From NCBI GenBank assembly GCA_045536135.1, contig JAZSNA010000025.1:1-60728 (forward strand): a DNA stretch of 60,728 bases, in the 5' to 3' direction. The DNA is from Alphaproteobacteria bacterium (GTDB lineage: Bacteria; Pseudomonadota; Alphaproteobacteria; CAAHEQ01; UBA3637). The notes under the pieces are model-generated. The model made no database searches. It was not told the DNA's origin and saw only the letters and a program-made list of their open reading frames with translations. The translations under genes and the position numbers were made by a program. Positions 1-60,728 of this stretch are shown piece after piece; position 1 is the first letter of the stretch, and the number at the start of each line of letters is the position of its first letter.

Positions 1-948
1 AATTCATGTGAAGATGCCAATGCAGTCTATATCACATTCCCATACCCACCCGTGGAAGGGGGTGTGGTGGCTGAACCAGCATCTTGTGATTCTGATGAAT
101 ATTTTAGCAATGGCTCATGTCATTCTTGCCCGTCGAGTGCGACTTGTGACGGAACAGCCAATGTGAATTGTGGTACCGGTAAGTATTTTGATGATGGGCG
201 GTGTTATTCTTGTCCATCGGATGCGACTTGTGATGGAACGGCGAATGTGATTTGTTCGGATACTAGTAAGTATTTTGATGCTTTTTGGCAGAGCTGTAGA
301 TCTTGTCCGGCTGATGCCACTTGCGATGGAACGGCTAATCCACAATGTTCAGATGGTAAAGTTGGGAATTATTATGCTGGCAGTTGGGTATGTTGTTCCA
401 CCAATGAGTATTTTGATGGTTGGAGCTGTTATTCTTGCCCGTTGGGTACAATTTGTGATGGAACGGAAAACCGTTCTTGTTCCGAAGGAAATGAATTGAT
501 TTATTATGACTGGGATTCCACGGATGTCTGTTGCCCAATCGGAACAACCGAAGTCGGGTTCGATCAATGGGACAGTTATGAATGCTGTGATCCGGAAACA
601 GAAACTCTTGTCGGTGGAATATGGGGAAGTATGCAATGTTGCACAAAAGGATATGATGACGGGTGTTGTCCTGAAAAAGGATTTTATGCTTTTTATTTGG
701 ATGATTATGTTTGTTGTTCCAATTCGGATACAGGGGTCGACGAAGAGGGTAATTGTATTTCATGTCCTAATGGAACCGGTAATATAGGTAATGGCTATTA
801 TCAACGTTGTTGCACCAATGATGAAAGCTTGATTAAGGTAAACTCTTGGATGAATGTATGTTGTCCAAAAGGGGCAACTTCTGCCGAGGATGATAGGACT
901 GCTGCTTCCGGATACCGCTGTTATGATGCTGATGGTGAAGAATTGTGA
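1..948 (+). CDS. Cys-rich repeat surface protein, 5' end outside window (paralog of 48349..49242 and 54415..55608)
   Basis: The frame is open from nt 1 (NSCEDANAVYITFPYPP...). Nt 1-50 are identical to 48730-48779. Four CxxCP-x-(D/S)ATCDG units are followed by a CC-dipeptide-rich module; stop TGA at 946-948. Confidence 0.75.
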   Translation, partial: NSCEDANAVYITFPYPPVEGGVVAEPASCDSDEYFSNGSCHSCPSSATCDGTANVNCGTGKYFDDGRCYSCPSDATCDGTANVICSDTSKYFDAFWQSCRSCPADATCDGTANPQCSDGKVGNYYAGSWVCCSTNEYFDGWSCYSCPLGTICDGTENRSCSEGNELIYYDWDSTDVCCPIGTTEVGFDQWDSYECCDPETETLVGGIWGSMQCCTKGYDDGCCPEKGFYAFYLDDYVCCSNSDTGVDEEGNCISCPNGTGNIGNGYYQRCCTNDESLIKVNSWMNVCCPKGATSAEDDRTAASGYRCYDADGEEL

Positions 949-1028
949 CGGATCGAAAAATGTCATATGCACCAGTGGGATTTGGAATGGTTGGAGGTGT
1001 GCGTGGTGTGGAATGGGATGACGGATGT

Positions 1029-1748
1029 TTAATCCTCATCCCATTTTAACGAAAAACCGCTATTGTGTGTGGCATTGGGGACAATCACAGCATCTCTTGG
1101 ATCAACACGTTTTAATGTCAGCGAAGGCGGTATCACCCGATCCTTTTGACCGATATAATGTTTTTGAGGGACGGCTGGTATTTTTTCCAAATCCAATGAT
1201 TGGCTTAACGGCGTATCATTCCAATAATTTGTCCAATCGGTATGATTGATTAAACCGGCCACGGTTATCCATTGTTGAACTTTGATTTGCGGGAATTTTT
1301 CAATGACTAATCCACTCATCAATGCGCCACCGGAATATCCGATTAATATCACTTTTCGGTTTTGGGCTATTTTTTCAATCGCCTGTCCCATAGAAGCCAC
1401 ATTTTTTTCAGAAAAACGACCGTCGGTCCAATCCGTTTTTCGGCAAATATCCGACATTATATATTGACAAGGACGACCCAGATAGACCACATTATGATGT
1501 GTATCCGAAAATGCCAATGAACGAAAATAATTGTCCCTTGGGGTCGGATTTTGACTAGACATCCCCTTGTGATTAAAGGCATATCCATCCCCTTCGATAT
1601 AAACATATAAAGGCTTGGACGGTGATTTTATTTTTTGCCATGAAGCCAATGTATGGACGGATGTTTTTATCGGTATATATTGAAAATCCGACGGTATATG
1701 AGACCGACATCCGATAAGAGTTAAAAATATAATCCATAAAATTTTCAT
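1029..1748 (-). CDS. lipoprotein, alpha/beta-hydrolase fold (GYSGG nucleophile elbow)
   Basis: Lipobox LTLIGC at the N-terminus; a GYSGG motif plus downstream D/H candidates. The family is not recognised more precisely. Confidence 0.6.
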   Translation of the reverse strand: MKILWIIFLTLIGCRSHIPSDFQYIPIKTSVHTLASWQKIKSPSKPLYVYIEGDGYAFNHKGMSSQNPTPRDNYFRSLAFSDTHHNVVYLGRPCQYIMSDICRKTDWTDGRFSEKNVASMGQAIEKIAQNRKVILIGYSGGALMSGLVIEKFPQIKVQQWITVAGLINHTDWTNYWNDTPLSQSLDLEKIPAVPQKHYIGQKDRVIPPSLTLKRVDPRDAVIVPNATHNSGFSLKWDED

Positions 1749-1822
1749 TTCATTTGGCCTTTAAGACTATCTTAATCAATTTATTAAATTCTGTCAAAAT
1801 ATTTCAAAGTCGTTTTTAAGAC

Positions 1823-1851
1823 TTGACTTTTCGGGATATCTTTTGTATCTT
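1823..1851 (+). promoter_or_regulatory. sigma70-like promoter TTGACT-N17-TATCTT upstream of mutT
   Basis: Hexamers and spacing read directly; preceded by AAGAC as at other predicted promoters in this window. Confidence 0.4.
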
Positions 1852-1880
1852 TAATTTGTTCTTTATCAGGAGTATTTATT

Positions 1881-2270
1881 ATGGTCAAAATTTCGGCGGG
1901 CATTATTGAATACAACGGCAAATATCTGATCGGCCGACGGCGGTTAGATAAAAGTTTCGGCGGGCTTTGGGAATTCCCCGGCGGAAAAATCGAAGTCGGC
2001 GAATTACCCGAAGAAACCTTGAAAAGGGAAATTAAGGAAGAATTTGATATTGATATTGAAGTCGGGGCCTATTTCATGACCAGTGATGTCGAAACTGATA
2101 TAGCCCATTTATCGATGCAAGTTTTCTTTGCCAAATGGGATGGACAAGGTAAAATCAAAATTTGTGACCATGAAGAATTTAAATTTATTGATTTATCCGA
2201 ATTGGATAACTTTAAGTTTGCACCGGCGGATTTGCCGATTATAAAAAAATTGAAAGGATTAGATCAATGA
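1881..2270 (+). CDS. mutT: NUDIX hydrolase, MutT-like 8-oxo-dGTP diphosphatase
   Basis: Nudix box GGKIEVGELPEETLKREIKEEFDI; size 129 aa. Confidence 0.85.
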   Translation: MVKISAGIIEYNGKYLIGRRRLDKSFGGLWEFPGGKIEVGELPEETLKREIKEEFDIDIEVGAYFMTSDVETDIAHLSMQVFFAKWDGQGKIKICDHEEFKFIDLSELDNFKFAPADLPIIKKLKGLDQ

Positions 2271-2911
2271 CAGAAATGTTTTTCCCTGGACCTGCCGGAA
2301 GATTAGAGGGGCAATATCAAGCCTCTAACAGAAAAAATGCCCCAATTGCCTTGGTTATTCATCCCAATCCGCAAATGGGCGGAACAATGAATAATAAAGT
2401 CGTCTATACAATGTATCAGGCTTTTTCGTCATTGGATTACTCTGTTTTGCGGTTTAATTTTCGAGGTGTCGGAAAATCAACCGGCGTGTTCGACGGCGAT
2501 CCCGAAAATGAATTGGCCGATGTATTGGCCGCTTTGGATTGGTTGAAGTTTTTAAATCCGGAATCTTTTGAATGTTGGATTTCCGGTTATTCTTTCGGTG
2601 CAATGGTTGCCTTACAAGCTTTAATCCGCCGACCGGATATTTCCGGATTTGTCGCGGTATCCCCACCGGCAGATGCTTGTGCTTTTGCTTGCCCGTCACC
2701 AATTCCCGGTTTAGTCATTCACGGGGATATGGATACAGTCGTGCCGGAAGCTTCGGTTGCCAGTTTTGTCAAAAACTTAAAACCAAAACCCAACTTCCCA
2801 ATAAGATATAATGTCGTTCGGCAAGCCGGTCATTTATATAACGGACACTTGCGGGCTGTGTTTACTTCTATTGCTAAAAATGTGCCTGAACTTATTGATA
2901 GTCAAAAATGA
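2267..2911 (+). CDS. alpha/beta hydrolase (COG2945-like)
   Basis: GYSFG nucleophile motif, GDMD and AGH triad candidates; ATGA overlap with mutT. Confidence 0.7.
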   Translation: MTEMFFPGPAGRLEGQYQASNRKNAPIALVIHPNPQMGGTMNNKVVYTMYQAFSSLDYSVLRFNFRGVGKSTGVFDGDPENELADVLAALDWLKFLNPESFECWISGYSFGAMVALQALIRRPDISGFVAVSPPADACAFACPSPIPGLVIHGDMDTVVPEASVASFVKNLKPKPNFPIRYNVVRQAGHLYNGHLRAVFTSIAKNVPELIDSQK

Positions 2912-5007
2912 AAGCTTTCTTTTTAAAACTTTTTGATCGTTTGATATCTCTGATTTATATCGGAGTTGGATTATTTGTCTTTTTATCTTTGTTTTCATAT
3001 CATCGGAACGATGTTTCTTTTTATACAACTTCGGATTTTGTCATTCACAATTGGATGGGCGTATTCGGGGCATATTGTTCTGACTTTTTATTTCAATGGT
3101 TCGGATATGCTTCTTATTTAATTCCGATTTTTTGTTTTTTCTGGGGGCTGAACGGATTGTTAAAAGAACATATTCCCGTTCGCTTTTATCGTATTTTTGT
3201 TTTACTTATCACAATTTTTGTCAGTTCTGTTTTCTTGGGATATAAAACAGACGGCGGAACAATCGGTATTCTTTTTCATCATCATTTTCCATCCATTCAT
3301 CCCATTTATATCTTTATCCCTTGGATTATTTGTATGTCTTTATTCGTTTGGATTTCAACAATTCCAATCAAAAAAATGATGATCGGATTATGGCGATATA
3401 AAAATATTTTCTATTTCAAAAAGGTGGCTCCTCGGCCGATTATTAAACCGAAACCCGCTCCAAAAAAAATTTCTCGAAAAGCACCGGCTATACCGGTTCG
3501 CAAAAAAGTTATCGCATCAAGCCAATGGTCATTGCCATCAATTGATTTATTAAATAATCCAAAGGCTCAAAAAGAAAATTACCTGTCAAAAGAAATGCGG
3601 GAAGTCATCGGCAAACAAATCGAAGAAGAATTGCTTCAATTCGGTGTTCGAGGACGAATTGTCCGTTCCTCCCCCGGACCAGTCGTGACCTTATATGAAT
3701 TCGAACCGTCTGCGGGGGTTAAAATATCTCGTGTTATCGGATTGGCGGATAATATCGCCCTTAAAATGCGAGTCATATCCGTCCGGATGGAGGTCATTCC
3801 GGGAACAAATGTCATCGGTATCGAAATACCGAATGAAAACCGCTTAACCGTGTATATCAAAGAACTGGTTGACTTGGACAGTTTTATGGAAAGTCCGTTT
3901 ATTCTGCCGATTATTTTGGGAAAAAATATCGCCGGAACGCCTTTTGTGGCCGACTTGGCCAAAATGCCGCATTTACTTGTTGCCGGCACGACAGGTTCCG
4001 GTAAATCCGTGGCGATTAACACCTTTATTCTTTCGTTATTATATAAATGGACACCCGATCAATGTCGTATGATTATGGTTGATCCCAAAATGTTGGAGTT
4101 ATCTGTTTACAACGGTATCCCTCACTTGTTAACGCCTGTTGTCACAGATTCATCCAAAGCCGTCGTCGCTTTAAAATGGGCCGTACGGGAAATGGAAGAC
4201 CGTTATCGGGCAATGGCCGAACTGGGGGTTCGAAATATCGACGGATATAACCAAAAAGTGACCGAAGCCAAAGAAAAAGGTATAGATTTGTCTCGCAGTG
4301 TCCAAACCGGATTTGATCCGGAAACCGGAAAACCGATTATTGAAAAAATTCAAATTGATTTAACTCCGATGCCGTTTATCGTAATCGTCGTTGATGAAAT
4401 GGCTGATTTAATGTTGGTCGCCGGAAAAGAAGTTGAAGGCGCTATCCAACGTTTGGCTCAAATGGCTCGGGCCGCAGGCATTCATCTCATCATGGCGACT
4501 CAACGACCGTCCGTTGATGTTATTACCGGAACAATCAAAGCTAACTTCCCGACCCGTATTTCATTCCAAGTGACATCCAAAATCGATTCCAGAACAATCT
4601 TAAATGAACAAGGTGCCGAACAATTGCTTGGCAAAGGGGATATGTTATATATGCCGGCCGGTCGTAAGCCGATGCGTCTGCACGGTCCTTTCGTTGACGA
4701 TAACGAAGTTGAAAAAGTTGTCAATTTTTGGAAAAATCAAGGTTCCGCAAATTATGTCGAAGCCGTATTGGAAGAAAGCGAAGAAGATACGGGACCGATT
4801 TTCGATCAAACGCCCATGGGTCGTGAAGGCGGTAATTTATATGAAAAAGCCATTGAAATTGTTCGACGGGACAATAAACCTTCTATCTCATATATTCAAC
4901 GACAATTACGTATCGGATACAACAAAGCTGCAACCTTGATTGAAAAAATGGAAGCAGACGGGATTGTCAGCAAGCCGGCGATTAACGGGAAAAGAGAAGT
5001 TTTATAA
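2908..5007 (+). CDS. ftsK: DNA translocase FtsK
   Basis: N-terminal TM segments, Walker A GTTGSGKS, VVDEMADLM, ATQRPSVDVITG, and a winged-helix gamma domain (ISYIQRQLRIGYNKAA). Confidence 0.95.
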   Translation: MKAFFLKLFDRLISLIYIGVGLFVFLSLFSYHRNDVSFYTTSDFVIHNWMGVFGAYCSDFLFQWFGYASYLIPIFCFFWGLNGLLKEHIPVRFYRIFVLLITIFVSSVFLGYKTDGGTIGILFHHHFPSIHPIYIFIPWIICMSLFVWISTIPIKKMMIGLWRYKNIFYFKKVAPRPIIKPKPAPKKISRKAPAIPVRKKVIASSQWSLPSIDLLNNPKAQKENYLSKEMREVIGKQIEEELLQFGVRGRIVRSSPGPVVTLYEFEPSAGVKISRVIGLADNIALKMRVISVRMEVIPGTNVIGIEIPNENRLTVYIKELVDLDSFMESPFILPIILGKNIAGTPFVADLAKMPHLLVAGTTGSGKSVAINTFILSLLYKWTPDQCRMIMVDPKMLELSVYNGIPHLLTPVVTDSSKAVVALKWAVREMEDRYRAMAELGVRNIDGYNQKVTEAKEKGIDLSRSVQTGFDPETGKPIIEKIQIDLTPMPFIVIVVDEMADLMLVAGKEVEGAIQRLAQMARAAGIHLIMATQRPSVDVITGTIKANFPTRISFQVTSKIDSRTILNEQGAEQLLGKGDMLYMPAGRKPMRLHGPFVDDNEVEKVVNFWKNQGSANYVEAVLEESEEDTGPIFDQTPMGREGGNLYEKAIEIVRRDNKPSISYIQRQLRIGYNKAATLIEKMEADGIVSKPAINGKREVL

Positions 5008-5014
5008 AAAAGAC

Positions 5015-5042
5015 TTGACACTTTGCTATTCTGACATACAAT
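5015..5042 (+). promoter_or_regulatory. sigma70-like promoter TTGACA-N16-TACAAT
   Basis: Near-consensus hexamers. The -10 ends 7 nt before the ATG at 5050 and there is no Shine-Dalgarno, so the mRNA may be leaderless. Confidence 0.5.
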
Positions 5043-5049
5043 TATACGT

Positions 5050-5466
5050 ATGAAGAAAGTATTTTTAATCTTATCCGTGTTTTTGTTATCCGCCTGTACC
5101 AGCGGTAATTATAATTATCAAATGCCAACCGCCGGCATTGCCGAAGTTGCAACCAAAGGTTCGACTAAATTAAAATATAAAGATTATGAAGTATTGGGAA
5201 CTGTTCGGGGGGAATATCAACGAAATTGTTTTTTATTGGATTTATTCTGTTTTGGCGATGCCTTTATTTATGATGATCTGGTTCAAAAATCAATTCAAAT
5301 GGGCGGAAATACAATTTTATATTCCGTTGTTGATGAGGAACGATCATCTTTATTTTGGACATTAATTTATTCTCAAAAAAGAATGAAGGCCAACGCTTTG
5401 GCAATTAAAGTTCGACAGGATTTTGAAAAACCAAACTCAAAAGCCCTAACCGTATATGCAGATTAA
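5050..5466 (+). CDS. lipoprotein, unknown function
   Basis: Signal peptide with lipobox LLSAC. Confidence 0.55.
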   Translation: MKKVFLILSVFLLSACTSGNYNYQMPTAGIAEVATKGSTKLKYKDYEVLGTVRGEYQRNCFLLDLFCFGDAFIYDDLVQKSIQMGGNTILYSVVDEERSSLFWTLIYSQKRMKANALAIKVRQDFEKPNSKALTVYAD

Positions 5467-5560
5467 ACATATTCGGATATAATAATTCTATTTTTACTTT
5501 ATTTTTTTATTGATAAAATACAATCCCCTGTGCGATAATTTAACGCATGGGAGAAGTAAT

Positions 5561-5686
5561 ATGACAAAAGAACTTAATTCTTATATGACGGATATTTTAA
5601 ATTTTTTCTCAACACAAACCGATTCCACCGAGCAAAGTGAAACAGATAATAAACGTGCGACGCTTCAAGACGACTTAGAACAATGA
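5561..5686 (+). CDS. small acidic hypothetical protein (41 aa)
   Basis: ATG preceded by GGGAGAAG; a TTGATA-N18-GATAAT-like promoter lies upstream. Not in the ORF track because it is under 60 aa. Confidence 0.25.
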   Translation: MTKELNSYMTDILNFFSTQTDSTEQSETDNKRATLQDDLEQ

Positions 5687-5815
5687 TTCTAATTGATCAG
5701 CGATCCAAGCTAAACCGTAAATAATGGCATCCAATACATCTATCGGTGTCCAACCAAAGGCCAAAAAAGCGGCCAAACAAATAATCACTGTCCATATTGC
5801 AAAACTTTTCATCAT
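5675..5815 (-). CDS. small membrane protein (46 aa)
   Basis: Internal start MMKSFAIW with AAAGGA upstream; one or two hydrophobic helices. The longer track ORF extends into the divergent ycgN gene. Confidence 0.35.
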   Translation of the reverse strand: MMKSFAIWTVIICLAAFLAFGWTPIDVLDAIIYGLAWIADQLESLF

Positions 5816-5857
5816 AAAGTCCTTTCTTTTTTGATATAATTCGATTATAATAAAGGG

Positions 5858-6292
5858 ATGATAAAAAATCAAGACTTTTTTTGGCTCAAAAAGAAATGGT
5901 TCGAATTTTCCGAGGAAGAGTGGGAAAGTGTGTGTGATTTTTGTGGAAAGTGTTGTCTTCACAAAATCGGTTTTTTAAAGGTTAAATGGACAAAAGTTGC
6001 TTGTCAAAATCTCAATATCAAAACTGGCAAGTGTTCTTGTTATGCAAACCGATGGGACAGTGTACCTGAATGTATAAAACTTACCCCTCAAAATTTGAAA
6101 AAAAATTTAAAGTATCTTCCAAAAACATGTGCTTACAAGTGGTTGTATAAAAAAGGCATTTTACCCCCCTTTCATCCATTGGTTTGCGGACGAAGCATGA
6201 AAACCAGCGGTTTATCCGTAGTCAACCGAGCCATCGCTTATGATAAAAATATAGATTTAAACAGTTGCGTGGTTAAATGGGATGACATATAA
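5858..6292 (+). CDS. ycgN: UPF0260 cysteine-cluster protein YcgN-like
   Basis: EWESVCDFCGKCCLHK ... VACQNLNIKTGKCSCY ... PECIKLT ... PKTCAY matches the E. coli YcgN pattern as I recall it. Confidence 0.8.
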   Translation: MIKNQDFFWLKKKWFEFSEEEWESVCDFCGKCCLHKIGFLKVKWTKVACQNLNIKTGKCSCYANRWDSVPECIKLTPQNLKKNLKYLPKTCAYKWLYKKGILPPFHPLVCGRSMKTSGLSVVNRAIAYDKNIDLNSCVVKWDDI

Positions 6293-6926
6293 AATTATCC
6301 GAAATTTTAGGCAAAAAAGTATTCGATTACGGATTGATCAACGAACCGGAGAAGTTATTGTTTCGGCGCCGATATTATATCCCAAAAAATTAATTGAAAA
6401 TTTTATTTCAAAAAATCAAGATTGGATTACTCAACATCAAATCTGTAAAAAAACTTTTAAACCGAATGATGAAATTTATGTTTACGGCAAAAAATATACC
6501 TTATGTTTATCTGAAAATCGATGTCATACCCATATTGACGGGCATTTGATAATTGTGGGCGGAGAAATTGAACATTTTCATCGACGAATAAAGGATTTTT
6601 TGAAGAAAAAAGCCATGGAAATTATTCATACTCAAACCCTTTTTTACGCCCAAAAAATGAATATTAAATTTAAAAATATCCGGATTCGGGATACCGTTTC
6701 ACGTTGGGGGAGTTGTTCGGTTGACGGTAATTTATCTTTTTGTTGGCGGTTAATATTAACATATCCCGAAGTTTTAGATTATGTCGTTATTCATGAATTA
6801 GCTCATATCAAATATATGAATCACGGGCGAGATTTTTGGACTTTGGTCAGTCAATATTGTCCTCAATACAAACAACGAAATGCACAATTAAAAAAAGATG
6901 GCATTTTTTTACAACAATATTTATAA
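6282..6926 (+). CDS. DUF45/YgjP-type metal-dependent hydrolase
   Basis: Zinc motif HELAHIKYMNHGRDFW near the C-terminus; size 214 aa. Confidence 0.8.
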   Translation: MTYKIIRNFRQKSIRLRIDQRTGEVIVSAPILYPKKLIENFISKNQDWITQHQICKKTFKPNDEIYVYGKKYTLCLSENRCHTHIDGHLIIVGGEIEHFHRRIKDFLKKKAMEIIHTQTLFYAQKMNIKFKNIRIRDTVSRWGSCSVDGNLSFCWRLILTYPEVLDYVVIHELAHIKYMNHGRDFWTLVSQYCPQYKQRNAQLKKDGIFLQQYL

Positions 6927-6958
6927 ATTATTCTTGATTTTTTAATCGTATCGGATAA

Positions 6959-8299
<1,341 letters not shown>

Positions 8300-8303
<4 letters not shown>

Positions 8304-8785
8304 GACCAGAAATTCCTGTTATTCGTCAAGCCTCTTTATTAAAATTGTCATTACCGCGGTATCGGGATGGCGTTGGAACAATTTTGGATGTTTTTTCGGC
8401 AAATATCGATACAATTCAGTTAGATCCCGGCGAAATACATGAAATTTCCCTTGGTTTTACAATGGCCTTACCTTTGGGGTTAGAGGCTCAAATCCGTTCA
8501 TCCGATATCTTATTAAAAGAAGGGGTCACCGTATTGGGCGGTATCAAAACCATTGATGCATCTCATCGGGATGAAATTAAAATTTATTTAATCAATCAAT
8601 CCGAAAAATCCTGTCTGATTCGTCGAGGCCAGGTTGTCGCCGAAATGATTTTTGCCCCGGTTGTTCGAATAAAATGGGATGAAATTGAAATGACATCATC
8701 CACCAATACCTCCCAAAACCAACCATCGCCTCCATCGGAACAAAATACATCGGATACATCATCTGATGACGGAGAAAAAGAATGA
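8300..8785 (+). CDS. dUTPase-fold protein with degenerate motifs and low-complexity acidic tail
   Basis: Colinear with E. coli Dut motifs I-IV (ILDV; RSS; IDASHRDEI; VVAEMIF). Motif V is absent and replaced by an S/T/N/Q/D-rich tail. Confidence 0.6.
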
Positions 8786-9219
8786 AATACTTCGTGCTAT
8801 TCTTCCTTTTATCCTTTGGAATTTATGCACAAAATGAATATGGTTTTTTGAAAAATAACCCTTCTAATTTACGAGTCGGTCCCGGAAAACGATTTCCGAT
8901 TATTTGGGTTTATCAACAAAAAAATTTACCGGTAAAAATTATTGATACTTATCCAGATTGGTATAAAATTGAAGATAAATGGGGACAAACCGGATGGGTA
9001 GCCAAACAAAATATTTCAACCCAAAAAAAAATGGCAATGACCAACGATGACGGTGAAGTTTTAATGTATAAAAAAGCGAATAAAAAATCACCGCTTAATG
9101 CCATTTTAAAAGGACGTTTTATTTTAACCGTTAAAAAATGTGATAGAGATTTCTGTTTCGTTGAAATTCCGAATTACAAGGGATATATATTACGTCAAGA
9201 TTTGTGGGGTGATGTATGA
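8782..9219 (+). CDS. SH3-like (DUF1058-type) secreted protein
   Basis: Signal peptide; NLRVGPGKRFPIIWVYQQKNLPVKII..WYKIED..GQTGWV. Confidence 0.7.
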   Translation: MKYFVLFFLLSFGIYAQNEYGFLKNNPSNLRVGPGKRFPIIWVYQQKNLPVKIIDTYPDWYKIEDKWGQTGWVAKQNISTQKKMAMTNDDGEVLMYKKANKKSPLNAILKGRFILTVKKCDRDFCFVEIPNYKGYILRQDLWGDV

Positions 9220-10208
9220 AGTTTTTTTTCTTCTTTTTCTTTTTTTGTATTTCGCTGTCGGCAAACACTTCTGTCAAGGGTTGGACACCATCCGGTCCGA
9301 TTGAATATACCAAAGAAGCTGTTCGGGAAAATTTAATCTGGGATATTGAAAAAAAATGTTTAATCAAATATTTCGGAGGATATAATCCGGCTCTTTTTAT
9401 TAAATTAACCAAAGATGAATGCCTTGATACCGGATACCACGAAGTTCAAATTTTGAACAATAATTTACCACATGCGGAATTAAAGGGGTATTTTTTAGGG
9501 GGATATTTTTTGGGCAATACTCCACTCAATGCAGTTTTATTAAAAAGGTCCGCCGAACCGGACGGCCATCAAAATCTGTTTTATTATATTGATTCATCAA
9601 AAGATCTTGAAGCCGTTTTCTTGGGCAAAATGGTTCAAAATAATGATTTTGACATGAATGTTTGTGATGCCTTTGACTTAATTATTGTTTCAGATAATAA
9701 ACTTTTATTTACGGATGAGCTTGTTCGAGGCAATTTATTTTTATTAGCCCAAAATTATGCCGCTAAAATTTGTCCCAATACAAAAAAAATGATTGTTCGC
9801 TTTTCAGATAATCCCGAAACCTATCATCAAGAGTATCTTCAAACTTACTATTTTAAAAAAGAGTATAATCGTTGGGTGACAGATAAACCCTTACCTTTAT
9901 TTTCGCAGACTAAAATTGAAAATCCGATTCACTTGATTTTAACAGCCAATATATTTAATCAAAAAGCCGCCGGACGATTAATTGCCCATATTTATCAAAA
10001 AGGAGATACATTTTGGACAGATTATCCATTTGTAATGGAGGTCAAATCCAAAACGGATTTAGGATGGTTTATGATTGATGGCGAGATTGAGGCGATGAAT
10101 AATTTCGACAAAAAAAGATCCGGAATTCCGATTGATGAATGGGCCGGTTATCTTTATATTCAATCATCACAAAAATGTGGAGAAGTCAAATGTACCGATA
10201 TCCAATAA
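9216..10208 (+). CDS. secreted hypothetical protein
   Basis: Signal peptide MKFFFFFFFFCISLSA; no recognisable domain. Confidence 0.5.
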   Translation: MKFFFFFFFFCISLSANTSVKGWTPSGPIEYTKEAVRENLIWDIEKKCLIKYFGGYNPALFIKLTKDECLDTGYHEVQILNNNLPHAELKGYFLGGYFLGNTPLNAVLLKRSAEPDGHQNLFYYIDSSKDLEAVFLGKMVQNNDFDMNVCDAFDLIIVSDNKLLFTDELVRGNLFLLAQNYAAKICPNTKKMIVRFSDNPETYHQEYLQTYYFKKEYNRWVTDKPLPLFSQTKIENPIHLILTANIFNQKAAGRLIAHIYQKGDTFWTDYPFVMEVKSKTDLGWFMIDGEIEAMNNFDKKRSGIPIDEWAGYLYIQSSQKCGEVKCTDIQ

Positions 10209-10855
10209 CCGTTCGATTACTTTTTTTAATCGGGTTAATTTTTATCCTATGCACATCTTATTTCGTTTTTTCAGAAAAAAAATATCATTTAGATAATTAT
10301 CCGTTTGAACATTATTTATCAAACCTTAAAATTAAACGAGGAGAACAATTTTTACATATTGAAACACCTGATGCTTATATCAATCTGGTTGATTATGCAC
10401 GTCAAAAGGAACGAACACCATCAACATTGCGAGCCAAATTAAAATCCTATACACCACATCTCTTTTTTAAAGAACCGCTACTCACTCTTTTAGCCGCCGG
10501 ATATCAGGATTTGCACGGATTATTTGTTATTGATCTTAATCAGCAGGAAAGACAGGTTGTGACTTCTTTCCGTTTCTTTGATCCATCGGTCGCCGATATT
10601 TATTTAACCTTTATTTTTTCAAATGTTGAACCCGACTTTATTTCTAAAATGGAAAGATTATTCTTAAATAATAATCTTTCTTTGAGCTATCTTTTAAAAA
10701 ATTATAAATATACTTTAAAAGTTAAAATTATTGATCACGGTTTTAAAGAAAAATATCAAAAATACCTTGATTTAATGCCTCCGACAGATGAAAAATATCT
10801 ATGGGTTGAAAAATATTTTTCATCACCTTCGGATGGTTTTGAATATGTCGGTTAA
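10190..10855 (+). CDS. membrane-anchored hypothetical protein
   Basis: The internal ATG at 10190 is preceded by GGAGAAG; one N-terminal TM helix. The longer track ORF overlaps the previous gene. Confidence 0.45.
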   Translation: MYRYPITVRLLFLIGLIFILCTSYFVFSEKKYHLDNYPFEHYLSNLKIKRGEQFLHIETPDAYINLVDYARQKERTPSTLRAKLKSYTPHLFFKEPLLTLLAAGYQDLHGLFVIDLNQQERQVVTSFRFFDPSVADIYLTFIFSNVEPDFISKMERLFLNNNLSLSYLLKNYKYTLKVKIIDHGFKEKYQKYLDLMPPTDEKYLWVEKYFSSPSDGFEYVG

Positions 10856-10916
10856 AAAAAACTTGAAAAGAAATAATAATCCTTTATGATAATGTCAAAA
10901 TAAAAAGGAGTAAATT

Positions 10917-12485
10917 ATGACAAAATATGTTTTCATTTTAGGCGGTGTTGTTTCATCTTTGGGCAAAGGTATTGCATCGGCATCTATCGGTGCATTATTA
11001 TCGGCTCGCGGCTATAAGGTTCGAATGCGTAAAATGGACCCGTATTTAAATATTGATCCGGGTGCGATGTCTCCCTTGCAACACGGCGAAGTTTTTGTCA
11101 CAGATGACGGTGCCGAAACAGATTTGGATTTGGGGCATTATGAACGTTTTTCGGGCATATCCTGTCGTAAAACAGATACAGTATCCGGCGGTAAAATCTT
11201 TAATCGGGTTTTAACAAAGGAAAGACAAGGGTATTATTCCAGCGCCACAATTCAAATGATTCCCCATGTGACCGATGAAATAAAATTATTTATGAATTCG
11301 GATTTAGACAATGAAGATTTTGTTTTATATGAAGTCGGCGGAACGGTCGGTGATATTGAAGGAACGTTATTCTTGGAAGCGGTTCGTCAATTCATTCATG
11401 AAAAAGGAAGGGATAATTGTGCCGTCGTTTTATTAACTTTATTGCCTTATATCCCAACTGCCGGAGAATTAAAAACAAAACCAACGCAACATGCGGTTAA
11501 AAAATTGTTGGAAATGGGAATACAAGCCGATATTTTACTTTGTCGCAGCCCGATGGAAATTCCCATTAACGAACGTAAAAAACTCGGTTTATTCTGTAAT
11601 GTCGAAACAGACGATGTTGTTGCAGCATTAGATGTCGATAATATCTATAAAATTCCAATCACATATCATGAGCAAGGATTGGATACCCAAGTTTTAAAGC
11701 ATTTTGGTATGTTGGATACTGCCCCGAAACCGAATTTGGGGAAATGGGAACATATCTGTCAAACCATGGCTCAATCCCAAAAAGAAGTCCGTATCGGTAT
11801 TGTCGGTAAATATTGTGCCTTACCGGATGCATATAAATCTTTAATCGAATCATTAACACACGCCGGAATCGCCAATGAGGCTTTAATCAAGAAAATTTGG
11901 ATTGATTGTCATCAACTTGAACAAATGGATGAAGACGAATTTAATCGAACAATGGACGGACTCGATGGGATTCTTGTTCCGGGCGGTTTTGGAGAAGCCG
12001 GTGTTTTGGGCAAAATACGGGCGATTAAATATGCTCGGGAAAATAAAATACCGTTCTTTGGTGTTTGTTTAGGCATGCAATTGGCTGTTATTGAAGCTTG
12101 TCAAAATCTGTTGAATATTCCCGAAGCCTATTCAACCGAATTTAATCCAGATTGTGTTCCCGTCGTTCATCAAGTTAATCCAGAAGCACGATTGGGTGCT
12201 TATCAGTGTTTAATCTCTCCAAATACAAAGGCTCATCAAATTTATCAAAAAGATATTATCTGTGAGCGACATCGGAATTTATATGAAGTTAATTCAAAAT
12301 ATGAAAAAGAATTGGCTGAAAAAGGATTTATTATTTCCGCAAAATCTGTTGAAGATCAGTTGCCGGAAATTATTGAAATCCCCAATCATCCGTTCTTTGT
12401 GGCTTCATTATTCCATCCGGATTTAAAATCAAAACCGTTTGATCCGGCTCCACTTATTGTCGCCTTTATCAAAGCCTGTATTTAA
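10917..12485 (+). CDS. pyrG: CTP synthase
   Basis: N-terminal synthase domain (GGVVSSLGKGI) and a glutamine amidotransferase domain with GVCLGMQ. Confidence 0.95.
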   Translation: MTKYVFILGGVVSSLGKGIASASIGALLSARGYKVRMRKMDPYLNIDPGAMSPLQHGEVFVTDDGAETDLDLGHYERFSGISCRKTDTVSGGKIFNRVLTKERQGYYSSATIQMIPHVTDEIKLFMNSDLDNEDFVLYEVGGTVGDIEGTLFLEAVRQFIHEKGRDNCAVVLLTLLPYIPTAGELKTKPTQHAVKKLLEMGIQADILLCRSPMEIPINERKKLGLFCNVETDDVVAALDVDNIYKIPITYHEQGLDTQVLKHFGMLDTAPKPNLGKWEHICQTMAQSQKEVRIGIVGKYCALPDAYKSLIESLTHAGIANEALIKKIWIDCHQLEQMDEDEFNRTMDGLDGILVPGGFGEAGVLGKIRAIKYARENKIPFFGVCLGMQLAVIEACQNLLNIPEAYSTEFNPDCVPVVHQVNPEARLGAYQCLISPNTKAHQIYQKDIICERHRNLYEVNSKYEKELAEKGFIISAKSVEDQLPEIIEIPNHPFFVASLFHPDLKSKPFDPAPLIVAFIKACI

Positions 12486-13042
12486 GGTTCTTGTTCGACA
12501 AGATATAATGTTCCGATACTGATTGCCGTTATTTGGTAAAATAACCCGAATAACATTTCCAAATTGGCAATTAATCTGCCATACGATATAGGATGAATAT
12601 CGCCATATCCGACTGTTGTCAGTGTTGTAATTGAAAAATAAAGATTATTCCAAAAACCGGATGCATCGGTCAATTGTTGCGAATCGTAAACAATGCCAAA
12701 ACCAATCGCCAGTCCCAAAAAACCGAACAGTATCGAATAAAGTATCATTGAACGAGTCGCAACAATAAAACTTTGCGGTTGCGGATTCTTTTTATAAAAA
12801 TGTAAATGCCATGTTCGAATGTTCGACATTGTTCGATTTAAAATCCATGTACTGAATGTCAAGGTGAAAAATACCGCATACACAACAGAAAATAACGATT
12901 TCGTCACATACATCATCATAATTAAAATTATGGAAATCGGCAACGGCATCCCTGAAAACCACAAACAAAATCCAACAATATATTTGGATATTGATGTGTT
13001 TGATATATGTCCCATAATTTGTTTAAAAGAAAAACGACTCAT
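12482..13042 (-). CDS. small potassium channel
   Basis: Selectivity filter TTVGYGD flanked by TM helices. Confidence 0.8.
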   Translation of the reverse strand: MSRFSFKQIMGHISNTSISKYIVGFCLWFSGMPLPISIILIMMMYVTKSLFSVVYAVFFTLTFSTWILNRTMSNIRTWHLHFYKKNPQPQSFIVATRSMILYSILFGFLGLAIGFGIVYDSQQLTDASGFWNNLYFSITTLTTVGYGDIHPISYGRLIANLEMLFGLFYQITAISIGTLYLVEQEP

Positions 13043-13082
13043 ACCCTTTATATAGGCACAAGTCGTCTTTTTTTAAAGATGC

Positions 13083-13976
13083 TTAATTATTTTCATCCAT
13101 ATCATTCGGACGTGCATTTAAAAAATATAGCATCGGAACGGCAAGAAAAATTGAAGAATAAAAGCTGATGATAACACCAACCAACATTGAAATGCTAAAT
13201 CCATCCAATGCATCCGTTCCAAAAATAATTAACGTGATTAAAACAAACATCGTGGACAATGTCGTTAAAACAGAACGTCCCAATGTTTGGGTCATACTTT
13301 TATTTAAAATATCTTTTAAAGACGATTTCCGATATTTTTTCAGATTTTCACGAATACGGTCAAAGGTCACGACCGTATCATTTGTTCCATAACCGGCTAA
13401 TGATAAAATACCCGCGACAACCGTTAAGTTAAAATCCAATCCAAAAACGGAAAAGAAACCAATTGTTAAAACTAAATCATGAGCCAACGCCAATATCGCT
13501 GATATAGAAAATTGCCATTCAAAGCGGAACCAAATATACAGTGCAATTGCAATTAACGCCACAACGGAAGCCCATAAACTTTTATTAAACAGCTCATTAC
13601 CGACCTTTGGGCCGATTGCTTCAACTTTTGTATATTCCGTATCTGCTGGCAAAATAGATTGAATTCTTTCAACAACTGCCGATACGGACTTTTCATCCGC
13701 CGTATCCACAGAAGCACTAATTAAAATTTCCCGTCCGTTGGCCCCAATACTTTGAAGCGAGACATCTTTTAAATCCAATCCCGATAATTGAGTCCGAATT
13801 TCGCTTAAATTAGCTTCCTGACTTAATTGAGCTTCTATTGAAAGACCGCCTTTAAAGTCAATTCCCAAATTTAATCCTTTTGTCCAAAAAGAATAAATCG
13901 AAACAGCAATCAAAATACCGGATAAAATAAATGCCGGAATACCCCACTTCACATAATTAAAATCTTTTTTCATCAT
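13083..13976 (-). CDS. secF: protein translocase subunit SecF
   Basis: SecF TM topology and motifs. Start ATGATG at 13976 is preceded by GGGAGGA, directly after the secD stop. Confidence 0.9.
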   Translation of the reverse strand: MMKKDFNYVKWGIPAFILSGILIAVSIYSFWTKGLNLGIDFKGGLSIEAQLSQEANLSEIRTQLSGLDLKDVSLQSIGANGREILISASVDTADEKSVSAVVERIQSILPADTEYTKVEAIGPKVGNELFNKSLWASVVALIAIALYIWFRFEWQFSISAILALAHDLVLTIGFFSVFGLDFNLTVVAGILSLAGYGTNDTVVTFDRIRENLKKYRKSSLKDILNKSMTQTLGRSVLTTLSTMFVLITLIIFGTDALDGFSISMLVGVIISFYSSIFLAVPMLYFLNARPNDMDENN

Positions 13977-13986
13977 ATTCCTCCCT

Positions 13987-15555
13987 TTATTTTCCAAAGC
14001 CAATTTTAATATCTTTCGGTTTTCTGATATGGTACCAAATTAAAATGATAAATTTCGTCACCATCTCAGCCGTAAATAAAGATGTAATAACACCAATTGT
14101 TAAAGTCACACTAAAACCCTTAATTGGTCCAGAACCCATAAAGAATAGCATTAAGGCCGCCACCAATGTCGTCACTTGACCATCCAAAATTGCAGAAAAA
14201 GAATTTCCGAAGCCGGCATCAATAATTTGACGAGGCGAACGTCCCAAAGCTTTTTCTTCCTTCATTCTGGAATAAATTAAAACATTACTGTCTACGGCCA
14301 TACCGATTGTCAACACAATACCCGCAATACCCGGTAAAGTTAATGTCGCATTCATGATACTTAACAAAGCCAACAATAATGCCACATTCAAAATCAAGGC
14401 AATATTTGCAAACATTCCAAACCAACCATATACAGCTATCATAAAAGCAAAAACAATCAAAGCTCCAATGATACAAGACCATACACCGGAGCGAATTGAA
14501 TCCGTCCCCAAACTGGCACCGACAACTTTTTCTTCAATAATTTTAAGAGGTGCCGGCAACGCTCCTGAACGTAATAACAATGCTAAATCAGACGCACTTT
14601 CGGCCGTAAAATTGCCAGTAATAATACCCGAAGCACCAATCGGTCCGTTAATAACCGGCGCAGAAATCACATTACCATCCAAAACAATGGCCAAACGTTT
14701 TCCAATATTTTCAGTGGTCGCACGTTCAAAGGCTTTTGCTCCACTAGTTTTAAAGGTAAATGATACAACCGGTTGACCGTCTTGAAAAATCGTACGAGCA
14801 TCTTGTAGTTGTTCGCCCCCCACAACAGCCGAACGCTTAATAATCATGTATCCGCCCTCTCCGGATATCATTTGACTATCTACCGGAATTTTTCCCATTT
14901 TAGCATCAGTCAAAGAAACACCTTCATTAACTAAATGGAATGTCATCTTGGCTGTTTTACCTAAAAGAGCTTTCATCTCGTCCGGATTATCAACCCCTGG
15001 TAATTGAATTAGGATACGATTTTCACCCATTCGAGATATTGACGGTTCACGTGTTCCCATATCGTCAATCCGCCGACGAACAATATCAATCGATTGATCT
15101 ATTGCACCGGCAATCATTTGTTTCATCATTTGATCCGTATAAGATAATGATACCGTATTTCCAGCTATTTGAATATTAAATTCTGCCGGATACTCCTTGG
15201 AAATTAAATTTTTGGCATCTGCAATTTTATCTGTATTTGTAATACGGAAAGTCAAAACATTTTCTTCCAAATTAAAATTAGAATATAAAATCCGTTTTGT
15301 CCGTAAAATAGAACGTAAGTTTTCGGCAACGCCTGTTAATCGTTCCTTAATCATACTTTGATCATCCAATTCCAAAAGCAAGGATGAACCTCCCTTTAAA
15401 TCCAATCCCAAAGCGGCAGGGTGCCAAACATCCTTTATCCCTTGAGGCAAACGATTAAAAGTTTCTGTCGGAATAAAATTCGGTACTGAAAATAATATTC
15501 CAAAAACTGATACAATAATAACGGTCCATGCCCGCCATTTTGAATAACCAAACAT
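13987..15555 (-). CDS. secD: protein translocase subunit SecD
   Basis: LGLDLKGG, periplasmic domain, and a C-terminal 6-TM block. Confidence 0.95.
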   Translation of the reverse strand: MFGYSKWRAWTVIIVSVFGILFSVPNFIPTETFNRLPQGIKDVWHPAALGLDLKGGSSLLLELDDQSMIKERLTGVAENLRSILRTKRILYSNFNLEENVLTFRITNTDKIADAKNLISKEYPAEFNIQIAGNTVSLSYTDQMMKQMIAGAIDQSIDIVRRRIDDMGTREPSISRMGENRILIQLPGVDNPDEMKALLGKTAKMTFHLVNEGVSLTDAKMGKIPVDSQMISGEGGYMIIKRSAVVGGEQLQDARTIFQDGQPVVSFTFKTSGAKAFERATTENIGKRLAIVLDGNVISAPVINGPIGASGIITGNFTAESASDLALLLRSGALPAPLKIIEEKVVGASLGTDSIRSGVWSCIIGALIVFAFMIAVYGWFGMFANIALILNVALLLALLSIMNATLTLPGIAGIVLTIGMAVDSNVLIYSRMKEEKALGRSPRQIIDAGFGNSFSAILDGQVTTLVAALMLFFMGSGPIKGFSVTLTIGVITSLFTAEMVTKFIILIWYHIRKPKDIKIGFGK

Positions 15556-15557
15556 AA

Positions 15558-15836
15558 TTAAGCTCCTTCAATTGGTGTTAATAAAGATTTTACCGCCTTA
15601 ATCTGAGTTCCTTTGGCGATTTCAACCATAACTTCATCGTTATCCGATAAAGATGTAATTTTTCCATAAATCCCGTTAATTAAAACCATATCCCCGACTT
15701 TCAACGCATCAATTCGACGTTGATGTTCTGCTATACGTTTCTTTTGCGGACGAATAAGCAAAAAATAAAAAATTAAAAAAATCAACGCTAACTGGATTGC
15801 AGCATAAAGCCCCGAATTCATTGTTGTTTCTGTCAT
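15558..15836 (-). CDS. yajC: preprotein translocase subunit YajC
   Basis: Single TM followed by the RPQKKR motif; operon position upstream of secDF. Confidence 0.9.
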   Translation of the reverse strand: MTETTMNSGLYAAIQLALIFLIFYFLLIRPQKKRIAEHQRRIDALKVGDMVLINGIYGKITSLSDNDEVMVEIAKGTQIKAVKSLLTPIEGA

Positions 15837-15895
15837 AAATTTTTCCTTTCAAATACTGCCATACAATATAGCAAAATTCCTTAAAAATGCAAGGA

Positions 15896-16231
15896 TTATT
15901 TTCGAACAATCCGTTCAAAGGCGAATCGTTTTTTAAATTTTTCAATCACCGATGAAATCAATTTCATTTCCTCATTCTGTGTCAGCGGGCAAAAGCTTGA
16001 CCGAATAATCTGGCACGGACGGTCAATATATAAAATATTTTCAGATGTATCTTTTCGAACAAGATATTGATCGGCATTCACATAAACAATCAATGGCGAG
16101 GCTGTATCCGATATCCGATACCAAGTCGCAACCGCAACCTGATTAACACTAACCACCTCGAACCGCATTTCTTTTAACGGATTTTTAGTCATACATGCCA
16201 TCAATAAAATAAATAAAAATATTTTTTTCAT
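15896..16231 (-). CDS. truncated, degenerate paralog of lipoprotein hydrolase 1029..1748
   Basis: Lipobox LLMAC. PLIVYVNAD and YIDRPCQII align with PLYVYIEGD and YLGRPCQYI of the long copy. It ends before the GYSGG motif. Confidence 0.45.
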   Translation of the reverse strand: MKKIFLFILLMACMTKNPLKEMRFEVVSVNQVAVATWYRISDTASPLIVYVNADQYLVRKDTSENILYIDRPCQIIRSSFCPLTQNEEMKLISSVIEKFKKRFAFERIVRK

Positions 16232-16285
16232 ACTCCGATTATAACAATAAAAAAATAAAAAATAAAGATATTTTTAAAAAAAGAC

Positions 16286-16314
16286 TTGACAAGACAGGAT
16301 TTTTTATGTATTTT
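16286..16314 (+). promoter_or_regulatory. sigma70-like promoter TTGACA-N17-TATTTT for tRNA-Lys
   Basis: Preceded by AAAAAAAGAC; the -10 lies about 14 nt before the tRNA 5' end. Confidence 0.45.
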
Positions 16315-16327
16315 AGCATCTGTTTTT

Positions 16328-16403
16328 GAGTGTGTAGCTCAGTCGGTAGAGCATCTGACTTTTAATCAGAGGGCCCTGGGTTCGAGTCCCAGCACGCTCA
16401 CCA
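16328..16403 (+). tRNA. tRNA-Lys (anticodon UUU), CCA encoded
   Basis: Cloverleaf folded by hand: acceptor GAGTGTG/CACGCTC, anticodon stem TCTGA/TCAGA with loop CTTTTAA, T-arm CTGGG-TTCGAGT-CCCAG. Confidence 0.95.
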
Positions 16404-16408
16404 TTTTG

Positions 16409-16436
16409 AAAAAGTCGTCTGAAAAGGCGACTTTTT
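16409..16436. terminator. bidirectional rho-independent terminator
   Basis: Hairpin AGTCGTC/GGCGACT flanked by an A-run and a T-run, between the convergent tRNA-Lys and the 16457..17524 gene. Confidence 0.6.
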
Positions 16437-16456
16437 ATTTTATCATTCTTTTCATT

Positions 16457-17524
16457 TTATCGTCCCTCTTTTAATCGAGACCTTAATCTATTCGTTAAAT
16501 CGGGCAACATTTGACTTTGAATTTTTAAAGCCACAGATCGTTCCATGGCGTTTTGATTATCCATGGATGATTTTTGAGCCAATGTTTTTTGAATCGACGA
16601 ATGCAACTTTTCGGAATTCAAACTCGTAATCGAAAAATCCAATAAAAATTTTGAACGACCGGCTTCATTTAAAATCTGTCGGCTTTCCCAATATAATCCC
16701 GAATCATTGCCCGCATTTTTAATAATTGATCGAACAATCTCTTTGGCTATATCCTGTTCCTTTTCGGATAAATTAAATTCAAAATGTTCTTTTAAAATCG
16801 GAATTTGTCGATAATCAATGTCTTCTTTGACGGGTTGATATTTAATTTGTTCTGCATCTGTATATTGGGAAGGTATTTTTTTTAAACCACTTTCTTCAAT
16901 AAATTTTATAAATTCTTCCATATTTAAGGGCGTTTTAATGCGAAAAGTCATATTTTTGCCACTATACATAAATCGAGCCTGTTTGTTTAAAGCTTCTGCC
17001 GTAAAAGATTGATTATAATTTGCTTGCCGGTTTAACATATCCATACCAGCATCTCCAATTAACTCTTCAGCAATAACATCCTTCTCATCAATACTAACCG
17101 GTTTAACAAAACCACCAAAAAATTTAAATTGTTCTTCTTTTAAAGAATAAGCAGCCATTTCTTCAAAAACTCTTCGTTTTTCTCTCTCAATCGTTTGTTG
17201 GTCAAAATTTAACGTCATTAAAAGATTTGTAATAGAAGATAATTTTTCAAGAGCCTCTGTTCTTTTAGCCGTTTCAAAAGAAAAATCGTGTGTAATAAAG
17301 GTTGAACGCGTTTCGGCCCGTGATATAACATCAGACCTGTGAACAACACAGTGTTCAATTAAATGATTGGCTGCCACTTGATATTCGCCACCCCGACCGG
17401 GAATAAATTCATTTTGGACATACATATTCATTCCCCACTTAATCTGCTCCGGTAAAACTTGAATTTTTATTCCGTTTTCCAGTTGAAATTCACGAAGTTG
17501 AGAAATGTTTTTATTCTGTTCCAT
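16457..17524 (-). CDS. M16 (pitrilysin/insulinase)-like peptidase, short form
   Basis: Inverted zinc motif HLIEH and a downstream EREKRRVFEEM glutamate motif. Confidence 0.6.
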   Translation of the reverse strand: MEQNKNISQLREFQLENGIKIQVLPEQIKWGMNMYVQNEFIPGRGGEYQVAANHLIEHCVVHRSDVISRAETRSTFITHDFSFETAKRTEALEKLSSITNLLMTLNFDQQTIEREKRRVFEEMAAYSLKEEQFKFFGGFVKPVSIDEKDVIAEELIGDAGMDMLNRQANYNQSFTAEALNKQARFMYSGKNMTFRIKTPLNMEEFIKFIEESGLKKIPSQYTDAEQIKYQPVKEDIDYRQIPILKEHFEFNLSEKEQDIAKEIVRSIIKNAGNDSGLYWESRQILNEAGRSKFLLDFSITSLNSEKLHSSIQKTLAQKSSMDNQNAMERSVALKIQSQMLPDLTNRLRSRLKEGR

Positions 17525-17705
17525 TGATTACACCCCTTTTTATTTAATTATACTTGATTTTATCGTTAAAGTCAATGGGTTAATAATTCTTTAACCTTTG
17601 CTTTAATTGTAATTACTTTGTGTGTTTTTTATAATTATTTTGTAATTATTACTTGACAATTAAAGTTATTGATATAAAATACTTTTATAAATAGGAGAAT
17701 AATTT

Positions 17706-19259
17706 ATGCATTATAAAGTTCAAACAATGGATTTACCATCAAAAAACACCAAATCTTTTTGGAGTCATCCCCTTTATTGGGTGGCTTCAATTTTAACAAT
17801 TGTTTGGGTTGGATTAAGTATTAATTATTTCATTCATACAAAATGGTGGTCTAATCGTTATTATTTTTCACCGGCAGAATTTATGGGTACATTAACCAGT
17901 CAAATTATTCCCGTTGTTTTAATTTGGGGAATTATAATTTGGCTTCAAACCCGAAAAACTTTGCGACAAGAAACATCCGAATTACGGGAATATATCTCTC
18001 AAATGATCAATCCAACCAAAGAAGGGGCTATACAAACAAAGTTATTAAATGATGCTCTTCGAGAACAAGTTAAGGAATTTCGGGAGGTTTTTAATGCCCT
18101 TTCCGGCGAAACGGCCATTATTCGAGATGAATTAAAGAAATGGACTTTGGATTTCGGAAATGTCATTGATCATATCGACACCAAAACAACCCAAAGCATG
18201 AATTTATTAAATAATCAAGCTTCTGAATTCAATGAACAAATGACTGATTCTTTTGAAAACATTCATAAACTTTCGAATCATTTTGACGGACAGATTAAAT
18301 TTTGGCATCAAGCAACTTCAGATTTGAATATAAATATTAATGATATTTGTGCTAATATTGCTCAAAATATATCATATATGAAACACATGTCCGAAAGTTT
18401 AAATGAAATTTCCGATAACAGTAAATCCGTCATCACCGAATCAAACAATTCAATCAATGCCGTTAATCACTCTATCAAGCATTTATCATCTTTATTTAAT
18501 CAATTCCATGATGCGACAAAAGATTATAATTCCATGCTTTTCGAAAATACGCAGAGTATTATTTCGGTTTTAAAATCACAAGAAAAATCTTTAAATTCGG
18601 AAGTTAACAAAATTTTAGACCATATTTCGGACAATCAAGCCGTTGCCGAAGGTAAAACCGAACAATTAATTCAGTTAACGGACAAAGCGTTAACCAACTT
18701 GACCAACATTGGGGTTCAAATGGAATTTCAGGCCGGATTACTTGAAAAAAGCATGGATTCGGTCTGTCAAAAAATGGATACATTATCTCAAAGCGCCATA
18801 CCAGACCAAATTGATACTTTGCGAGCCGTTCAAGATGATATTGATGAATATTTAAACAAAGCTCACGAAAAAATCGCTCAAGATGAAATGGATATGTTTA
18901 TGAAGGATGCTCGGGTCATTTTAACACATCTGTCATCCTTTTCTATTGATATTGCCTCTATCTTTAAACCCGAGAAAGAAGATGAATTATGGCAAAAATA
19001 TTACAGTGGAGACACTTCGGCATTTATGCGTTATCTTTTGCAAATAATCCCATCGGATAAAGGTAAAAAAATCAAGGCTATTTTTCAAAACGATACCGTT
19101 TGTCGTGATGCAATTACACGTTATATGAATGAATTTGACACCTTAATCGCTCGGGCGAAAAAAAGCGAAAATAAAGAAGTTTTTATGCCGGTTTTAATCG
19201 GATCAGATGCCGGACGGTTATATATGCTTTTAAACCAAATTTTAAAAGGGGGTAAATAA
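17706..19259 (+). CDS. membrane-anchored coiled-coil protein, unknown function
   Basis: Two N-terminal TM helices, then a long N/S/Q/E-rich helical region; its stop overlaps the mazE-like start (TAATG). Confidence 0.55.
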   Translation: MHYKVQTMDLPSKNTKSFWSHPLYWVASILTIVWVGLSINYFIHTKWWSNRYYFSPAEFMGTLTSQIIPVVLIWGIIIWLQTRKTLRQETSELREYISQMINPTKEGAIQTKLLNDALREQVKEFREVFNALSGETAIIRDELKKWTLDFGNVIDHIDTKTTQSMNLLNNQASEFNEQMTDSFENIHKLSNHFDGQIKFWHQATSDLNININDICANIAQNISYMKHMSESLNEISDNSKSVITESNNSINAVNHSIKHLSSLFNQFHDATKDYNSMLFENTQSIISVLKSQEKSLNSEVNKILDHISDNQAVAEGKTEQLIQLTDKALTNLTNIGVQMEFQAGLLEKSMDSVCQKMDTLSQSAIPDQIDTLRAVQDDIDEYLNKAHEKIAQDEMDMFMKDARVILTHLSSFSIDIASIFKPEKEDELWQKYYSGDTSAFMRYLLQIIPSDKGKKIKAIFQNDTVCRDAITRYMNEFDTLIARAKKSENKEVFMPVLIGSDAGRLYMLLNQILKGGK

Positions 19260-19477
19260 TGAAAATACCTTTAATTCGTATCGGAAATTCAAAGGGAATT
19301 CGCATTCCTCAATCGTTAATTAAACAATGTGATTTATCCGATGATGTTAATATTGAAGTCAAGAACAAATCCATCATTATTACTTCTATTCGTAAGCCTC
19401 GCAATCAATGGCAGGAAGTCACACATAATGCTGTTTTAAAAAATAATATATCAATGTCAGAGGAGTGGAAATGGTGA
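19259..19477 (+). CDS. mazE: AbrB/MazE-family antitoxin
   Basis: SpoVT-AbrB fold signature IRIGNSKGIRIPQSLI; size 72 aa. Confidence 0.8.
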   Translation: MKIPLIRIGNSKGIRIPQSLIKQCDLSDDVNIEVKNKSIIITSIRKPRNQWQEVTHNAVLKNNISMSEEWKW

Positions 19478-19770
19478 CTCGTTTTTCAGTTCATTATATG
19501 ATTAAAGACAATAAAAAACGCCCCTGTGTTGTTATTTCTCCGGACGAGCTTAATTCCGTTTTGCCGTACGTCATGATCTGTCCGATTACAACCAATATTC
19601 ACCCTTATCCCTATCGTATTATGTTGGACTTAATGGGAAAAGAAGCCCAAATTTGTCTGGATCAAATTTTTACCTGTCAAAAAACAGATTTAGGTGGGTT
19701 AATCGGTCATTTACCCGAAGCCAGCCACGAACCCATTACTCAAACTTTAAAAGAATTATTTGAATTATAA
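19471..19770 (+). CDS. mazF: MazF/PemK-family endoribonuclease toxin
   Basis: KKRPCVVISPDELN...VMICPITT...DQIFTCQKTDL pattern. The ATG is preceded by AGGAG and overlaps the antitoxin stop. Confidence 0.85.
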   Translation: MVTRFSVHYMIKDNKKRPCVVISPDELNSVLPYVMICPITTNIHPYPYRIMLDLMGKEAQICLDQIFTCQKTDLGGLIGHLPEASHEPITQTLKELFEL

Positions 19771-19780
19771 GGAGAACTTT

Positions 19781-20806
19781 ATGAAACAATTGATTAAACC
19801 TTTTATGCTTCGAGCCGGAGATACCGTAGCGACAATTACGACTTCATGGGCCGGTGCCAACGCCGTTCCTTATCGTTATGAAATCGGTAAAAAAGCATTA
19901 GAATCTTTTGGAGTTAAGGTTATAGAGACCCCAAATGCTTTAAAAACACAAGAAGAATTGCATGAACATCCCGAACTTCGGGCATCTGATTTAATGTGGG
20001 CTTTTGAAAATCCAACCGTCAAAGCCATTATCGGAATTATCGGTGGAAATGATTCTATTCGAATGCTTCCGTTTGTCAATTTTAATACCATACGGGATAA
20101 TCCCAAAATTTTTATGGGTTTTTCCGATCCAACCGCTGTTCATATGATGTGTCATCATGCCGGCTTATCGTCTATTTACGGTCCGACAATCCTGACAGGG
20201 TTTGCCGAAAATTGCGGAATGAATCCCTATATCGTCAATTCCGTGAAGAAAACTCTTTTTGATAATTCAATTATCGGAGACATCAAACCGTCCGAACAAT
20301 GGACAGAACAGATGCTTGATTGGTTCGTACCGGAAAATCAAAACATTCCCCGTCAAATGACATTCAATATGGGACCGGTTTGTGTTCAAGGGAAATCCAA
20401 TGCCAAAGGTCGATTACTCGGCGGATGTTTTGATATTTTATCCCAAATAGATGACACTGAAATTTTCCCGACAGATTGGACAGATACCATTTTATTCATT
20501 GAATGTTCGGAAAGTGCGCCATCCGAAGAGGCTTTTAAAAATTGGCTTGAAAAAATGGCTGACCGAGGCGTTTTACAGCAATGGCAAGGTATTATCATGG
20601 GACGCCCCAAAAATGCGGATGGGAATTTAGGAAAATATGAAAATCCTTTGCGTCAGGTTTTAGAAAAATACAATCCGGATATTCCGGTTCTGTCTCGAAT
20701 GGACTTCGGACATACGGATCCGATTTTCTGTATCCCTTACGGCGCATTAGCCGAAATAAATCCAGTACAAAAAAAATTGACAATTTTGGAAAGTGCTGTT
20801 AGATAG
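19781..20806 (+). CDS. S66 LD-carboxypeptidase (LdcA/MccF-like)
   Basis: Nucleophile motif GFSD and a C-terminal DFGHT His motif; GGAGA RBS before the ATG at 19781. Confidence 0.8.
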
Positions 20807-20844
20807 ATAAATTATTTGAACAATATAAAACAGAAAAAACAATT

Positions 20845-23055
20845 ATGACAGAACAAAAAATCATTCAATCCAGTTTAGCCAGCGCATTATCCGAACGTTA
20901 TTTGGCCTATGCCATGTCAACCATTGTTGCCCGTTCATTACCCGATGTTCGGGACGGTTTAAAACCCGTTCATCGACGTTTGCTTTATGCGATGAGAGCT
21001 TTAAAATTGGACCCAAATGCCGGTCCCAAAAAGTGTGCACGAGTCGTCGGAGATGTTATCGGTAAATATCACCCACATGGGGATGTGGCTGTTTATGAGG
21101 CTATGGTTCGTTTGGCACAGGATTTTGCAGTCCGTTATCCATTGGTCGATGGTCAAGGCAACTTCGGAAACATTGACGGAGATCGAGCGGCGGCTATGCG
21201 TTATACCGAAGCTCGATTGACAAACATTGCTCTATCTTTAATGGATGGTTTGGACGAAAATGCCGTCGATTTTAATGATACTTATGATGGTGCTGACAAG
21301 GAACCGTCCGTTATGCCATCCGCTTTCCCAAATTTATTGGCGAATGGTGCATCCGGTATCGCTGTGGGAATGGCAACGAATATTCCGCCTCATAATTTGG
21401 GCGAACTTTGTGATGCTTTGCTTTATTTAATTAAACATCCCGAAGCTTCTACGGAAAAATTGATGGATTTTGTTCAAGGACCGGACTTCCCCACCGGCGG
21501 ACTATTGTGTGAAAATAAAGAAACATTGATAAAAGCTTATACAACCGGACGAGGCTCTTTAAGAATCCGATCCAAGTGGGAAGTTGAAGATTTGGGACGC
21601 GGACAATATCAAATTATTGTCACTGAAATTCCATACGGTGTGGCAAAGTCGGATTTAATCAGTAAAATTGCCAAACTCATTATGGATAAAAAACTTCCTT
21701 TGCTGACGGATATTCGAGATGAATCAACCGAGAAAGTTCGAATTGTTTTGGAACCCAAAAACCGAACGGTTGATGCAAATGTTTTAATGGAATATTTATT
21801 TAATCATACCGATTTACAATCTCCATTTCATTTAAACATGAATGTCCTTGATGCAGACCATACGCCGAAGGTTATGTCTTTATCGGAAGTATTAACCGCC
21901 TTTTTAAAACATCGAATGGATGTTTTAATTCGGACTTCCCGTTTCAGATTGGATAACATTAATCATCGGATGGAAGTTTTGGAAGGTTTTTTAATTGCCT
22001 ATTTAAATCTGGACAGAATAATTGAAATTATCCGTTCCGAAGACGAACCAAAAGCGGTTATGATGAGTGAATTTAATTTGACCGATACGCAAGCGGAAGC
22101 AATTTTAAATATGAAATTGCGTTCGTTACGAAAACTCGAAGAAGAACAAATTAAACAAAACCATCAAACCCTTTTAGAGGAAAAAAAGATATTGGACGCT
22201 TTATTAAGTGATGAGGGATTGCGTTATCAAGCTCTTTCTTCTCAAATCAAAAAAATTCAATCGGCTTTCGGTCAAAAAACCCTCTTGGGCAAAAGACGCA
22301 CTTTATTGGCCGAAGCACCAACTGGTGTTGAAGTACCTATTGAGGCTTTAATCGAAAAAGAAGCCATTACTGTTGTTTTATCCAAAAAGGGATGGATCAG
22401 AGCTTTGAAAGGACATGTCGATATTTCGGATTGTAAATATAAAGAAGATGATTCATTATTACTTTCTGTTAAGGCTCAAACGACAGATAAAATTTTATTG
22501 TTTGCCGATAACGGACGTTTTTATACAATCTTAGGAAATAAAATTCCGGGCGGACGCGGATTTGGCGAACCCTTACGTTTATCTGTTGATTTGCCGGAAG
22601 AGGCTCAAATTATTACGATGATGATTTACCAGACGAATCAACAACTTTTATTGGCATCTCGAAAAGGAAAAGGATTTATTGTTAAAATCGAAGATGTTGT
22701 CGCCTCAACCCGAAGCGGTAAAGCCGTTATGAACTTGGCAAAAGACGATCAAGCCGTTTTATGTATTCCTGTCAATGGCAACCATATTGCCGTTATCGGA
22801 CAAAATCGGAAAATGTTGATATTTAAAGCAGATGAAGTTCCAACACTCACAAAAGGAAGTGGCGTTATTTTACAAAAATATGCCGGGGGCGGGTTATCCG
22901 ATTTATGTTTCTTTAATGCCGAAGAAGGATTGCCTTTTGCTTTCGGAAACGGAATTCGAATTGAACGGGATATTTTAATGTGGCTGGGACATCGTGCCGG
23001 TGTCGGCAAAATGCCTCCGGTTGGCTTCCCCAGAAGCAATCGGTTTAAGGGGTAA
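20845..23055 (+). CDS. parC: DNA topoisomerase IV subunit A
   Basis: [15 protein letters not shown] and the AAMRYTE catalytic Tyr region. At 736 aa with no recognisable GyrA box, it fits ParC rather than GyrA. Confidence 0.88.
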
Positions 23056-23118
23056 TCCCAAAATTGACTTTTTATCGTTTTTATGATATAATCGTCCCTA
23101 TCAAAGGAGGTTATAAAA

Positions 23119-23616
23119 ATGGAAAACTTAAAAAGATTATCAATTATCGGGGCATTAATCATATCATCTTATGCCATGGCACAAGAAAATCAATCCTCCC
23201 CCAAAAAAACTGAAAAAATGGGAACGGTTGAAAAAGCGGCCCGTGGTTATGCCGAATTTTCCGTTCGTTTTTTCAGCGAAGTCGGAGATACTATTGCCCG
23301 ACAAGTCGCGCCACATTTAAATATAAAAGTGCCACCACGTAAAGATGAAGCCCAACGCAATGAAGAATATAAAAAAGAAGCGAAAGATGTGATGGATGTT
23401 ATTGTCCCAGTCACAAAAGGTGTTCATACCAGTACTCAAAACATTTTAAACGGGAAAGAACCTAATGTCACATTGGAAGTCAAACGGGAATTAATTAAAC
23501 AGAAAATTGATAATCAACCAATACCTGATGAATATAAGATTCTCTTGAAAAAAACAACCCATCAAATGACAGAAAAACAATTGGATGTGTTAATCCATTC
23601 TCAAAAATCCAGATAA
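23119..23616 (+). CDS. secreted hypothetical protein
   Basis: Signal peptide (SYAMAQEN); K/E-rich; no recognised domain. Confidence 0.5.
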   Translation: MENLKRLSIIGALIISSYAMAQENQSSPKKTEKMGTVEKAARGYAEFSVRFFSEVGDTIARQVAPHLNIKVPPRKDEAQRNEEYKKEAKDVMDVIVPVTKGVHTSTQNILNGKEPNVTLEVKRELIKQKIDNQPIPDEYKILLKKTTHQMTEKQLDVLIHSQKSR

Positions 23617-24090
23617 TCAATCACCAATTTGAGCCACTTCATCCAAAGTGACCTCTGTGGGTTGGGGTGTCACATTTTCAACATTAAAATCAGACATAAT
23701 ATCTGAAATAATTTGTTCTGTTGTTTGGGGTTTTGTCGGGAACTCTACTTGGCCTTCACACTTTAAGACCCAAATATCATAAACCGGATCTTCCATTGCA
23801 GATAAGGCCGGTGAAGACGAAAACATCCAACCGTTAAATAATTCCTTCTCTTGATGAGACACTATTAAAAATGCCGCATTTTCGGGTGTTTCTTCCGGCG
23901 GATTTGCATAACAACTTTTTAAATGTATTTTTATTTTATTAAAAGTATAATCTTCCCCAACATTAATCGTAAAAGTCTTTGTCCGCCCCGTCACTTTATC
24001 CATCGCCTGAAATTGGCCGATTTTTTGAGGTATGGGGGCAGATAAAACGACACCGGACATCATTATAAATAACATTAAATACTTAATCAT
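23617..24090 (-). CDS. DUF2155-like periplasmic protein
   Basis: DKVTGRT..., PPEETPENAAFL, GWMFSSSPALSAMEDPVYDIWVLKC match my recollection of DUF2155; located next to the mlaD genes. Confidence 0.6.
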   Translation of the reverse strand: MIKYLMLFIMMSGVVLSAPIPQKIGQFQAMDKVTGRTKTFTINVGEDYTFNKIKIHLKSCYANPPEETPENAAFLIVSHQEKELFNGWMFSSSPALSAMEDPVYDIWVLKCEGQVEFPTKPQTTEQIISDIMSDFNVENVTPQPTEVTLDEVAQIGD

Positions 24091-24542
24091 TGAACATCAT
24101 CCTTTGTTGATAAAAAGATAAATTCCCCCACTTTATCTTCCAAAGATTTATAACTTTCCACAAATTTAAAATATTTACCATTTGTCAAATATTGATTAGA
24201 GTTGGTTGGCATAATTCGAACATATTTCCCACCCATAATACCAGAATCGGATATGATAATTTGGCTGTTATCCGGAATACGAATATTATCTTTAATAACC
24301 ATCGAAACATCCGCCATAAAAGTATCCATATTCAATTTAATATCTGCAACAGAACCGACTTTTATCCCATTAATCCGAACATCCGCACCGACTTCCAATC
24401 CGCCGATTTTATCAAAGGACGCATATAAAGTATAACCTTCAATCTTCTCAACATCAATTTTAGAAAAGGCAAAATATAAAAAATAACCCGTAAAAATTAA
24501 AACAAAAAAACCTAAAACAGCCTCAATTGGATTCTTTTTCAT
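24087..24542 (-). CDS. mlaD: MCE-domain protein MlaD
   Basis: N-terminal anchor plus MCE core (ASFDKIGGLEVGADVRINGIKVGSV). Confidence 0.8.
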   Translation of the reverse strand: MKKNPIEAVLGFFVLIFTGYFLYFAFSKIDVEKIEGYTLYASFDKIGGLEVGADVRINGIKVGSVADIKLNMDTFMADVSMVIKDNIRIPDNSQIIISDSGIMGGKYVRIMPTNSNQYLTNGKYFKFVESYKSLEDKVGEFIFLSTKDDVQ

Positions 24543-25014
24543 CTTGAACTCCTTTCTTTTGCCGCATAAAAGACAAAACTTTATTTAATATATCATCTAA
24601 AACAATAACATCTTGTGTATACATTATTGTTTCGTTTTCTTTTAAATTATCCTCGTTTCCACCGGGAGTTAAATCTATGACCTTCACTCCCAAAACGCCA
24701 TTTGTTTCAATTGCCGCAGATGAATCCGTCGGTATTTCAATCGAATTAAAAAAAGACAGAGTTAATCTTGCTTGTAATTTTTTAGTCAATTCCATTTGTG
24801 AAACATATCCGACTTCAATACCGGCATATCGAACCGGTGTACCGATCATAACACCATCCGCCTGTCTGAACATGGCATATAATTGGAAAGTCGGCGTTCT
24901 TTTTGAATCATATTTCATCATAAATATCAAAACAAGAAATATTGAAATCAGAACCACCAAAGCCCCAACAAAAACATTTTTTTGATATTCCGAACGATGA
25001 ACATTTTTTCTCAT
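24523..25014 (-). CDS. second MCE-domain (MlaD-like) protein
   Basis: AMFRQADGVMIGTPVRYAGIEVGYV MCE core; in tandem with the previous gene. Confidence 0.7.
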   Translation of the reverse strand: MRKNVHRSEYQKNVFVGALVVLISIFLVLIFMMKYDSKRTPTFQLYAMFRQADGVMIGTPVRYAGIEVGYVSQMELTKKLQARLTLSFFNSIEIPTDSSAAIETNGVLGVKVIDLTPGGNEDNLKENETIMYTQDVIVLDDILNKVLSFMRQKKGVQDEKESN

Positions 25015-25074
25015 AATTAAGAAATTTATATTCTTTTTGTTGTAAAGTCAATTTAAAAATCATATAATACACCT

Positions 25075-26346
25075 ATGTTAAAGTTTTTGGTTTTATTATT
25101 TTTTCCCTGTCTTGTTTATGCCAATATCAGCATCATTCGGGATACGGAATTGGAAGAGTACACATTATCCAATGTAAAAAAATTATTCTCCGCCGGCGGG
25201 TTGGATGAAAATGCCGCTCGGATCGTTTTTTTAAATGATCCGACTTTGAATGCTTTTGTGGCTGGCGGAAGTACCATTTTCATACACACGGGATTATTAG
25301 AAAAATCGGATAATCCGGATGAATTTTTCGGCGTTCTGGCCCACGAAACCGGACATATTGTTGCCGGACATACCGTCGGTTTACAACAAAAAGGGGCAGA
25401 AATGCAAAAAAATATCGCCATTACAACAATTTTAGGCGGATTAGCCGGCATTATTTCCGGACGACCGGATTTATCGATGGCTATCATCATGGGCGGAGTC
25501 GGAACTCATCAAAATTTTTTCAATACTTACCGTCAAAGCGAAGAAAATAGTGCGGATTCATTGGCTGTCTCGATTTCTCAAAAAGCCGGTTTTAATATTG
25601 ACGGTTTATTAAATATTATGCAGAAAATAAAAACAGAGGAGCAAATTTCTTTGGATCCAACCACTTCTGTTTTTAATCGGACACATCCGTTAACCAGTCA
25701 ACGAATCAATTTTTTAAAAAGTGCCGGCGCTCGAATAAAACCCAAAGAGAGTGATTTAAATTTTCGGTTAATTAAAGCTAAACTGGATGCTTTTTTAAAC
25801 GAACCGGACGATATTTTAAAAAAATACAATAATCAAGATGAAGGATTATATGCTCAAAGCATTGCTTATTTAAAAAAAGGCCATATTTCAAAGGCTATTG
25901 AAAAATTAAAAATATTAACCCAAAAATATCCTCAAAATCCGTTTTTTTATGAATTAATGGGGCAGATTTATTTAGAAACGGGATATATTCAAAAAGCCAT
26001 AAAACAATATGAAATTGCCATTGAGTTAAAACCACATTCACCCTTAATCCTTATCCCCTATGGACAGGCTTTAATCGAAAACAAGGAATATCAAAAAGCT
26101 TCCGTTATTCTCGGTCAGGCTTTGTTTTTGGATGACAATTTATTGGAAGGTTGGCGTTTATTAGAAAAATCATATACTTTGTCAAGCAATAAAGAAATGG
26201 CCTTATATGCATCAATCGAACTGTTATGGCGACAAAAAAAGTATTCAGAGGCTCTTCATAAAATAATCCTTTATGAAAAGTCTGGGTATAGGGCAAAAAA
26301 AATCCGGATTGAAGATATAAAAATTGACATTAAAAATAATTCATGA
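25075..26346 (+). CDS. M48 metalloprotease with TPR domain (BepA-like)
   Basis: Signal peptide, HETGHIVAGH zinc motif, C-terminal TPR-like repeats. Confidence 0.8.
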   Translation: MLKFLVLLFFPCLVYANISIIRDTELEEYTLSNVKKLFSAGGLDENAARIVFLNDPTLNAFVAGGSTIFIHTGLLEKSDNPDEFFGVLAHETGHIVAGHTVGLQQKGAEMQKNIAITTILGGLAGIISGRPDLSMAIIMGGVGTHQNFFNTYRQSEENSADSLAVSISQKAGFNIDGLLNIMQKIKTEEQISLDPTTSVFNRTHPLTSQRINFLKSAGARIKPKESDLNFRLIKAKLDAFLNEPDDILKKYNNQDEGLYAQSIAYLKKGHISKAIEKLKILTQKYPQNPFFYELMGQIYLETGYIQKAIKQYEIAIELKPHSPLILIPYGQALIENKEYQKASVILGQALFLDDNLLEGWRLLEKSYTLSSNKEMALYASIELLWRQKKYSEALHKIILYEKSGYRAKKIRIEDIKIDIKNNS

Positions 26347-26349
26347 TAG

Positions 26350-28134
<1,785 letters not shown>

Positions 28135-28148
<14 letters not shown>

Positions 28149-28482
28149 TTCACTTCAAGACAAAAGTGTTGAAAAAATTCTTATTCATAAAGCCAAAACA
28201 CTTCAAGATCGTCAAAACAAAGCCTTTTATATGAATGCCGGCGTTATCGGTATTTATGGGGGAAATATTATCATTCCCATCGTTTTGGGTTTAATCTTTG
28301 GGGGATATTTACAACAACATTTTCCCGTCGGAAAAATAAATTGGCGTATCAGTTGTATTTTTATTGGATTTGTTTTGGGATATATCAATGCTTCCCTTTG
28401 GATACATCGAGTTGCTTTTAAAGATTTCGATAATCAAAATAACCTTAAATCTAAATTACACAAGCGAGGAAAACATGTCTAA
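28135..28482 (+). CDS. atpQ: AtpQ (AtpI-like small membrane protein of N-ATPase operons)
   Basis: Two TM helices; called from its position in the operon. Confidence 0.6.
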
Positions 28483-28759
28483 TCTGCTTCAACCCGAATT
28501 AAATATCTTTAATGCTTTGTTTGTTTTTTTCAGTGCCATTATTTTATCTTGTTCATATTTTTATGTTCTGTTGCATAGTGTCAAAAAAATGAGCCAAAAG
28601 AAACATCCGATTTCTTTTATTCTGATTACCGGCATCCTCCGACTATCCGTCCTTTTCGGATGCTTGGTTATTATTGTCGGATCGAATATTTATAAGCTCA
28701 TCATTTTCAGTATCGTATTTTTCATTATCCGTTACATGTTTATCAAAAGGGAAAAGTAA
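28475..28759 (+). CDS. atpR: AtpR (N-ATPase-specific small membrane protein)
   Basis: The internal ATG at 28475 is preceded by GAGGA. Hydrophobic TM helices, with an Arg inside a hydrophobic segment (GILRLSVLFG). Confidence 0.6.
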   Translation: MSNLLQPELNIFNALFVFFSAIILSCSYFYVLLHSVKKMSQKKHPISFILITGILRLSVLFGCLVIIVGSNIYKLIIFSIVFFIIRYMFIKREK

Positions 28760-29455
28760 ATGGGAAAAAGTTTTGATCAAATTGTTCTTTTTAAAATCGG
28801 AAATATTCCCATTAATTCGACAATTTTTTGGACATGGATTATCATGGCGATTTTAACGATTTTATCGTATTTGATTACCCGAAAAATAAAACCGACTCTT
28901 TACCCTTCCAAATCACAAGCGTTATTGGAAATTTTTGTCTCTCTTTTACAAGGCGAAGTTCAAGAAATTTCCGGCGATTCTCAACCTCATAAATATATGG
29001 GGTTGGTTTGTAGTTTGTTTTTCTTTATTTTATTTGCCAATTTATTATCTGTTTTCCCTTATTATCAACCACCCACTGCATCTTTATCAACAACATTCGC
29101 CTGTGCCGGTATTGTTTTTTTAGCTATTCCGTATTTTGCCGTTAAAAATGCCGGCGTTAAAGCTTATTTTAAAAAATTTACCGACCCGACACCATTGATG
29201 CTTCCCATGAATGTCTTTTCAGATTGTTCTTCTACCATGGCGATGGCATTACGTCTTTACGGGAATATGTTTTCTGGTGTCTTATTTACAGAAATTTTAA
29301 TGATATTTTCACCTTTTATTTTGCCCTTACCGATTCAGATTTTAGGACTTTTAACCGGATCGATTCAGGCATATATTTTTGTTTTGTTGGCTGTTGTTTA
29401 TACATCCGGCGTCAGCCAACCCACACCAACGGATGTAATAATGAAAGGAAAATAA
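28760..29455 (+). CDS. atpB: N-type ATPase a subunit
   Basis: Conserved stator Arg region MALRLYGNMFSG; multi-TM. Confidence 0.85.
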   Translation: MGKSFDQIVLFKIGNIPINSTIFWTWIIMAILTILSYLITRKIKPTLYPSKSQALLEIFVSLLQGEVQEISGDSQPHKYMGLVCSLFFFILFANLLSVFPYYQPPTASLSTTFACAGIVFLAIPYFAVKNAGVKAYFKKFTDPTPLMLPMNVFSDCSSTMAMALRLYGNMFSGVLFTEILMIFSPFILPLPIQILGLLTGSIQAYIFVLLAVVYTSGVSQPTPTDVIMKGK

Positions 29456-29456
29456 A

Positions 29457-29726
29457 ATGGACGCAATGACAATTATTGGGGCTGCTTCGATTATTTCTGC
29501 CGGTTTATGTATCGCCATCGGTTCTTTTGCCGTCGCCATCGGGGAAGGCAATACCGCAGCAACGGCTTTATCTGCAATGGCTCAACAACCCGATGAGGCT
29601 AATCGGATACGATCAACTTTATTTGTCGCATTAGCGATGGTTGAAACATCTGCTCTTTATTGTTTGTTAATTACTTTTTTGATTTTGTATTCCAATCCGT
29701 TTTGGGATCATGTCATCGCAAAATAA
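29457..29726 (+). CDS. atpE: N-type ATPase c subunit
   Basis: Hairpin with a QQPD loop; ion-site residues E (IGEGN) in helix 1 and ETSxxY in helix 2. Confidence 0.9.
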   Translation: MDAMTIIGAASIISAGLCIAIGSFAVAIGEGNTAATALSAMAQQPDEANRIRSTLFVALAMVETSALYCLLITFLILYSNPFWDHVIAK

Positions 29727-29735
29727 AGGGCTATT

Positions 29736-30503
29736 ATGTCTGTCGATTTAATTACTTTATGTGCACAAATTTTAAATCTTTTGATTTTAATTTGGTTATT
29801 GAAAAAGTTTTTATATAAACCTGTTCTGTCAATTATTGAAGCCAGACAGAGTTATATAAAAGAACAATTAGATCATGCATCTCAAATGCAGGAGCAGGCA
29901 TTTAAAGCCCAAAAAGAATACCAAAATCAATTGGATTTGTTCGAAAAGGAAAAGCAAATTAAAATTCAAACCTTGAATGATGAAATGGAATTACAAAAAG
30001 AAAATCTTTTAAAAGATATTTCGTTGACCATTAAAGCGGAAAAAGATAAGTGGGCTCAAAATATTCTGAATCAGAAAAAGGATTTTGACGAACAATTATC
30101 TTCTTTAATCATTACTCAATTTAAGGTCTTGGCCGGTTCGGCTTTTTCGGAACTTGCATCCAGTTCATTACAAGCGGAAATGATACAACGTTTTAAAGAT
30201 GAATTTCATAAAAAAATCAAACAATCCCAAAAAGATATTCAATCCAAAATTCAGGGAGAAAAAATATCCATTACGGTTAATTATGCCATTAATTTAACCT
30301 CTAAGCAAAAAAATGACTTAAAGGATTTTTTAATAAATGAACTTGACTTCAAACAAATATTAGTTTCATTTAAACAAAATCCAAACCTGATTTGCGGCAT
30401 TGAAATACAAATCGGCGAACATCGAATACTTTGGGATTTAAAATCGTATTTACAACAATTTACAAATAACTTAAATGATAATATGACACAATTATTAAAA
30501 TAA
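29736..30503 (+). CDS. atpF: N-type ATPase b subunit with delta/OSCP-like C-terminal region
   Basis: N-terminal TM, long coiled coil, and a C-terminus NPNLICGIEIQIGEHRILWDLKSYL that resembles the delta-subunit C-terminus. Confidence 0.7.
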   Translation: MSVDLITLCAQILNLLILIWLLKKFLYKPVLSIIEARQSYIKEQLDHASQMQEQAFKAQKEYQNQLDLFEKEKQIKIQTLNDEMELQKENLLKDISLTIKAEKDKWAQNILNQKKDFDEQLSSLIITQFKVLAGSAFSELASSSLQAEMIQRFKDEFHKKIKQSQKDIQSKIQGEKISITVNYAINLTSKQKNDLKDFLINELDFKQILVSFKQNPNLICGIEIQIGEHRILWDLKSYLQQFTNNLNDNMTQLLK

Positions 30504-30512
30504 GGATCGGAT

Positions 30513-32024
30513 ATGTTTAAAAAAGCAACCAATAACGCGATTAAAACGATTGAAACAAGTATAAAACAAACAAAGGTTTCTCTGAAATCAAAAGAAGTCA
30601 GTTCGATTATGTCATTAACCGGCGGAACAGCCGTTTTATCCGGTTTATCAAATGTAGAAATGAATGAATTAATCGAATTTGATGGTGATGTTTTTGCAAT
30701 GGTTCAAACTCTTAATCCGGATAATGTTGGTGTTGTTTTTTTAAATTCGCCCAATTCACTTAAAGCTGGGGATCAAGGGGTTCGAACTCATCGGGTTGTT
30801 GACGTCCCTGTCGGAGATGAATTGCTGGGACGAATTATTAATCCGTTGGGACAAGTTTTAGATGGCGGGAAACCCATCGTTGTAAAAAAAACACTTCCGA
30901 TTGAACGCCCCGCTGCACCAATTATGGATCGTGCGCCCGTAGATACACCTCTTCAAACCGGTATCAAGGCCATTGACAGTTTTTCACCCATCGGGCGTGG
31001 TCAACGAGAGTTAATCTTGGGCGATCGTCAAACGGGGAAAACTGCTATCGCCATCGATACAATTTTAAATCAAAAAGGAAACGGTGTTATTTGTATTTAT
31101 TGTGCAATTGGACAACGAGAAGCCGGTATCGCTCGAATCGTATCCGAATTAAAAAAGCAGAATATTTTATCTCAATGTATTATTGTTTGTGCCAACGGAG
31201 AAGACGAAGCCGGCATGCAATATATTGCGCCCTATTCAGCAACATCCATTGGGGAATACTTTATGGAGCAGGGAAAAGATGTTTTAATCATTTATGATGA
31301 TTTAACAAATCATGCTCGTGCTTATCGCCAAATGTCATTATTATTGAAACGACCACCCGGACGGGAAGCTTTCCCGGGAGATGTTTTCTATATTCATTCT
31401 CGTTTATTAGAACGTTCCACAAAATTATGTGCCAGATTGGGGGGTGGATCTCTGACAGCTTTACCGATTGTATCTACCGAAGCCGGAAATTTATCAGCGT
31501 ATATTCCAACCAATATTATTTCCATTACGGACGGACAAATTTATCTGTCGACTTCTTTGTTTCAAAAGGGTCTTTTACCAGCAATTGAAACCGGACGAAG
31601 TGTTTCTCGTGTCGGCGGAGATGCTCAATTACCGGCTTACAGTAAATTAATCGGACCTTTAAAATTGTTTTACAATCAATTTGAAGAATTGGAATCTTTT
31701 TCAAAGTTTGGAACGGCTATGGATGAAAAAACTTTGGAAAAATTAAATCGTGGCCGTGCTATTCGAATGTTAATGACCCAACGTCAATATCAACCCATGA
31801 ATGTCGTTGATCAAATTGCCGTTATTTTAGCCGCCAATCATGGGTTATTTGATACATTTATCCCCGAGCAAATAACCAAGGGTCAAGAAATTATTTCACA
31901 GATTCTTCATTCCCAGTTCAAAAATATTATCACAAAAATACTCAATCGAGAAAAATTAAGCGAAGAAATGATTGAACAAATGATACATGAGTTCACCATC
32001 GGCTTAAAAGGAATTAAAAAATAA
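30513..32024 (+). CDS. atpA: N-type ATPase alpha subunit
   Basis: GDRQTGKTAI Walker A; alpha-type motifs. Confidence 0.9.
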   Translation: MFKKATNNAIKTIETSIKQTKVSLKSKEVSSIMSLTGGTAVLSGLSNVEMNELIEFDGDVFAMVQTLNPDNVGVVFLNSPNSLKAGDQGVRTHRVVDVPVGDELLGRIINPLGQVLDGGKPIVVKKTLPIERPAAPIMDRAPVDTPLQTGIKAIDSFSPIGRGQRELILGDRQTGKTAIAIDTILNQKGNGVICIYCAIGQREAGIARIVSELKKQNILSQCIIVCANGEDEAGMQYIAPYSATSIGEYFMEQGKDVLIIYDDLTNHARAYRQMSLLLKRPPGREAFPGDVFYIHSRLLERSTKLCARLGGGSLTALPIVSTEAGNLSAYIPTNIISITDGQIYLSTSLFQKGLLPAIETGRSVSRVGGDAQLPAYSKLIGPLKLFYNQFEELESFSKFGTAMDEKTLEKLNRGRAIRMLMTQRQYQPMNVVDQIAVILAANHGLFDTFIPEQITKGQEIISQILHSQFKNIITKILNREKLSEEMIEQMIHEFTIGLKGIKK

Positions 32025-32881
32025 TGACACTTGAAGCCTTAAAAAAACGCATTAAAACAACCACGGATTTAAGAAATATCGTATCAACGATGAAATCTTT
32101 GTCCTCGGTCAGTATCGTTGCGTATGAAAAGGCTCAAATTTCATTAACGGATTATATTCAGAATATTTGGAACGGTTTTTTAATTCTTGATAAAAATAAA
32201 GCCCTTCGCATTCCGAAAGTTGAACCATCCGATCAGGCCTTAGCCATTATTATCGGTTCGGATAACGGATTGGTCGGTCGATTTAATAAAGAAATTATTT
32301 CTTTCGCCCAAAAAGAATTACAAGATTTTAAAACATCTTATATTACCGTTGGTCGACGTATTGCATCTTTGATGCTTAATGAAAAAAATATCATCGCCAA
32401 ATATCCGATATCTAATTCTATCAAAGAAACGGCTAATATCAGTTTGGCTATTTTGAAAAATATTCCTCAAATAAAAGAAAATAAAAAATTACCATCTGTT
32501 TTTGTTTTTTATCACGAACATATCTCCGGACAACCGGTATCTTGTCAAAAAACACAACTTTTGCCATTTTCGCAATCCATTTTAAATCCGATAAAAAGTA
32601 TGAAATGGGACGGGCGAAGCTGGCCTTGTTTTAAAATTGATTCCAATATTTTGCTTTTATCGTTAATACAAGAATATATCGGAATAACTTTAGACAGTGC
32701 TTTAATCAAATCGCTGGCTGCCGAACATTATATTCGCATGATTAATATGCAAAATGCCGAGAAAAACATTGACGAACGTTTATATGAAATGAATTTAAAA
32801 TATCAACAAAAAAGACAGGAAAACATTACCGATGAACTCATCGATATCGTTTCCGCTTCACAAGCCATGAGGAAAAAATGA
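32024..32881 (+). CDS. atpG: N-type ATPase gamma subunit
   Basis: N- and C-terminal helices typical of gamma (ITDELIDIVSAS). Confidence 0.85.
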   Translation: MTLEALKKRIKTTTDLRNIVSTMKSLSSVSIVAYEKAQISLTDYIQNIWNGFLILDKNKALRIPKVEPSDQALAIIIGSDNGLVGRFNKEIISFAQKELQDFKTSYITVGRRIASLMLNEKNIIAKYPISNSIKETANISLAILKNIPQIKENKKLPSVFVFYHEHISGQPVSCQKTQLLPFSQSILNPIKSMKWDGRSWPCFKIDSNILLLSLIQEYIGITLDSALIKSLAAEHYIRMINMQNAEKNIDERLYEMNLKYQQKRQENITDELIDIVSASQAMRKK

Positions 32882-33477
32882 AATATTTATTCTTATTTCT
32901 AATGTTAACAAATTTGGTTTGGGCAGATATTGCCCCTTCATTAAACACCACAGAAAATCAAAAGATACTTCAAAAAGTGGAACAAGCGTTATCTTCTTTA
33001 ACAACCCTTAAAAGTCGTTTTTCGCATTATTCAACTGCCGAAAAAGATTTCATTCAAAGTGGTGAATTTTATTTAAAAAAACCAAATCAAATGCGCTTAA
33101 TTTATGATAAACCGTCTGAAATTGAATTTTTGGCTGATGGAAAATATTTTATTTATATTGATAAATCAATTGATCAAATCAGCGGTTTCCCCATCGAAGA
33201 AACTCCCGCAGCAATTCTTTTAAAAGAAAATTTTAAATTTTCGGATCCAGAATTTATGGTGACAGATATTCAAAAGCAATTTGAAGAATACCACATTACG
33301 GCGATCAAAAAAGACCATCCGGAATTTGGGCAATTAACATTAATTACTTCGGAAAATCCGGTTTCTTTAAAACAATGGATATTAATTGATGCCAAAAAAA
33401 TAAAAACAAATGTTGCTTTGTTCGAGATTGAAGAAGGAATTAATCTTTCTCCTGATCTGTTTGTTTTGAAACCTTGA
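32878..33477 (+). CDS. lolA: LolA-like outer-membrane lipoprotein carrier
   Basis: Signal peptide; LKSRFSH...GEFYLKKPNQMRLIYDKP pattern; ATGA overlap with atpG. Confidence 0.65.
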   Translation: MKYLFLFLMLTNLVWADIAPSLNTTENQKILQKVEQALSSLTTLKSRFSHYSTAEKDFIQSGEFYLKKPNQMRLIYDKPSEIEFLADGKYFIYIDKSIDQISGFPIEETPAAILLKENFKFSDPEFMVTDIQKQFEEYHITAIKKDHPEFGQLTLITSENPVSLKQWILIDAKKIKTNVALFEIEEGINLSPDLFVLKP

Positions 33478-33502
33478 CTTTTTGAAGGTTTTATGCTATA
33501 AA
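33474..33502 (+). promoter_or_regulatory. sigma70-like promoter TTGACT-N17-TATAAA
   Basis: The -10 ends 7 nt before the ATG at 33510, the same geometry as at 5042/5050. Confidence 0.45.
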
Positions 33503-33509
33503 TAGCTTT

Positions 33510-33866
33510 ATGAATGGCGTAGAAAATATAAAAAAAATACAAAAAAAATTAAGACAGATTGAAAAGTCCGAATCCAATATTCGTTTTTCATTTTGGACTA
33601 ATCAATCGCTTGTCACGGAAATGTTTCAATCCGTCCCTGTTTATTTTTTTCCGATTATTATTGATTCCGTCAAAAAATCCGATATGTTGGATATATTTAT
33701 CCATAATAATCTAATATCAATTCCTCTTGACGAGATTAAAAAAAGACAACTCTCTGCCACAGAAAAAAAACAAATCAAAAACAGTATTTATCTTATTTCA
33801 AAAAAAAGCTTTCCTTTTTCAAGAAAATATGATATAATGCACAAAAATAAAGGAAGAGAATTATGA
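33510..33866 (+). CDS. hypothetical protein (or long carD leader)
   Basis: The ORF starts at the predicted TSS without an RBS; K-rich; no recognised domain; overlaps the carD start. Confidence 0.3.
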   Translation: MNGVENIKKIQKKLRQIEKSESNIRFSFWTNQSLVTEMFQSVPVYFFPIIIDSVKKSDMLDIFIHNNLISIPLDEIKKRQLSATEKKQIKNSIYLISKKSFPFSRKYDIMHKNKGREL

Positions 33867-34357
33867 CTAAAGAATATACTTTTAATCCAGGTGATTTCGT
33901 TGTTTATCCGACACATGGTGTCGGTCGTGTAAAGGATATTGTTTGTGATACAATCGGCGGACAAAATTTAAGCTTTTTAGAAGTTAATTTCGAAAAAGAT
34001 CAAATGACAATGAAGATACCGACAACAAATAAACGGTTGCGTTCGATTTCTTCTCGTTCCGTTATGGATGAAGCATTATCAACTTTATCCGGAAAAGCAA
34101 AAGTTAAAAAAATCATGTGGTCAAAACGGGCCAGCGAATATGAAGAAAAAATCAATTCCGGTGATCCGTGTCAAGTTGCACAAGTCGTTCGGGATTTATT
34201 TAAACCAACCGAAAAAAGCGAACAATCTTATAGCGAACGATTGATTTTTGAACAGGCGTTTGAACGACTATCTCATGAATATGCAACATTGGAAAACATC
34301 AGCATTGATGAATCCAATTCCAGATTAAACAAGATTTTGGAAACCGGAAAGTTTTAA
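33863..34357 (+). CDS. carD: CarD/CdnL-family transcription regulator
   Basis: FNPGDFVVYPTHGVGRVKDI Tudor-like RNAP-interaction domain. Confidence 0.9.
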   Translation: MTKEYTFNPGDFVVYPTHGVGRVKDIVCDTIGGQNLSFLEVNFEKDQMTMKIPTTNKRLRSISSRSVMDEALSTLSGKAKVKKIMWSKRASEYEEKINSGDPCQVAQVVRDLFKPTEKSEQSYSERLIFEQAFERLSHEYATLENISIDESNSRLNKILETGKF

Positions 34358-35298
34358 AATAAGTCTTTAATTTTTTGAGCAATTTCACTCGAACAATTTA
34401 ATTTCCCGCCAAATATCATTTGAGCAGATCCAAGTGGCGTTGCAAATCCTTTTTCATACAACATTTGATGTAATCTTTGATGTTTAGAAGACATATTTCC
34501 TTTGGGTGCAAAAATCATTACCGGAACACCCGTTGCACAACATTCCGAACACATAGACATTGAATCGCCCGTCACGACAATCTTATCCGCCCATGATAAA
34601 AGCCCCATATACGGATTATCCCCTTTATCACCGAATTGATATAAAAATGTACTTTTTGCATTAAATGTTTTTTTGATCACATCAATCACTTCCAATGGTG
34701 TTCTGCGTGAAGTCGTTATCAAAACGCTACTTGGTTTCAATTTTAAGACATTTTGACATAAGTCTTCGGCCATTTCTTTTGTAAAATCAAAAGCCTTTGT
34801 TTTTCCGCCGACAATCATTGAAAGCCGAGGCCTTGGGTATTTTTCAAAAACACCTTTCCATTTTTCTTTTTCTATTTTTAATTTTTGATCCGTAATTCGA
34901 TGTGGAGAACCAATAACCCGTAATATGTTTTTTCCACGCACATCCCCATCATGTTCCGGTATCACAACCAAATCCGCATATTTTCGCCCAATCACCCCCG
35001 GATTCATCAACCATATCACTTTCGTTTTCGGAGATTTGTTTTTTATCCACAGCGCCAACATATAACTCCGACGACCTGCCCCGATTAAAATGTCCGGATA
35101 ATTAGATGAAAAATCATGTTTATTTTGTATTCCCCATAACTTATTCAGTTTTAAAGAATTATGAAGCTTTATCCATTTGGTATAAAATACTTTTTTAATT
35201 TCAAACGGCCACTTCAAGGCCTCCGCCACACCCAAAATTTGATTTTCATTCCCTTTTCGATCATCAATCAATAACCAAACTTTTTTACTTTTTGTCAT
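34354..35298 (-). CDS. ELM1/DUF1022-family protein (putative glycosyltransferase-like)
   Basis: WLLIDDRKGNENQILGVAEAL and VTGDSMSMCSECCATGVPV motifs. Start chosen at 35298, overlapping the upstream stop; 35316 or 35313 are also possible. Confidence 0.65.
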   Translation of the reverse strand: MTKSKKVWLLIDDRKGNENQILGVAEALKWPFEIKKVFYTKWIKLHNSLKLNKLWGIQNKHDFSSNYPDILIGAGRRSYMLALWIKNKSPKTKVIWLMNPGVIGRKYADLVVIPEHDGDVRGKNILRVIGSPHRITDQKLKIEKEKWKGVFEKYPRPRLSMIVGGKTKAFDFTKEMAEDLCQNVLKLKPSSVLITTSRRTPLEVIDVIKKTFNAKSTFLYQFGDKGDNPYMGLLSWADKIVVTGDSMSMCSECCATGVPVMIFAPKGNMSSKHQRLHQMLYEKGFATPLGSAQMIFGGKLNCSSEIAQKIKDLF

Positions 35299-35761
35299 AC
35301 GATACAACCTCATCATGAATATAGACGATTTCAACTCCGGCTTGGAGAAACATTTCTTCGGTTTCAGATGTTTGTTTATATTTATATTCTGCAATCACTT
35401 TTTTAATTCCGCAAGCAATTAACAACATTGCACAAGTCCGACATGGCGACATTTTACAATATAAGGTTGCTCCATCGATTGATATCCCCCGTTTAGCCGC
35501 TTGACAAATCGCATTTTGTTCCGCATGAAGGGTTCGCATACAATGTTGAGACGAATGACCATTTTCATCTGTCACCGTTTTAATTAAATGTCCGACATCA
35601 TCACAATGTGGCAATCCGGACGGCGCCCCCACATATCCGGAAGTTAAAATCTGGTTATCTTTGACAATAACACAGGCGGTTTTTCCTCGATCACATGTGG
35701 CTCGATTGGCTAATGCATGCATTACTTCAATAAAATATTCATCCCAAGACGGTCTGGTCAT
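35285..35761 (-). CDS. dCMP deaminase (ComEB family)
   Basis: HAEQNAI and PCRTCAMLL zinc-binding motifs. Confidence 0.85.
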   Translation of the reverse strand: MTRPSWDEYFIEVMHALANRATCDRGKTACVIVKDNQILTSGYVGAPSGLPHCDDVGHLIKTVTDENGHSSQHCMRTLHAEQNAICQAAKRGISIDGATLYCKMSPCRTCAMLLIACGIKKVIAEYKYKQTSETEEMFLQAGVEIVYIHDEVVSYDKK

Positions 35762-35807
35762 ATTTTCTCCTTTCTTTTTTATCTGTTTTAGTATATTATC
35801 AGTTTAT

Positions 35808-36323
35808 ATGAAAAAAATAAACTATTTTTTATCGATATTTCTATTTTTATGTTTTTCCGCCACCGCTGAAATTCAAGTTTATTTTTCGCCCTCTTCGGAT
35901 TGTCAAAATCAGTTGATTAAAAAAATCAACACCTCTGTTCAAAGCATCGATATTGCGATTTATTCTTTTACAGATAAAGATATTCTATCTGCTTTAATTC
36001 AAGCGGCCAATCGTGGTGTTCAAATTCGCATAATAGCTGATAAAAAACAAGCTTTATCCAAATCATCCGTCATTCCCTTTTTATATCAACAGGGTTTTGA
36101 TTTAAAACTCAATTCATCTTTTCAAGCCGAACATAATAAATTTGCTATTTTTGATCAAAAACATGTTATGACCGGTTCATATAATTGGACAAAAAATGCC
36201 CGAGATAACAATTCGGAAAATTGTGTTTTCTTTGATGAAAATATTCAAGCCTTTACCGAAAGATTTGAATTTTTATGGCAAAAGTATGATGAATTAAAAA
36301 CAAGACTTCTTTTTACGGAATAA
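35808..36323 (+). CDS. phospholipase D-family nuclease (Nuc-like), secreted
   Basis: Signal peptide from the internal ATG at 35808; single HKD motif HNKFAIFD...GSYNWT. Confidence 0.8.
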   Translation: MKKINYFLSIFLFLCFSATAEIQVYFSPSSDCQNQLIKKINTSVQSIDIAIYSFTDKDILSALIQAANRGVQIRIIADKKQALSKSSVIPFLYQQGFDLKLNSSFQAEHNKFAIFDQKHVMTGSYNWTKNARDNNSENCVFFDENIQAFTERFEFLWQKYDELKTRLLFTE

Positions 36324-36816
36324 ACAAATAACCGTCGGATGTTGTTTTAATAATATCTTCCGTAATTTTATTTCTTAAATTATAAATCGTTGTTTCAACC
36401 GTATGCGTATTTGCATCAGGTGTATAATTAAAAACATCCCTTTTCACATCTTCCTTTATTCCCGTCGGATGTTTAAATAAATAGATTAATAATTCGGCTT
36501 CTTTTTCGGTTAATAAATATTCTTTTCCTTCTTTTTTATCCGATAATATCCGCCCGTTTAAGGAAAAACGATGACCGGTAAATTTATTTTGTAATGATTT
36601 TATTTCATTTTTCAGTAAATCAATTGAAATCGGTTTTTTAAACTTTCCGCTACCAATTACAATTTTCTTAACCGTCGGATTGCTGATTTTATCAACCCCA
36701 TCGATAATAACAATATCCGCATCATCATTATCTTGATACGGGGCGACATTAAATTCGCTTAAAACATCAAGATACAGCTTTTGTAAATCAATATCCGAAC
36801 ATAAAATATAAATCAT
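36313..36816 (-). CDS. OmpR/PhoB-type winged-helix regulator with degenerate receiver-like N-domain
   Basis: LTEKEAELLIYLFKHP...HTVETTIYNLRNKI wHTH pattern; the N-terminus lacks the usual acidic DD pocket. Confidence 0.55.
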   Translation of the reverse strand: MIYILCSDIDLQKLYLDVLSEFNVAPYQDNDDADIVIIDGVDKISNPTVKKIVIGSGKFKKPISIDLLKNEIKSLQNKFTGHRFSLNGRILSDKKEGKEYLLTEKEAELLIYLFKHPTGIKEDVKRDVFNYTPDANTHTVETTIYNLRNKITEDIIKTTSDGYLFIP

Positions 36817-36879
36817 TAAAAATCCTTTTCATTTTAGATAATATATGATATAAATCAAAAAAGAAAGGATTTTTTTATC

Positions 36880-38121
36880 GTGCTTTTTTTATATAGTCTT
36901 ATTTCTTTTTTATCTTATCCGGTTATTCGATTAATTTTGAAATCCCGTCGAAAAAAGGGAAAGGAAGATCCTGAACGTTATTTGGAACGATATGGATTAT
37001 ATACCATTCCCCGCCCCAAAGGAAGTTTAATTTGGATACATGGTGCTTCGGTCGGCGAATGCTTATCCGCCCTTCCCTTGATTAATGAGTTAGTTAAACA
37101 TCATTCCGTCATGGTCACTTCCGGCACTGTCACATCGGCTCAAATTATGAAAAAAAGACTCCCCAGTGGGGCATTTCATCAATATATTCCTGTTGATTAT
37201 CCGATTTATGTTCAACGTTTTTTAAAGCATTTTAAACCCAATGCCGGTATTTTTATCGACAGCGACTTTTGGCCCAATTTACTTCGATATTCATCAAAAA
37301 AAATGCCTTTAATTTTAGCCAATGGCCGAATTTCGGATCGTTCCTTTGAACGGTGGCAAAAGTTTCCGTTTTTTATCAAACCGCTTTTAGCTTGTTTTAA
37401 AATTTGTTTCGGACAAAGTCGATTGGATACCGAAAGATTACAAAGGCTCGGGGCATCCAAAACCTATTATGTCGGTAATTTAAAATCCGTGACTGCCAAT
37501 TCTCCGTTTGATCCGATGGAGCTTGAAAAAATACAAAATGAAATCGGCAATCGAACTTTTTGGTTGGCTTCCAGCACTCATGAAAACGAAGAAGAACAAA
37601 TTGGAGGATTTTTGAAAAAAGTCAACATCAAGAATTTACTGACAATTATCATTCCTCGACATAATATTCGTGGAGCAGATATCCGAAAAACATTGGAAAA
37701 TCAAGGATTTTCAGTTCATCAAAGATCTTTAGAAGAAAATTTTGATTGTGATATTTACATTGCGGATACAATGGGAGAAACCGGTTTGTTTTATGCCCTG
37801 TCTTCGGTTGTCTTTGTGGGGGGGAGTTTAATTGCCCACGGCGGACAAAATATGTTGGAACCCATGAAAGAATCTTGTGCTGTTTTTGTCGGACCTTATA
37901 CCTTTAATTTCAAAGAGATTATGTCCGGTGCTTTGGATTGGCGAGCAATTATTCAATTAAGGGTCTCTTCCGAATTTGATTCTGTTTTAACTAAATTATT
38001 ATCAGATATAATTTATCGTGAAAAACAAGCGGCAAATGCGAAAAAATTTGCCAATAATGAAATGGCTGTTCTTGATAAAATGATGCCCATTCTTTATCCC
38101 ATTATTTCGGAGGGAAAATGA
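36880..38121 (+). CDS. waaA: 3-deoxy-D-manno-octulosonic acid (Kdo) transferase
   Basis: IWIHGASVGE hallmark; GTG start; size 413 aa. Confidence 0.9.
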   Translation: MLFLYSLISFLSYPVIRLILKSRRKKGKEDPERYLERYGLYTIPRPKGSLIWIHGASVGECLSALPLINELVKHHSVMVTSGTVTSAQIMKKRLPSGAFHQYIPVDYPIYVQRFLKHFKPNAGIFIDSDFWPNLLRYSSKKMPLILANGRISDRSFERWQKFPFFIKPLLACFKICFGQSRLDTERLQRLGASKTYYVGNLKSVTANSPFDPMELEKIQNEIGNRTFWLASSTHENEEEQIGGFLKKVNIKNLLTIIIPRHNIRGADIRKTLENQGFSVHQRSLEENFDCDIYIADTMGETGLFYALSSVVFVGGSLIAHGGQNMLEPMKESCAVFVGPYTFNFKEIMSGALDWRAIIQLRVSSEFDSVLTKLLSDIIYREKQAANAKKFANNEMAVLDKMMPILYPIISEGK

Positions 38122-39032
38122 GACAACCATCATTTTGGTATTGGAAAAATCCGGTTTTAAAAATTTTATATCCGATTGGGTGGATTTATGGTTTTTTAAC
38201 ATTTTTAAGAATAAAATTTAAAAAATCAATACCGGCTCCAAATGTGATTTGTGTCGGGAATTTATCTGTCGGCGGAGTTGGGAAAACGCCAGTTTCCCTT
38301 TATTTATCCACATTATTTAACAAACCGGTCTTTTTAAATCACGGATATAAAAGTCAGGTTCAAAATGTTATTGCACATCATCAGGACGGATTAAGCGACG
38401 AAGCGTTAGAGTTATCACATTATGCTCCAACCGTTGTCAATTCAAATCGCCGAGACGGATATGTTTTGGCTCAAACATTAAATCCGGAAAAAATTATTAT
38501 GGATGACGGCTTTCAAAATCCGGATTTGGATTGTGGAAAACGTATTCTTGTTTTTGACGGACGTTTAGGTATCGGGAATGGCATGTGTTTGCCGGTCGGA
38601 CCGCTTCGTGAACCGTTACGACAAGGCCTTAATCGAGCCAACGCCGTTGTCATCATCGGTGATGATGAAACCGGTCTAGTACGTCAAATCCATAAAACCC
38701 ATCCGCATATGCCCATCTTTTTCGGAGACATTCATATGGTCGCCAAAATAAAACACCGTCAAGCTATTGCTTTCGCAGGTATCGGACGACCGGAAAAATT
38801 TTTCAATATGTTAAAAAAAGCCGGTATTGGGTTAAATATGACTTTTGCTTTTCCGGACCACCATCAATATACGGAAAAAGAAATAGCGTTTATGTGTCAA
38901 TTTAAACAACCCTTGCTCACAACCCGCAAAGATTTTGTCAAAATCCCCCCGCAATTTCAGTCGTTGATAACGGTTGTTGATATTAAGTTTATTCCCCGTA
39001 AAAAAGAAGAAATTGAAAGGTTTTTCAAATGA
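38118..39032 (+). CDS. lpxK: tetraacyldisaccharide 4'-kinase
   Basis: GNLSVGGVGKTP P-loop; overlaps the waaA stop. Confidence 0.9.
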   Translation: MRQPSFWYWKNPVLKILYPIGWIYGFLTFLRIKFKKSIPAPNVICVGNLSVGGVGKTPVSLYLSTLFNKPVFLNHGYKSQVQNVIAHHQDGLSDEALELSHYAPTVVNSNRRDGYVLAQTLNPEKIIMDDGFQNPDLDCGKRILVFDGRLGIGNGMCLPVGPLREPLRQGLNRANAVVIIGDDETGLVRQIHKTHPHMPIFFGDIHMVAKIKHRQAIAFAGIGRPEKFFNMLKKAGIGLNMTFAFPDHHQYTEKEIAFMCQFKQPLLTTRKDFVKIPPQFQSLITVVDIKFIPRKKEEIERFFK

Positions 39033-39952
39033 GTGACTTATTGGCTGTTGCCGTTAAAAAAAACAGAAGTCTGAAACAAAAATATTTTCTTGATCCCTTG
39101 GTTGCTTTTTCAGCATACGGATTGATTAAATTATGTTCTGTTTTACCATTAAAATTTTCGGCTTATTTGGGCGGGATATTGGGAAGTATTATTGGGTTTT
39201 TTATGCGAAAAAAAAATAAAATCGCTTTATATAATCTCAATAAAGTTTTTCCCAATAAATCACAGAAAGAACGAAAAAAAATTTTACGAAAAATGTGGTT
39301 TCATTTTGGAGCAATGTTTGCTGAAACCGCTCAAATCAAAAAACTGATTCAAAAAAACACTCAAATTATCGGAACGGAAGTTATCGAACAAATTAAACAA
39401 AATAAAAAAGGCGGTTTTTTTATTTCAGCTCACATCGGCAACTGGGAGGTCTGTCCACCGTTTTCAGCTCAATTTGGTCTCCCACTTCATCCTTTTTATC
39501 GTCCGGCAAATAATCCGTGGTTTGAAAAACTGATTTTTCAACGACGCAAAATGCCGGGAATTACACTTATTCCCAAAGGAACATCCGGCAATCGCATCAT
39601 GTTATCTCTATTGGCTCAAAAAGAATATATGGCCATATTAGTTGATCAAAAATATAACCTTGGCGCAGATGTCGAATTTTTAGGACATCCGTCCAAAACA
39701 ACAACAGCTATTGAAAGTTTAGCAATTAAAAAGGATATTGATTTAATCCCCATTCGTTGTATTCGAACCGGAGTTGCCCGATATAAGCTGGAAATTTTTC
39801 AGCCATTTGAAATTAAAAAAACAGACATTCCGGAAAAAGATATTCTTGATTTAACAAAACGGGTTAATGATTTACTGTCATCATGGATTTATGAGTATCC
39901 GGAACAATGGCTTTGGATACATCATCGATGGGATAAAAAAGAATACAAATAA
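39029..39952 (+). CDS. lpxL: lipid A biosynthesis late acyltransferase (LpxL/HtrB family)
   Basis: N-terminal TM and an HIGNWE catalytic motif. Confidence 0.8.
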   Translation: MSDLLAVAVKKNRSLKQKYFLDPLVAFSAYGLIKLCSVLPLKFSAYLGGILGSIIGFFMRKKNKIALYNLNKVFPNKSQKERKKILRKMWFHFGAMFAETAQIKKLIQKNTQIIGTEVIEQIKQNKKGGFFISAHIGNWEVCPPFSAQFGLPLHPFYRPANNPWFEKLIFQRRKMPGITLIPKGTSGNRIMLSLLAQKEYMAILVDQKYNLGADVEFLGHPSKTTTAIESLAIKKDIDLIPIRCIRTGVARYKLEIFQPFEIKKTDIPEKDILDLTKRVNDLLSSWIYEYPEQWLWIHHRWDKKEYK

Positions 39953-39956
39953 ACTT

Positions 39957-40388
39957 TTATATTTTCGGACAATATGTGTCACTTTCTATTTTAGTTAATG
40001 TTTCATGAAAAATTATTTCAACAGTGTTGGTATTTTCATCTGTTTTAATACACATATATTTATCCGCACTTTTTTCCATTTCTCCTTTAAACGCCTCTAC
40101 ATCATCAGCATTATTTAATTCAACCGTAATTGAAAAAGTAATCTCATCATTTTTCAGATAAGTACATTTTGTTTGATCAAGTATCTCGTCTTTTTCTGCC
40201 CCTTCACTCATCCGACGATTTTGGGGAGCATATTTTGTTGCCAAAACCAAAACCTTGTTTTTTAAAATGGACATTCGATGTCTTTTAATCACAAATTGCA
40301 TTGTCGTTAATGTAATGGCAGAAATAACTGCAATAACCGCCAATACACCAATTAATTCCACCAACGAACGTCCTTTTTCTTTTTTCAT
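39957..40388 (-). CDS. short prepilin-like protein (no Cys-repeat array)
   Basis: MKKEKGRSLVELIGVLAVIAVISAI has the same G-RSxVE plus hydrophobic-helix N-terminus as the long Cys-rich paralogs. Confidence 0.6.
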   Translation of the reverse strand: MKKEKGRSLVELIGVLAVIAVISAITLTTMQFVIKRHRMSILKNKVLVLATKYAPQNRRMSEGAEKDEILDQTKCTYLKNDEITFSITVELNNADDVEAFKGEMEKSADKYMCIKTDENTNTVEIIFHETLTKIESDTYCPKI

Positions 40389-40399
40389 TTTATACCTTT

Positions 40400-41938
40400 C
40401 TATTCTGTAATATCCATTATTTGAGATACCTGTTGTATTTGTCCTTCTTCGGCTTTTATTTCCTTTGTCCTATTTTCTTTTAGCACATTTTGATATCTTT
40501 TTCTAGATACAAATAAAAACATTTTTTGAGGCAATAAATATGACGCCGAAAATGTTTTGGAAAACATAGATAAAAAATTCGAAAGAACAACTTTTTCCTC
40601 GACATCGCCTTCTTCACGAACCCCCCGCAATAAAATCAAAGAAAGAGTTGCCAAAACAGAGGCAAAAAAGAAAAAGAAATCCCAATGCCTCATCCCAAAA
40701 ACATATAAATCAAATTCGGATATATTACTTTGCCAATTCAAGGTAAAGAATAACTCTTTATCGGCAAAGAAATCCGCCAGAGAACCACCGATTAACGGGG
40801 CTATTCCAGAGGCAAATGCATTTATGATGCCATTAACGGACAAATAAACAGTCGCCCGCCCTTTGGGTGCCAGTTTCAATGTAATGTTTCCCGTTGCCAA
40901 TGTGATACCGGCTTGAGCAATCCCGATAAAAATATAAATTAAAATTAAAAGCGGTATTGTCAAAATATGCGGATTTGGATTGGCTGTAAACAAAAACATA
41001 AAAATACACAATATGTATAATGGACCCGTTGTCAGTAAAACGGATTTATTACTGAATTTATCCGATATTTTACCCCACATTTCCATTACCCAAACATTCA
41101 TCAGCTGGGTAATCGTTGTCAAAACCAAAACCAAACTCATCGGCAGATTTAATTTTTTTAAAATATAAACCGTAAAGAAAGGGACGGCTAAATTTATCGA
41201 AAAATTCCAAAAAGCCAAAAAAGACATCAGTTTTGTAAAATTTCTATCCTCAAATACTTTTTTAAACTTTTTTATAAAACTTTCTTTTATATTATCCGTC
41301 TCCATTTTAGGTTCGGATATTCGGTAATACATATAAATACCGATTAAACAAGTAAAAAAAGCCAAAAACATCAAAGCGGCATAAAAATACTTAACCTGAA
41401 ATGACCAAAAACTTAAAATAATCGCCGCCAACAAATTTACCGTCGTGGCTGCAATAATCATCTTTGACAGACGAGAGGCAAAAAAACGGCCCAAAATCTG
41501 TCCCGGTATCAAATCTTTCATCCAAGAATTCCAAGAACTGGTCGAAAATCCCGAACAAAAACATCGTAAAGTATATAACAAGGCTAAATAATACGATGCA
41601 TACGGAATATCCGGATTTAAAACCAAAAAACCTATCGGTAAAAAAATCATCCGTCCGAAAGACGAAATTGTTAAACATTGCCACTTTCTTTTGTGAAATT
41701 TTTCAACAAAATAAGCACCCGGAAATTGAGCAATATTACATAAATACGGCAATGCGACCAAATACCCGATCAATATATTTGAAGCATTCATCAATAGTGC
41801 AATTGCAATAATAATCGGTCCGGTCGTCAAACTTTCGATAATTTGAGCCGCTATACCATCCCGAACAACCCACGTTAAACTTTTTTGCGTTTGTTTTGAT
41901 GATAGCTGATGTGGTTTCATATTATAGGAAAATGACAT
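40400..41938 (-). CDS. MFS-type transporter
   Basis: About 12 predicted hydrophobic helices; size 512 aa; substrate unknown. Confidence 0.65.
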   Translation of the reverse strand: MSFSYNMKPHQLSSKQTQKSLTWVVRDGIAAQIIESLTTGPIIIAIALLMNASNILIGYLVALPYLCNIAQFPGAYFVEKFHKRKWQCLTISSFGRMIFLPIGFLVLNPDIPYASYYLALLYTLRCFCSGFSTSSWNSWMKDLIPGQILGRFFASRLSKMIIAATTVNLLAAIILSFWSFQVKYFYAALMFLAFFTCLIGIYMYYRISEPKMETDNIKESFIKKFKKVFEDRNFTKLMSFLAFWNFSINLAVPFFTVYILKKLNLPMSLVLVLTTITQLMNVWVMEMWGKISDKFSNKSVLLTTGPLYILCIFMFLFTANPNPHILTIPLLILIYIFIGIAQAGITLATGNITLKLAPKGRATVYLSVNGIINAFASGIAPLIGGSLADFFADKELFFTLNWQSNISEFDLYVFGMRHWDFFFFFASVLATLSLILLRGVREEGDVEEKVVLSNFLSMFSKTFSASYLLPQKMFLFVSRKRYQNVLKENRTKEIKAEEGQIQQVSQIMDITE

Positions 41939-41942
41939 TTTT

Positions 41943-42290
41943 TTATTTCCTTTTTTTGAATTTGATTAAAAATGCCCCATTTTTATCTTCTATTTCGGAA
42001 ACAGACGATTGATATTTTTCAAGCCACAATGGCATTTCCTTTTTAATAATACCTGATCCATCCTTTCCACGTCCCGTAATTATAATAATTTTTTTAGAAC
42101 ATTCCATATGTTCCGTCATATAATCTTGGAACTTTTCAAAAGCATTTTGAACCGTATAACCGTGCAAATCCAATCGAGGTGTAAACAATGAAAATATCTT
42201 TCGTTTTTTGGGTGTTTTATCACCTGCATACTTTAACGGAGTCACTGTTTTTTTTAATTTTTCCCACAATTCAAAATCATCTTTTGTCAT
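41943..42290 (-). CDS. Smr-domain protein
   Basis: LDLHGYTVQNAF...IITGRGK Smr motifs; start chosen at the ATGA overlap with the mltA stop. Confidence 0.8.
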   Translation of the reverse strand: MTKDDFELWEKLKKTVTPLKYAGDKTPKKRKIFSLFTPRLDLHGYTVQNAFEKFQDYMTEHMECSKKIIIITGRGKDGSGIIKKEMPLWLEKYQSSVSEIEDKNGAFLIKFKKRK

Positions 42291-43399
42291 TGCAAAGGTC
42301 TTCGTCCTTTCGGCCATAAAATATAATAAGAACCACTACTTTTCATCCGACCGGCTTTTTCAAATGCCTCATCTCCATAACCCCAAAAATAATCCCCCCG
42401 AATCGGACCTTTTATCGCACTCCCCTTATCCTGAGCGACCACTAATTTTCGTATTTTAGGTTCAGATGTTGTCAAATAAATCGGCGTTGACAAGGGAATA
42501 TAATTCGTATCAACCGCCAAAGAACGTTCTGCCGTTAACGGAACACCGGCAGCACCGATTGGTCCACCCATATCCTCTTTTAAATCAAAGAAGATATATC
42601 GTGGATTTTGTGCCATCAATTCTTTTGCTTTTTTCGGATTCTTTTTCAACCATTTTTTGATTTCCGGCATAGATGCCTTTCCCTTTTTCAATAATCCCTC
42701 ATCTGACATAATTTTCCCGATTCCGACAAAGGGATGACCGTTATTACCGGCATAACCAATCCGATAGACTCCATCCGGTGTTATCACACGACCTGAGCCT
42801 TGAATATGTAAAATAAAGGCATCAATATCACAATCCGCCCATAATAATACCGGTGCATTACATCCGTTCTTCATAATATTCTTTCGGTCAAAGTAAGAAA
42901 CGAAACGTCCGTTTTCCGCCCGACCATAAAAAACATCATCACTTTTATCCCGACAAACATCTGATGAATAAACCTTGATTAAATCATTCGGAATACCGTA
43001 TATCGGCGTTTGATTCGAATGAGTTTGCTTTAATGTTCCAGTTAATTCCGTTTCATAATACCCTGTAAATGTCCCGCTGGTTTTTCCATAAGAAGTGACC
43101 AAATAAGGCGTTAATGTTTTTTCAATATATTTACGTATTTCTTTGGCAGTTTTCTGTTTTTTAAAACCGTCACAAAAACCTTTCCAAATTTCATTGGGAG
43201 CTTGACAAGAGCGAGCCAATGCCTCACCGGCTTTATTAAAATCATCTTTTTTCCAATCCGGCAAGCTTGAAAATTCCATTTCGACAAAATCAAACGGTCG
43301 ATTCGTTCGAGCAATTTTAGTTGACGAACATCCTTCCAACCACATTATTAATAATAAGGTCAGTAAAACCATTATCGGCATTAAAAACATTGCCTTCAT
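42287..43399 (-). CDS. mltA: murein transglycosylase A
   Basis: MltA-specific insert and a 3D domain (LAVDTNYIPLSTPIYL...GSAIKG). Confidence 0.85.
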   Translation of the reverse strand: MKAMFLMPIMVLLTLLLIMWLEGCSSTKIARTNRPFDFVEMEFSSLPDWKKDDFNKAGEALARSCQAPNEIWKGFCDGFKKQKTAKEIRKYIEKTLTPYLVTSYGKTSGTFTGYYETELTGTLKQTHSNQTPIYGIPNDLIKVYSSDVCRDKSDDVFYGRAENGRFVSYFDRKNIMKNGCNAPVLLWADCDIDAFILHIQGSGRVITPDGVYRIGYAGNNGHPFVGIGKIMSDEGLLKKGKASMPEIKKWLKKNPKKAKELMAQNPRYIFFDLKEDMGGPIGAAGVPLTAERSLAVDTNYIPLSTPIYLTTSEPKIRKLVVAQDKGSAIKGPIRGDYFWGYGDEAFEKAGRMKSSGSYYILWPKGRRPLQ

Positions 43400-43965
43400 G
43401 CAACCTCACTTTTGGTCGATAATAATACCCAGTTATTTTTACCTTTTTTTTCAAAAACCCATAAATCCTTTATTGTGGATAAATTAATGCTGTCCCCTTC
43501 AATGACTTGACCGGCTTTATTCTTTAATGCATTAATTTGTTCGGTTATAAATTCAACTTCAATTTTTTCCGGTTCTAAATTCGTAATCGGCGATATAATT
43601 CGACATTCTTGAAATGAAATTAACGAAAATTCCAGCTGATTTTCATCCTTCTTTCTTTTTTCGACTTCTTCCGAAAGTTTTTTAAAAATTTTTTCGGATA
43701 AAATATTTTTAACTTTAGTTAAATCCCCCAAAGCAAACTGTTGTGTAATTTGATGAAATGCCATTTTAGCACCAATCAAAAAATTATCCGAATCGAATTC
43801 CTTCTTTTTTTGAGCTTTTGCCTTTGTTTCTTCCAATACCATTTTTAACAAACGTTCTTTATCCAATTGCCCATCTACGGGAACTTCTTGTTTTCCCAAT
43901 GTTGAAAAGAGCTTAGCACAAATCACAAAAACAATTATTGCTAAAAATATCCATTCTGCTTGCAT
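43396..43965 (-). CDS. Tim44-like domain protein
   Basis: N-terminal TM, then a Tim44-like C-domain. The internal ATG at 43965 has an AAGGA RBS; divergent from secB, as is typical in alphaproteobacteria. Confidence 0.75.
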   Translation of the reverse strand: MQAEWIFLAIIVFVICAKLFSTLGKQEVPVDGQLDKERLLKMVLEETKAKAQKKKEFDSDNFLIGAKMAFHQITQQFALGDLTKVKNILSEKIFKKLSEEVEKRKKDENQLEFSLISFQECRIISPITNLEPEKIEVEFITEQINALKNKAGQVIEGDSINLSTIKDLWVFEKKGKNNWVLLSTKSEVA

Positions 43966-44033
43966 TTTTATTCCTTTGCTATATAGTATGTAATATAGCT
44001 TTTTTATTAACAAAAAACAACAGGAAAATGAAC

Positions 44034-44456
44034 ATGACAGAAAAACAACAACCTTCAATTCAAATATTACGTCAATATATCAAGGATTTATCTTATGAAG
44101 CGCCGAATCAACCGATTGTCTTAAAAGAGCAACCCAAGATTGATATTAAAATCGATATTGCCACCGCAAAAGCCGATAACAATAATTATATCGTTGATTT
44201 GGTCACCAAAATTACAGCCTCACAGGAAAATAAACAAATTTTTATTTGTGAGTTAACCTATGGGGCTATTGCTCATTTAGAAGTCGAAGAAAAAATGGTT
44301 GAGCCAATTTTATTGGTCGAAATTCCACATTTATTATTCCCATATTCAAGATCTTTGATTTCAACAATCATATCAGAATCGGGATTACCACCCATTAATT
44401 TACAACCGATTAATTTCGCAGCTTTATATCAACAAAAAAAGGCGACTCAACAATGA
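44034..44456 (+). CDS. secB: protein-export chaperone SecB
   Basis: IQILRQYIKDLSYEAPN start typical of SecB; size 140 aa from the ATG at 44034. Confidence 0.85.
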   Translation: MTEKQQPSIQILRQYIKDLSYEAPNQPIVLKEQPKIDIKIDIATAKADNNNYIVDLVTKITASQENKQIFICELTYGAIAHLEVEEKMVEPILLVEIPHLLFPYSRSLISTIISESGLPPINLQPINFAALYQQKKATQQ

Positions 44457-44481
44457 GTCGCTTTTCATTCAAGTTCATGAA

Positions 44482-44838
44482 TTATTTTAAAGCATCTTGA
44501 ACTTTTTTAACGATTGTTTCAAAAGCCGCAGCATCATTCATTGCTAAATCTGCCAAAACTTTACGATCCAATTCGATACCGGCTTTGCTTAATCCATTCA
44601 TAAATATAGAATATTTCAAGCCATAAGCCCGAACACCGGCATTAATCCGAGCAATCCACAATGAGCGGAATGTCGATTTTTTCCGACGACGATCGCGATA
44701 TGCATAAGCCAAGCCTTTTTCAACTTTTTCTTTTGCAACGGTATAAACATTTTTATTCCGACCGCGATATCCTTTTGCTAAATCCAAGATTTTCTTGTGT
44801 TTCGCATGGGCTGTCACACCCCGTTTTACTCTTGCCAT
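44482..44838 (-). CDS. rplT: 50S ribosomal protein L20
   Basis: [18 protein letters not shown]... Confidence 0.95.
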
Positions 44839-44851
44839 TGTCTATCCCCCC

Positions 44852-45055
44852 TTATACACCATACGGCAAATAATATGCCTTTGTTGTTTTTGCTGTTGTT
44901 TCATCCATAATTTGAACGCCACGAGCTTTTCTTTTCATGGATTGACTTTTTGTAGATAAACAATGTCTTTTATTAGAAGCATAATTTTTCACTTTTCCGC
45001 TTCCGGTCAGTGAAATCCGTTTTTTAACGGCACTTTTAGTTTTTAATTTGGGCAT
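44852..45055 (-). CDS. rpmI: 50S ribosomal protein L35
   Basis: MPKLKTKSAVKKR... Confidence 0.9.
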   Translation of the reverse strand: MPKLKTKSAVKKRISLTGSGKVKNYASNKRHCLSTKSQSMKRKARGVQIMDETTAKTTKAYYLPYGV

Positions 45056-45166
45056 TTTTATTCCTTTTTTAAAAGTTAATTTTCAAACGGTCAGGCATCC
45101 CAATAATGGCCCGATTCGTTAACCGACTTGTTTTATACACCATTTTTCATAAAAAATCAAGTTTTT

Positions 45167-46213
45167 TTATAATTCTTCATCCAAATCAGACATCATGCTG
45201 ACTTCGGCCATTTTTTCTTTAATTTGAGCACACAAATTTTTCCGAACCAACCGAATCGCCCGACAAATCGCTGATGCATGTGCTTTGGCTCCCGAAGAAC
45301 CATGACTTTTAATTGATATTCCGTTTAATCCGATTAACATGGCACCATTATAACGATTGACATCAATTTTGGCTTTTAGCCGCAACATCGCCGGAATCAT
45401 AAAAATAAAACCGAGTTTAGCCAAGATGCTTTTGGAAAGCATTTGTTTAAACAGATTTTTACACATACGAGCCGTTCCCTCTATCGTTTTAAGAGCCACA
45501 TTACCCGTAAAACCGTCAGAAACAATCACATCACACCGACCGGTTCCGATATCCGTTCCCTCGATAAAACCTTCATATATCATTGTTTTATCATCCATCT
45601 CTTTTAACAAATGAGCGGCTTCACGAATTTCTTCCCGACCCTTAATATCTTCGGAACCAATATTTAACAGACCGACTCGAGGTTTTTCAACCCCCAAAAC
45701 CAAATTGGCATAAACAACCCCCATCATGGCAAATTCAACCAAATTTTGTGCATTTGCTTCGGTATTTGCCCCCAAATCAAGCATAACAAAATCTTTGTTT
45801 GCCGATGTCGGCATAACCGCCACAATCGCCGGACGATCAACGCCGGGAATCATTCCTAAACAAATCTTTGAAATAGCCATTAAAGCACCAGTATTCCCCG
45901 CCGACACAACCGCACCGGCATATCCGTTCCGAACAGATTTAATTGCACGAAAAAGGCTACTTTCCCGCCCGCTACGCAAAGCAACCGACGGTTTTTCATT
46001 TCCCTTAATGACTTGATCTGTATGATGAATTTTATAGGCTGTTTCAGGCAACCGGTACATATCCAATAACGGTTTGACCTTTTTTTCATCACCAAAAATT
46101 AAAAAGAAAACATCCCGATTCTTTTCCCATGCCAATCTAACGCCATGGATAACGGAGTCAGGCGCACTATCTCCACCCATCGCGTCAATGGCTATCACCA
46201 CTTGTTCTGACAT
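45167..46213 (-). CDS. plsX: phosphate acyltransferase PlsX
   Basis: IAIDAMGGD ... SAGNTGA motifs; downstream of rpmF. Confidence 0.95.
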   Translation of the reverse strand: MSEQVVIAIDAMGGDSAPDSVIHGVRLAWEKNRDVFFLIFGDEKKVKPLLDMYRLPETAYKIHHTDQVIKGNEKPSVALRSGRESSLFRAIKSVRNGYAGAVVSAGNTGALMAISKICLGMIPGVDRPAIVAVMPTSANKDFVMLDLGANTEANAQNLVEFAMMGVVYANLVLGVEKPRVGLLNIGSEDIKGREEIREAAHLLKEMDDKTMIYEGFIEGTDIGTGRCDVIVSDGFTGNVALKTIEGTARMCKNLFKQMLSKSILAKLGFIFMIPAMLRLKAKIDVNRYNGAMLIGLNGISIKSHGSSGAKAHASAICRAIRLVRKNLCAQIKEKMAEVSMMSDLDEEL

Positions 46214-46220
46214 GATTTAA

Positions 46221-46403
46221 TTATGCCTTTTTTTCTGATACAACCTGTTTCTTATCATATTGACCACAGGCTTCACAAACATGGTGCGGACGTTTCATTT
46301 CGCCGCAATTAGAACATTCGACCATTGGATTAGCCGATAATGCTTCGTGAGAACGACGCATATTCTTTTTAGATTTCGATGTTTTTTTCTTTGGAGTTGC
46401 CAT
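46221..46403 (-). CDS. rpmF: 50S ribosomal protein L32
   Basis: [19 protein letters not shown] plus a CxxC...CxxC zinc ribbon. Confidence 0.9.
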
Positions 46404-46638
46404 TTTAATATCCTTTCTTTTATTTTTGTTTTCCCCTTATAGCGACTTTTTACAAAAAAATCAAGTCTTTTTTTACAAATCCTTTACCGTATTCACAACA
46501 GGCGAATTTGTAAAAATCAAATAAAGACTGTAAAATATCACAAACAGAGATAATAAAATAAATTGTCTTTTTGTCATAAAAACCTTTTCTTCTTTACTTT
46601 TTTATGTTATATATCATTTCATACTGAAAGTCAAATTT

Positions 46639-47436
46639 ATGGTTAAAAATTTTGCTCTTTACTCTGTTGAACAGTTTGAAAAAATGCGAATAGTCGGGAA
46701 AATGGCTGCCGAGACCTTGGATTTTATCACGCCCTTTGTCGTCGCCGGTGCCAAAACCGAAGATATCGATGCTTTGCTCGAACAACACATCCGTCAAATG
46801 GGGGCTATCCCGGCAACAATCGGATATCGAGGATATCAAAAAGCCAGCTGTATTTCGGTTAACCATGTCGTTTGTCATGGAATACCGGGCGAAAAATGTC
46901 TGGCAGACGGCGATATCGTTAACATCGATATTACTTTAATATATAATGGATGGTTCGGGGATACCAGTCGGATGTATTATGTCGGCAAACCTTCTATTAA
47001 ATCTAAACGGTTGGTTGAAGTCACTTATGCGACAATGATGGCCGGCATCGAACAAGCCGTTATCGGAAATACCATGGGTGATATCGGACACGCAATGGAA
47101 AAAATCGCCCTTGAAAACGGATATTCAGTTGTTGAAGATTTTTGCGGACATGGAATCGGAACAGCTTTTCATCAATATCCAAATGTTTTAAATTATGGCA
47201 CGCCCGGTGAAGGAGAACCAATCGTCGAAGGAATGATTTTCACTGTTGAGCCTATGGTTAATATCGGTAAAAGTCAAGTCACAACATTAAACGACGGCTG
47301 GACCGTCATTACAAAGGATCGATCTTTGTCGGCTCAATTTGAACACACAATCGGCATCACTAAAAACGGACCGGAAATTTTTACACTTTCCACTAAAAAC
47401 TGGAATTATCCGCCATACGAGGATTATCATGGATAA
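46639..47436 (+). CDS. map: type I methionine aminopeptidase
   Basis: VCHGIP, DIVNIDIT, GHGIG and FTVEP metal-site motifs. Confidence 0.95.
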   Translation: MVKNFALYSVEQFEKMRIVGKMAAETLDFITPFVVAGAKTEDIDALLEQHIRQMGAIPATIGYRGYQKASCISVNHVVCHGIPGEKCLADGDIVNIDITLIYNGWFGDTSRMYYVGKPSIKSKRLVEVTYATMMAGIEQAVIGNTMGDIGHAMEKIALENGYSVVEDFCGHGIGTAFHQYPNVLNYGTPGEGEPIVEGMIFTVEPMVNIGKSQVTTLNDGWTVITKDRSLSAQFEHTIGITKNGPEIFTLSTKNWNYPPYEDYHG

Positions 47437-48103
47437 CACCGGACATCGTGAAAGATTAAGACAAAAAATTTTAAAAGGTCCTCTTGAAATTATTCCGGAT
47501 TACGAATTGTTGGAATATTTCTTAACCTACTCCATTCCCCGAAAAGATACCAAAGAAACGGCGAAAATGTTAATTAAAAACTTTGGATCGTTAAATGAAG
47601 TTTTAAATGCCTCAACTGAACAGTTGGAAGCACAAGCAGGAATAAAGGATAACACTATCGCCCTGTTTAAAACTTTTTTGGAATTATCAAAACGATTATT
47701 GGAAAAAGAACTCACTCAAAAACCAATTTTTGATCATATTGAACAGATATATGATTACTGTTATACTCTGCTTTGTTCGGCGGATAATGAAACCTTTTAT
47801 GTGTTGTATCTGAATTCTAAAAATAAATTGATTTGTTCGGAAAAAATTCGAACCGGAACTGTTAATCATGTTCCCATATACCCTCGGGAAATCGTTCAAC
47901 ATGCGTTAAATAATAATGCCTGCGGTATTATTTTAACTCATAATCATCCCAGCACAGATACTCATCCATCACGGGATGACCTTGAAACAACACTTTATTT
48001 AAAGGATTGTTTGGAAAAATTAAACATTAACTTAATTGATCATATTATTGTATCCAAATCGGGTTGCGTTTCTTTAACCATGATGGGTTATTTAAAACAC
48101 TGA
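47429..48103 (+). CDS. radC: RadC-family JAMM protein
   Basis: MDNTGHRERLRQK start; JAMM motif HNHPS..PSRDD. The ATG at 47429 overlaps the map stop. Confidence 0.85.
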   Translation: MDNTGHRERLRQKILKGPLEIIPDYELLEYFLTYSIPRKDTKETAKMLIKNFGSLNEVLNASTEQLEAQAGIKDNTIALFKTFLELSKRLLEKELTQKPIFDHIEQIYDYCYTLLCSADNETFYVLYLNSKNKLICSEKIRTGTVNHVPIYPREIVQHALNNNACGIILTHNHPSTDTHPSRDDLETTLYLKDCLEKLNINLIDHIIVSKSGCVSLTMMGYLKH

Positions 48104-48173
48104 TAATGGATTAATTCTTTTTATCCCCAACCACAAGCGTTTTAAGTCATTGAAAAGTAATGTATTTTTACAT

Positions 48174-48300
48174 CAAAAAAACCTTGGTTTTTTGCAAGAA
48201 CTTTTTTTCATGATTTAAATATTTTTTTTCTTTTATTTTAAAAGCGTTGTTTTTTCATTTTTTGCCTTTTCGAATATCAAAAAAAACCAAGGTTTTTTTT
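48174..48300. promoter_or_regulatory. candidate invertible promoter element (locus 1): 85-bp core between perfect 20-bp hix-like inverted repeats
   Basis: 48174-48193 AAAAAAAACCTTGGTTTTTT versus 48281-48300 AAAAAACCAAGGTTTTTTTT. A homologous element at 55656-55783 has the opposite orientation relative to its gene. Confidence 0.6.
48192..48220 (+). promoter_or_regulatory. sigma70-like promoter TTGCAA-N17-TTAAAT inside the invertible element, pointing at 48349
   Basis: The -35 abuts the left repeat; the same TTGCAA -35 is used by the predicted tRNA-Ala promoter. The -10 lies in a palindromic ATTTAAAT, so directionality is not certain. Confidence 0.4.
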
Positions 48301-48348
48301 ATACTGTTTTTATTGAGGAAAAAAATAACAAAAAAAAGGAGAATAAAA

Positions 48349-49242
48349 ATGAAAAAACAAAGCGGTCGGAGTATGGTTGAAATGCTGGGAACACTGGCAA
48401 TTATCGGTGTTTTGTCAGTGACGGCATTGACGGGATATAAAATCGCCATGACCAAGAATCGGACAAACAATATTTTATATGATGTGAATTTAGCGATGAA
48501 TGAAATCGCCACTCGGGAATATGGGACCTTGGCGGATGTTGAAGCTGATGTATCCACTTTGGGTGTTAAAACGGAATTTGACATCAGCTATGCCCGATTA
48601 GGGAATACAGAATCAGAAGGTTTTTATATCGTTGTGGATGGTATTACACCGGAAGTTTGTGAAACCTTGCGTTCCAATAAAACCGCTTTTATGGCGAAGA
48701 TCCAACCATATAATGGTGAAGATCCCGCCAATTCATGTGAAGATGCCAATGCAGTCTATATCACATTCCCATACCCACCAATCGAGGGGGGAGAGGTTGC
48801 AGAACCTGCACCTTGTGATTCTGATGAATATTTTAATGGTAGCTGTCTTCCTTGTCCGCCAAATGCAACTTGTGATGGAACAGCCAATGTGATTTGTTCT
48901 GATACCAGTAAGTATTTAAATGCTGCAAGGGGGAGCTGTGAATCTTGCCCATCGGGTGCGACTTGTGACGGAACAAATGTGATTTGTTCGGATACCAGTA
49001 AGTATTTAAATCCTGCATGGGGGAGCTGTCGTTCTTGCCCATCGGATGCGACTTGTAATGGATACACTGGAATTTGTTCGGATACCAGTAAGTATTTCAA
49101 TGCTTTATGGGAGGAGAGTTGTCAACCTTGTCCGGATTATGCCATTTGCGATGGAACAAAAGATGCATCCTGTGATAAAGGATGGTGGAGTGAAGTTGAC
49201 GGGTGTTGCTTTGATGATGATGTTGGTTGTCTATATCTATAA
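48349..49242 (+). CDS. prepilin-like N-domain protein with furin/VSP-like Cys-repeat C-terminal array
   Basis: AAGGAG RBS; MKKQSGRSMVEMLGTLAIIGVLSV (G, E at +5, hydrophobic helix). About 5 CxxCP-x-(D/G/N)ATC(D/N)G units, then the tail CDKGWWSEVDGCCFDDD. Confidence 0.8.
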   Translation: MKKQSGRSMVEMLGTLAIIGVLSVTALTGYKIAMTKNRTNNILYDVNLAMNEIATREYGTLADVEADVSTLGVKTEFDISYARLGNTESEGFYIVVDGITPEVCETLRSNKTAFMAKIQPYNGEDPANSCEDANAVYITFPYPPIEGGEVAEPAPCDSDEYFNGSCLPCPPNATCDGTANVICSDTSKYLNAARGSCESCPSGATCDGTNVICSDTSKYLNPAWGSCRSCPSDATCNGYTGICSDTSKYFNALWEESCQPCPDYAICDGTKDASCDKGWWSEVDGCCFDDDVGCLYL

Positions 49243-49306
49243 CTATTCCGACCTATCAATAAAAAAACGGGGGTGATTCACCCCCGTTTTTATTTCAGTT
49301 AGATTA
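49237..49306. repeat. 70-nt perfect inverted repeat partner of 54351..54420 (3' end plus terminator of the Cys-rich genes)
   Basis: Read directly: CTATAACTATTCCGACCTATCAATAAAAAAACGGGGGTGATTCACCCCCGTTTTTATTTCAGTTAGATTA on + here and on - at 54351-54420. Confidence 0.9.
49262..49291 (+). terminator. rho-independent terminator
   Basis: ACGGGGG-loop-CCCCCGT hairpin followed by a T-run. Confidence 0.7.
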
Positions 49307-49453
49307 TTTTATTTTTTCCCTTCATCAAAGGCTTTAGACGAATATTTCTGTTGTCATGAAACAGGGGAATATTTTGTAAGTGATAATGGATGTTTGCCTT
49401 GTCCGTCGGGGGCGACTTGTAATGGAATAAATTGTACCGGAAGCGGGTGTTAA
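49277..49453 (+). pseudogene. start-less single Cys-repeat module (orphan cassette or gene remnant)
   Basis: The open frame encodes ...DEYFCCHETGEYFVSDNGCLPCPSGATCNGINCTGSGC* with no in-frame ATG/GTG/TTG and no RBS. Confidence 0.5.
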
Positions 49454-49479
49454 TTACATAGATTTACGGTTATAAAAAA

Positions 49480-49500
49480 ATGTCCCGATTTTCGGGACAT
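49480..49500. terminator. bidirectional terminator downstream of groEL
   Basis: ATGTCCCGA-TTT-TCGGGACAT hairpin flanked by A7 and T5. Confidence 0.65.
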
Positions 49501-49523
49501 TTTTTATTATTCGGAATAACTGA

Positions 49524-51167
<1,644 letters not shown>

Positions 51168-51183
51168 TTATACATACTCCCTT

Positions 51184-51471
51184 TTATTCAATAATTCCCA
51201 ACACATCGGATTCACGCATAATTAACAAGCTTTCGCCGTCAATTTTGACTTCGGTTCCCGACCATTTACCAAACAAGACCCGATCGCCTTCTTTTAAAGT
51301 CATGACTGCGATTTTACCGTCTTCATCCCGTCCGCCTGGACCAACCGCCACAACAATACCTTGTGATGGTTTTTCTTTGGCTGTATCCGGAATAATCAAT
51401 CCGCCTTTAGTTTTATTTTCTTCTTCGACCCGTCGAACAACGATGCGGTCCAGTAATGGTTTAAATCTCAT
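51184..51471 (-). CDS. groES: co-chaperonin GroES
   Basis: [14 protein letters not shown]... Confidence 0.95.
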
Positions 51472-51502
51472 AGTTTCCTCCCTTTAATGTTTTTGTATCT
51501 AT

Positions 51503-51531
51503 CAAATAGTATGTATTTTTCAAAAAGTCAA
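51503..51531 (-). promoter_or_regulatory. sigma70-like promoter TTGACT-N17-TATTTG for groESL
   Basis: Read on the minus strand; preceded by CCAAGAC. No CIRCE inverted repeat seen. Confidence 0.4.
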
Positions 51532-51630
51532 GTCTTGGCGAAAAAAAAATAAAATATCTATTTATTATTCAAGATATTTTAAAACAACCCTCTTATACCC
51601 ATATCTTTTTTTGAAGAAAGGAGTCTAAAA

Positions 51631-51816
51631 ATGTTTACAAAAATTTGTTTAATTCTTACAATTATCGGTGCTTTAAACTGGGGTCTTATCGGGTTCTTCG
51701 GATTTGATCTGGTCGCCTTTATTTTCGGTACGATGACTTTGCTGTCAAAAACCGTTTATGCCGTTGTCGGCTTATCGGGATTGTGGGTGGCATGGAATGA
51801 GTTGAAAAAAATGTAA
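51631..51816 (+). CDS. DUF378-family small membrane protein
   Basis: LTIIGALNWGLIGFFGFDLV motif; two TM helices. Confidence 0.7.
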   Translation: MFTKICLILTIIGALNWGLIGFFGFDLVAFIFGTMTLLSKTVYAVVGLSGLWVAWNELKKM

Positions 51817-51829
51817 TCATCAAAGAAAT

Positions 51830-51860
51830 AGCCCCCATTGAATGTGGGGGCTATTTTTTT
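51830..51860 (+). terminator. rho-independent terminator
   Basis: AGCCCCCA-loop-TGGGGGCT hairpin plus a T-run. Confidence 0.6.
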
Positions 51861-51919
51861 CTTGATTTCAGTGAAATTTTTTTTTAAAATTCCTTTAAGC
51901 TTATTGGAAAGGATTAAAT

Positions 51920-52639
51920 ATGAAAAAAATTTTAAATTTTATTCAAAATGGAAAAGGATGGGGATTAAAATACCTTTTTTGTTTTGCTTTATTATTTGTA
52001 GGTGGGTTTGGATTATTTGTGCTTCCAAACTTTAAATTTCAAACAATGAATGTGTTAAATGCCATTGTTAATTCTGTATCTGTCATTGAAATACAAGATG
52101 GCGATGTTGTACAACCTTTAAACACAAAACAGACTGTTTATTATCAAAATAGTCCGATATTATATATTGATACAACGGTGGAAGATTTAAATACATCTGA
52201 TTTGGAAAACGGGATTTATCTGAGTCGGGAAAATTTATACATTGTTTCGTCAACCAATCAACAAAAGATGGTAAATGTGACAGAGTTGGAAGGTAATCTG
52301 ACAATCAGCCAAAAAACTTTACCCGAACTATCCGAAAAAATGAATTATATGATGTATGGGGTTATTATCCCGATGATTGTTTTATCATCTTTTGTTTTCT
52401 TGATTGTTAAAATTTTTATTTTAACTTTGATTTCTTATATTTTGACATTTATTTCAAATCAAAAGTTATCATTTGCAGGTCGGATGCGGTTGAATGCTGT
52501 CATTTTTTTAAGTTTGGTATTAATATATGTTCTGTTAAACAGTGTTGGTATTGTTTTGAATTTGACATCATTTTTCGGTATTTCGGTTATTTTGCAATGT
52601 ATATATTTTTTAAGACAAGACTTTTTGGGAAAAGCTTAA
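51920..52639 (+). CDS. multi-pass membrane protein, unknown function
   Basis: Hydrophobic N-terminal and C-terminal helices; no motif recognised. Confidence 0.5.
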   Translation: MKKILNFIQNGKGWGLKYLFCFALLFVGGFGLFVLPNFKFQTMNVLNAIVNSVSVIEIQDGDVVQPLNTKQTVYYQNSPILYIDTTVEDLNTSDLENGIYLSRENLYIVSSTNQQKMVNVTELEGNLTISQKTLPELSEKMNYMMYGVIIPMIVLSSFVFLIVKIFILTLISYILTFISNQKLSFAGRMRLNAVIFLSLVLIYVLLNSVGIVLNLTSFFGISVILQCIYFLRQDFLGKA

Positions 52640-52646
52640 AAAAAAC

Positions 52647-52675
52647 TTGCAATTTATATTCAAATAGGCTATATT
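52647..52675 (+). promoter_or_regulatory. sigma70-like promoter TTGCAA-N17-TATATT for tRNA-Ala
   Basis: Hexamers and spacing read directly; the -10 ends 12 nt before the tRNA 5' end. Confidence 0.5.
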
Positions 52676-52687
52676 GAACTTGCTTTT

Positions 52688-52763
52688 GGGGGTGTAGCTC
52701 AGTTGGGAGAGCGACGCGTTCGCAATGCGTAGGTCAGCGGTTCGATCCCGCTCATCTCCACCA
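52688..52763 (+). tRNA. tRNA-Ala (anticodon CGC), CCA encoded
   Basis: Acceptor GGGGGTG/CATCTCC with G3:U70, anticodon loop TTCGCAA, T-arm AGCGG-TTCGATC-CCGCT. Confidence 0.9.
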
Positions 52764-52808
52764 ATTTTTACTCAACAAAGGTATGACAGATTTGTTTTTA
52801 AAAATTAG

Positions 52809-52837
52809 AGAGGGGGAATTTTTCCCTTCTTTTTTTT
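52809..52837 (+). terminator. rho-independent terminator after tRNA-Ala
   Basis: AGAGGGG/CCCTTCT hairpin (one G:U pair) followed by T7. Confidence 0.5.
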
Positions 52838-52910
52838 GAATCGGATATTGACTTTTGAACAAAGATATCTTAAAAAATAAATAGAGCTTTGTATCATAAG
52901 GAGATTAAAT

Positions 52911-53780
52911 ATGTCTGATGAAAATAAGAATTTAGATCAAGAATTTCTTTTAAAAAAATATAAACCGCTTCCCAAAAAAATAGCAAAATTATTTATTTTG
53001 GTGTGGGTGATTTTTATTGTTTTGCCGGTTTTGTATGTCAGTCTTTTTTATGCGTCCTCCTTAAAAGAATTCGCCGTTATAAAGGGTGTGTCGTTGATTA
53101 ATCATACCGTCACGGATCAATATTATTCTTTAACGAATAATCTGCTTGAAAAAATTGACATCAATAAATATACCTCTCAAATTAAAGTGCCGACCATTCG
53201 TTTGGATGTTGACGAACAAAAAGTTGAAAAAGTTCAAAAAATATCTTCTGGATTGGCTAAATTAGGGCTTAAACAGGCTCAAACTGTTTCAAACGGCGTG
53301 GATGAGTTAAGTGAAAAGATTAACCGGATTAATAATGAATTAAGTCAAAATATAACCGCACTTCAAAAAGGATTAGCTCAAGATTGGGAAAAAACAATAA
53401 AGAATGAAATTACATCCGTTGCGGATAGCCAAATTCAAAAACAATTAGGCTTGGGGGCAATTTCTTACAGCTACTTCGTTGATGGCGATTATGGGGTGTT
53501 TTCTAAAAATGCCCGTCAGAAAACAAATATGATTTATTCGGATTTATTGAAGTCGCCGATAGACGGGATACAAAAAACCTTATTGGGTTTAGATAAATAT
53601 TTTTATATTTTTAAATGGGTAGTGATTTTGTTGGCAGTTGTTTTGTTAGTCATTCCGCCGTTTATTGTATGGAAAATTGCTCAAAAATTATCATCAACAT
53701 TCTGTCAATGCCCGTATTGTCATAAGATTTTTTTAACCAAACAGGCACGCTTGAATATTTTAAAATTATTTCAAAAATAA
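52911..53780 (+). CDS. membrane protein with coiled-coil region, unknown function
   Basis: TM helices near both ends; C-terminal CQCPYCHK motif. Confidence 0.5.
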   Translation: MSDENKNLDQEFLLKKYKPLPKKIAKLFILVWVIFIVLPVLYVSLFYASSLKEFAVIKGVSLINHTVTDQYYSLTNNLLEKIDINKYTSQIKVPTIRLDVDEQKVEKVQKISSGLAKLGLKQAQTVSNGVDELSEKINRINNELSQNITALQKGLAQDWEKTIKNEITSVADSQIQKQLGLGAISYSYFVDGDYGVFSKNARQKTNMIYSDLLKSPIDGIQKTLLGLDKYFYIFKWVVILLAVVLLVIPPFIVWKIAQKLSSTFCQCPYCHKIFLTKQARLNILKLFQK

Positions 53781-53792
53781 CAAAGGATAAAA

Positions 53793-54353
53793 ATGAAAAA
53801 AAGTATTTCAAAAGATTTAATCATGGCACCGATGCCGGTTTTAATTATCGGCACCTATGACGAAAAAGGTATCCCGAATGCAATGAATGCGGCTTGGGGC
53901 GGACAAAGCGACTTTGATGAAGTGACCGTTTATTTGGGACAGCACAAAACGACTGAAAACTTAAAAACCAAAAAGGCCTTTACGATTGCATTTGCAACCA
54001 AGGAAACTTTGATTGTATCGGATTACTTTGGCATTGAAAGCGGGCATCAGGTAAATAAAATTGAAAAAGCCGGATATCATGTCAGTAAAAGCCCCAATAT
54101 AGATGCACCGATTATAGAAGAATATCCGCTTGTATTGGAATGTGAAGTATCTGAATTGACCGAATATGCCGGCGATTGGCGGTTGAGTGGTAAAGTTGTT
54201 AATGTCTTGGCTGATGAAAATATAGTTGACAAAGATGGCAAGGTTGATTTATCCAGATTGAATTTAATTTGTTTCGACGCGTCTCATCACACCTATCGAG
54301 TTGTCGGCGAAGTTGTCGGAAAAGCCTTTGATGAAGGGAAAAAAATAAAATAA
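53793..54353 (+). CDS. flavin reductase-like (FMN-binding split-barrel) protein
   Basis: APMPVLIIGTYDEKGIPNAMNAAWGG pattern. Confidence 0.75.
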   Translation: MKKSISKDLIMAPMPVLIIGTYDEKGIPNAMNAAWGGQSDFDEVTVYLGQHKTTENLKTKKAFTIAFATKETLIVSDYFGIESGHQVNKIEKAGYHVSKSPNIDAPIIEEYPLVLECEVSELTEYAGDWRLSGKVVNVLADENIVDKDGKVDLSRLNLICFDASHHTYRVVGEVVGKAFDEGKKIK

Positions 54354-54365
54354 TCTAACTGAAAT

Positions 54366-54396
54366 AAAAACGGGGGTGAATCACCCCCGTTTTTTT
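54366..54396. terminator. bidirectional terminator (inverted copy of 49262..49291)
   Basis: The same GGGGG/CCCCC hairpin, between convergent genes. Confidence 0.7.
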
Positions 54397-54414
54397 ATTG
54401 ATAGGTCGGAATAG

Positions 54415-55608
54415 TTATAGACAACTCCCAACATCATCATCAAAGCAACACTCAGAAAGCTCATCCCACCATCCTTCATCACAAATCACAATGTCTGTTC
54501 CATCGCAAGTGGCATCAGCCGGACAAGGTTGACAGTTCCTCCATGAAACATTTAAATATTTACTGGTATCCGAACAAATCACAGTGATTCCATTGCAAGT
54601 GGCATCCGATGGGCAAGGATAGCATTCGTCGTCAAAATACGAAAAATATTCTGTTTTATCACAGCAAGAAGAATTCCCTTTACCCCCTTGATTTAGGATA
54701 TATCCATCATCACAAATCACATTCGCCGTTCCATCACAAGTCGCATCCGATGGACAAGAATCACAACTCGAACCACTAAAAAACTGATCGGTGCTTCCAC
54801 AATCGGTTATTTTCGTTCCATCACAAGTCGCGCCCGATGGACAAGAACGACAGCTCCCACCATAAAAATACTTACTGGTATCAGAACAATTCACATTCGC
54901 CGTTCCATCACAAGTCGCATCCGATGGACAAGGATAACAACTCGAACCACTAGAATACTGATCGGTGCTTCCACAATCGGTTATTTTCGTTCCATCACAA
55001 GTCGCATCCGATGGACAAGAAAAACATGAGGCAGATCCAAAATATTTATTAGAACCACAATTCACATTCGCTCCATCACAAGTCGCATCCGATGGACAAG
55101 GATAACATCTAGCATATTTAAAATATTCATCAGAATCACAAGGTACTGGTTTTTCGATCTTTCCCCCCTCGATTGGTGGGTATGGGAATGTGATATAGAC
55201 TGCATTGGCATCTTCACATGAATTGGCGGGATTATCACCATTATATGGTTGGATCTCCGCCATAAAAGCGGTTTTATTGGAACGCAAGGTTTCACAAACT
55301 TCCGGTGTAATACCATCCACAGCAATATAAAATCCGTTTTTTTCTTCCCCTCCCAGTCGAGCATAACCGATATCAAATTCCGATTTAACCCCCAAATCGG
55401 ATACAGGAGCTTCTTCATCAACCGGTAAAGACATATATTCCCGAGTGGCGATTTCATTCATCGCTAAATTCACATCGTATAAAATATTATTTGTCCGATT
55501 CTTGGTCATGGCGATTTTATATCCCGTTAATGCCGTCACCGACAAAACACCGATAATCGCCAGTGTTCCCAGCATTTCAACCATACTGCGTCCAAATTCT
55601 TTTTTCAT
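54415..55608 (-). CDS. prepilin-like N-domain protein with furin/VSP-like Cys-repeat C-terminal array (longest paralog)
   Basis: MKKEFGRSMVEMLGTLAIIGVLSV. The N-domain DNA is about 95 percent identical (by eye) to 48349..; about 7 CxxCP-x-DATCDG units; tail CDEGWWDELSECCFDDD. Confidence 0.8.
   Translation of the reverse strand: MKKEFGRSMVEMLGTLAIIGVLSVTALTGYKIAMTKNRTNNILYDVNLAMNEIATREYMSLPVDEEAPVSDLGVKSEFDIGYARLGGEEKNGFYIAVDGITPEVCETLRSNKTAFMAEIQPYNGDNPANSCEDANAVYITFPYPPIEGGKIEKPVPCDSDEYFKYARCYPCPSDATCDGANVNCGSNKYFGSASCFSCPSDATCDGTKITDCGSTDQYSSGSSCYPCPSDATCDGTANVNCSDTSKYFYGGSCRSCPSGATCDGTKITDCGSTDQFFSGSSCDSCPSDATCDGTANVICDDGYILNQGGKGNSSCCDKTEYFSYFDDECYPCPSDATCNGITVICSDTSKYLNVSWRNCQPCPADATCDGTDIVICDEGWWDELSECCFDDDVGSCL
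54717..55064. repeat. 174-nt (58-codon) tandem duplication inside the Cys-repeat array
   Basis: 54717-54845 versus 54891-55019 differ at about 6 positions by my count. Confidence 0.75.
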
Positions 55609-55655
55609 TTTTATACTCCCTTGTTATTATTAATTTTTACCAATAAAAACAGTAT

Positions 55656-55783
55656 AAAAAAAACCTTGGTTTTTTGCAAGCATTTTTTTTACAATTTAAA
55701 TATTTTTTTTCTTTTTTTTTCAAAAAACTTATTTTTTCATTTTTCGCCTTTTTGAATATCAAAAAAAACCAAGGTTTTTTTTT
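55656..55783. promoter_or_regulatory. candidate invertible promoter element (locus 2), flipped relative to its gene compared with locus 1
   Basis: 55656-55675 AAAAAAAACCTTGGTTTTTT and 55761-55783 AAAAAAAACCAAGGTTTTTTTTT. The 85-bp core is colinear with locus 1 on the + strand although the gene is on the - strand. TTGCAA-N16-TTAAAT (55674-55701) points away from the gene. Confidence 0.6.
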
Positions 55784-55814
55784 GCACTTTTTGAATAGTG
55801 TTTTTTCAATATTC

Positions 55815-57557
55815 TTATCTTCGTTTCCAAAACCGACGAAATGTTTTTTGAGATTTATTCGGATCCAAATCAAGACCGATTTCTTCTATTTTACCGGCAA
55901 CGATTTTCCGCACAATCAATTCCACATGATCCAAGGCAAACCGATCGCCGACTTCCAAATTGGAAAAGTTTTTTTCCAATAATTTTCCCAAGGTTTCTTT
56001 TTCCATCTTTTTTTCAACTTTAATACCGTATAAAAAAGATAAATCAATTAATTTTGTTTCGGGTCTTAGAACAAAATCACCCAATTCGGACGGGCGTATC
56101 AACACCGTTCCGGCACTGAACAAGTGATCCAAAACCTCAACTGTTTTTTCAGAATTTGAAAAAACATAAACCTGATCTTTTTCTTGAAATTCCTTGATAT
56201 TAGCCCCATTAAAAGAAACACCGTTCCGTTTAACCAATATCGGCCATGCCCACTTGGGGATTTTTTCGCCCTTTAAAACTGGACTGTCTGCTTTTAAAAT
56301 ATAGGTAATTAAAGAACTATCCTCTAACCCCGGCAAATCAATTTCCACCTTATCCGCCGGTTTTTCATAAATAGGCAAGATAACCTTACAAATTTTCGAA
56401 AACGGAATAATATAAAAACCCTGTACAGCCAAAGATAACAAGACCATCAAGAAAATTAAATTAAAAATAAGTTCACTTTTATCCAATTGCATCGCCAGCG
56501 GAGCCAACGCCAACAAAATAGATGTTGCACCACGCAATCCGACAAAGGAAATAAAAGCCTTTTCCTTAAAAGTATATTTAAACGGAGCCAAACATAAAAA
56601 TATAGCGAGCGGGCGGGCAATAAAGATTAAAGATGTTCCCAAAACCAATGCCGGTGTGACCAATTGAGAAAAATGTCTGAAATTCGCGAATAGTCCCAAG
56701 GATAAAAAGATAATAATTTGACACATCCAAGCCAATGTTTTTTGAAATCTTAAAATTTGATAATAACCCTTTATTTTGGAATTACCCAAAAGCAATCCAG
56801 CAACATATAAGGCCAAGAAACCCGAACCGCCGAAAATATTCGTCATTGAAAACCCGATTAAAACCATAGCAATTAAAAAAACGGGATACAAGGCGATATC
56901 CAAATTAACACGGTTAATGACTCGATGAACAACCACCGACATTCCCAAACCGGCTAATAATCCGATGCCCATTTGTTGAATAAAAGTCAACCCGATATAT
57001 CCGCCCAAGGACATTGTCGGATTTATTAAAAAGCCCAAACAGGAAAAAGTCAAAAAAATCGCCATCGGATCATTTGTTCCGGATTCAACTTCCAATGTGG
57101 ATTTGATTTTATCACGAACGCTGACGCCACCCATCCGAAGTAAAAAGAAAACCGCCGCCGAATCGGTCGAAGATATAATCGATGCCAATAAAAAGGACTG
57201 AACAAAACTGAAATCCAAAAAATAATAAGCGATTGGTGCAAAAAATAAAGTTGTTAAAAATACACCGACCGTTGACAGCAACAACGATGGCACAACATTT
57301 TGCCGATAACTTTTTAACGAAGTTTGAAAACCGTTATCAAATAAAATCAATGCCAACGCCACAGACCCAATAAAAAAAGCAATTTTAGGTTGATGAAACC
57401 CCGTCACCAAAGACAATCCGCCCTCGCCAATCAACAATCCGATACATAAGAAAACCAAAATAAGCGGGATATTCGCCTTTGATGAAACCAATGAAGTTAA
57501 GACACTAACCACCAACAATATCGATATTAAAAAAATCGGGAAATTAATAAAATCCAT
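55815..57557 (-). CDS. K+/H+ antiporter (CPA1, NhaP2/CvrA-like) with C-terminal TrkA-C domain
   Basis: Multi-TM Na_H exchanger core (SSTDSAAVF, ESGTNDP) plus a soluble C-terminal domain. Confidence 0.8.
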   Translation of the reverse strand: MDFINFPIFLISILLVVSVLTSLVSSKANIPLILVFLCIGLLIGEGGLSLVTGFHQPKIAFFIGSVALALILFDNGFQTSLKSYRQNVVPSLLLSTVGVFLTTLFFAPIAYYFLDFSFVQSFLLASIISSTDSAAVFFLLRMGGVSVRDKIKSTLEVESGTNDPMAIFLTFSCLGFLINPTMSLGGYIGLTFIQQMGIGLLAGLGMSVVVHRVINRVNLDIALYPVFLIAMVLIGFSMTNIFGGSGFLALYVAGLLLGNSKIKGYYQILRFQKTLAWMCQIIIFLSLGLFANFRHFSQLVTPALVLGTSLIFIARPLAIFLCLAPFKYTFKEKAFISFVGLRGATSILLALAPLAMQLDKSELIFNLIFLMVLLSLAVQGFYIIPFSKICKVILPIYEKPADKVEIDLPGLEDSSLITYILKADSPVLKGEKIPKWAWPILVKRNGVSFNGANIKEFQEKDQVYVFSNSEKTVEVLDHLFSAGTVLIRPSELGDFVLRPETKLIDLSFLYGIKVEKKMEKETLGKLLEKNFSNLEVGDRFALDHVELIVRKIVAGKIEEIGLDLDPNKSQKTFRRFWKRR

Positions 57558-58454
57558 TTAAATCTTACCCTTTTTTAAATCTTTTAATTTTTGACTGATA
57601 ACACCGGTATCCGAAGCATTGTGTTCCAGCCTTAAATACATACGTCCCGTTTCCTTTTCCAAATAAGCTTTTTTAATATCTTCTTGACATTCCGGCAATT
57701 TTTTTAAACAAAAAATTTCACTAACACTCATTCCTTGTTTATATTTTTTAACAAAAAAAGGCAATTCAAAAATCATGTCTTCAACAATTTTTTGAACATT
57801 TTTTCTTTTTTTGGAAAAATATTCCGTCAACATTTCCAATGCCACACCGACTTCCAAAGAATCATCCACCACAATAAAGGGAACGGGATTGGCAAAGCCC
57901 AACAAATGTATCTGTTTTAAAAATTCCAAAATATGATAATAAAAACCATCGACATTATAAATAATAAAAGGTTTTTTACTCAACATACCGTCTTGCATAG
58001 CCACACAATCATAGACCAGTTCATCCAATGTGCCGATTCCACCCGGAGCAAATAAAACAAAATCGGCATTCAATAATTTATTTTTTCTCTCTTCCAAAGT
58101 TTTGGCGACCACGACTTGTGTAATTTGCCGCACTAAATCATCTTTTTCGCAAAAAGCCAAATAAGTTGAAGTTGTAATGCCTTGAATCGGGACCTCATTT
58201 TTTTTAACGGAGCCAAACAGAACACCTTTGGCAACAGCCCCCATAATACCCTTTCCAGACAATCCGAAATCCAACTTTAATCCCAGCGAACCGATTTTAA
58301 CACCCAACTCATAACATGCCTTTTCATAAACAGGATTATTCCCGCAACGGGATCCACCTGCGACAAAAACATGTAATCCGCCTTTTTCATTTTGTTTTTT
58401 AAAGGCTTTCACAATCTTTTTTTTAGGTTCCTTTGTTTTTGAAAATATCCACAT
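57558..58454 (-). CDS. LOG/TIGR00730-family protein with C-terminal extension
   Basis: PGGIGTLDEL motif and a GGSRCG-type N-terminal motif; 298 aa, about 80-100 aa longer than a typical LOG protein. Confidence 0.7.
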   Translation of the reverse strand: MWIFSKTKEPKKKIVKAFKKQNEKGGLHVFVAGGSRCGNNPVYEKACYELGVKIGSLGLKLDFGLSGKGIMGAVAKGVLFGSVKKNEVPIQGITTSTYLAFCEKDDLVRQITQVVVAKTLEERKNKLLNADFVLFAPGGIGTLDELVYDCVAMQDGMLSKKPFIIYNVDGFYYHILEFLKQIHLLGFANPVPFIVVDDSLEVGVALEMLTEYFSKKRKNVQKIVEDMIFELPFFVKKYKQGMSVSEIFCLKKLPECQEDIKKAYLEKETGRMYLRLEHNASDTGVISQKLKDLKKGKI

Positions 58455-58455
58455 T

Positions 58456-58893
58456 TTAATAACTCATTTTAGGTGGCAAATTGCGAATACGTATCAAATA
58501 CGGTTTTAAAATCTTATCCCGAGACAATATATGTCCCAAGAACCAAATATTTAAGAAGTTAGCTAATTTAATTGAAATTTTCCGACGCATATCTTCATCC
58601 ACCGCCACATCATAATTTTGTCTCATTTCCGCCACATTTTGGATAAAGACCTGATGAGCCTTCATATGCTCGGTTGAATCCGGAAAATTAATTCTTTCCA
58701 TGATTCGTTCTTCATGCGAAAAATGATTTCTGGCATAATCATAACACTTTTCAAAAATTGCTTCTATGGTTTCAAAATCATCTTTTTGAGAAGCAATAAA
58801 TGCCCGATTGATAACCATCATAAACGCTTTATGTTCATCATCCAACGGCGGATAAGATAAAGACATTGATTCACGCCACACTGCTAACGCCAT
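58456..58893 (-). CDS. hemerythrin-like metal-binding protein
   Basis: W...LDDEHK...HFSHEE...H...WFLGHILSRDK His/Glu ligand pattern. Confidence 0.8.
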   Translation of the reverse strand: MALAVWRESMSLSYPPLDDEHKAFMMVINRAFIASQKDDFETIEAIFEKCYDYARNHFSHEERIMERINFPDSTEHMKAHQVFIQNVAEMRQNYDVAVDEDMRRKISIKLANFLNIWFLGHILSRDKILKPYLIRIRNLPPKMSY

Positions 58894-58897
58894 TTTT

Positions 58898-60316
58898 TCA
58901 CCTCACTACTGATATATGAATATTATTTGTCCGTCCGGTTAAAGAAAAAGGCATACCGGCGATGATGATAATTTCATCACCTTTTTGAGCCATATTTCCC
59001 TTTAAAACTTGTTTATTGGCAATCCGTCCGACCTCAGCAAAAGACTTGATAGACGGCACCAAAACGGATTGTACGCCCCAAACCAAAGTACACCGACGAA
59101 CAATATTGATATTTTTTGTTAAATTTAAAATCGGCAACAAAGCCCGCTCTTTGGCCACACATAAAGTTGTCCGTCCGGACAAGGAATAAGTGACTATCGT
59201 TTTTGCATTTTTCAAAACATCGGCTAAATGCGGAATAGAAGAAGTAATGGCCGTTGTCATATCATGATCGATAGGCGGATTAAAAATTTTAATTATCTTT
59301 TTATAAAAAGGATCATGTTCGGTTGCATAAATAATCCGATCCATCATTTGCACTGCCTCGACCGGATAACTTCCGGCGGCAGTTTCAGCCGATAACATCA
59401 CACAATCCGCCCCCTCATATACCGCCGTTGCGACATCTGAAACCTCGGCCCGTGTCGGCAAGGGGGCATTAATCATACTTTCCAACATCTGTGTTGCAAC
59501 AATGACCGGTTTTCCAGCTTTTCGACACTTTAAAATAATTTGTTTCTGTAAAAACGGCAATTTTTCCAAAGAGCTTTCAACCCCCAAATCGCCCCGAGCC
59601 ACCATAATAGCATCCGTTGCATCAATAATCGCATCAATATTATTTACTGCTGTCGGCTTTTCAATTTTAACAATAATCCATGCCTTATCTTTGATATACT
59701 TTTTAGCCGCCAAAACATCTTCTTTGGATTGAACGAATGACAACGCAATCCAATCCACCCCCATTTTCAATGCGGCTTTTAAATCGGAAATATCTTTTTG
59801 TGTCAATGCGGATATGGGCAAATGAACATCCGGCACATTTACCCCTTTATGATCGGAAAGAACACCACCGGTTTGCACGATTGTCTTGGCCTTTGTTTTG
59901 GAATGAGATACAACTTTCAACCTAATTTTTCCGTCATTAAGCAACAACTCCATATCTTTTTTCAAGACATCAAAAATTTCTTTATGAGGCAAACAAACCC
60001 GATGAACATTTCCCTTTTTCTCATTCATATCTAAGATAAATTCCTGTCCTTCGGTTAATTCGACGGACGTTTCTTGGAATTGACCGATTCTTAATTTCGG
60101 TCCCTGCAAATCAGCAATAATTCCAATCGGTTTTTTTAATTCTTTTTCGACCTGTCGGATATATTTAACCTCTTCAGAATGAGACTTGATTGTTCCATGA
60201 CTGAAATTAAGACGAAATACATCGGCTCCGGCCAAAACCAAATCCTTTATTTTGTCTTTTGTTTGACAAGACGGGCCGATTGTTGCGATAATTTTTGTTG
60301 CATTATTTGTCATCAT
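58898..60316 (-). CDS. pyk: pyruvate kinase
   Basis: KIIATIGPS, FRLNFSHG, MVARGDLGVE motifs. Confidence 0.95.
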   Translation of the reverse strand: MMTNNATKIIATIGPSCQTKDKIKDLVLAGADVFRLNFSHGTIKSHSEEVKYIRQVEKELKKPIGIIADLQGPKLRIGQFQETSVELTEGQEFILDMNEKKGNVHRVCLPHKEIFDVLKKDMELLLNDGKIRLKVVSHSKTKAKTIVQTGGVLSDHKGVNVPDVHLPISALTQKDISDLKAALKMGVDWIALSFVQSKEDVLAAKKYIKDKAWIIVKIEKPTAVNNIDAIIDATDAIMVARGDLGVESSLEKLPFLQKQIILKCRKAGKPVIVATQMLESMINAPLPTRAEVSDVATAVYEGADCVMLSAETAAGSYPVEAVQMMDRIIYATEHDPFYKKIIKIFNPPIDHDMTTAITSSIPHLADVLKNAKTIVTYSLSGRTTLCVAKERALLPILNLTKNINIVRRCTLVWGVQSVLVPSIKSFAEVGRIANKQVLKGNMAQKGDEIIIIAGMPFSLTGRTNNIHISVVR

Positions 60317-60728
60317 TTCAATCCTATTTCTATTTGACCAATCATTTCTTCATTCTTTGCCAAAGAACGAATTCCTGTTCCGACAACCCCCTTGGACGCA
60401 AAATTAAATCCATCATTTGTCATGGTTATCGGTTCAATACAGATAAAATCTTTTTGGGGTTCATGGAATAAAACCATATGCCCGAATTGTTTATCTGCTT
60501 TTATTTGTATTGTATCATTTTTTTGAATTAAATCAATTGTATTTTCATTCAACGAAAAACACGTATCCCACTTTTGCCAATCAATATCCGCTCCCGCCTT
60601 AAAATTCCAATCCTTCGGTATCGGGTACGGACGATCAATCGGACTACAAAGGTGCGACCATACACCTTTTCCGTCAAAGGCAATTTTGTTTTGATCCGAC
60701 TTTATAAAAAACGGATGAATACCCATAC
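60313..60728 (-). CDS. aldose 1-epimerase-family protein, 5' end outside window
   Basis: GIHPFF and ICIEP motifs typical of the mutarotase C-terminal half. The frame is open to the window edge. Confidence 0.6.
   Translation of the reverse strand, partial: MGIHPFFIKSDQNKIAFDGKGVWSHLCSPIDRPYPIPKDWNFKAGADIDWQKWDTCFSLNENTIDLIQKNDTIQIKADKQFGHMVLFHEPQKDFICIEPITMTNDGFNFASKGVVGTGIRSLAKNEEMIGQIEIGLK

Follow-up and report, generated by a model that had tools for sequence, protein, structure and literature searches.

A probable small DNA inversion switch upstream of each of two paralogous pilin-like genes in an alphaproteobacterial contig

We have analyzed a contig of 60,728 nt, here called the window; the term denotes the whole stretch, and all coordinates are counted from its first base. 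The window contains three members of a family of genes whose products carry repeated cysteine motifs.

48349-49242, plus strand: gene 1, encoding 297 aa, with a pilin-like N-terminus GRSMVEMLGTLAIIGVLS followed by CxxCP...C(D/N)G Cys repeats
54415-55608, minus strand: gene 2, encoding 397 aa, a paralogue of gene 1
1-948, plus strand: a third Cys-repeat paralogue, cut off together with its upstream region by the left end of the contig

The genome holds at least three Cys-repeat paralogues. Genes 1 and 2 are closely related, the first 450 nt of gene 2 being 89% identical to gene 1. The match of gene 1 to PF07963 is weak; among its homologues are proteins named PilE-like and proteins with pilin domains in Pfam. 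The best homologues of the pilin-like N-terminal domain are 42% identical over most of the query, higher identities being confined to short N-terminal stretches, and several homologues come from MAGs labelled Alphaproteobacteria. No exact protein match to gene 1 or to the GroES of the window was found in look-ups for other assemblies of the organism. In a search with RadC the next best match after the window's own protein was 47% identical, with no closer relative in the collections.

The region upstream of gene 1 contains a short segment bracketed by inverted repeats, the first of which begins 72 nt after the stop codon of radC. The elements of this cassette (locus 1) are the following.

48175-48193, strandless: gene-distal candidate recombination site (arm 1), A7-CC-TT-GG-T6, AAAAAAACCTTGGTTTTTT, 19 nt
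48194-48278: candidate invertible segment, exactly 85 bp, with its GCAA end away from gene 1
48279-48300, strandless: gene-proximal candidate recombination site (arm 2), A8-CC-AA-GG-T8, AAAAAAAACCAAGGTTTTTTTT

The proximal arm is read directly in its context as ATATC-A8-CC-AA-GG-T8-ATAC at 48274-48304, and ends 48 nt before the ATG of gene 1 (48349). Each arm is palindromic except for its central dinucleotide, which is TT in arm 1 and AA in arm 2. The original prediction described this A-tract/CC/WW/GG/T-tract form with its asymmetric center, together with an enclosed segment of 85 bp, and the sequence bears out both. It also described a perfect repeat of 20 bp. The inverted repeat is present, but its perfect part is 19 nt long (48175-48193 against 48281-48299), because base 48174 is C and the tract of arm 1 is therefore A7 rather than A8. 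A repeat finder (pair I1) gives a longer repeat, of 22 nt at 95%, whose extended arms enclose 87 nt.

The motif AAAAACCWWGGTTTTT has four matches in the window; 0.05 would be expected, and four matches did not arise in any of 100 shuffles. Three perfect 19-mer inverted-repeat pairs with a gap of 20-150 nt are present in the window; in Markov-1 simulations a perfect 14-nt pair at the same spacing appeared in only 27 of 200 runs. The repeat pattern at locus 1 is well beyond chance, and the feature is real. A role for CCWWGG as a restriction-linked signal was ruled out, since its frequency is that expected.

Two of the four matches to AAAAACCWWGGTTTTT belong to locus 1. The remaining two form a second cassette, at 55656-55783, which lies upstream of the paralogue on the minus strand (locus 2).

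55656-55675: gene-proximal candidate recombination site, A8-CC-TT-GG-T6 on the plus strand
55676-55760: candidate invertible segment, 85 bp, with its GCAA end adjoining gene 2
55761-55783: gene-distal candidate recombination site, A8-CC-AA-GG-T9 on the plus strand

At locus 2, as at locus 1, a short segment bracketed by inverted repeats lies beside the start of a gene. The cassette is a 125-bp unit, with 105 bp from center to center of its sites at each locus; the two copies are separated by 7.4 kb and have identical cores. When both loci are aligned in gene orientation the coding start, the ribosome-binding site, a stretch of 15 nt and both arms correspond. The gene-side flank is 83% identical and the coding start 89% identical; the 15 nt that follow the gene-side arm (ATACTGTTTTTATTG, 48301-48315 at locus 1) are the same at both loci, and the next 25 nt diverge. 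The distal flanks are unrelated (49% identity), so that the similarity between the loci starts exactly at the distal arm.

The segment between the arms is related in the opposite sense. The two genes are on opposite strands, and the 85-bp segments are 86% identical when compared on the same strand of the window but 45% identical when each is read relative to its gene. The segment is thus inverted relative to the gene at locus 2 as compared with locus 1, with conservation of the arms and the gene-side flank. The inner tracts of the half-sites travel with the ends of the segment at both loci, T6 beside GCAAG and A8 beside GATATC, as would be expected if strand exchange occurs inside the core. 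The single assembly presents one orientation per locus, and within it opposite orientations are seen only between the two paralogous loci. The gene-side sites of the two loci (48279-48300 and 55656-55675) are themselves mutually inverted, and a 7.4-kb inversion between them is possible; the data do not call for it.

The sites have been conserved more strictly than their surroundings. No substitution is found over approximately 41 compared positions of the recombination sites, against a divergence of 11-14% nearby, for which a simple binomial calculation gives a probability of approximately 0.005. Both interiors are exactly 85 bp long despite two offsetting indels.

Might the cassette be a miniature transposable element, of Correia-like or MITE-like type, inserted in either orientation and carrying an outward-facing −35 element? 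It comprises 125 bp bounded by terminal inverted repeats, the resemblance between the loci sets in precisely at the distal arm, and an outward −35 that makes hybrid promoters is typical of insertion sequences and Correia elements. Such an element would be expected in many dispersed copies flanked by target-site duplications. Instead, there are two copies, so that only four sites occur in 60.7 kb, all at the two paralogues, at the same distance from the ATG and with the same flank, and the flanking bases contain no target-site duplication. When public collections were scanned for exact matches to paired sites with this core, no related cassette was found: the genome collection gave one unrelated GC-rich tandem repeat (L001), the metagenome collection gave eight matches, all of them unrelated (L002-L009), and the viral contigs gave none.

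A second alternative is that the arms have no part in recombination. They would act instead as hairpins that terminate or attenuate transcription, or as paired palindromic operators at which a dimeric regulator loops the intervening 105 bp. Each arm is a near-perfect palindrome, the centers lie approximately 10 helical turns apart at both loci, and arm 1 lies 72 nt beyond the stop codon of radC. However, folded as RNA the arms are weak (−3.3 to −5.5 kcal/mol), no better than shuffles, and no terminator-like site was called; a function of the arms as terminators is ruled out by these weak hairpins. Neither form of this proposal explains the opposite orientation of the segments.

The design of the sites can be compared with that of known crossover sites. 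The gix sites of phage Mu, at the annotated boundaries of the G segment, are TTATCCAAAACC-TC-GGTTTACAGGAA and TTCCTGTAAACC-GA-GGTTTTGGATAA, and those beside pinE in the e14 prophage of E. coli K-12 are GAAAACC-TT-GGTTTGG and CCAAACC-AA-CGTTTAT. A run of 13 nt, AAAACCTTGGTTT, is identical between an arm in the window and an e14 site. Like the crossover sites of the Din family, the sites in the window comprise two half-sites about a non-palindromic center of 2 bp that sets orientation, share the core AAACC-NN-GGTTT, and occur as an inverted pair. The outer parts of the half-sites do not conform: in place of TTATC/TTCTC-type sequence at a fixed 12 bp from the center, the half-sites in the window end in ACATC-A7, AGTGC-A9, CTTGC-A6, ATATC-A8 and AGTAT-A8, so that both tract length and flank vary. 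Moreover, the A-tracts are 6-9 bp long, compared with 4-5 bp in Din sites. The segment between the sites is approximately 3.1 kb in Mu and 1.8 kb in e14 but 85 bp in the window, leaving little room internally for the Fis-bound recombinational enhancer of Din systems, and a loop of 105 bp is very short for synapsis by an enhancer-dependent serine invertase. At least two loci are controlled in the window, which is a further difference from Din systems.

Unlike the Hin, Gin, Cin and Pin systems, the window has no invertase gene in or near the segment, or anywhere else in its 60.7 kb. No serine or tyrosine recombinase was found in the contig by a survey of open reading frames, by Pfam scans of unassigned frames or by tblastn, where Mu Gin gave no match better than E = 0.9 in the window or the fetched loci. 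Nor was a recombinase found in the flanks fetched around homologues. The resemblance to Hin/Gin/Cin/Pin sites that had been proposed is therefore real as regards the core, which matches gix and pix, but does not warrant assignment to the Hin family, given the contig without a recombinase, the A-tracts of 6-9 bp and the unconserved ends. The system works like Din-type inversion but cannot be filed as a Din member. We infer that the recombinase is encoded elsewhere in the genome and acts in trans; the core AAACC-NN-GGTTT makes a serine DNA invertase of the Hin/Gin/Cin/Pin type the most likely candidate. A tyrosine recombinase that reads CCWWGG as a 6-bp overlap region is possible.

The contig that lacks a recombinase, and the single orientation at each locus in the one assembly, would both be accommodated if the inversion were a fossil, i.e., if one flip had taken place after the gene duplication, for instance by a rare homologous or template-switch event at the 19-22-bp repeats, and switching had since been lost. 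Against this, the sites have remained perfect amid a divergence of 11-14% and the segment has been kept at exactly 85 bp. The palindrome with an asymmetric, non-palindromic center is the design of an invertase crossover site. In addition, RecA-dependent recombination normally requires homology longer than 19 bp, and the 19-bp arms fall short of this.

Evidence on inversion itself comes from a homologous cassette in another organism. P0009 is a homologue at 34% identity, and its locus (L010) has the same architecture in a different sequence. The arms, of 35 nt, have the form TCTACCA.AAAAACG-GT/AC-CGTTTTT.TGGTAGA, and are palindromes about a non-palindromic center; they are separated by 122 nt, and 14 nt lie between the proximal arm and the ATG. 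Contigs with members of the same 90% protein cluster as P0009 were obtained from four other samples (L012-L015), so that the L010-type cassette is represented in five source samples (ERZ27316163, ERZ27316737, ERZ27316892, ERZ28594300 and ERZ27316097). L012-L015 have the same gene-side arm and gene, but the sequence adjoining the arm is the reverse complement of the interior of L010. Thus in this homologous cassette of another organism both orientations exist at the same locus. Each of these four contigs terminates either within the cassette or at the distal edge of it, and the gene begins at nt 76-171; mixed orientation in a population has this effect on an assembler. These data support inversion of the L010-class cassette in nature, while not constituting direct evidence for the loci of the window itself. 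The arrangement is restricted to the P0009 group among the homologues examined; none of 10 further homologue loci (L011, L016-L022, L024 and L025) has an inverted-repeat cassette.

In most of the loci examined, same-family genes in relatives are preceded by a structured RNA leader. Upstream of one such gene in a relative there is a (CA)n tract, which is a candidate control only.

The behavior of the homologous cassette bears on each of the three alternatives. Polymorphism of orientation among five samples is not what a fossil would give, and on this and the evidence above we regard a single ancient flip as improbable. The homologous cassette flips in place with its flanks unchanged, which transposition does not account for, and a miniature transposable element is very improbable as an explanation of the cassettes. 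Flipping is also unexplained by terminators or operators, a reading to which we give almost no credence. The conclusion that emerges is that the cassette very probably is, or recently was, a real inversion switch. Present-day activity at the two loci of the window is a further step, which we infer.

If the segment inverts, what does it carry? The original prediction was of a complete promoter within it, TTGCAA-N17-TTAAAT, directed at gene 1. All of its parts are present, i.e., TTGCAA (48192-48197), a 17-nt spacer, TTAAAT (48215-48220) and the ATG at 48349, and TTGCAA is indeed also the −35 element of the tRNA-Ala promoter (AAAAAAAAC-TTGCAA-N17-TATATT). Yet this is a poor promoter: T replaces the near-invariant A at position 2 of the −10 element, the consensus scan did not call it, and its matrix score is low. 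The broader proposal, of an invertible promoter controlling a surface protein, therefore divides. Its invertible segment is upheld by the opposite orientations at the paralogues, the flipped homologue and the gix/pix core; the internal anatomy of its promoter is not. The elements from which a different promoter might be assembled are these.

48192-48197: palindromic −35-like TTGCAA at the GCAA end of the locus 1 segment
48203-48209: T7 tract on the inner side of TTGCAA, an A-tract on the other strand
48300-48305, plus strand: fixed −10-like TATACT just outside the proximal site, with a predicted start near A48312; the 15-nt block shared by the loci spans this hexamer and the predicted start
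55651-55690, minus strand: candidate split promoter of gene 2, A8-TGC-TTGCAA (55679-55674), a 17-nt spacer and TATACT (55656-55651), with a predicted start near 55644

At locus 2 the candidate promoter is split across the switch. Its spacer is the recombination site, and its −10 element lies in the fixed flank. The A6 and T8 tracts, which bring the spacer to exactly 17 bp, do not differ between the loci. At locus 1 in its assembled orientation TCAAAA occupies the −35 position; it matches poorly and has no A-tract. In the consensus scan TTGCAA-17-TATACT was called at locus 2, and the locus 1 cassette gave no gene-directed call. The candidate also resembles other promoters of the genome, where a signature A7-8-(G)AC-TTGNNN-N16-17-TANNNT is seen at both tRNAs and at rpmI, rpmF, pyrG and parC; a composite promoter pattern has nine matches against 2.5 expected, and these include the locus 2 sequence A8-TGC-TTGCAA-N17-TATACT.

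The four possible states were scored with a crude promoter matrix, built from eight promoters of this genome outside the cassettes, taking the best gene-directed score in each state.

Locus 2 as assembled, GCAA end beside the gene: 11.3, the best of the four states and below the top 25 matrix scores of the window
Locus 1 flipped in silico, GCAA end beside the gene: 8.8
Locus 1 in its assembled state, GCAA end distal to the gene: 4.2
Locus 2 after flipping in silico, GCAA end distal to the gene: 7.5

The region is very AT-rich, so promoter-like hexamers come cheaply. At least three gene-directed candidates exist in the locus 1 orientation, for example TTGCAA with TTAAAT or TAAATA at a spacing of 17 or 18 nt; others are TTTTCA-N17-TATCAA and, in locus 2 flipped in silico only, TTGGTT-N18-TACAAT.

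We have also to weigh a variant of the same switch, in which a complete promoter (TTGCAA-N17-TTAAAT, or N18-TAAATA) lies inside the segment, with a start near 48227-48229, and is directed at the gene while the GCAA end is distal, so that locus 1 would be ON and locus 2 OFF. The two cassettes share TTGCAA and the block ATTTAAATATTTTTTTTCTTTT without a difference; the intervening bases differ in sequence, and their number differs by 1 nt, as might be the case for a promoter spacer. The −10 elements of the genome include TAGATA and TATAAA, so that TAAATA would be allowed. Furthermore, in L010 the promoter must sit within the segment, because the gene-side arm abuts the ribosome-binding site and a split promoter cannot work there. 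On the other hand, position 2 of TTAAAT is not A and position 6 of TAAATA is not T, neither was called by the consensus scan, and the four best matrix hits in the assembled state of locus 1, the highest of which scores 4.2, do not include the internal promoter. No A-tract directly precedes its −35 element, unlike the other promoters of the genome, and the identical 15-nt block that follows the gene-side arm is left unexplained. We consider the internal promoter unlikely, but a serious contender.

For the cassettes of the window we lean toward the split promoter as the reading of a real switch, because of the scan call, the match to the house style of the genome, the matrix scores, the 17-bp spacer and the identical 15-nt block. 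Since the better promoter is predicted with TTGCAA abutting the gene-side arm, locus 1 as assembled is more likely to be OFF than ON, and we favor the assignment of locus 2 as ON and locus 1 as OFF.

The mechanism that we propose is as follows. Each of the two paralogous pilin-like Cys-repeat genes would be preceded by a small site-specific DNA inversion switch, in which inverted sites (A6-9/CC/WW/GG/T6-9), 105 bp apart center to center, bracket an 85-bp segment. A recombinase supplied from elsewhere in the genome would exchange strands within the core and so flip the segment, one end of which would bring an A-tract and the −35 element TTGCAA up to the gene-side site. In the ON state, as at locus 2, that site would serve as the 17-bp spacer to the fixed TATACT outside the switch. 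At locus 1 the state would be OFF or low, the −35 position being occupied by TCAAAA without an A-tract. On inversion of locus 1 the expected junctions would be ACATC-A7-CCTTGG-T8-GATATTCG and GTTCTTGC-A6-CCAAGG-T8-ATACTG. Slippage in the homopolymer tracts, on which the 17-bp length of the spacer depends, could provide a further layer of variation.

Taken as a whole, an inversion switch with a split promoter is the best explanation available to us, with an even chance of being correct. Its more detailed form, comprising the site as spacer, an 85-bp segment that moves only an A-tract and a −35 element, a Din-type invertase acting in trans on a loop of sub-classical length, the slippage layer and combinatorial expression, is put forward tentatively.

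The principle of the switch is well known; what is unusual is its tiny size, the presence of complete invertase-like sites without a linked invertase, and the probable use of the site as a spacer. In fimS of E. coli a short invertible promoter element likewise lies directly upstream of a pilus gene and gives ON/OFF phase variation. However, fimS is 314 bp long with 9-bp repeats, has the genes for the tyrosine recombinases FimB and FimE adjacent to it and contains its promoter wholly inside, and none of these features is found in the window.

In Bacteroides fragilis the serine recombinase Mpi flips invertible polysaccharide promoters in trans. As in the window, several short cassettes precede surface-structure loci, they share one repeat consensus, and the organism is gut-associated; an unlinked recombinase that acts globally is what we propose for the window. 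With such a recombinase and multiple cassettes, the arrangement would be closer to that of Mpi than to that of Din. There are differences too, in that the cassettes of the window are approximately half the size, their arms are complete palindromic sites, and they occur in another phylum, in an Alphaproteobacteria-like MAG. Furthermore, the promoter is contained in the segment in the Mpi cassettes, but is probably split across the site in the window.

A similar logic is found in the mpl genes (P35 family) of Mycoplasma penetrans, where invertible promoter cassettes of approximately 135 bp, with repeats of approximately 12 bp, are flipped by tyrosine-type recombinases. There also each surface-protein paralogue has its own tiny cassette, giving combinatorial ON/OFF expression. 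The window differs in its palindromic arms of 19-23 bp with an invertase-like core, and in its shorter segment. Lastly, at the ends of insertion sequences and Correia elements mobile DNA supplies a −35 element and the resident sequence a −10 element, creating a hybrid promoter. In the window, by contrast, the −35 element would be brought and removed reversibly by inversion, and the spacer would be the recombination site itself. We know of no described example of a crossover site serving as a promoter spacer, and if the split promoter is correct the design is a compact one, in which the crossover site doubles as the spacer. If the switch is as proposed, its 85 bp would be among the shortest of invertible segments, and would bear on the minimal loop required for an invertase synapse.

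Invertible promoters are a main route of surface variation in host-associated bacteria. Switches of this kind fragment metagenome assemblies and hide the genes that they control, as seen in the L010-type contigs that break at the cassette. The present cassettes would extend inversion switches to a lineage known from one metagenomic contig, and to the pilin-like Cys-repeat family, within which several modes of control appear across relatives. If the proposal is correct, this uncultured, deep-branching alphaproteobacterium would express its Cys-repeat pilin-like surface proteins combinatorially.

On the opposite strand of the invertible segment of locus 1 there is a near copy of the start of the pilin-like Cys-repeat gene (AAAAATGAAAAAACAA). 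An inverted-repeat search of the window matched 48244-48262, inside the segment, with 48345-48363, at the gene start, over 19 nt with 95% complementarity. The counterpart in locus 2 lies at window 55737-55755, and the cassette of L010, the locus of homologue P0009, contains a similar TTGTTTTTT(A)TCATTTTT block. In the flipped segment, AAAGG would be followed by a mini-ORF encoding MKKQRF-stop in locus 1 and MKK-stop in locus 2. The gene-start copy may be a remnant of the origin of the cassette, or it may serve as a decoy start.

The gene-side sites 48279-48300 and 55656-55675 are mutually inverted and lie 7.4 kb apart. A recombination event at this pair would reverse the orientation of the block containing both genes and groESL, exchanging the genes between the two cassettes. 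The site at 48175 forms a direct repeat with that at 55656; their recombination would excise groESL.

Two matches from the paired-site pattern scans were rejected as related cassettes. The metagenome match L008:1370-1586 is a 31-bp tandem array of TTGAACGCAAAAAGAAAACCWWGGTTTTG, in which the central WW is alternately AA and TT. The genome match L001:5280-5530 is a GC-rich 125-bp tandem duplication, the copies of which differ at the same central dinucleotide. Both are unrelated matches of the site pattern.

In most other homologues of the pilin-like genes the inverted-repeat cassette is absent, and its place is taken by a structured leader that is conserved and about 200 nt long. It was located at the following positions in the homologue loci.

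Structured leaders of the pilin-like gene homologues
L011:3765-3975, structured leader
L016:9775-9990, structured leader; the same in L017-L019
L020:1125-1320, structured leader
L022:6845-7040, structured leader
L025:3135-3335, structured leader

The leader ends in a terminator hairpin, and includes the conserved stretches AAUA, AAUAUG, CACUAU and AACUUCC. RNAalifold analysis of five sequences predicted 42 pairs, and compensatory changes are seen in 18 of these. Comparison with Rfam gave no match, and the leader was absent from the window when looked for there. It is a candidate for an undescribed riboswitch or leader.

A different element is seen at the homologue P0026, where a (CA)n tract (L024:6040-6115), about 70 nt long, separates the gene from a promoter-like region. 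This tract may be a slipped-strand phase-variation device acting on the same pilin-like protein family.

The window contains further pilin-like genes. A third Cys-repeat paralogue (1-948) is cut by the left end of the contig inside its conserved N-terminal domain, and the contig break at this end probably falls at the repeated Cys-repeat gene family. Directly 3' of an MFS transporter gene, and with no cassette, is a gene (39957-40388, minus strand) for a small pilin-like protein of 143 aa. This shares the N-terminal motif GRS(L/M)VE(L/M) with the pilin-like genes, and gave weak matches to prepilin-peptidase-dependent pilin models.

Elsewhere in the window, the ATP synthase genes (26371-32881) are ordered beta, epsilon, small membrane ORFs, a, b, alpha, gamma, an arrangement that resembles an N-type ATPase operon more than the usual F-type one. 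Upstream of many window genes the promoter has an unusually regular form, comprising an A7-8 tract, (G)AC, a TTGACA-like element, 16-17 nt and TANNNT.

Examples of the regular promoter form
Window 5006
Window 10854
Window 16276
Window 52638

This regular promoter form is an aid to the annotation of the lineage.

Follow-up and report, generated by a model that had tools for sequence, protein, structure and literature searches.

A predicted modular type IV pilin-like protein with a cysteine-repeat module and a putative invertible promoter segment in gut Alphaproteobacteria

The 60.7-kb stretch of alphaproteobacterial DNA analyzed here (the window) carries on its plus strand, at 48349..49242, an open reading frame whose 297-aa translation, P0001, is a modular type IV pilin-like protein. 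The three-part layout proposed in an earlier note on this DNA, namely a prepilin-like N-domain, a PYPPIEGG linker and Cys repeats, is present. A leader peptide, MKKQSG (48349..48366), with a predicted prepilin-peptidase cut after Gly6, precedes a pilin module of residues 7-140 (48367..48768) that comprises an α1 helix (residues 8-55), four β-strands and the two cysteines already noticed as a pair, Cys104 (EVCETL) and Cys130 (NSCED). The linker PYPPIEGG (residues 141-148; 48769..48792), where model confidence drops to pLDDT <50 at residues 146-149, is also kept in the paralogs and in the relatives P0003 and P0004. Four ~30-aa Cys units follow (48844..49170), forming a β-hairpin stack in the model at pLDDT ~88, and the protein closes with a C-terminal cap CDKGWWSEVDGCCFDDDVGCLYL (49171..49239), which in P0001 reads CDKGWWSEVDGCCFDDD, is common to the paralog P0002 and takes a variant form in P0004.

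The gene starts at an ATG with the Shine-Dalgarno sequence AAGGAG (48336-48341) 8 nt upstream. An alternative TTG start at 48247, giving a 331-aa ORF, was dropped because that reading crosses an inverted repeat, while the ATG has the Shine-Dalgarno sequence and agrees with the start of the paralog. A fixed −10 hexamer, TATACT, lies at 48300-48305; both it and the Shine-Dalgarno sequence are outside the putative switch described below and are identical in P0002. Identical, too, is the intrinsic terminator with its 13-bp stem (49263..49291, plus strand), 3' of which an orphan repeat-unit fragment on the same strand (49345..49453, ending …CCHETGEYFVSDNGCLPCPSGATCNGINCTGSGC and a stop) is probably a gene remnant. 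Rfam finds two tRNAs only in the window, with no match at the P0001 locus.

Two paralogs share the window. P0002 (54415..55608, minus strand; 397 aa) has seven units and the same cap, is 87% identical to P0001 in amino acid sequence across the first 150 residues, and is near-identical to it in the promoter-proximal region and again in the terminator and ~80 nt downstream. The third copy (1..948, plus strand) is incomplete, the window edge falling within its pilin module, and bears four units and a CC-rich module. Its C-terminus differs, ending ...RCYDADGEEL, so that the ending CD.GWW....CCFDDD once attributed to all three copies belongs to two of them.

The repeat unit in P0001 follows the pattern C-x2-C-P-x3-[TI]-C-[DN]-G-x4-5-C-x-DTSKY, with four cysteines per unit. 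Counted by the strict motif C..CP...[TI]C[DN]G, P0001 has four units at a spacing of 30-31 aa, as against the ~5 first estimated; the earlier counts of ~7 for P0002 and of four plus a CC-rich module for the 1..948 copy are borne out, as is the copy-number variability of the module (4, 7 and 4 units). Tandem repeats appear at the DNA level as well: in P0001 at 48863-49104 (TRF; period 90 × 2.7 copies, 85% match), in P0002 at 54712-55107 (period 174 × 2.3 copies) and in the 1..948 copy at 118-280 (period 84 × 1.9 copies). Each period is a multiple of 3, and such in-frame repeats would let the number of units shift by recombination.

The assignment of the N-module to the pilins draws on its signal, its conservation and its modeled fold. 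The class-III signal of P0001, MKKQSG|RSMVEMLGTLAIIGVLSVTALTGY, has Gly at −1, Glu at +5 and a hydrophobic α1N segment, as the earlier reading of G-RSMVE (here G6|RSMVE) followed by a hydrophobic stretch had it. G6, R7, S8, M9, E11 and C104 do not vary among 120 homologues, at least 90% of which also have C130. The AlphaFold2 model of P0001 (mean pLDDT 86.5) shows a 48-residue α1 helix (8-55) and strands at 78-83, 92-97, 117-121 and 135-140, that is, a helix with a four-stranded sheet. When the N-module is modeled by itself (pLDDT 73.7), the best five PDB matches in Foldseek are all type IV pilins. Matches to TcpA, CofA and PilW have probabilities of 0.90-0.98 and TMq of 0.51-0.58, with weak E-values (0.03-0.4): TcpA (8uhf) scores 0.94-0.98 (N-module only, 0.94, TMq 0.51), and CofA (9iuf_A) 0.90, with TMq 0.58 and an rmsd of 3.7 over 147 columns.

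Profile methods are less generous. The pilin-like character suspected for the N-domain is upheld by the signal and the predicted fold; both methylation models fall short of their curated cut-offs on P0001: 16.8 bits against 21.2 for Pfam N_methyl (PF07963), and 12.4 against 16.3 for TIGR02532. A paralog scored 11.9 in the same test of N-terminal methylation models, and no family member reached E<=0.001 with them. The family profile searched against PDB sequences gave no significant pilin match; weak C-type-lectin matches were obtained there for the C-terminal module of other members. Taken together, we predict that the N-module of P0001 is a type IV (IVb-like) pilin, one part of a best explanation that, as a whole, we hold with moderate confidence.

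The best structural counterparts, TcpA of V. cholerae and CofA of ETEC, are distant in sequence (14-22% identity). Type IVb pilins typically have a leader of ~15-30 aa, Met, Leu or Val at +1, and a mature length of ~180-200 aa. P0001, on the other hand, has a leader of 6 residues as opposed to the 15-30 of the TcpA/CofA class (the family median is 9 aa), an invariant Arg at +1, a residue atypical among pilins in that position, and a pilin module of only ~140 aa, in which the head domain (~90 aa after α1) is smaller than those of TcpA and CofA.

A pilin module joined to something else has good precedent. Raynaud et al. (2021, PMC8179133) describe modular pilins as a class of >1,200 proteins in 264 architectures, among them S. 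sanguinis PilB (vWA) and PilC (lectin); and the minor pilins CofB and TcpB, in which extra domains follow the pilin module, sit at the pilus tip (PMC8179133). Like the S. sanguinis proteins, P0001 consists of a small pilin module with a class-III signal, a short linker and a grafted module. It differs in that the graft is a CxxCP Cys-repeat stalk without a dedicated Pfam model, in the dozens of paralogs per genome found in its family, and in the invertible promoter that each copy appears to own. The combination, which the earlier note did not recognize as a described family, therefore belongs to a known class of modular pilins, although the P0001 family itself appears undescribed. Because the pilin module falls under IPR012902/N_methyl-type thresholds, surveys of modular pilins would miss the family.

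That family is sizable. A search returned 287 homologues, and every named one is an 'Alphaproteobacteria bacterium' MAG protein annotated 'hypothetical protein'. From 101 genomic matches 79 loci were kept, 28 of them in a single MAG, which holds at least that many. BLAST sorts the C-terminal regions, whose Cys content has a median of 8.5%, into 17 clusters, and Pfam-recognizable modules among them are few: Mucin2_WxxW, teneurin EGF and DUF7107. The N-module, then, defines a multigene family of gut Alphaproteobacteria MAGs whose C-terminal modules are highly varied and mostly Cys-rich.

Family genes lie mostly singly amid housekeeping genes, and no pilus machinery or prepilin peptidase is encoded within the 60.7-kb window. 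This scattering away from machinery, in the window and in relatives, together with dozens of copies per genome (unusual for minor pilins), sub-threshold scores with curated pilin HMMs, and modules that reach ~1,850 aa in repeat-bearing relatives, speaks for a different reading of the signal. It would serve export and anchoring only, with the processed proteins remaining membrane-anchored or on a short stub, as in a bindosome or pseudopilus, or being released, and the Cys modules acting as receptors or a coat. We consider this unlikely. The globular pilin module, modeled as a TcpA/CofA-like head, is kept family-wide with its invariant Cys104 and near-invariant Cys130, and bulky modular pilins do assemble into S. 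sanguinis pili (PMC8179133). Moreover, one member (L065, in the related MAG JAZKXP01) lies directly 3' of a complete type IVb assembly operon encoding TcpQ, a PilN-type T4b secretin (TIGR02520, 274.8 bits), PAP_PilO, a PilP-like protein, a T2SSE ATPase and a T2SSF platform protein. The MAG JAZKXP01 represents a different species from the window genome.

Under the explanation that we prefer, the class-III signal of P0001 would be cut after Gly6, and the ~140-aa pilin module would then allow the protein to join a type IVb pilus, where it would most likely be a minor subunit or sit at the tip. The Pro/Gly linker would project a rigid, disulfide-stapled stalk of four CxxCP β-hairpin units, which may serve as a variable adhesin or antigenic surface. 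P0001 would be one of a large library of pilins with a common N-module and differing C-terminal modules.

What kind of repeat is grafted onto the pilin module? The likeness seen earlier to furin repeats, Giardia VSPs and Paramecium surface antigens finds no backing in profiles: neither P0001 nor its paralogs match Furin-like, VSP or Paramecium surface antigen models in a Pfam scan at E<=10, which for P0001 listed just MSC, DUF7631, N_methyl and Ephrin_rec_like, all but MSC sub-threshold. DUF7631 (PF24634) scores 23.9 bits on P0001, under its gathering cut-off of 27, 19.2 on P0002 and 14.2 on the 1..948 fragment, while the relatives P0003 (29.8), P0121 (32.2) and P0130 (32.8) pass. Its alignment to P0001 covers only model positions 2-17 of 50; the first 17 positions fit CxxCPxGATCDG. 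Ephrin_rec_like is sub-threshold at E=4.5. The match to MSC (PF09402), nominally over its cut-off at 29.8 bits, was set aside as spurious, since it spans only ~43-77 of 337 positions, coincides with the Cys repeat and turns up again in repeat proteins that are unrelated.

The unit is rare, occurring in 91 of 1.84 billion representative proteins. Its carriers are pilin fusions, Sec-secreted bacterial proteins and eukaryote-looking proteins, the last represented by P0124 (MERC/Tara catalogue), P0123 (RCC1 exons) and P0122, whose contig has 67.5% GC and is without bacterial-type genes. P0001 has in common with the eukaryotic CxxC repeats (Ephrin_rec_like/GCC2_GCC3, the TNFR-like repeats of ELAPOR1, furin-like repeats and Giardia VSPs) and with DUF7631 the motif C-x2-C-P-x-G, a ~30-aa periodicity and a disulfide-rich β-hairpin stack. 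On the other hand, every one of these matches is sub-threshold on P0001, DUF7631 included, and Sec-secreted bacterial proteins contain the exact unit too. The description 'eukaryote-like' accordingly holds insofar as the unit occurs in eukaryote-looking proteins, and is weakened by the many bacterial carriers with ordinary Sec signal peptides.

The same data bear on whether the Cys module was recently taken from a eukaryote, be it the host or a gut protist, and mimics a host receptor domain of the TNFR, ELAPOR or furin-like kind. P0122, P0123 and P0124 are among the closest non-pilin carriers of the unit; Foldseek retrieves ELAPOR1, 4-1BB (a TNFR) and a Chlamydomonas mastigoneme protein for the repeat part, ELAPOR1 being the top match of the whole model; and Mucin2_WxxW and teneurin-type EGF modules are present elsewhere in the family. 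The Foldseek probabilities, however, are just 0.12-0.21 (0.12 for ELAPOR1), the furin, VSP, Paramecium-antigen and TNFR profiles all stop short of significance, and many bacterial Sec-signal proteins have the unit. Nor do the codon and GC/GC3 comparisons, which had been proposed as a check, give a sign of recent foreign origin: GC3 in the repeat DNA is 0.27-0.31 and does not exceed the range of the host genes, 0.29-0.38. We regard a recent eukaryotic origin as very doubtful, and any transfer of the Cys module may have run in either direction.

Expression of these genes appears to be governed by a compact DNA element. Inverted repeats with arms of 20-22 nt, 87 nt apart, lie upstream of both full-length copies. 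At P0001 the left repeat ATCAAAAAAACCTTGGTTTTTT (48172..48193), a dyad site with a central TT, and the right repeat AAAAAACCAAGGTTTTTTTTAT (48281..48302), with a central AA, flank an 87-bp segment (48194..48280) that is in the predicted OFF orientation; the right repeat doubles as the promoter spacer. At P0002 the corresponding switch (55651..55782, minus strand; predicted ON) has 20-nt repeats at 55656-55675 and 55763-55782 that are 100% complementary and likewise 87 nt apart. The segment interiors are identical at 75/87 positions when one is reverse-complemented and at 36/87 in the same orientation. In P0002 a consensus scan finds a promoter-like TTGCAA-17-TATACT reading from 55679 to 55651; in P0001 the same scan shows no promoter-like site aimed at the gene, and the TTGCAA hexamer is located at the distal end of the segment (48192-48197). 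TTGCAA is its own reverse complement, and the OFF state of P0001 has a weak TTGCAA-17-TTAAAT, which could yield some transcription. The sequence thus predicts P0001 OFF and P0002 ON in the assembly, the evidence on orientation being paralogs in opposite states, with each locus in one orientation.

The motif AAAACCWWGGTTTT has four exact matches in the window, all at the two switches; with one 1-mismatch match elsewhere the total is five, against 0.38 expected at that tolerance. The crossover-like sites AAAAACC-TT-GGTTTTT and AAAAACC-AA-GGTTTTT have the same AAACC-NN-GGTTT build as the gix sites of Mu (AF083977: CCAAAACC-TC-GGTTTAC). Like gix, and like hix of the Hin system (PMC2427008), they display dyad symmetry around an asymmetric 2-bp core. 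The annotated N-terminal extension of P0004 translates the ON-state sequence TTGCTTGCAAAAAACCAAGG…. JGI metagenome contigs, searched for exact copies of the right repeat plus −10 (AAACCAAGGTTTTTTTTATACTG), returned 0 matches. In other MAGs, 88 family genes lack the window repeat motif in their upstream regions; the genomes in question use other site sequences.

Among these other genomes, CALXVS01 features the same switch design and the same flip, with the L035 copy ON, four copies OFF and one with a truncated upstream region also OFF; its repeat is AAAAAGG-TT/AA-CCTTT. In JAZKXP01 a 215-nt flip distinguishes L053 from L065. In CALXVS01 an Mpi-family master DNA invertase (NF009949, 276.1 bits; cutoff 272) is encoded on contig L073, and Mpi homologues are found in L033 and L074 as well, Mpi-like invertases being present in both CALXVS01 and JAZKXP01. 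XerC-like tyrosine recombinases directly upstream of family genes in L066 and L020 were also weighed as invertases; with scores of ~300 bits against an equivalog cut-off of 335, they were left ambiguous and are probably housekeeping enzymes.

Such opposite orientations might instead be fossils, left by old rearrangements at the time the genes were duplicated, with expression constitutive or otherwise regulated. Each locus has one orientation in the consensus assembly, no serine invertase is found within the 60.7-kb window, the interiors differ at 12/87 positions, and 87 bp is a very short spacing for a serine-invertase synapse. Yet the repeats are intact (20/20 and 21/22) though the interior has diverged, and the arrangement, with both states among paralogs, is found in three genomes with different site sequences. 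In two species, the promoter formed by the orientation that places TTGCAA beside the repeat comes close to consensus; CALXVS01 and JAZKXP01 both encode Mpi-family invertases, and the sites have the dyad and asymmetric dinucleotide of serine-invertase crossover sites. We consider the fossil reading improbable.

The preferred explanation is therefore that P0001 is a modular type IV (IVb-like) pilin, phase-variable by an invertible 87-bp promoter segment, which we judge reasonably probable. The segment, between Gin/Hin-type dyad sites (AAACC-AA/TT-GGTTT), would carry the −35 hexamer TTGCAA and be flipped by an Mpi/Hin-class serine invertase encoded elsewhere in the genome. In the ON state TTGCAA would stand 17 bp from the fixed −10 TATACT, and in the OFF state ~100 bp away. 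The data show the sequence features, the family with its size, the predicted fold, the inverted segments, and the pilus machinery and invertases of relatives; from these we infer that P0001 is cleaved, incorporated into a pilus, adhesive and actively switched.

Two known systems offer useful comparisons. In the thin pili of IncI1/IncI2 plasmids (R64, TP114) the minor pilin PilV is diversified by a shufflon (PMC5430464, PMC9045228). The PilV system is, like the one predicted for the P0001 family, type IVb, with PilN secretin, PilO, PilP, ATPase and platform (seen for the family next to one member, in JAZKXP01); and PilV has a variable C-terminal adhesin part of which DNA inversion picks the variant, as proposed here. 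The shufflon, however, swaps C-terminal coding segments within one gene via the tyrosine recombinase Rci, whereas the P0001 family would comprise many complete genes, chromosomal and dispersed, each turned on or off as a promoter segment inverts at serine-invertase-looking (Gin/Hin/Mpi) sites. The Mpi promoters of Bacteroides fragilis and the Hin/Gin switches resemble P0001 in having short inverted repeats around a promoter-bearing segment. Mpi is reportedly a global regulator, and in Mpi-like fashion a single serine invertase acting in trans could operate many scattered switches. The P0001 switch differs from Mpi, Hin and Gin in being only 87 bp, in moving the −35 hexamer alone, with the repeat as spacer and the −10 fixed outside, and in targeting alphaproteobacterial pilin genes as opposed to capsule loci or flagellin.

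A wider reading, which we offer as tentative, is that uncultured gut Alphaproteobacteria may run a pilus-based antigenic and adhesin variation whose logic resembles that of a protozoan VSP coat. The library would comprise dozens of modular type IVb pilin genes, all complete and each with a miniature serine-invertase switch, and since each gene would be gated by its own switch, just one or a few would be ON at a time. Several modules (CxxCP, Mucin-2 WxxW, teneurin-type EGF and C-type-lectin-like) would be shared, and possibly exchanged, with eukaryotes, the pilins attaching the cells to host mucus or gut protists and evading immunity.

These ruminant and human MAGs stand for gut Alphaproteobacteria that have not been cultured. 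Standard pilin HMM thresholds let the P0001 family slip through, so that it is undercounted in modular-pilin surveys, and the CxxCP unit is a rare repeat of bacteria and eukaryote-looking sequences that has so far lacked a proper profile model. The compact switch, with its 87-bp segment, moving −35 and site serving as spacer, may be of interest to work on recombinase mechanisms and to synthetic biology alike. If the proposal is true, type IV pili would diversify in a new manner, by a library of genes whose promoters invert one by one and not by a shufflon or by pilS-type gene conversion, and a phase-variable, pilus-displayed, disulfide-rich repertoire, some of its modules mucin-, teneurin-EGF- or lectin-like, would be the chief interface of these bacteria with their hosts.

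The target gene (window 48349..49242, + strand) is an intact open reading frame of 297 aa, with an ATG start, AAGGAG 8 nt upstream of it and an intrinsic terminator with a 13-bp stem on its 3' side (49263-49291). Its product has the three-part anatomy described in the earlier note, with small corrections. An N-domain beginning MKKQSG-RSMVEMLGTLAIIGVLSVTALTGY and carrying a conserved cysteine pair, Cys104 (EVCETL) and Cys130 (NSCED), is joined by the linker PYPPIEGG (residues 141-148) to four repeat units of 30-31 aa, each matching C..CP...[TI]C[DN]G, and then to the C-terminal cap CDKGWWSEVDGCCFDDDVGCLYL. The paralog P0002 (54415..55608, - strand) carries the same cap behind seven units. In the third copy (1..948, + strand), truncated within its N-domain by the edge of the window, four units are accompanied by a CC-rich module, and the C-terminus differs. 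The earlier unit counts stand for these two copies, but the target has four units rather than about five, and the CCFDDD ending ascribed to all three copies is present in two of them, the target and P0002. The units are also tandem at the DNA level, with periods of 90, 87/174 and 84 nt, every one divisible by three (82-87% match, but 73% in the overlapping reading with period 87); the arrays are in frame and differ in copy number. Some 60 nt beyond the target terminator lies an orphan repeat-unit coding piece (…CCHETGEYFVSDNGCLPCPSGATCNGINCTGSGC, then a stop; 49345-49453, + strand) with neither N-domain nor start codon. It is probably left over from a family gene that was rearranged, and could conceivably act as a donor for recombination.

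A glycine at -1 and a glutamate at +5 are hallmarks of prepilin-peptidase substrates, and both are invariant here: G6, R7, S8, M9, E11, L13, G14 and C104 never vary among 120 aligned homologues, and C130 is kept in at least 90%. Two features are unusual for a pilin: Arg is invariant at +1, and the leader is short, six residues in the target against a family median of nine; the curated N-terminal motif models stay sub-threshold for the target (PF07963, 16.8 vs 21.2 bits; TIGR02532, 12.4 vs 16.3). The AlphaFold2 model of the full protein, built from a 120-row alignment (mean pLDDT 86.5), has a 48-residue helix (8-55) followed by a four-stranded sheet accompanied by short helices; after a linker modelled with low confidence (146-149) comes a regular beta-hairpin stack. 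Searched against the PDB with Foldseek, the N-part of this model matches the type IVb pilins TcpA (8uhf, prob 0.97-0.98) and CofA (9iuf_A, prob 0.97). With residues 1-150 modelled alone (pLDDT 73.7), the best five matches are type IV pilins throughout, among them TcpA (TMq 0.51), CofA (TMq 0.58, rmsd 3.7 Å over 147 columns) and C. difficile PilW. Because the E-values of these pilin matches are weak (0.03-0.4), the predicted pilin fold is supported but not proven; with that reservation, the prepilin-like N-domain proposed in the earlier note is upheld.

A homologue search covering 5.8 billion proteins found 287 relatives, all named ones being annotated as a 'hypothetical protein' of 'Alphaproteobacteria bacterium' MAGs. 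Common to all is the N-module of ~145 aa; the C-terminal parts are highly dissimilar, forming 17 clusters by BLAST, and their Cys content has a median of 8.5%. Some are other Cys-rich stalks and some beta-helix-like repeats; others comprise teneurin-type EGF, Mucin2_WxxW or a lectin-like WW(S/D)A…C domain, which is common. The animal-type extracellular modules occur in P0073, P0103, P0107 and P0112 (teneurin-like EGF, E 1e-25; Mucin2_WxxW, E 1.6e-19). The C-terminal WW(S/D)A…C domain is the commonest (a cluster of 55, e.g. P0067, P0084, L063) and shows weak resemblance to the CRDs of C-type lectins, DC-SIGN among them (E 0.24-0.8). With each GTDB species represented by one genome, a scan gave 101 matching stretches, which yielded 79 distinct loci, in gut MAGs throughout (sheep, roe deer, water buffalo; the remainder SGB-labelled), with 28 of the 79 in the MAG JAZKXP01 alone. 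Many are found where contigs end, as a repeated family would lead one to expect; since assemblies break at multicopy sequence, which matches this pattern, family size in MAGs is probably underestimated. The window itself starts inside the pilin module of a family gene (1-948, +), and many related loci likewise end in family genes.

Is the pilin module then part of a pilus? The window is ordinary alphaproteobacterial chromosome (GroEL, LpxK, KdtA, Tim44-like, ELM1-like, ATP synthase, FtsK, SecD), with the pilin-like genes interspersed among housekeeping genes, as they are scattered in relatives, and no pilus machinery was found within its 60.7 kb. The 'mitochondrial fission ELM1' homologue (PF06258, E 2e-78) and the Tim44-like domain (PF04280) lie at 34354-35394 (-) and 43396-44058 (-). 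The window also contains another, small pilin-like ORF (143 aa; MKKEKG-RSLVELIGVLAVIAVISAI…; 39957-40388, -). It has Cys residues close to its C-terminus and no Pfam match, adjoins an MFS transporter gene, and may represent a conventional pilin belonging to the same system. That the family genes are dispersed and numerous would suit a pilin-type signal used for export or anchoring only, giving a bindosome- or pseudopilus-like surface protein; we think this unlikely, given that the globular pilin module is conserved and that one family gene follows a type IVb operon. That operon, in JAZKXP01 (L065, 1642-9682), is complete and type IVb pilus-like, encoding TcpQ, a PilN-type secretin (TIGR02520, 274.8 bits), PAP_PilO, a PilP-like protein, a T2SSE ATPase and a T2SSF platform protein, with the family pilin gene immediately downstream, an arrangement that agrees with the TcpA and CofA structural matches. 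A 23-nt inverted-repeat pair lies between the platform and family pilin genes.

The earlier note likened the Cys repeats to furin repeats, Giardia VSPs and ciliate surface antigens. None of the Furin-like, VSP or Paramecium-antigen profiles of Pfam matched at E<=10; DUF7631 falls below threshold, with only model positions 2-17 aligning, to CxxCPxGATCDG, and Ephrin_rec_like matches at E=4.5. A Pfam MSC match on the target was regarded as spurious. With the repeat region alone as query, a word-indexed search returned seven proteins and an exhaustive phmmer search of 1.84 billion representatives returned 91. At least seven carriers have a pilin-type N-terminus, many have ordinary bacterial Sec signal peptides, and a third group looks eukaryotic: P0124 (MERC/Tara catalogue), P0123 (among RCC1 exons) and P0122 (on a 67.5% GC contig). 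The pilin-fused P0125, P0126 and P0129 are giants of 905, 1852 and 1846 aa with 17-26 CxxCP units. Foldseek matches of the repeat part (ELAPOR1, 4-1BB, a Chlamydomonas mastigoneme protein) reach prob 0.12-0.21 only, and the GC3 of the repeat DNA (0.27-0.31), which does not exceed the host range (0.336 ± 0.03), offers no indication of recent import. On these results 'eukaryote-like' is fair for the style of the motif, not as proof of the named families or of acquisition from a host. Recent eukaryote-to-bacterium transfer or mimicry is quite unlikely, unsupported as it is by profiles or composition and faced with many bacterial carriers bearing Sec signals.

The promoter switch lies outside the region the earlier note considered. 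Upstream of both full-length copies a conserved …AAAAAACCAAGGTTTTTTTTATACTGTTTTTATTG… precedes the SD and the ATG, and inverted-repeat arms of 20-22 nt enclose 87 nt (48172-48193 and 48281-48302 for the target; 55656-55675 and 55763-55782 for the paralog). The motif AAAACCWWGGTTTT has four exact matches in the window, all at the two switches; one mismatch adds a single site elsewhere (AAAACCTTGTTTTT, 40249-40262, inside the 143-aa ORF), making five against 0.38 expected when one mismatch is allowed. The repeats are dyads around an asymmetric AA/TT dinucleotide, and their AAACC-NN-GGTTT core is shared with phage Mu gix, Salmonella hixL being presumably even closer. For this comparison gix was taken from the annotated G-segment boundaries of AF083977. 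The two interiors agree at 75 of 87 positions only after one is reverse-complemented, and at 36 of 87 in the same orientation. The paralog's orientation directs TTGCAA-17-TATACT, promoter-like by scan, at the gene; in the target TTGCAA lies at the distal end of the segment, and the scan found no promoter-like site facing the gene. The -35 hexamer alone moves, with the right repeat as spacer and the -10 fixed; TTGCAA is palindromic, and a weak TTGCAA-17-TTAAAT is present in the target's OFF state. Judged from sequence, the target is predicted to be OFF in this assembly and its neighbour paralog ON. Within the segment, GCGTTGTTTTTTCATTTTT is 95% complementary to the target's start region AAAAATGAAAAAACAAAGC (48244-48262 vs 48345-48363), and its opposite reading is a mini-ORF, MKKQRF followed by a stop, copying the target's first codons; this duplication may be a relic of the switch's origin or an extra antisense/occlusion element. 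The terminator is identical in the two full-length paralogs (regions 49243-49340 and 54317-54414), and ~80 nt downstream plus the promoter-proximal region are near-identical, with a differing repeat array between; whole switch-to-terminator cassettes are therefore homogenised, the array excepted.

This same design recurs in the MAG CALXVS01, with repeats AAAAAGG-TT/AA-CCTTT ~117-131 nt apart. There L035 is ON (TTGCAA-18-TACACT), L063, L072(-), L073 and L074 are OFF with the interior reverse-complemented (162-165-nt minus-strand matches, 91-96% identity), and L061, its upstream region truncated, reads OFF at the proximal site. JAZKXP01 gives a 215-nt reversed match of L053 against L065, its palindromic sites differing from those of the other genomes. 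Opposite states were thus seen between paralogs in three genomes, not at a single locus. For the synapse of a serine invertase, a loop of 87 bp is very short. That the segments are fossils is nonetheless quite unlikely, as the repeats are intact, the arrangement recurs in three genomes and the promoter is completed in one orientation.

Control of multiple promoters by one invertase is already known for Mpi. A Mpi-family master DNA invertase is encoded on CALXVS01 contig L073 (91-690) and passes the NCBIfam equivalog cut-off (276.1 vs 272 bits), with homologues on L074 (~15600-16135, -) and JAZKXP01 L033 (651-1235, -; 57% identity); none was found within the window. These genes share contigs with inverton-preceded family genes in two MAGs, and the L074 copy, split over two blast segments, may be a pseudogene. 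In two different MAGs a gene for a XerC-like tyrosine recombinase of 326 aa immediately precedes a family pilin gene (L066, 8621-9601; L020, 1273-2253). It may be housekeeping xerC in a conserved gene order, or a further candidate recombinase.

With its pilin module and grafted module, the target falls in the class of modular pilins, of which Raynaud et al. (2021) described >1,200 proteins in 264 architectures; they expected that many others had escaped notice for want of signatures (PMC8179133). Adhesin variation on type IVb pili by DNA inversion is likewise known, from the PilV shufflon (PMC5430464, PMC9045228), and a broad inverton survey makes no mention of pilins (PMC11602134). What appears, in a limited coverage of the literature, to be new is the family itself, all 'hypothetical' and under pilin HMM thresholds, its scale of dozens of copies per genome, the fusion of a CxxCP module to a pilin, and a compact per-gene switch in Alphaproteobacteria. 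We propose that the prepilin would be cut after Gly6 and enter a type IVb pilus as a minor or tip subunit, where its disulfide-stapled stalk may play an adhesive or antigenic role, and that a trans-acting serine invertase would actively flip the promoter segments, leaving few family members ON at once.

Follow-up and report, generated by a model that had tools for sequence, protein, structure and literature searches.

Two paralogous genes in the 60,728-nt stretch of alphaproteobacterial DNA analysed here (the window) each have a short element flanked by inverted repeats (IRs) upstream of them. The question raised by these loci is whether the elements are invertible promoter switches and, if so, in which state each gene has been caught and what kind of enzyme flips them. 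Here, we put at roughly 70% the probability that each locus is a promoter inversion switch with a split promoter, strand exchange at CC-WW-GG and an enzyme encoded outside the window.

The motif AAAAAACCWWGGTTTTTT has four perfect-match occurrences in the window (with TT at 48176 and 55658, with AA at 48281 and 55763) and none elsewhere in it, compared with 0.02 occurrences of A6-CCWWGG-T6 expected by chance. At both loci, arms of at least 18 nt stand in inverted orientation and bracket a short intergenic segment beside a gene, as in an inverton, and the arms of locus 1 and locus 2, which lie 7.4 kb apart, are identical and thus of one shared IR type. The distance from site centre to site centre is 105 bp at either locus (Table 1). 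An identical 85-nt spacing had been given in the initial annotation of this DNA; that value depends on how the arms are delimited, and 87 nt separate the 18-mers as defined here. Two look-alikes, A6-TCAAG-T7 at 45150 and 46454, were set aside as direct repeats upstream of rpmI and rpmF which, judged by eye, resemble an A-tract plus -35 promoter parts. Bent DNA as a looping aid was also dropped, because no clear 10-11-bp helical phasing of the A/T tracts was found in the element. Rfam models matched two tRNAs only in the window.

Table 1. Positions of the genes, recombination sites and predicted promoter parts at the two loci of the window
Feature	Position	Strand	Remarks
Gene 1, 297-aa pilin-like paralogue	48349..49242	+	predicted OFF
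Locus 1 gene-distal recombination site, A7-CCTTGG-T6	48175..48193		core 48182-48187
Locus 1 invertible interior, 99 nt	48188..48286		TTGCAA (48192-48197) and A-tract module at distal end, pointing away from gene 1
Locus 1 gene-proximal recombination site, A8-CCAAGG-T8	48279..48300		core 48287-48292
Locus 1 proposed fixed -10, TATACT	48300..48305	+	hexamer 17 nt upstream (48277-48282) is TCAAAA; no -35 in present state
Gene 2, 397-aa pilin-like protein	54415..55608	-	N-terminus GRSMVEMLGTLAIIGVLS, then Cys-rich CPSDATCDGT repeats; predicted ON
Locus 2 proposed fixed -10, TATACT	55651..55656	-	in conserved leader, outside invertible part
Locus 2 gene-proximal recombination site, A8-CCTTGG-T6	55656..55675		core 55664-55669, central TT 55666-55667
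Locus 2 invertible interior, 99 nt	55670..55768		flipped relative to locus 1, both read in gene orientation
Locus 2 proposed -35, TTGCAA	55674..55679	-	inside invertible part, faces gene 2; same palindromic hexamer as -35 of the internal + strand promoter proposed earlier
Locus 2 A-tract-rich UP-like module, AAAAAAAATATTTAAATTGTAAAAAAAATGC	55680..55720	-	upstream of -35 on gene strand; homologous to modules of relatives
Locus 2 gene-distal recombination site, A8-CCAAGG-T9	55761..55783		core 55769-55774

Comparison of the two loci confirmed that they have been caught in opposite switch states, the two orientations being those of two paralogous loci in one assembly. As first described, the loci hold copies of a single IR-flanked element in opposite orientation to their genes. 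Positions 48172-48300 and 55654-55782 form a direct repeat with 83% identity; for the stretch from one central dinucleotide to the other (103 nt), direct alignment gives 87.5% identity and inverted alignment 48%, and for the 85-nt interior without the A/T runs the values are 85% and 41% (shuffled sequences: mean 57%, maximum 64%). The leader (82%) and the genes (86-88%) match in inverted-repeat orientation only, and the distal flanks of the two loci are unrelated (~50% identity). The junctions at the CCWWGG cores also read as described, with which the lengths of the homopolymer runs agree: the inner runs (T6 beside GCAAG, A8 beside GATATTC) stay with the interior and the outer ones, T8 on the leader side and A7 or T9 on the distal side, belong to the flanks, and the exchange point therefore lies within CCWWGG. 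Exchange at the central dinucleotide itself, as had been proposed, is borne out as to its placement in the core, the resolution of the breakpoints being the 6-bp core and not the dinucleotide.

Such an arrangement might arise without any recombination if a MITE-like element had been inserted independently in opposite orientations, or if the arms were palindromic operators for a looping regulator. The element is indeed small and AT-rich with terminal inverted repeats, and two palindromic sites 105 bp apart are separated by about 10 helical turns. On the other hand, its copies in the window and in 1.2 Mb of DNA from relatives were found only upstream of surface-protein genes or beside an invertase gene, exact-pattern scans for the full IR pair gave no matches in the genome and metagenome contig collections, and both copies stand at an identical position relative to the conserved leader with no visible target-site duplication. 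Dispersal as a MITE to many unrelated sites would, according to the initial annotation, have spoken against a switch; neither dispersed copies nor target-site duplications were found in the window, the 1.2 Mb of relatives' DNA or the contig collections. Operators, for their part, would not account for an inverted interior whose breakpoints fall at the centres of the sites. We consider both versions very improbable.

Natural inversion at sites with the same core was shown in relatives of the window organism, even though these are distant from it (RadC proteins 43% identical). In these relatives, a pair of sites, AAAAACCAAGG...CCTTGGTTT, 111 bp apart and with the core AAACC-WW-GGTT, adjoins an invertase gene. 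When the assemblies L081 and L084 were aligned, their flanks were identical at 276/277 and 305/307 positions, and their 105-nt interiors matched (103/105) as reverse complement only. The interior of L110 was flipped as well (101/105 as reverse complement), so that two of the 16 assemblies (L081 and L110) differ in orientation from the 14 others. Throughout the 1.2 Mb of fetched DNA, opposed pairs of this kind were observed beside the relatives' invertase gene and at the two window loci only. Site-specific inversion, the mechanism first suggested for the window, is thus supported by an element with the same core that occurs in both orientations between assemblies.

One might argue that the window records a fossil: a single flip after duplication, with the sites since disused, the arrangement fixed and the genes under ordinary regulation. 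The window organism is represented by a single assembly (exact-pattern scans found no second one, and the junction CCAAGGTTTTTTTTATACTGTT had no match in the metagenome contig collection). Moreover, a third locus with the same IR type, that of the paralogue P0004 in another genome, has a mis-called N-terminal extension, MLAKNQGFFYTVFI..., which reveals a junction in the locus-2 state; this flipped junction could be an inherited fixed state. What makes a fossil improbable is that the four arms are identical over 18 nt although interior and leader have diverged by 13-18%, and identity of the arms in the face of ~15% divergence of the interior argues for selection on them. In addition, relatives show inversion at sites with the same core, conservation of the invertase is strong throughout the clade, and a -35 module facing outward is conserved across lineages, which makes sense only if flipping happens.

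The window yielded no recombinase gene, as the initial annotation had stated, either by Pfam among 38 of its open reading frames (ORFs) or by phmmer, at limited sensitivity, when Hin and XerD sequences were compared with all ORFs of at least 100 aa. The annotation had also left the enzyme unnamed, and for this part there is now a strong candidate. In the relatives, the polymorphic same-core element adjoins a gene of the Mpi-family serine invertases in 16/16 contexts. The product of this gene (L068, 1461-2072) contains Resolvase and HTH_7 domains and matches the NCBIfam model NF009949 ('master DNA invertase Mpi family') with an E-value of 2.5e-78 and 262 bits, slightly under the equivalog cut-off of 272 bits. 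Homologues with 74-94% identity are abundant, the named ones being from metagenome-assembled genomes (MAGs) of Alphaproteobacteria. Relatives have one invertase-adjacent 'home' element per genome; beside the invertase P0199 its core is AACTAATRTT, and the ten assemblies with this element all show the same orientation. Contigs with an invertase gene are in many cases very short or break off immediately upstream of it. Judging from these relatives, the most likely enzyme for the window switches is a small serine invertase of the Mpi family.

A tyrosine recombinase (FimB/RecV/Tsr-like) acting on CCWWGG as a 6-bp spacer would produce the same kind of switch. Breakpoints resolved to 6 bp fit the 6-8-bp overlap of such enzymes as well as the 2-bp crossover of serine recombinases, a XerD-like gene adjoins one paralogue in L023, and very short invertons are typical of tyrosine recombinase systems; in a segment of only 105 bp a serine invertase would have very little length in which to form its synapse, which counts against the serine-invertase model. 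Against this, the polymorphic element is invariably accompanied by the serine invertase gene in the contexts mentioned above, the core of the sites matches the gix crossover core, and tyrosine recombinase genes are rare near the paralogues: with a XerD query of limited sensitivity, phmmer detected none in the window and only those of L020, L023 and L053 among 80 loci of relatives. We therefore regard a tyrosine recombinase as rather unlikely and a serine invertase as the better candidate. For the genome of the window itself, we infer which enzyme acts, which hexamers form the promoter and that switching still goes on.

With regard to what the inversion would control, the proposed mechanism is as follows. 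A recombinase encoded outside the window would exchange strands within the CC-WW-GG cores and flip the 99-nt interior, while the -10 hexamer TATACT and the leader would keep their place beside the gene. One end of the segment that flips would carry the -35 hexamer TTGCAA together with the A-tract UP-like module, and the crossover core would sit in the 17-nt promoter spacer. With the TTGCAA end proximal to the gene, a complete TTGCAA-N17-TATACT promoter would be formed, which is the state of locus 2 and would turn gene 2 ON; with the other end proximal, TCAAAA would occupy the -35 position, which is the state of locus 1 and would turn gene 1 OFF. Such a mobile -35/UP module docking on a fixed -10, with the crossover in the spacer of a ~105-bp segment, would be a compact design.

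The promoter at locus 2 scores 9/12. In six lineages whose IR cores differ, in-silico flipping of the relatives' elements brought TTGCAA, TTGCAT or TTGACA to N17 from TACACT, TATACT, TACAAT or TATAGT. The flipped state of L081, read by eye, has TTGACT-N17-TACCAT toward an adhesin gene, and the element beside invertase P0199, also read by eye, would give TTGACT-N17-TACAAT if flipped. A generic promoter scan yields about one chance match per 300 nt in the AT-rich DNA considered here, and since chance matches are so frequent, the split-promoter call rests on positional conservation among elements that are homologous and non-independent. Automated comparison of -35/-10 pairs was noisy, as the wrong -10 was often chosen, and its usable result was a difference in upstream A content (0.29 vs 0.54). 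The rabbit-MAG lineage has TTGCA(A/T) at N17 in both inner arms; TTGCAW could thus belong to the recombinase site and not be a -35, in which case inversion in this lineage would alter the UP-like module only.

The initial annotation had placed the promoter wholly inside the element. On that reading, TTGCAA-N16/17-TTAAAT/TTTAAAT would fire toward the GATATTC end, so that locus 1 would be ON, its transcript starting with a ~130-nt 5' UTR, and locus 2 would be OFF, with antisense transcription into the exchanger gene. TTGCAA-N16-TTAAAT is present at 55674-55701 as described, and the gene at 55815-57557 on the - strand, annotated here as a Na+/H+ exchanger, is convergent with this motif. Hexamers are found at both loci, the palindromic TTGCAA is usable in either direction, and the orientation of locus 1 is that of the majority of the relatives' paralogues and could be the functional default. 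What makes an internal promoter unlikely is its -10: the candidates do not combine A2 with T6, the conserved A at position 2 being absent, and they are not conserved in relatives with other IR types, whereas a -10 in the leader, 17 nt from the flipped -35, is conserved. At locus 1, the scan detected no promoter in either direction, and the conserved A-tract module would fall downstream of the -35, not upstream. In addition, at least seven paralogues all ON in one MAG would be less natural for a variable surface family than most of them OFF. The idea of antisense effects depended on transcription from this internal promoter entering the exchanger gene and is left without foundation if the promoter is not real.

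With the split promoter, locus 2 is probably ON and locus 1 probably OFF. This reverses the assignment listed first in the initial annotation and agrees with the option 'or the reverse' which it had allowed. The OFF state of locus 1 may be leaky, because radC is encoded 70 nt upstream of it in the same direction and no terminators were predicted at either locus. On the same reading, most copies in relatives would be OFF: the module points away from the gene in 36 of 99 paralogue upstream regions, and ON-like junctions of the inverton type were found before gene 2 of the window and before each of the two neighbours of the L027 element. The latter is a single element shared by two divergent paralogues, and its A-tract and TTGCAA module faces the (-) gene only.

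The genes behind these elements belong to a large family. The pilin-like N-termini show G|RSMVE followed by a hydrophobic helix; the Pfam model N_methyl matched gene 1 below the cut-off (E 0.005) and gave no match for gene 2, and an NCBIfam profile search of the pilin-like genes had no match. An IR-flanked element of 90-135 nt was present in at least 45 of 99 paralogue upstream regions from MAGs of related gut Alphaproteobacteria, and many IR sites occur per MAG. The IR cores vary by lineage yet stay inverted repeats. Paralogue P0019 has no inverton and no polymorphism. Homologous switches in relatives are predicted to control an adhesin gene and, as it appears, an operon of the polysaccharide type. 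The two window switches would then belong to a set found throughout the clade and controlling a large pilin-like Cys-rich family in uncultured gut Alphaproteobacteria.

A more far-reaching and tentative proposal, to which we give slightly less than even odds, is a clade-wide master-invertase regulon of ultra-short (~105-150 bp) split-promoter invertons in these uncultured bacteria. One conserved Mpi-like serine invertase would flip dozens of modules consisting of an UP element and a -35, each of which would dock on the fixed -10 of a pilin-like, adhesin or polysaccharide locus. With the recombination site inside the promoter spacer, the same 17 nt would be subject to recombinase occupancy, RNA polymerase binding and slippage in homopolymer length. 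A 7.4-kb inversion among the four same-type sites of the window would be possible as well; it would exchange the two genes between the switches and turn groESL around.

Taken by its kind, this is a known on/off switch in a new lineage and of unusual design. A close parallel is the Mpi system of Bacteroides fragilis, with which the relatives share a small serine recombinase matching the Mpi-family model, the gut habitat and, as it appears, one trans-acting enzyme that serves many dispersed promoter switches before surface-structure genes. The invertible segments in B. fragilis are roughly 170-230 bp long, compared with ~105 bp here, and the whole promoter lies inside the segment there, whereas here it appears to be split across the recombination site. 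The window arms, A8-CCWWGG-T8, do not match the B. fragilis consensus, ARACGTWCGT; the IR of the rabbit-MAG relatives, AAACGTACGT, does. The host also differs, being an alphaproteobacterium and not a member of the Bacteroidales, as do the targets, which are pilin-like Cys-rich proteins and a YadA-type adhesin. If confirmed, these switches would extend global surface phase variation of the Mpi type beyond Bacteroidales to poorly known uncultured gut Alphaproteobacteria, and the variable antigens would be the pilin-like Cys-rich family, the YadA-type adhesin and possibly polysaccharide genes.

The mpl genes (P35 family) of Mycoplasma penetrans are also a multigene surface-protein family with small switches for each member: every gene has its own IR-flanked invertible promoter of roughly 130 bp, which results in combinatorial phase variation. 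There, tyrosine recombinases flip the elements and the whole promoter is inside the element, and the organism and the protein family are unrelated to those described here.

In the Hin/Gin/Cin/Pin systems, near-palindromic sites around an asymmetric central dinucleotide likewise flank the segment as inverted repeats, and the enzyme, as in the relatives, belongs to the small serine recombinases and has an HTH at its C-terminus. The hix and gix half-sites are 12 bp long, and their outer recognition bases lie at an invariant distance. The window sites depart from this, as their A/T runs are 6-9 nt long and vary between half-sites, compared with 3-4 nt in gix (2-5 nt longer). Invertible segments of ~1 kb (Hin) and 3 kb (Mu G) contrast with 105 bp here. 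The remark in the initial annotation that the sites differ from hix/gix spacing is thus fair with respect to the A/T runs, although the crossover core AAACC-NN-GGTTT is common to both and identical to that of Mu gix (AF083977, read at the annotated G-segment boundaries). Gin and the invertase of the clade are 29% identical. The invertase gene is adjacent to the invertible segment or inside it in those systems and not in the window, but adjacency does hold for the home element of relatives; moreover, they have one target locus and not many per genome. Hin flips a promoter, its recombinational enhancer, a Fis-bound element in cis, is roughly 70 bp long, and engineered Hin substrates were tested only down to 200 bp (PMC2427008). 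The proposed ~105-bp design would bear on the minimum substrate length of serine invertases and may suit synthetic switches.

The window elements fall into the same general class as the intergenic invertons reported by PhaseFinder and PhaVa, in which IR-flanked intergenic segments flip promoters. Such surveys have identified thousands of invertons across phyla, with the highest numbers per genome in Bacteroidetes, Fusobacteria, Gammaproteobacteria and Verrucomicrobia, and the text of the preprint does not mention Alphaproteobacteria or pilins (bioRxiv 10.1101/2023.03.11.532203). They were based on isolate or reference genomes, whereas the lineage studied here is known from MAGs only. Sites of this kind are likely to break metagenome assemblies, and they mislead gene callers as well: the start codon called for P0004 falls inside the element.

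The two IR-flanked elements were compared together with the leaders and genes that adjoin them (gene 1 at locus 1, gene 2 at locus 2). The window (60.7 kb) contains exactly four copies of their site, AAAAAACCWWGGTTTTTT, all with zero mismatches, against 0.02 expected by chance from dinucleotide-preserving shuffles, and the centres of each TT/AA pair are 105 bp apart at both loci. Positions 48172-48300 and 55654-55782 form a direct repeat (83% identity), whereas the gene-side sequences just beyond the elements match (86-93%) solely as inverted repeats. Excluding the A/T runs, the 85-nt interiors of the two loci are 85% identical in direct and 41% in inverted orientation (shuffle controls: mean 57%, maximum 64%), in agreement with the initial annotation, which described the second element as flipped relative to its gene. 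Read in gene orientation, the leaders match at 82%; the distal flanks show no relationship. Since the interiors are direct and the leaders and genes inverted, the duplicated unit comprised element, leader and gene, and the element was flipped in one copy.

The A/T runs serve as breakpoint markers: T6 travels with the GCAAG end and A8 with the GATATTC end, the T8 run remains with the leader, and A7 or T9 remains with the distal flank. Because these markers keep either to the interior or to the flanks, the exchange point lies within CCWWGG. Junctions had been proposed exactly at these cores, with inversion at the central dinucleotide; the cores hold, and the markers resolve the exchange point to the 6 bp of the core but no further.

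Genes, sites, lineage-specific inverted repeats (IR) and junctions of elements flipped in silico
Feature	Position	Strand	Length or sequence
Gene 1	48349-49242	+	297 aa
Gene 2	54415-55608	-	397 aa
AAAAAACCWWGGTTTTTT sites, centre TT	48176, 55658		
AAAAAACCWWGGTTTTTT sites, centre AA	48281, 55763		
IR, window			A8CCWWGGT8
IR, rabbit MAGs			TTAAACGTAC / GTACGTTTAA
IR, L005 + L031 + L065			AAAAGGGAC / GTCCCTTTT
IR, L050			A8GGTACG / CGTACCT4
IR, L030			A5CGATCGT5
IR, L073			A7GGATCCT7
Flipped junction, window locus 1			TTGCAA-N17-TATACT
Flipped junction, L005			TTGCAA-N17-TACACT
Flipped junction, L018			TTGCAA-N17-TACAAT
Flipped junction, L030			TTGACA-N17-TATAGT
Flipped junction, L031 + L065			TTGCAT-N17-TATACT
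Flipped junction, L050			TTGCAA-N17-TACACT
L-numbers denote DNA loci of relatives.

Both proteins share a prepilin-like N-terminus (K-x-x-G/RSMVEMLGTLAIIGVLS) and a C-terminal part of Cys-rich repeats of ~30 residues (CPSDATCDGT), unequal in number between them. Pfam N_methyl matched gene 1 under its cut-off (E 0.005) and did not match gene 2, NCBIfam matched neither, and we regard the pilin assignment as weak. The CPSDATCDGT units are encoded by tandem repeats of 81-93 nt (48840-49160; 54470-55140), and the copy-number difference suggests that expansion and contraction of the repeats add variation of a second kind. The stretch separating the two loci carries housekeeping genes (groEL, groES, a DUF1189 gene, tRNA-Ala and a flavin reductase gene). 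Homologues of the two genes make up a paralogous family, very large in size, in MAGs of uncultured Alphaproteobacteria from the gut of rabbits, ruminants and humans; the closest proteins are P0003 (66% identity) and P0004 (43%), both from NCBI MAGs.

To survey this family, we examined the 450 nt preceding each of 99 paralogue starts, drawn from 80 loci of relatives. IR-flanked elements were present in at least 45 of these 99 regions; their interiors span 90-135 nt, and they end 40-110 nt short of the ATG. The element is a family feature and no local accident. IR cores vary by lineage, yet both arms of each element are still inverted repeats, so the arms change together, as expected of sites co-evolving with an enzyme. 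In L027, a single element (9361-9765) lies between two divergent paralogues, a layout in which one flip would switch expression between both genes. A similar layout is seen in L035 (around 4330-4600), with arms 244 nt apart, outside the size range analysed.

Neither Pfam on the window's ORFs nor phmmer with approximate Hin and XerD queries detected a recombinase gene in the window, in line with what had been noted from the sequence. When all of the relatives' ORFs were screened by phmmer with an approximate Hin sequence, one serine recombinase was identified (L068, 1461-2072), adjoining a paralogue's IR element. It contains Resolvase and HTH_7 domains and matches NCBIfam NF009949 ('master DNA invertase Mpi family serine-type recombinase'; E 2.5e-78) with 262 bits, slightly under the curated cut-off of 272 bits. 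Its homologues, 74-94% identical, occupy the first 120 database clusters listed, and the named ones come from Alphaproteobacteria MAGs. The contexts of homologous protein P0156 have a conserved order: a YadA-anchor adhesin gene (-), a 300-bp gap, the invertase gene (+), zapA, three more genes, radC and a peptidase M24 gene. The radC-M24 pair is also present upstream of window locus 1, with a RadC only 43% identical to those of the relatives.

The adhesin-invertase gap holds ACAAAAACCAAGG and CCTTGGTTTAAA, 111 bp apart, each with a CC-WW-GG core and A/T flanks as at the window sites. Between two such loci, L081 and L084, the flanks are identical at 276/277 and 305/307 positions, and the 105-nt interiors at 103/105, solely as reverse complement. 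In ten more assemblies the invertase allele differs slightly (P0160); nine of them share the L084 orientation and the tenth, L110, has the opposite one (101/105 as reverse complement), giving 2 flipped assemblies of 16. This is direct evidence that the CC-WW-GG site type inverts naturally in relatives. In 1.2 Mb of fetched DNA, the only opposed WWWCC(AA/TT)GGWWW pairs within 400 nt were those of the invertase-adjacent elements and the two window loci. Exact-pattern scans of genome and metagenome collections and exact-protein look-ups found no second assembly of the window organism, and for this organism we infer both ongoing switching and the identity of the flipping enzyme. Among L094-L100, invertase-bearing contigs L094, L095 and L098-L100 end 200-400 nt upstream of the invertase gene, and many contigs among the listed homologues are only 1-3 kb long, as would be expected if mixed orientations break assemblies there. 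In another relative species (L091, about 2260-2400), the core of the invertase-adjacent element is AACTAAT(A/G)TT in place of AACCWWGGTT; this element sits beside a near-identical TTGACTTTTAA module and is directed toward an operon that includes genes for an epimerase and a glycosyltransferase.

With regard to expression, a promoter wholly inside the element (TTGCAA-N16-TTAAAT) had been proposed. The hexamers are present at 55674-55701, but the conserved A at position 2 is missing from the -10, and a consensus scan of locus 1 found no promoter on either strand; the suggested antisense effects depended on this internal promoter. On the gene strand of locus 2, the scan found TTGCAA (55679-55674), a 17-nt spacer and TATACT (55656-55651); the -35 belongs to the invertible part and the -10 to the fixed leader, and the spacer contains the recombination core. 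The hexamer at the -35 position of locus 1 is TCAAAA. A single match by itself has no significance, as shuffles yield about one per 300 nt, and the weight of the split-promoter call comes from comparison across lineages. In-silico flipping of relatives' elements produced a promoter at the junction, spaced by 17 nt, in six lineages whose IR cores differ, and a homologous A-tract block, AAAAAAAAT-N-CAAAAAGTGAAAAAAAAGTG, precedes every tabulated one. Read by eye, naturally flipped L081 has TTGACT-N17-TACCAT toward the adhesin gene, and the home element of homologous protein P0199 would yield TTGACT-N17-TACAAT directed at a polysaccharide-type operon.

Of the 99 paralogue upstream regions, 36 have the module directed away from the gene. 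Inverton-type junctions of the ON-like form were observed at locus 2 of the window and, in L027, at both genes beside the shared element; there the A-tract and TTGCAA module faces the (-) gene alone, and this gene is in the ON-like state. An outward-facing -35 and UP module conserved at the far end would make sense only if the element flips. On this basis, the promoter appears to be split across the crossover site, and we assign the ON state to locus 2 and the OFF state to locus 1, with a confidence of roughly two-thirds. On the other hand, the rabbit-MAG lineage has TTGCA(A/T) in both inner arms, so TTGCAW may partly be a recombinase site. Read-through from radC into gene 1 is also possible. 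In a transcript across the whole element, the arms would pair into a long A-U-rich hairpin (48168-48310 (+), -24.5 kcal/mol; 55645-55790 (-), -28.8 kcal/mol; z about -3.3), which might insulate the gene from such read-through. Homopolymer runs of varying length (A7/A8, T6/T8/T9; 48279-48300, 55656-55675, 55761-55783) make up most of the proposed spacer, and slipped-strand changes in them could modulate or inactivate the promoter without any inversion.

With a trans-acting enzyme, each locus would be expected to flip independently, and the mutual exclusivity suggested previously finds no support. The proximal sites (48287-48292 and 55664-55669) are mutually inverted and 7.4 kb apart, so an inversion swapping both genes between switches and flipping groESL and tRNA-Ala would be possible in principle; deletions could arise between the direct-repeat pairs 48182/55664 and 48287/55769.

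Promoter inversion is an established kind of switch. The window system resembles the Bacteroides Mpi regulon, where a single small serine invertase serves many dispersed promoter switches ahead of surface-structure genes, and also the mpl family of Mycoplasma penetrans, whose members are each preceded by a small invertible promoter. Its sites resemble hix and gix sites. The Mu gix sites at the annotated G-segment boundaries (TTATCCAAAACC-TC-GGTTTACAGGAA and TTCCTGTAAACC-GA-GGTTTTGGATAA) have the AAACC-NN-GGTTT core in common with the window sites, as well as an inverted, asymmetric dinucleotide at the centre, although the window A/T runs are 2-5 nt longer; Gin and the clade invertase are 29% identical (E 2e-14). 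For Hin, 26-bp hix sites, a 1-kb segment and a ~70-bp enhancer are reported, with inversion tested down to 200 bp (PMC2427008). A summary of inverton surveys of isolate and reference genomes mentions neither Alphaproteobacteria nor pilins (bioRxiv 10.1101/2023.03.11.532203). Host clade, target family, IR sequence, the very short segment and the apparently split promoter set the window system apart from all of these.

Several other features were also noticed. The look-alikes A6-7TCAAGT(C)T5-7 (45143-45171; 46447-46475) were rejected as recombination sites: they are direct repeats upstream of rpmI-rplT and rpmF-plsX (- strand) and, read by eye, contain an A-tract and CTTGAT -35 followed 17-18 nt on by TATAAA or TATAAG, probably representing housekeeping promoters. 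A third Cys-rich paralogue, truncated by the window start, has its C-terminal part at 52-948 (+); its N-terminus, along with any switch, falls beyond the window. A small pilin-like gene without an IR element (39957-40388 (-), 143 aa, MKKEKGRSLVELIGVLAVIAVIS...) with weak NCBIfam pilin matches lies directly downstream of an MFS transporter gene. The annotated N-terminal extension of P0004, MLAKNQGFFYTVFIDEKNNKKRRIK, corresponds to a translated switch junction and leader (ATGCTTGCAAAAAACCAAGGTTTTTTTTATACTG...), the gene caller having set the start inside the invertible element; it shows this locus, which belongs to another genome, in the locus-2 state. Finally, a conserved element (...CCGGAAGGTAGTA...AACTTCCGGTCGCC(T/A)CTCATCA(A/C)GGCGATTTTTTTT) is present ~150-250 nt upstream of the switches in L004, L007, L019, L028, L045, L060 and L074, and also in L008, L012, L038 and L087; it resembles a small-RNA or leader 3' end with its terminator.
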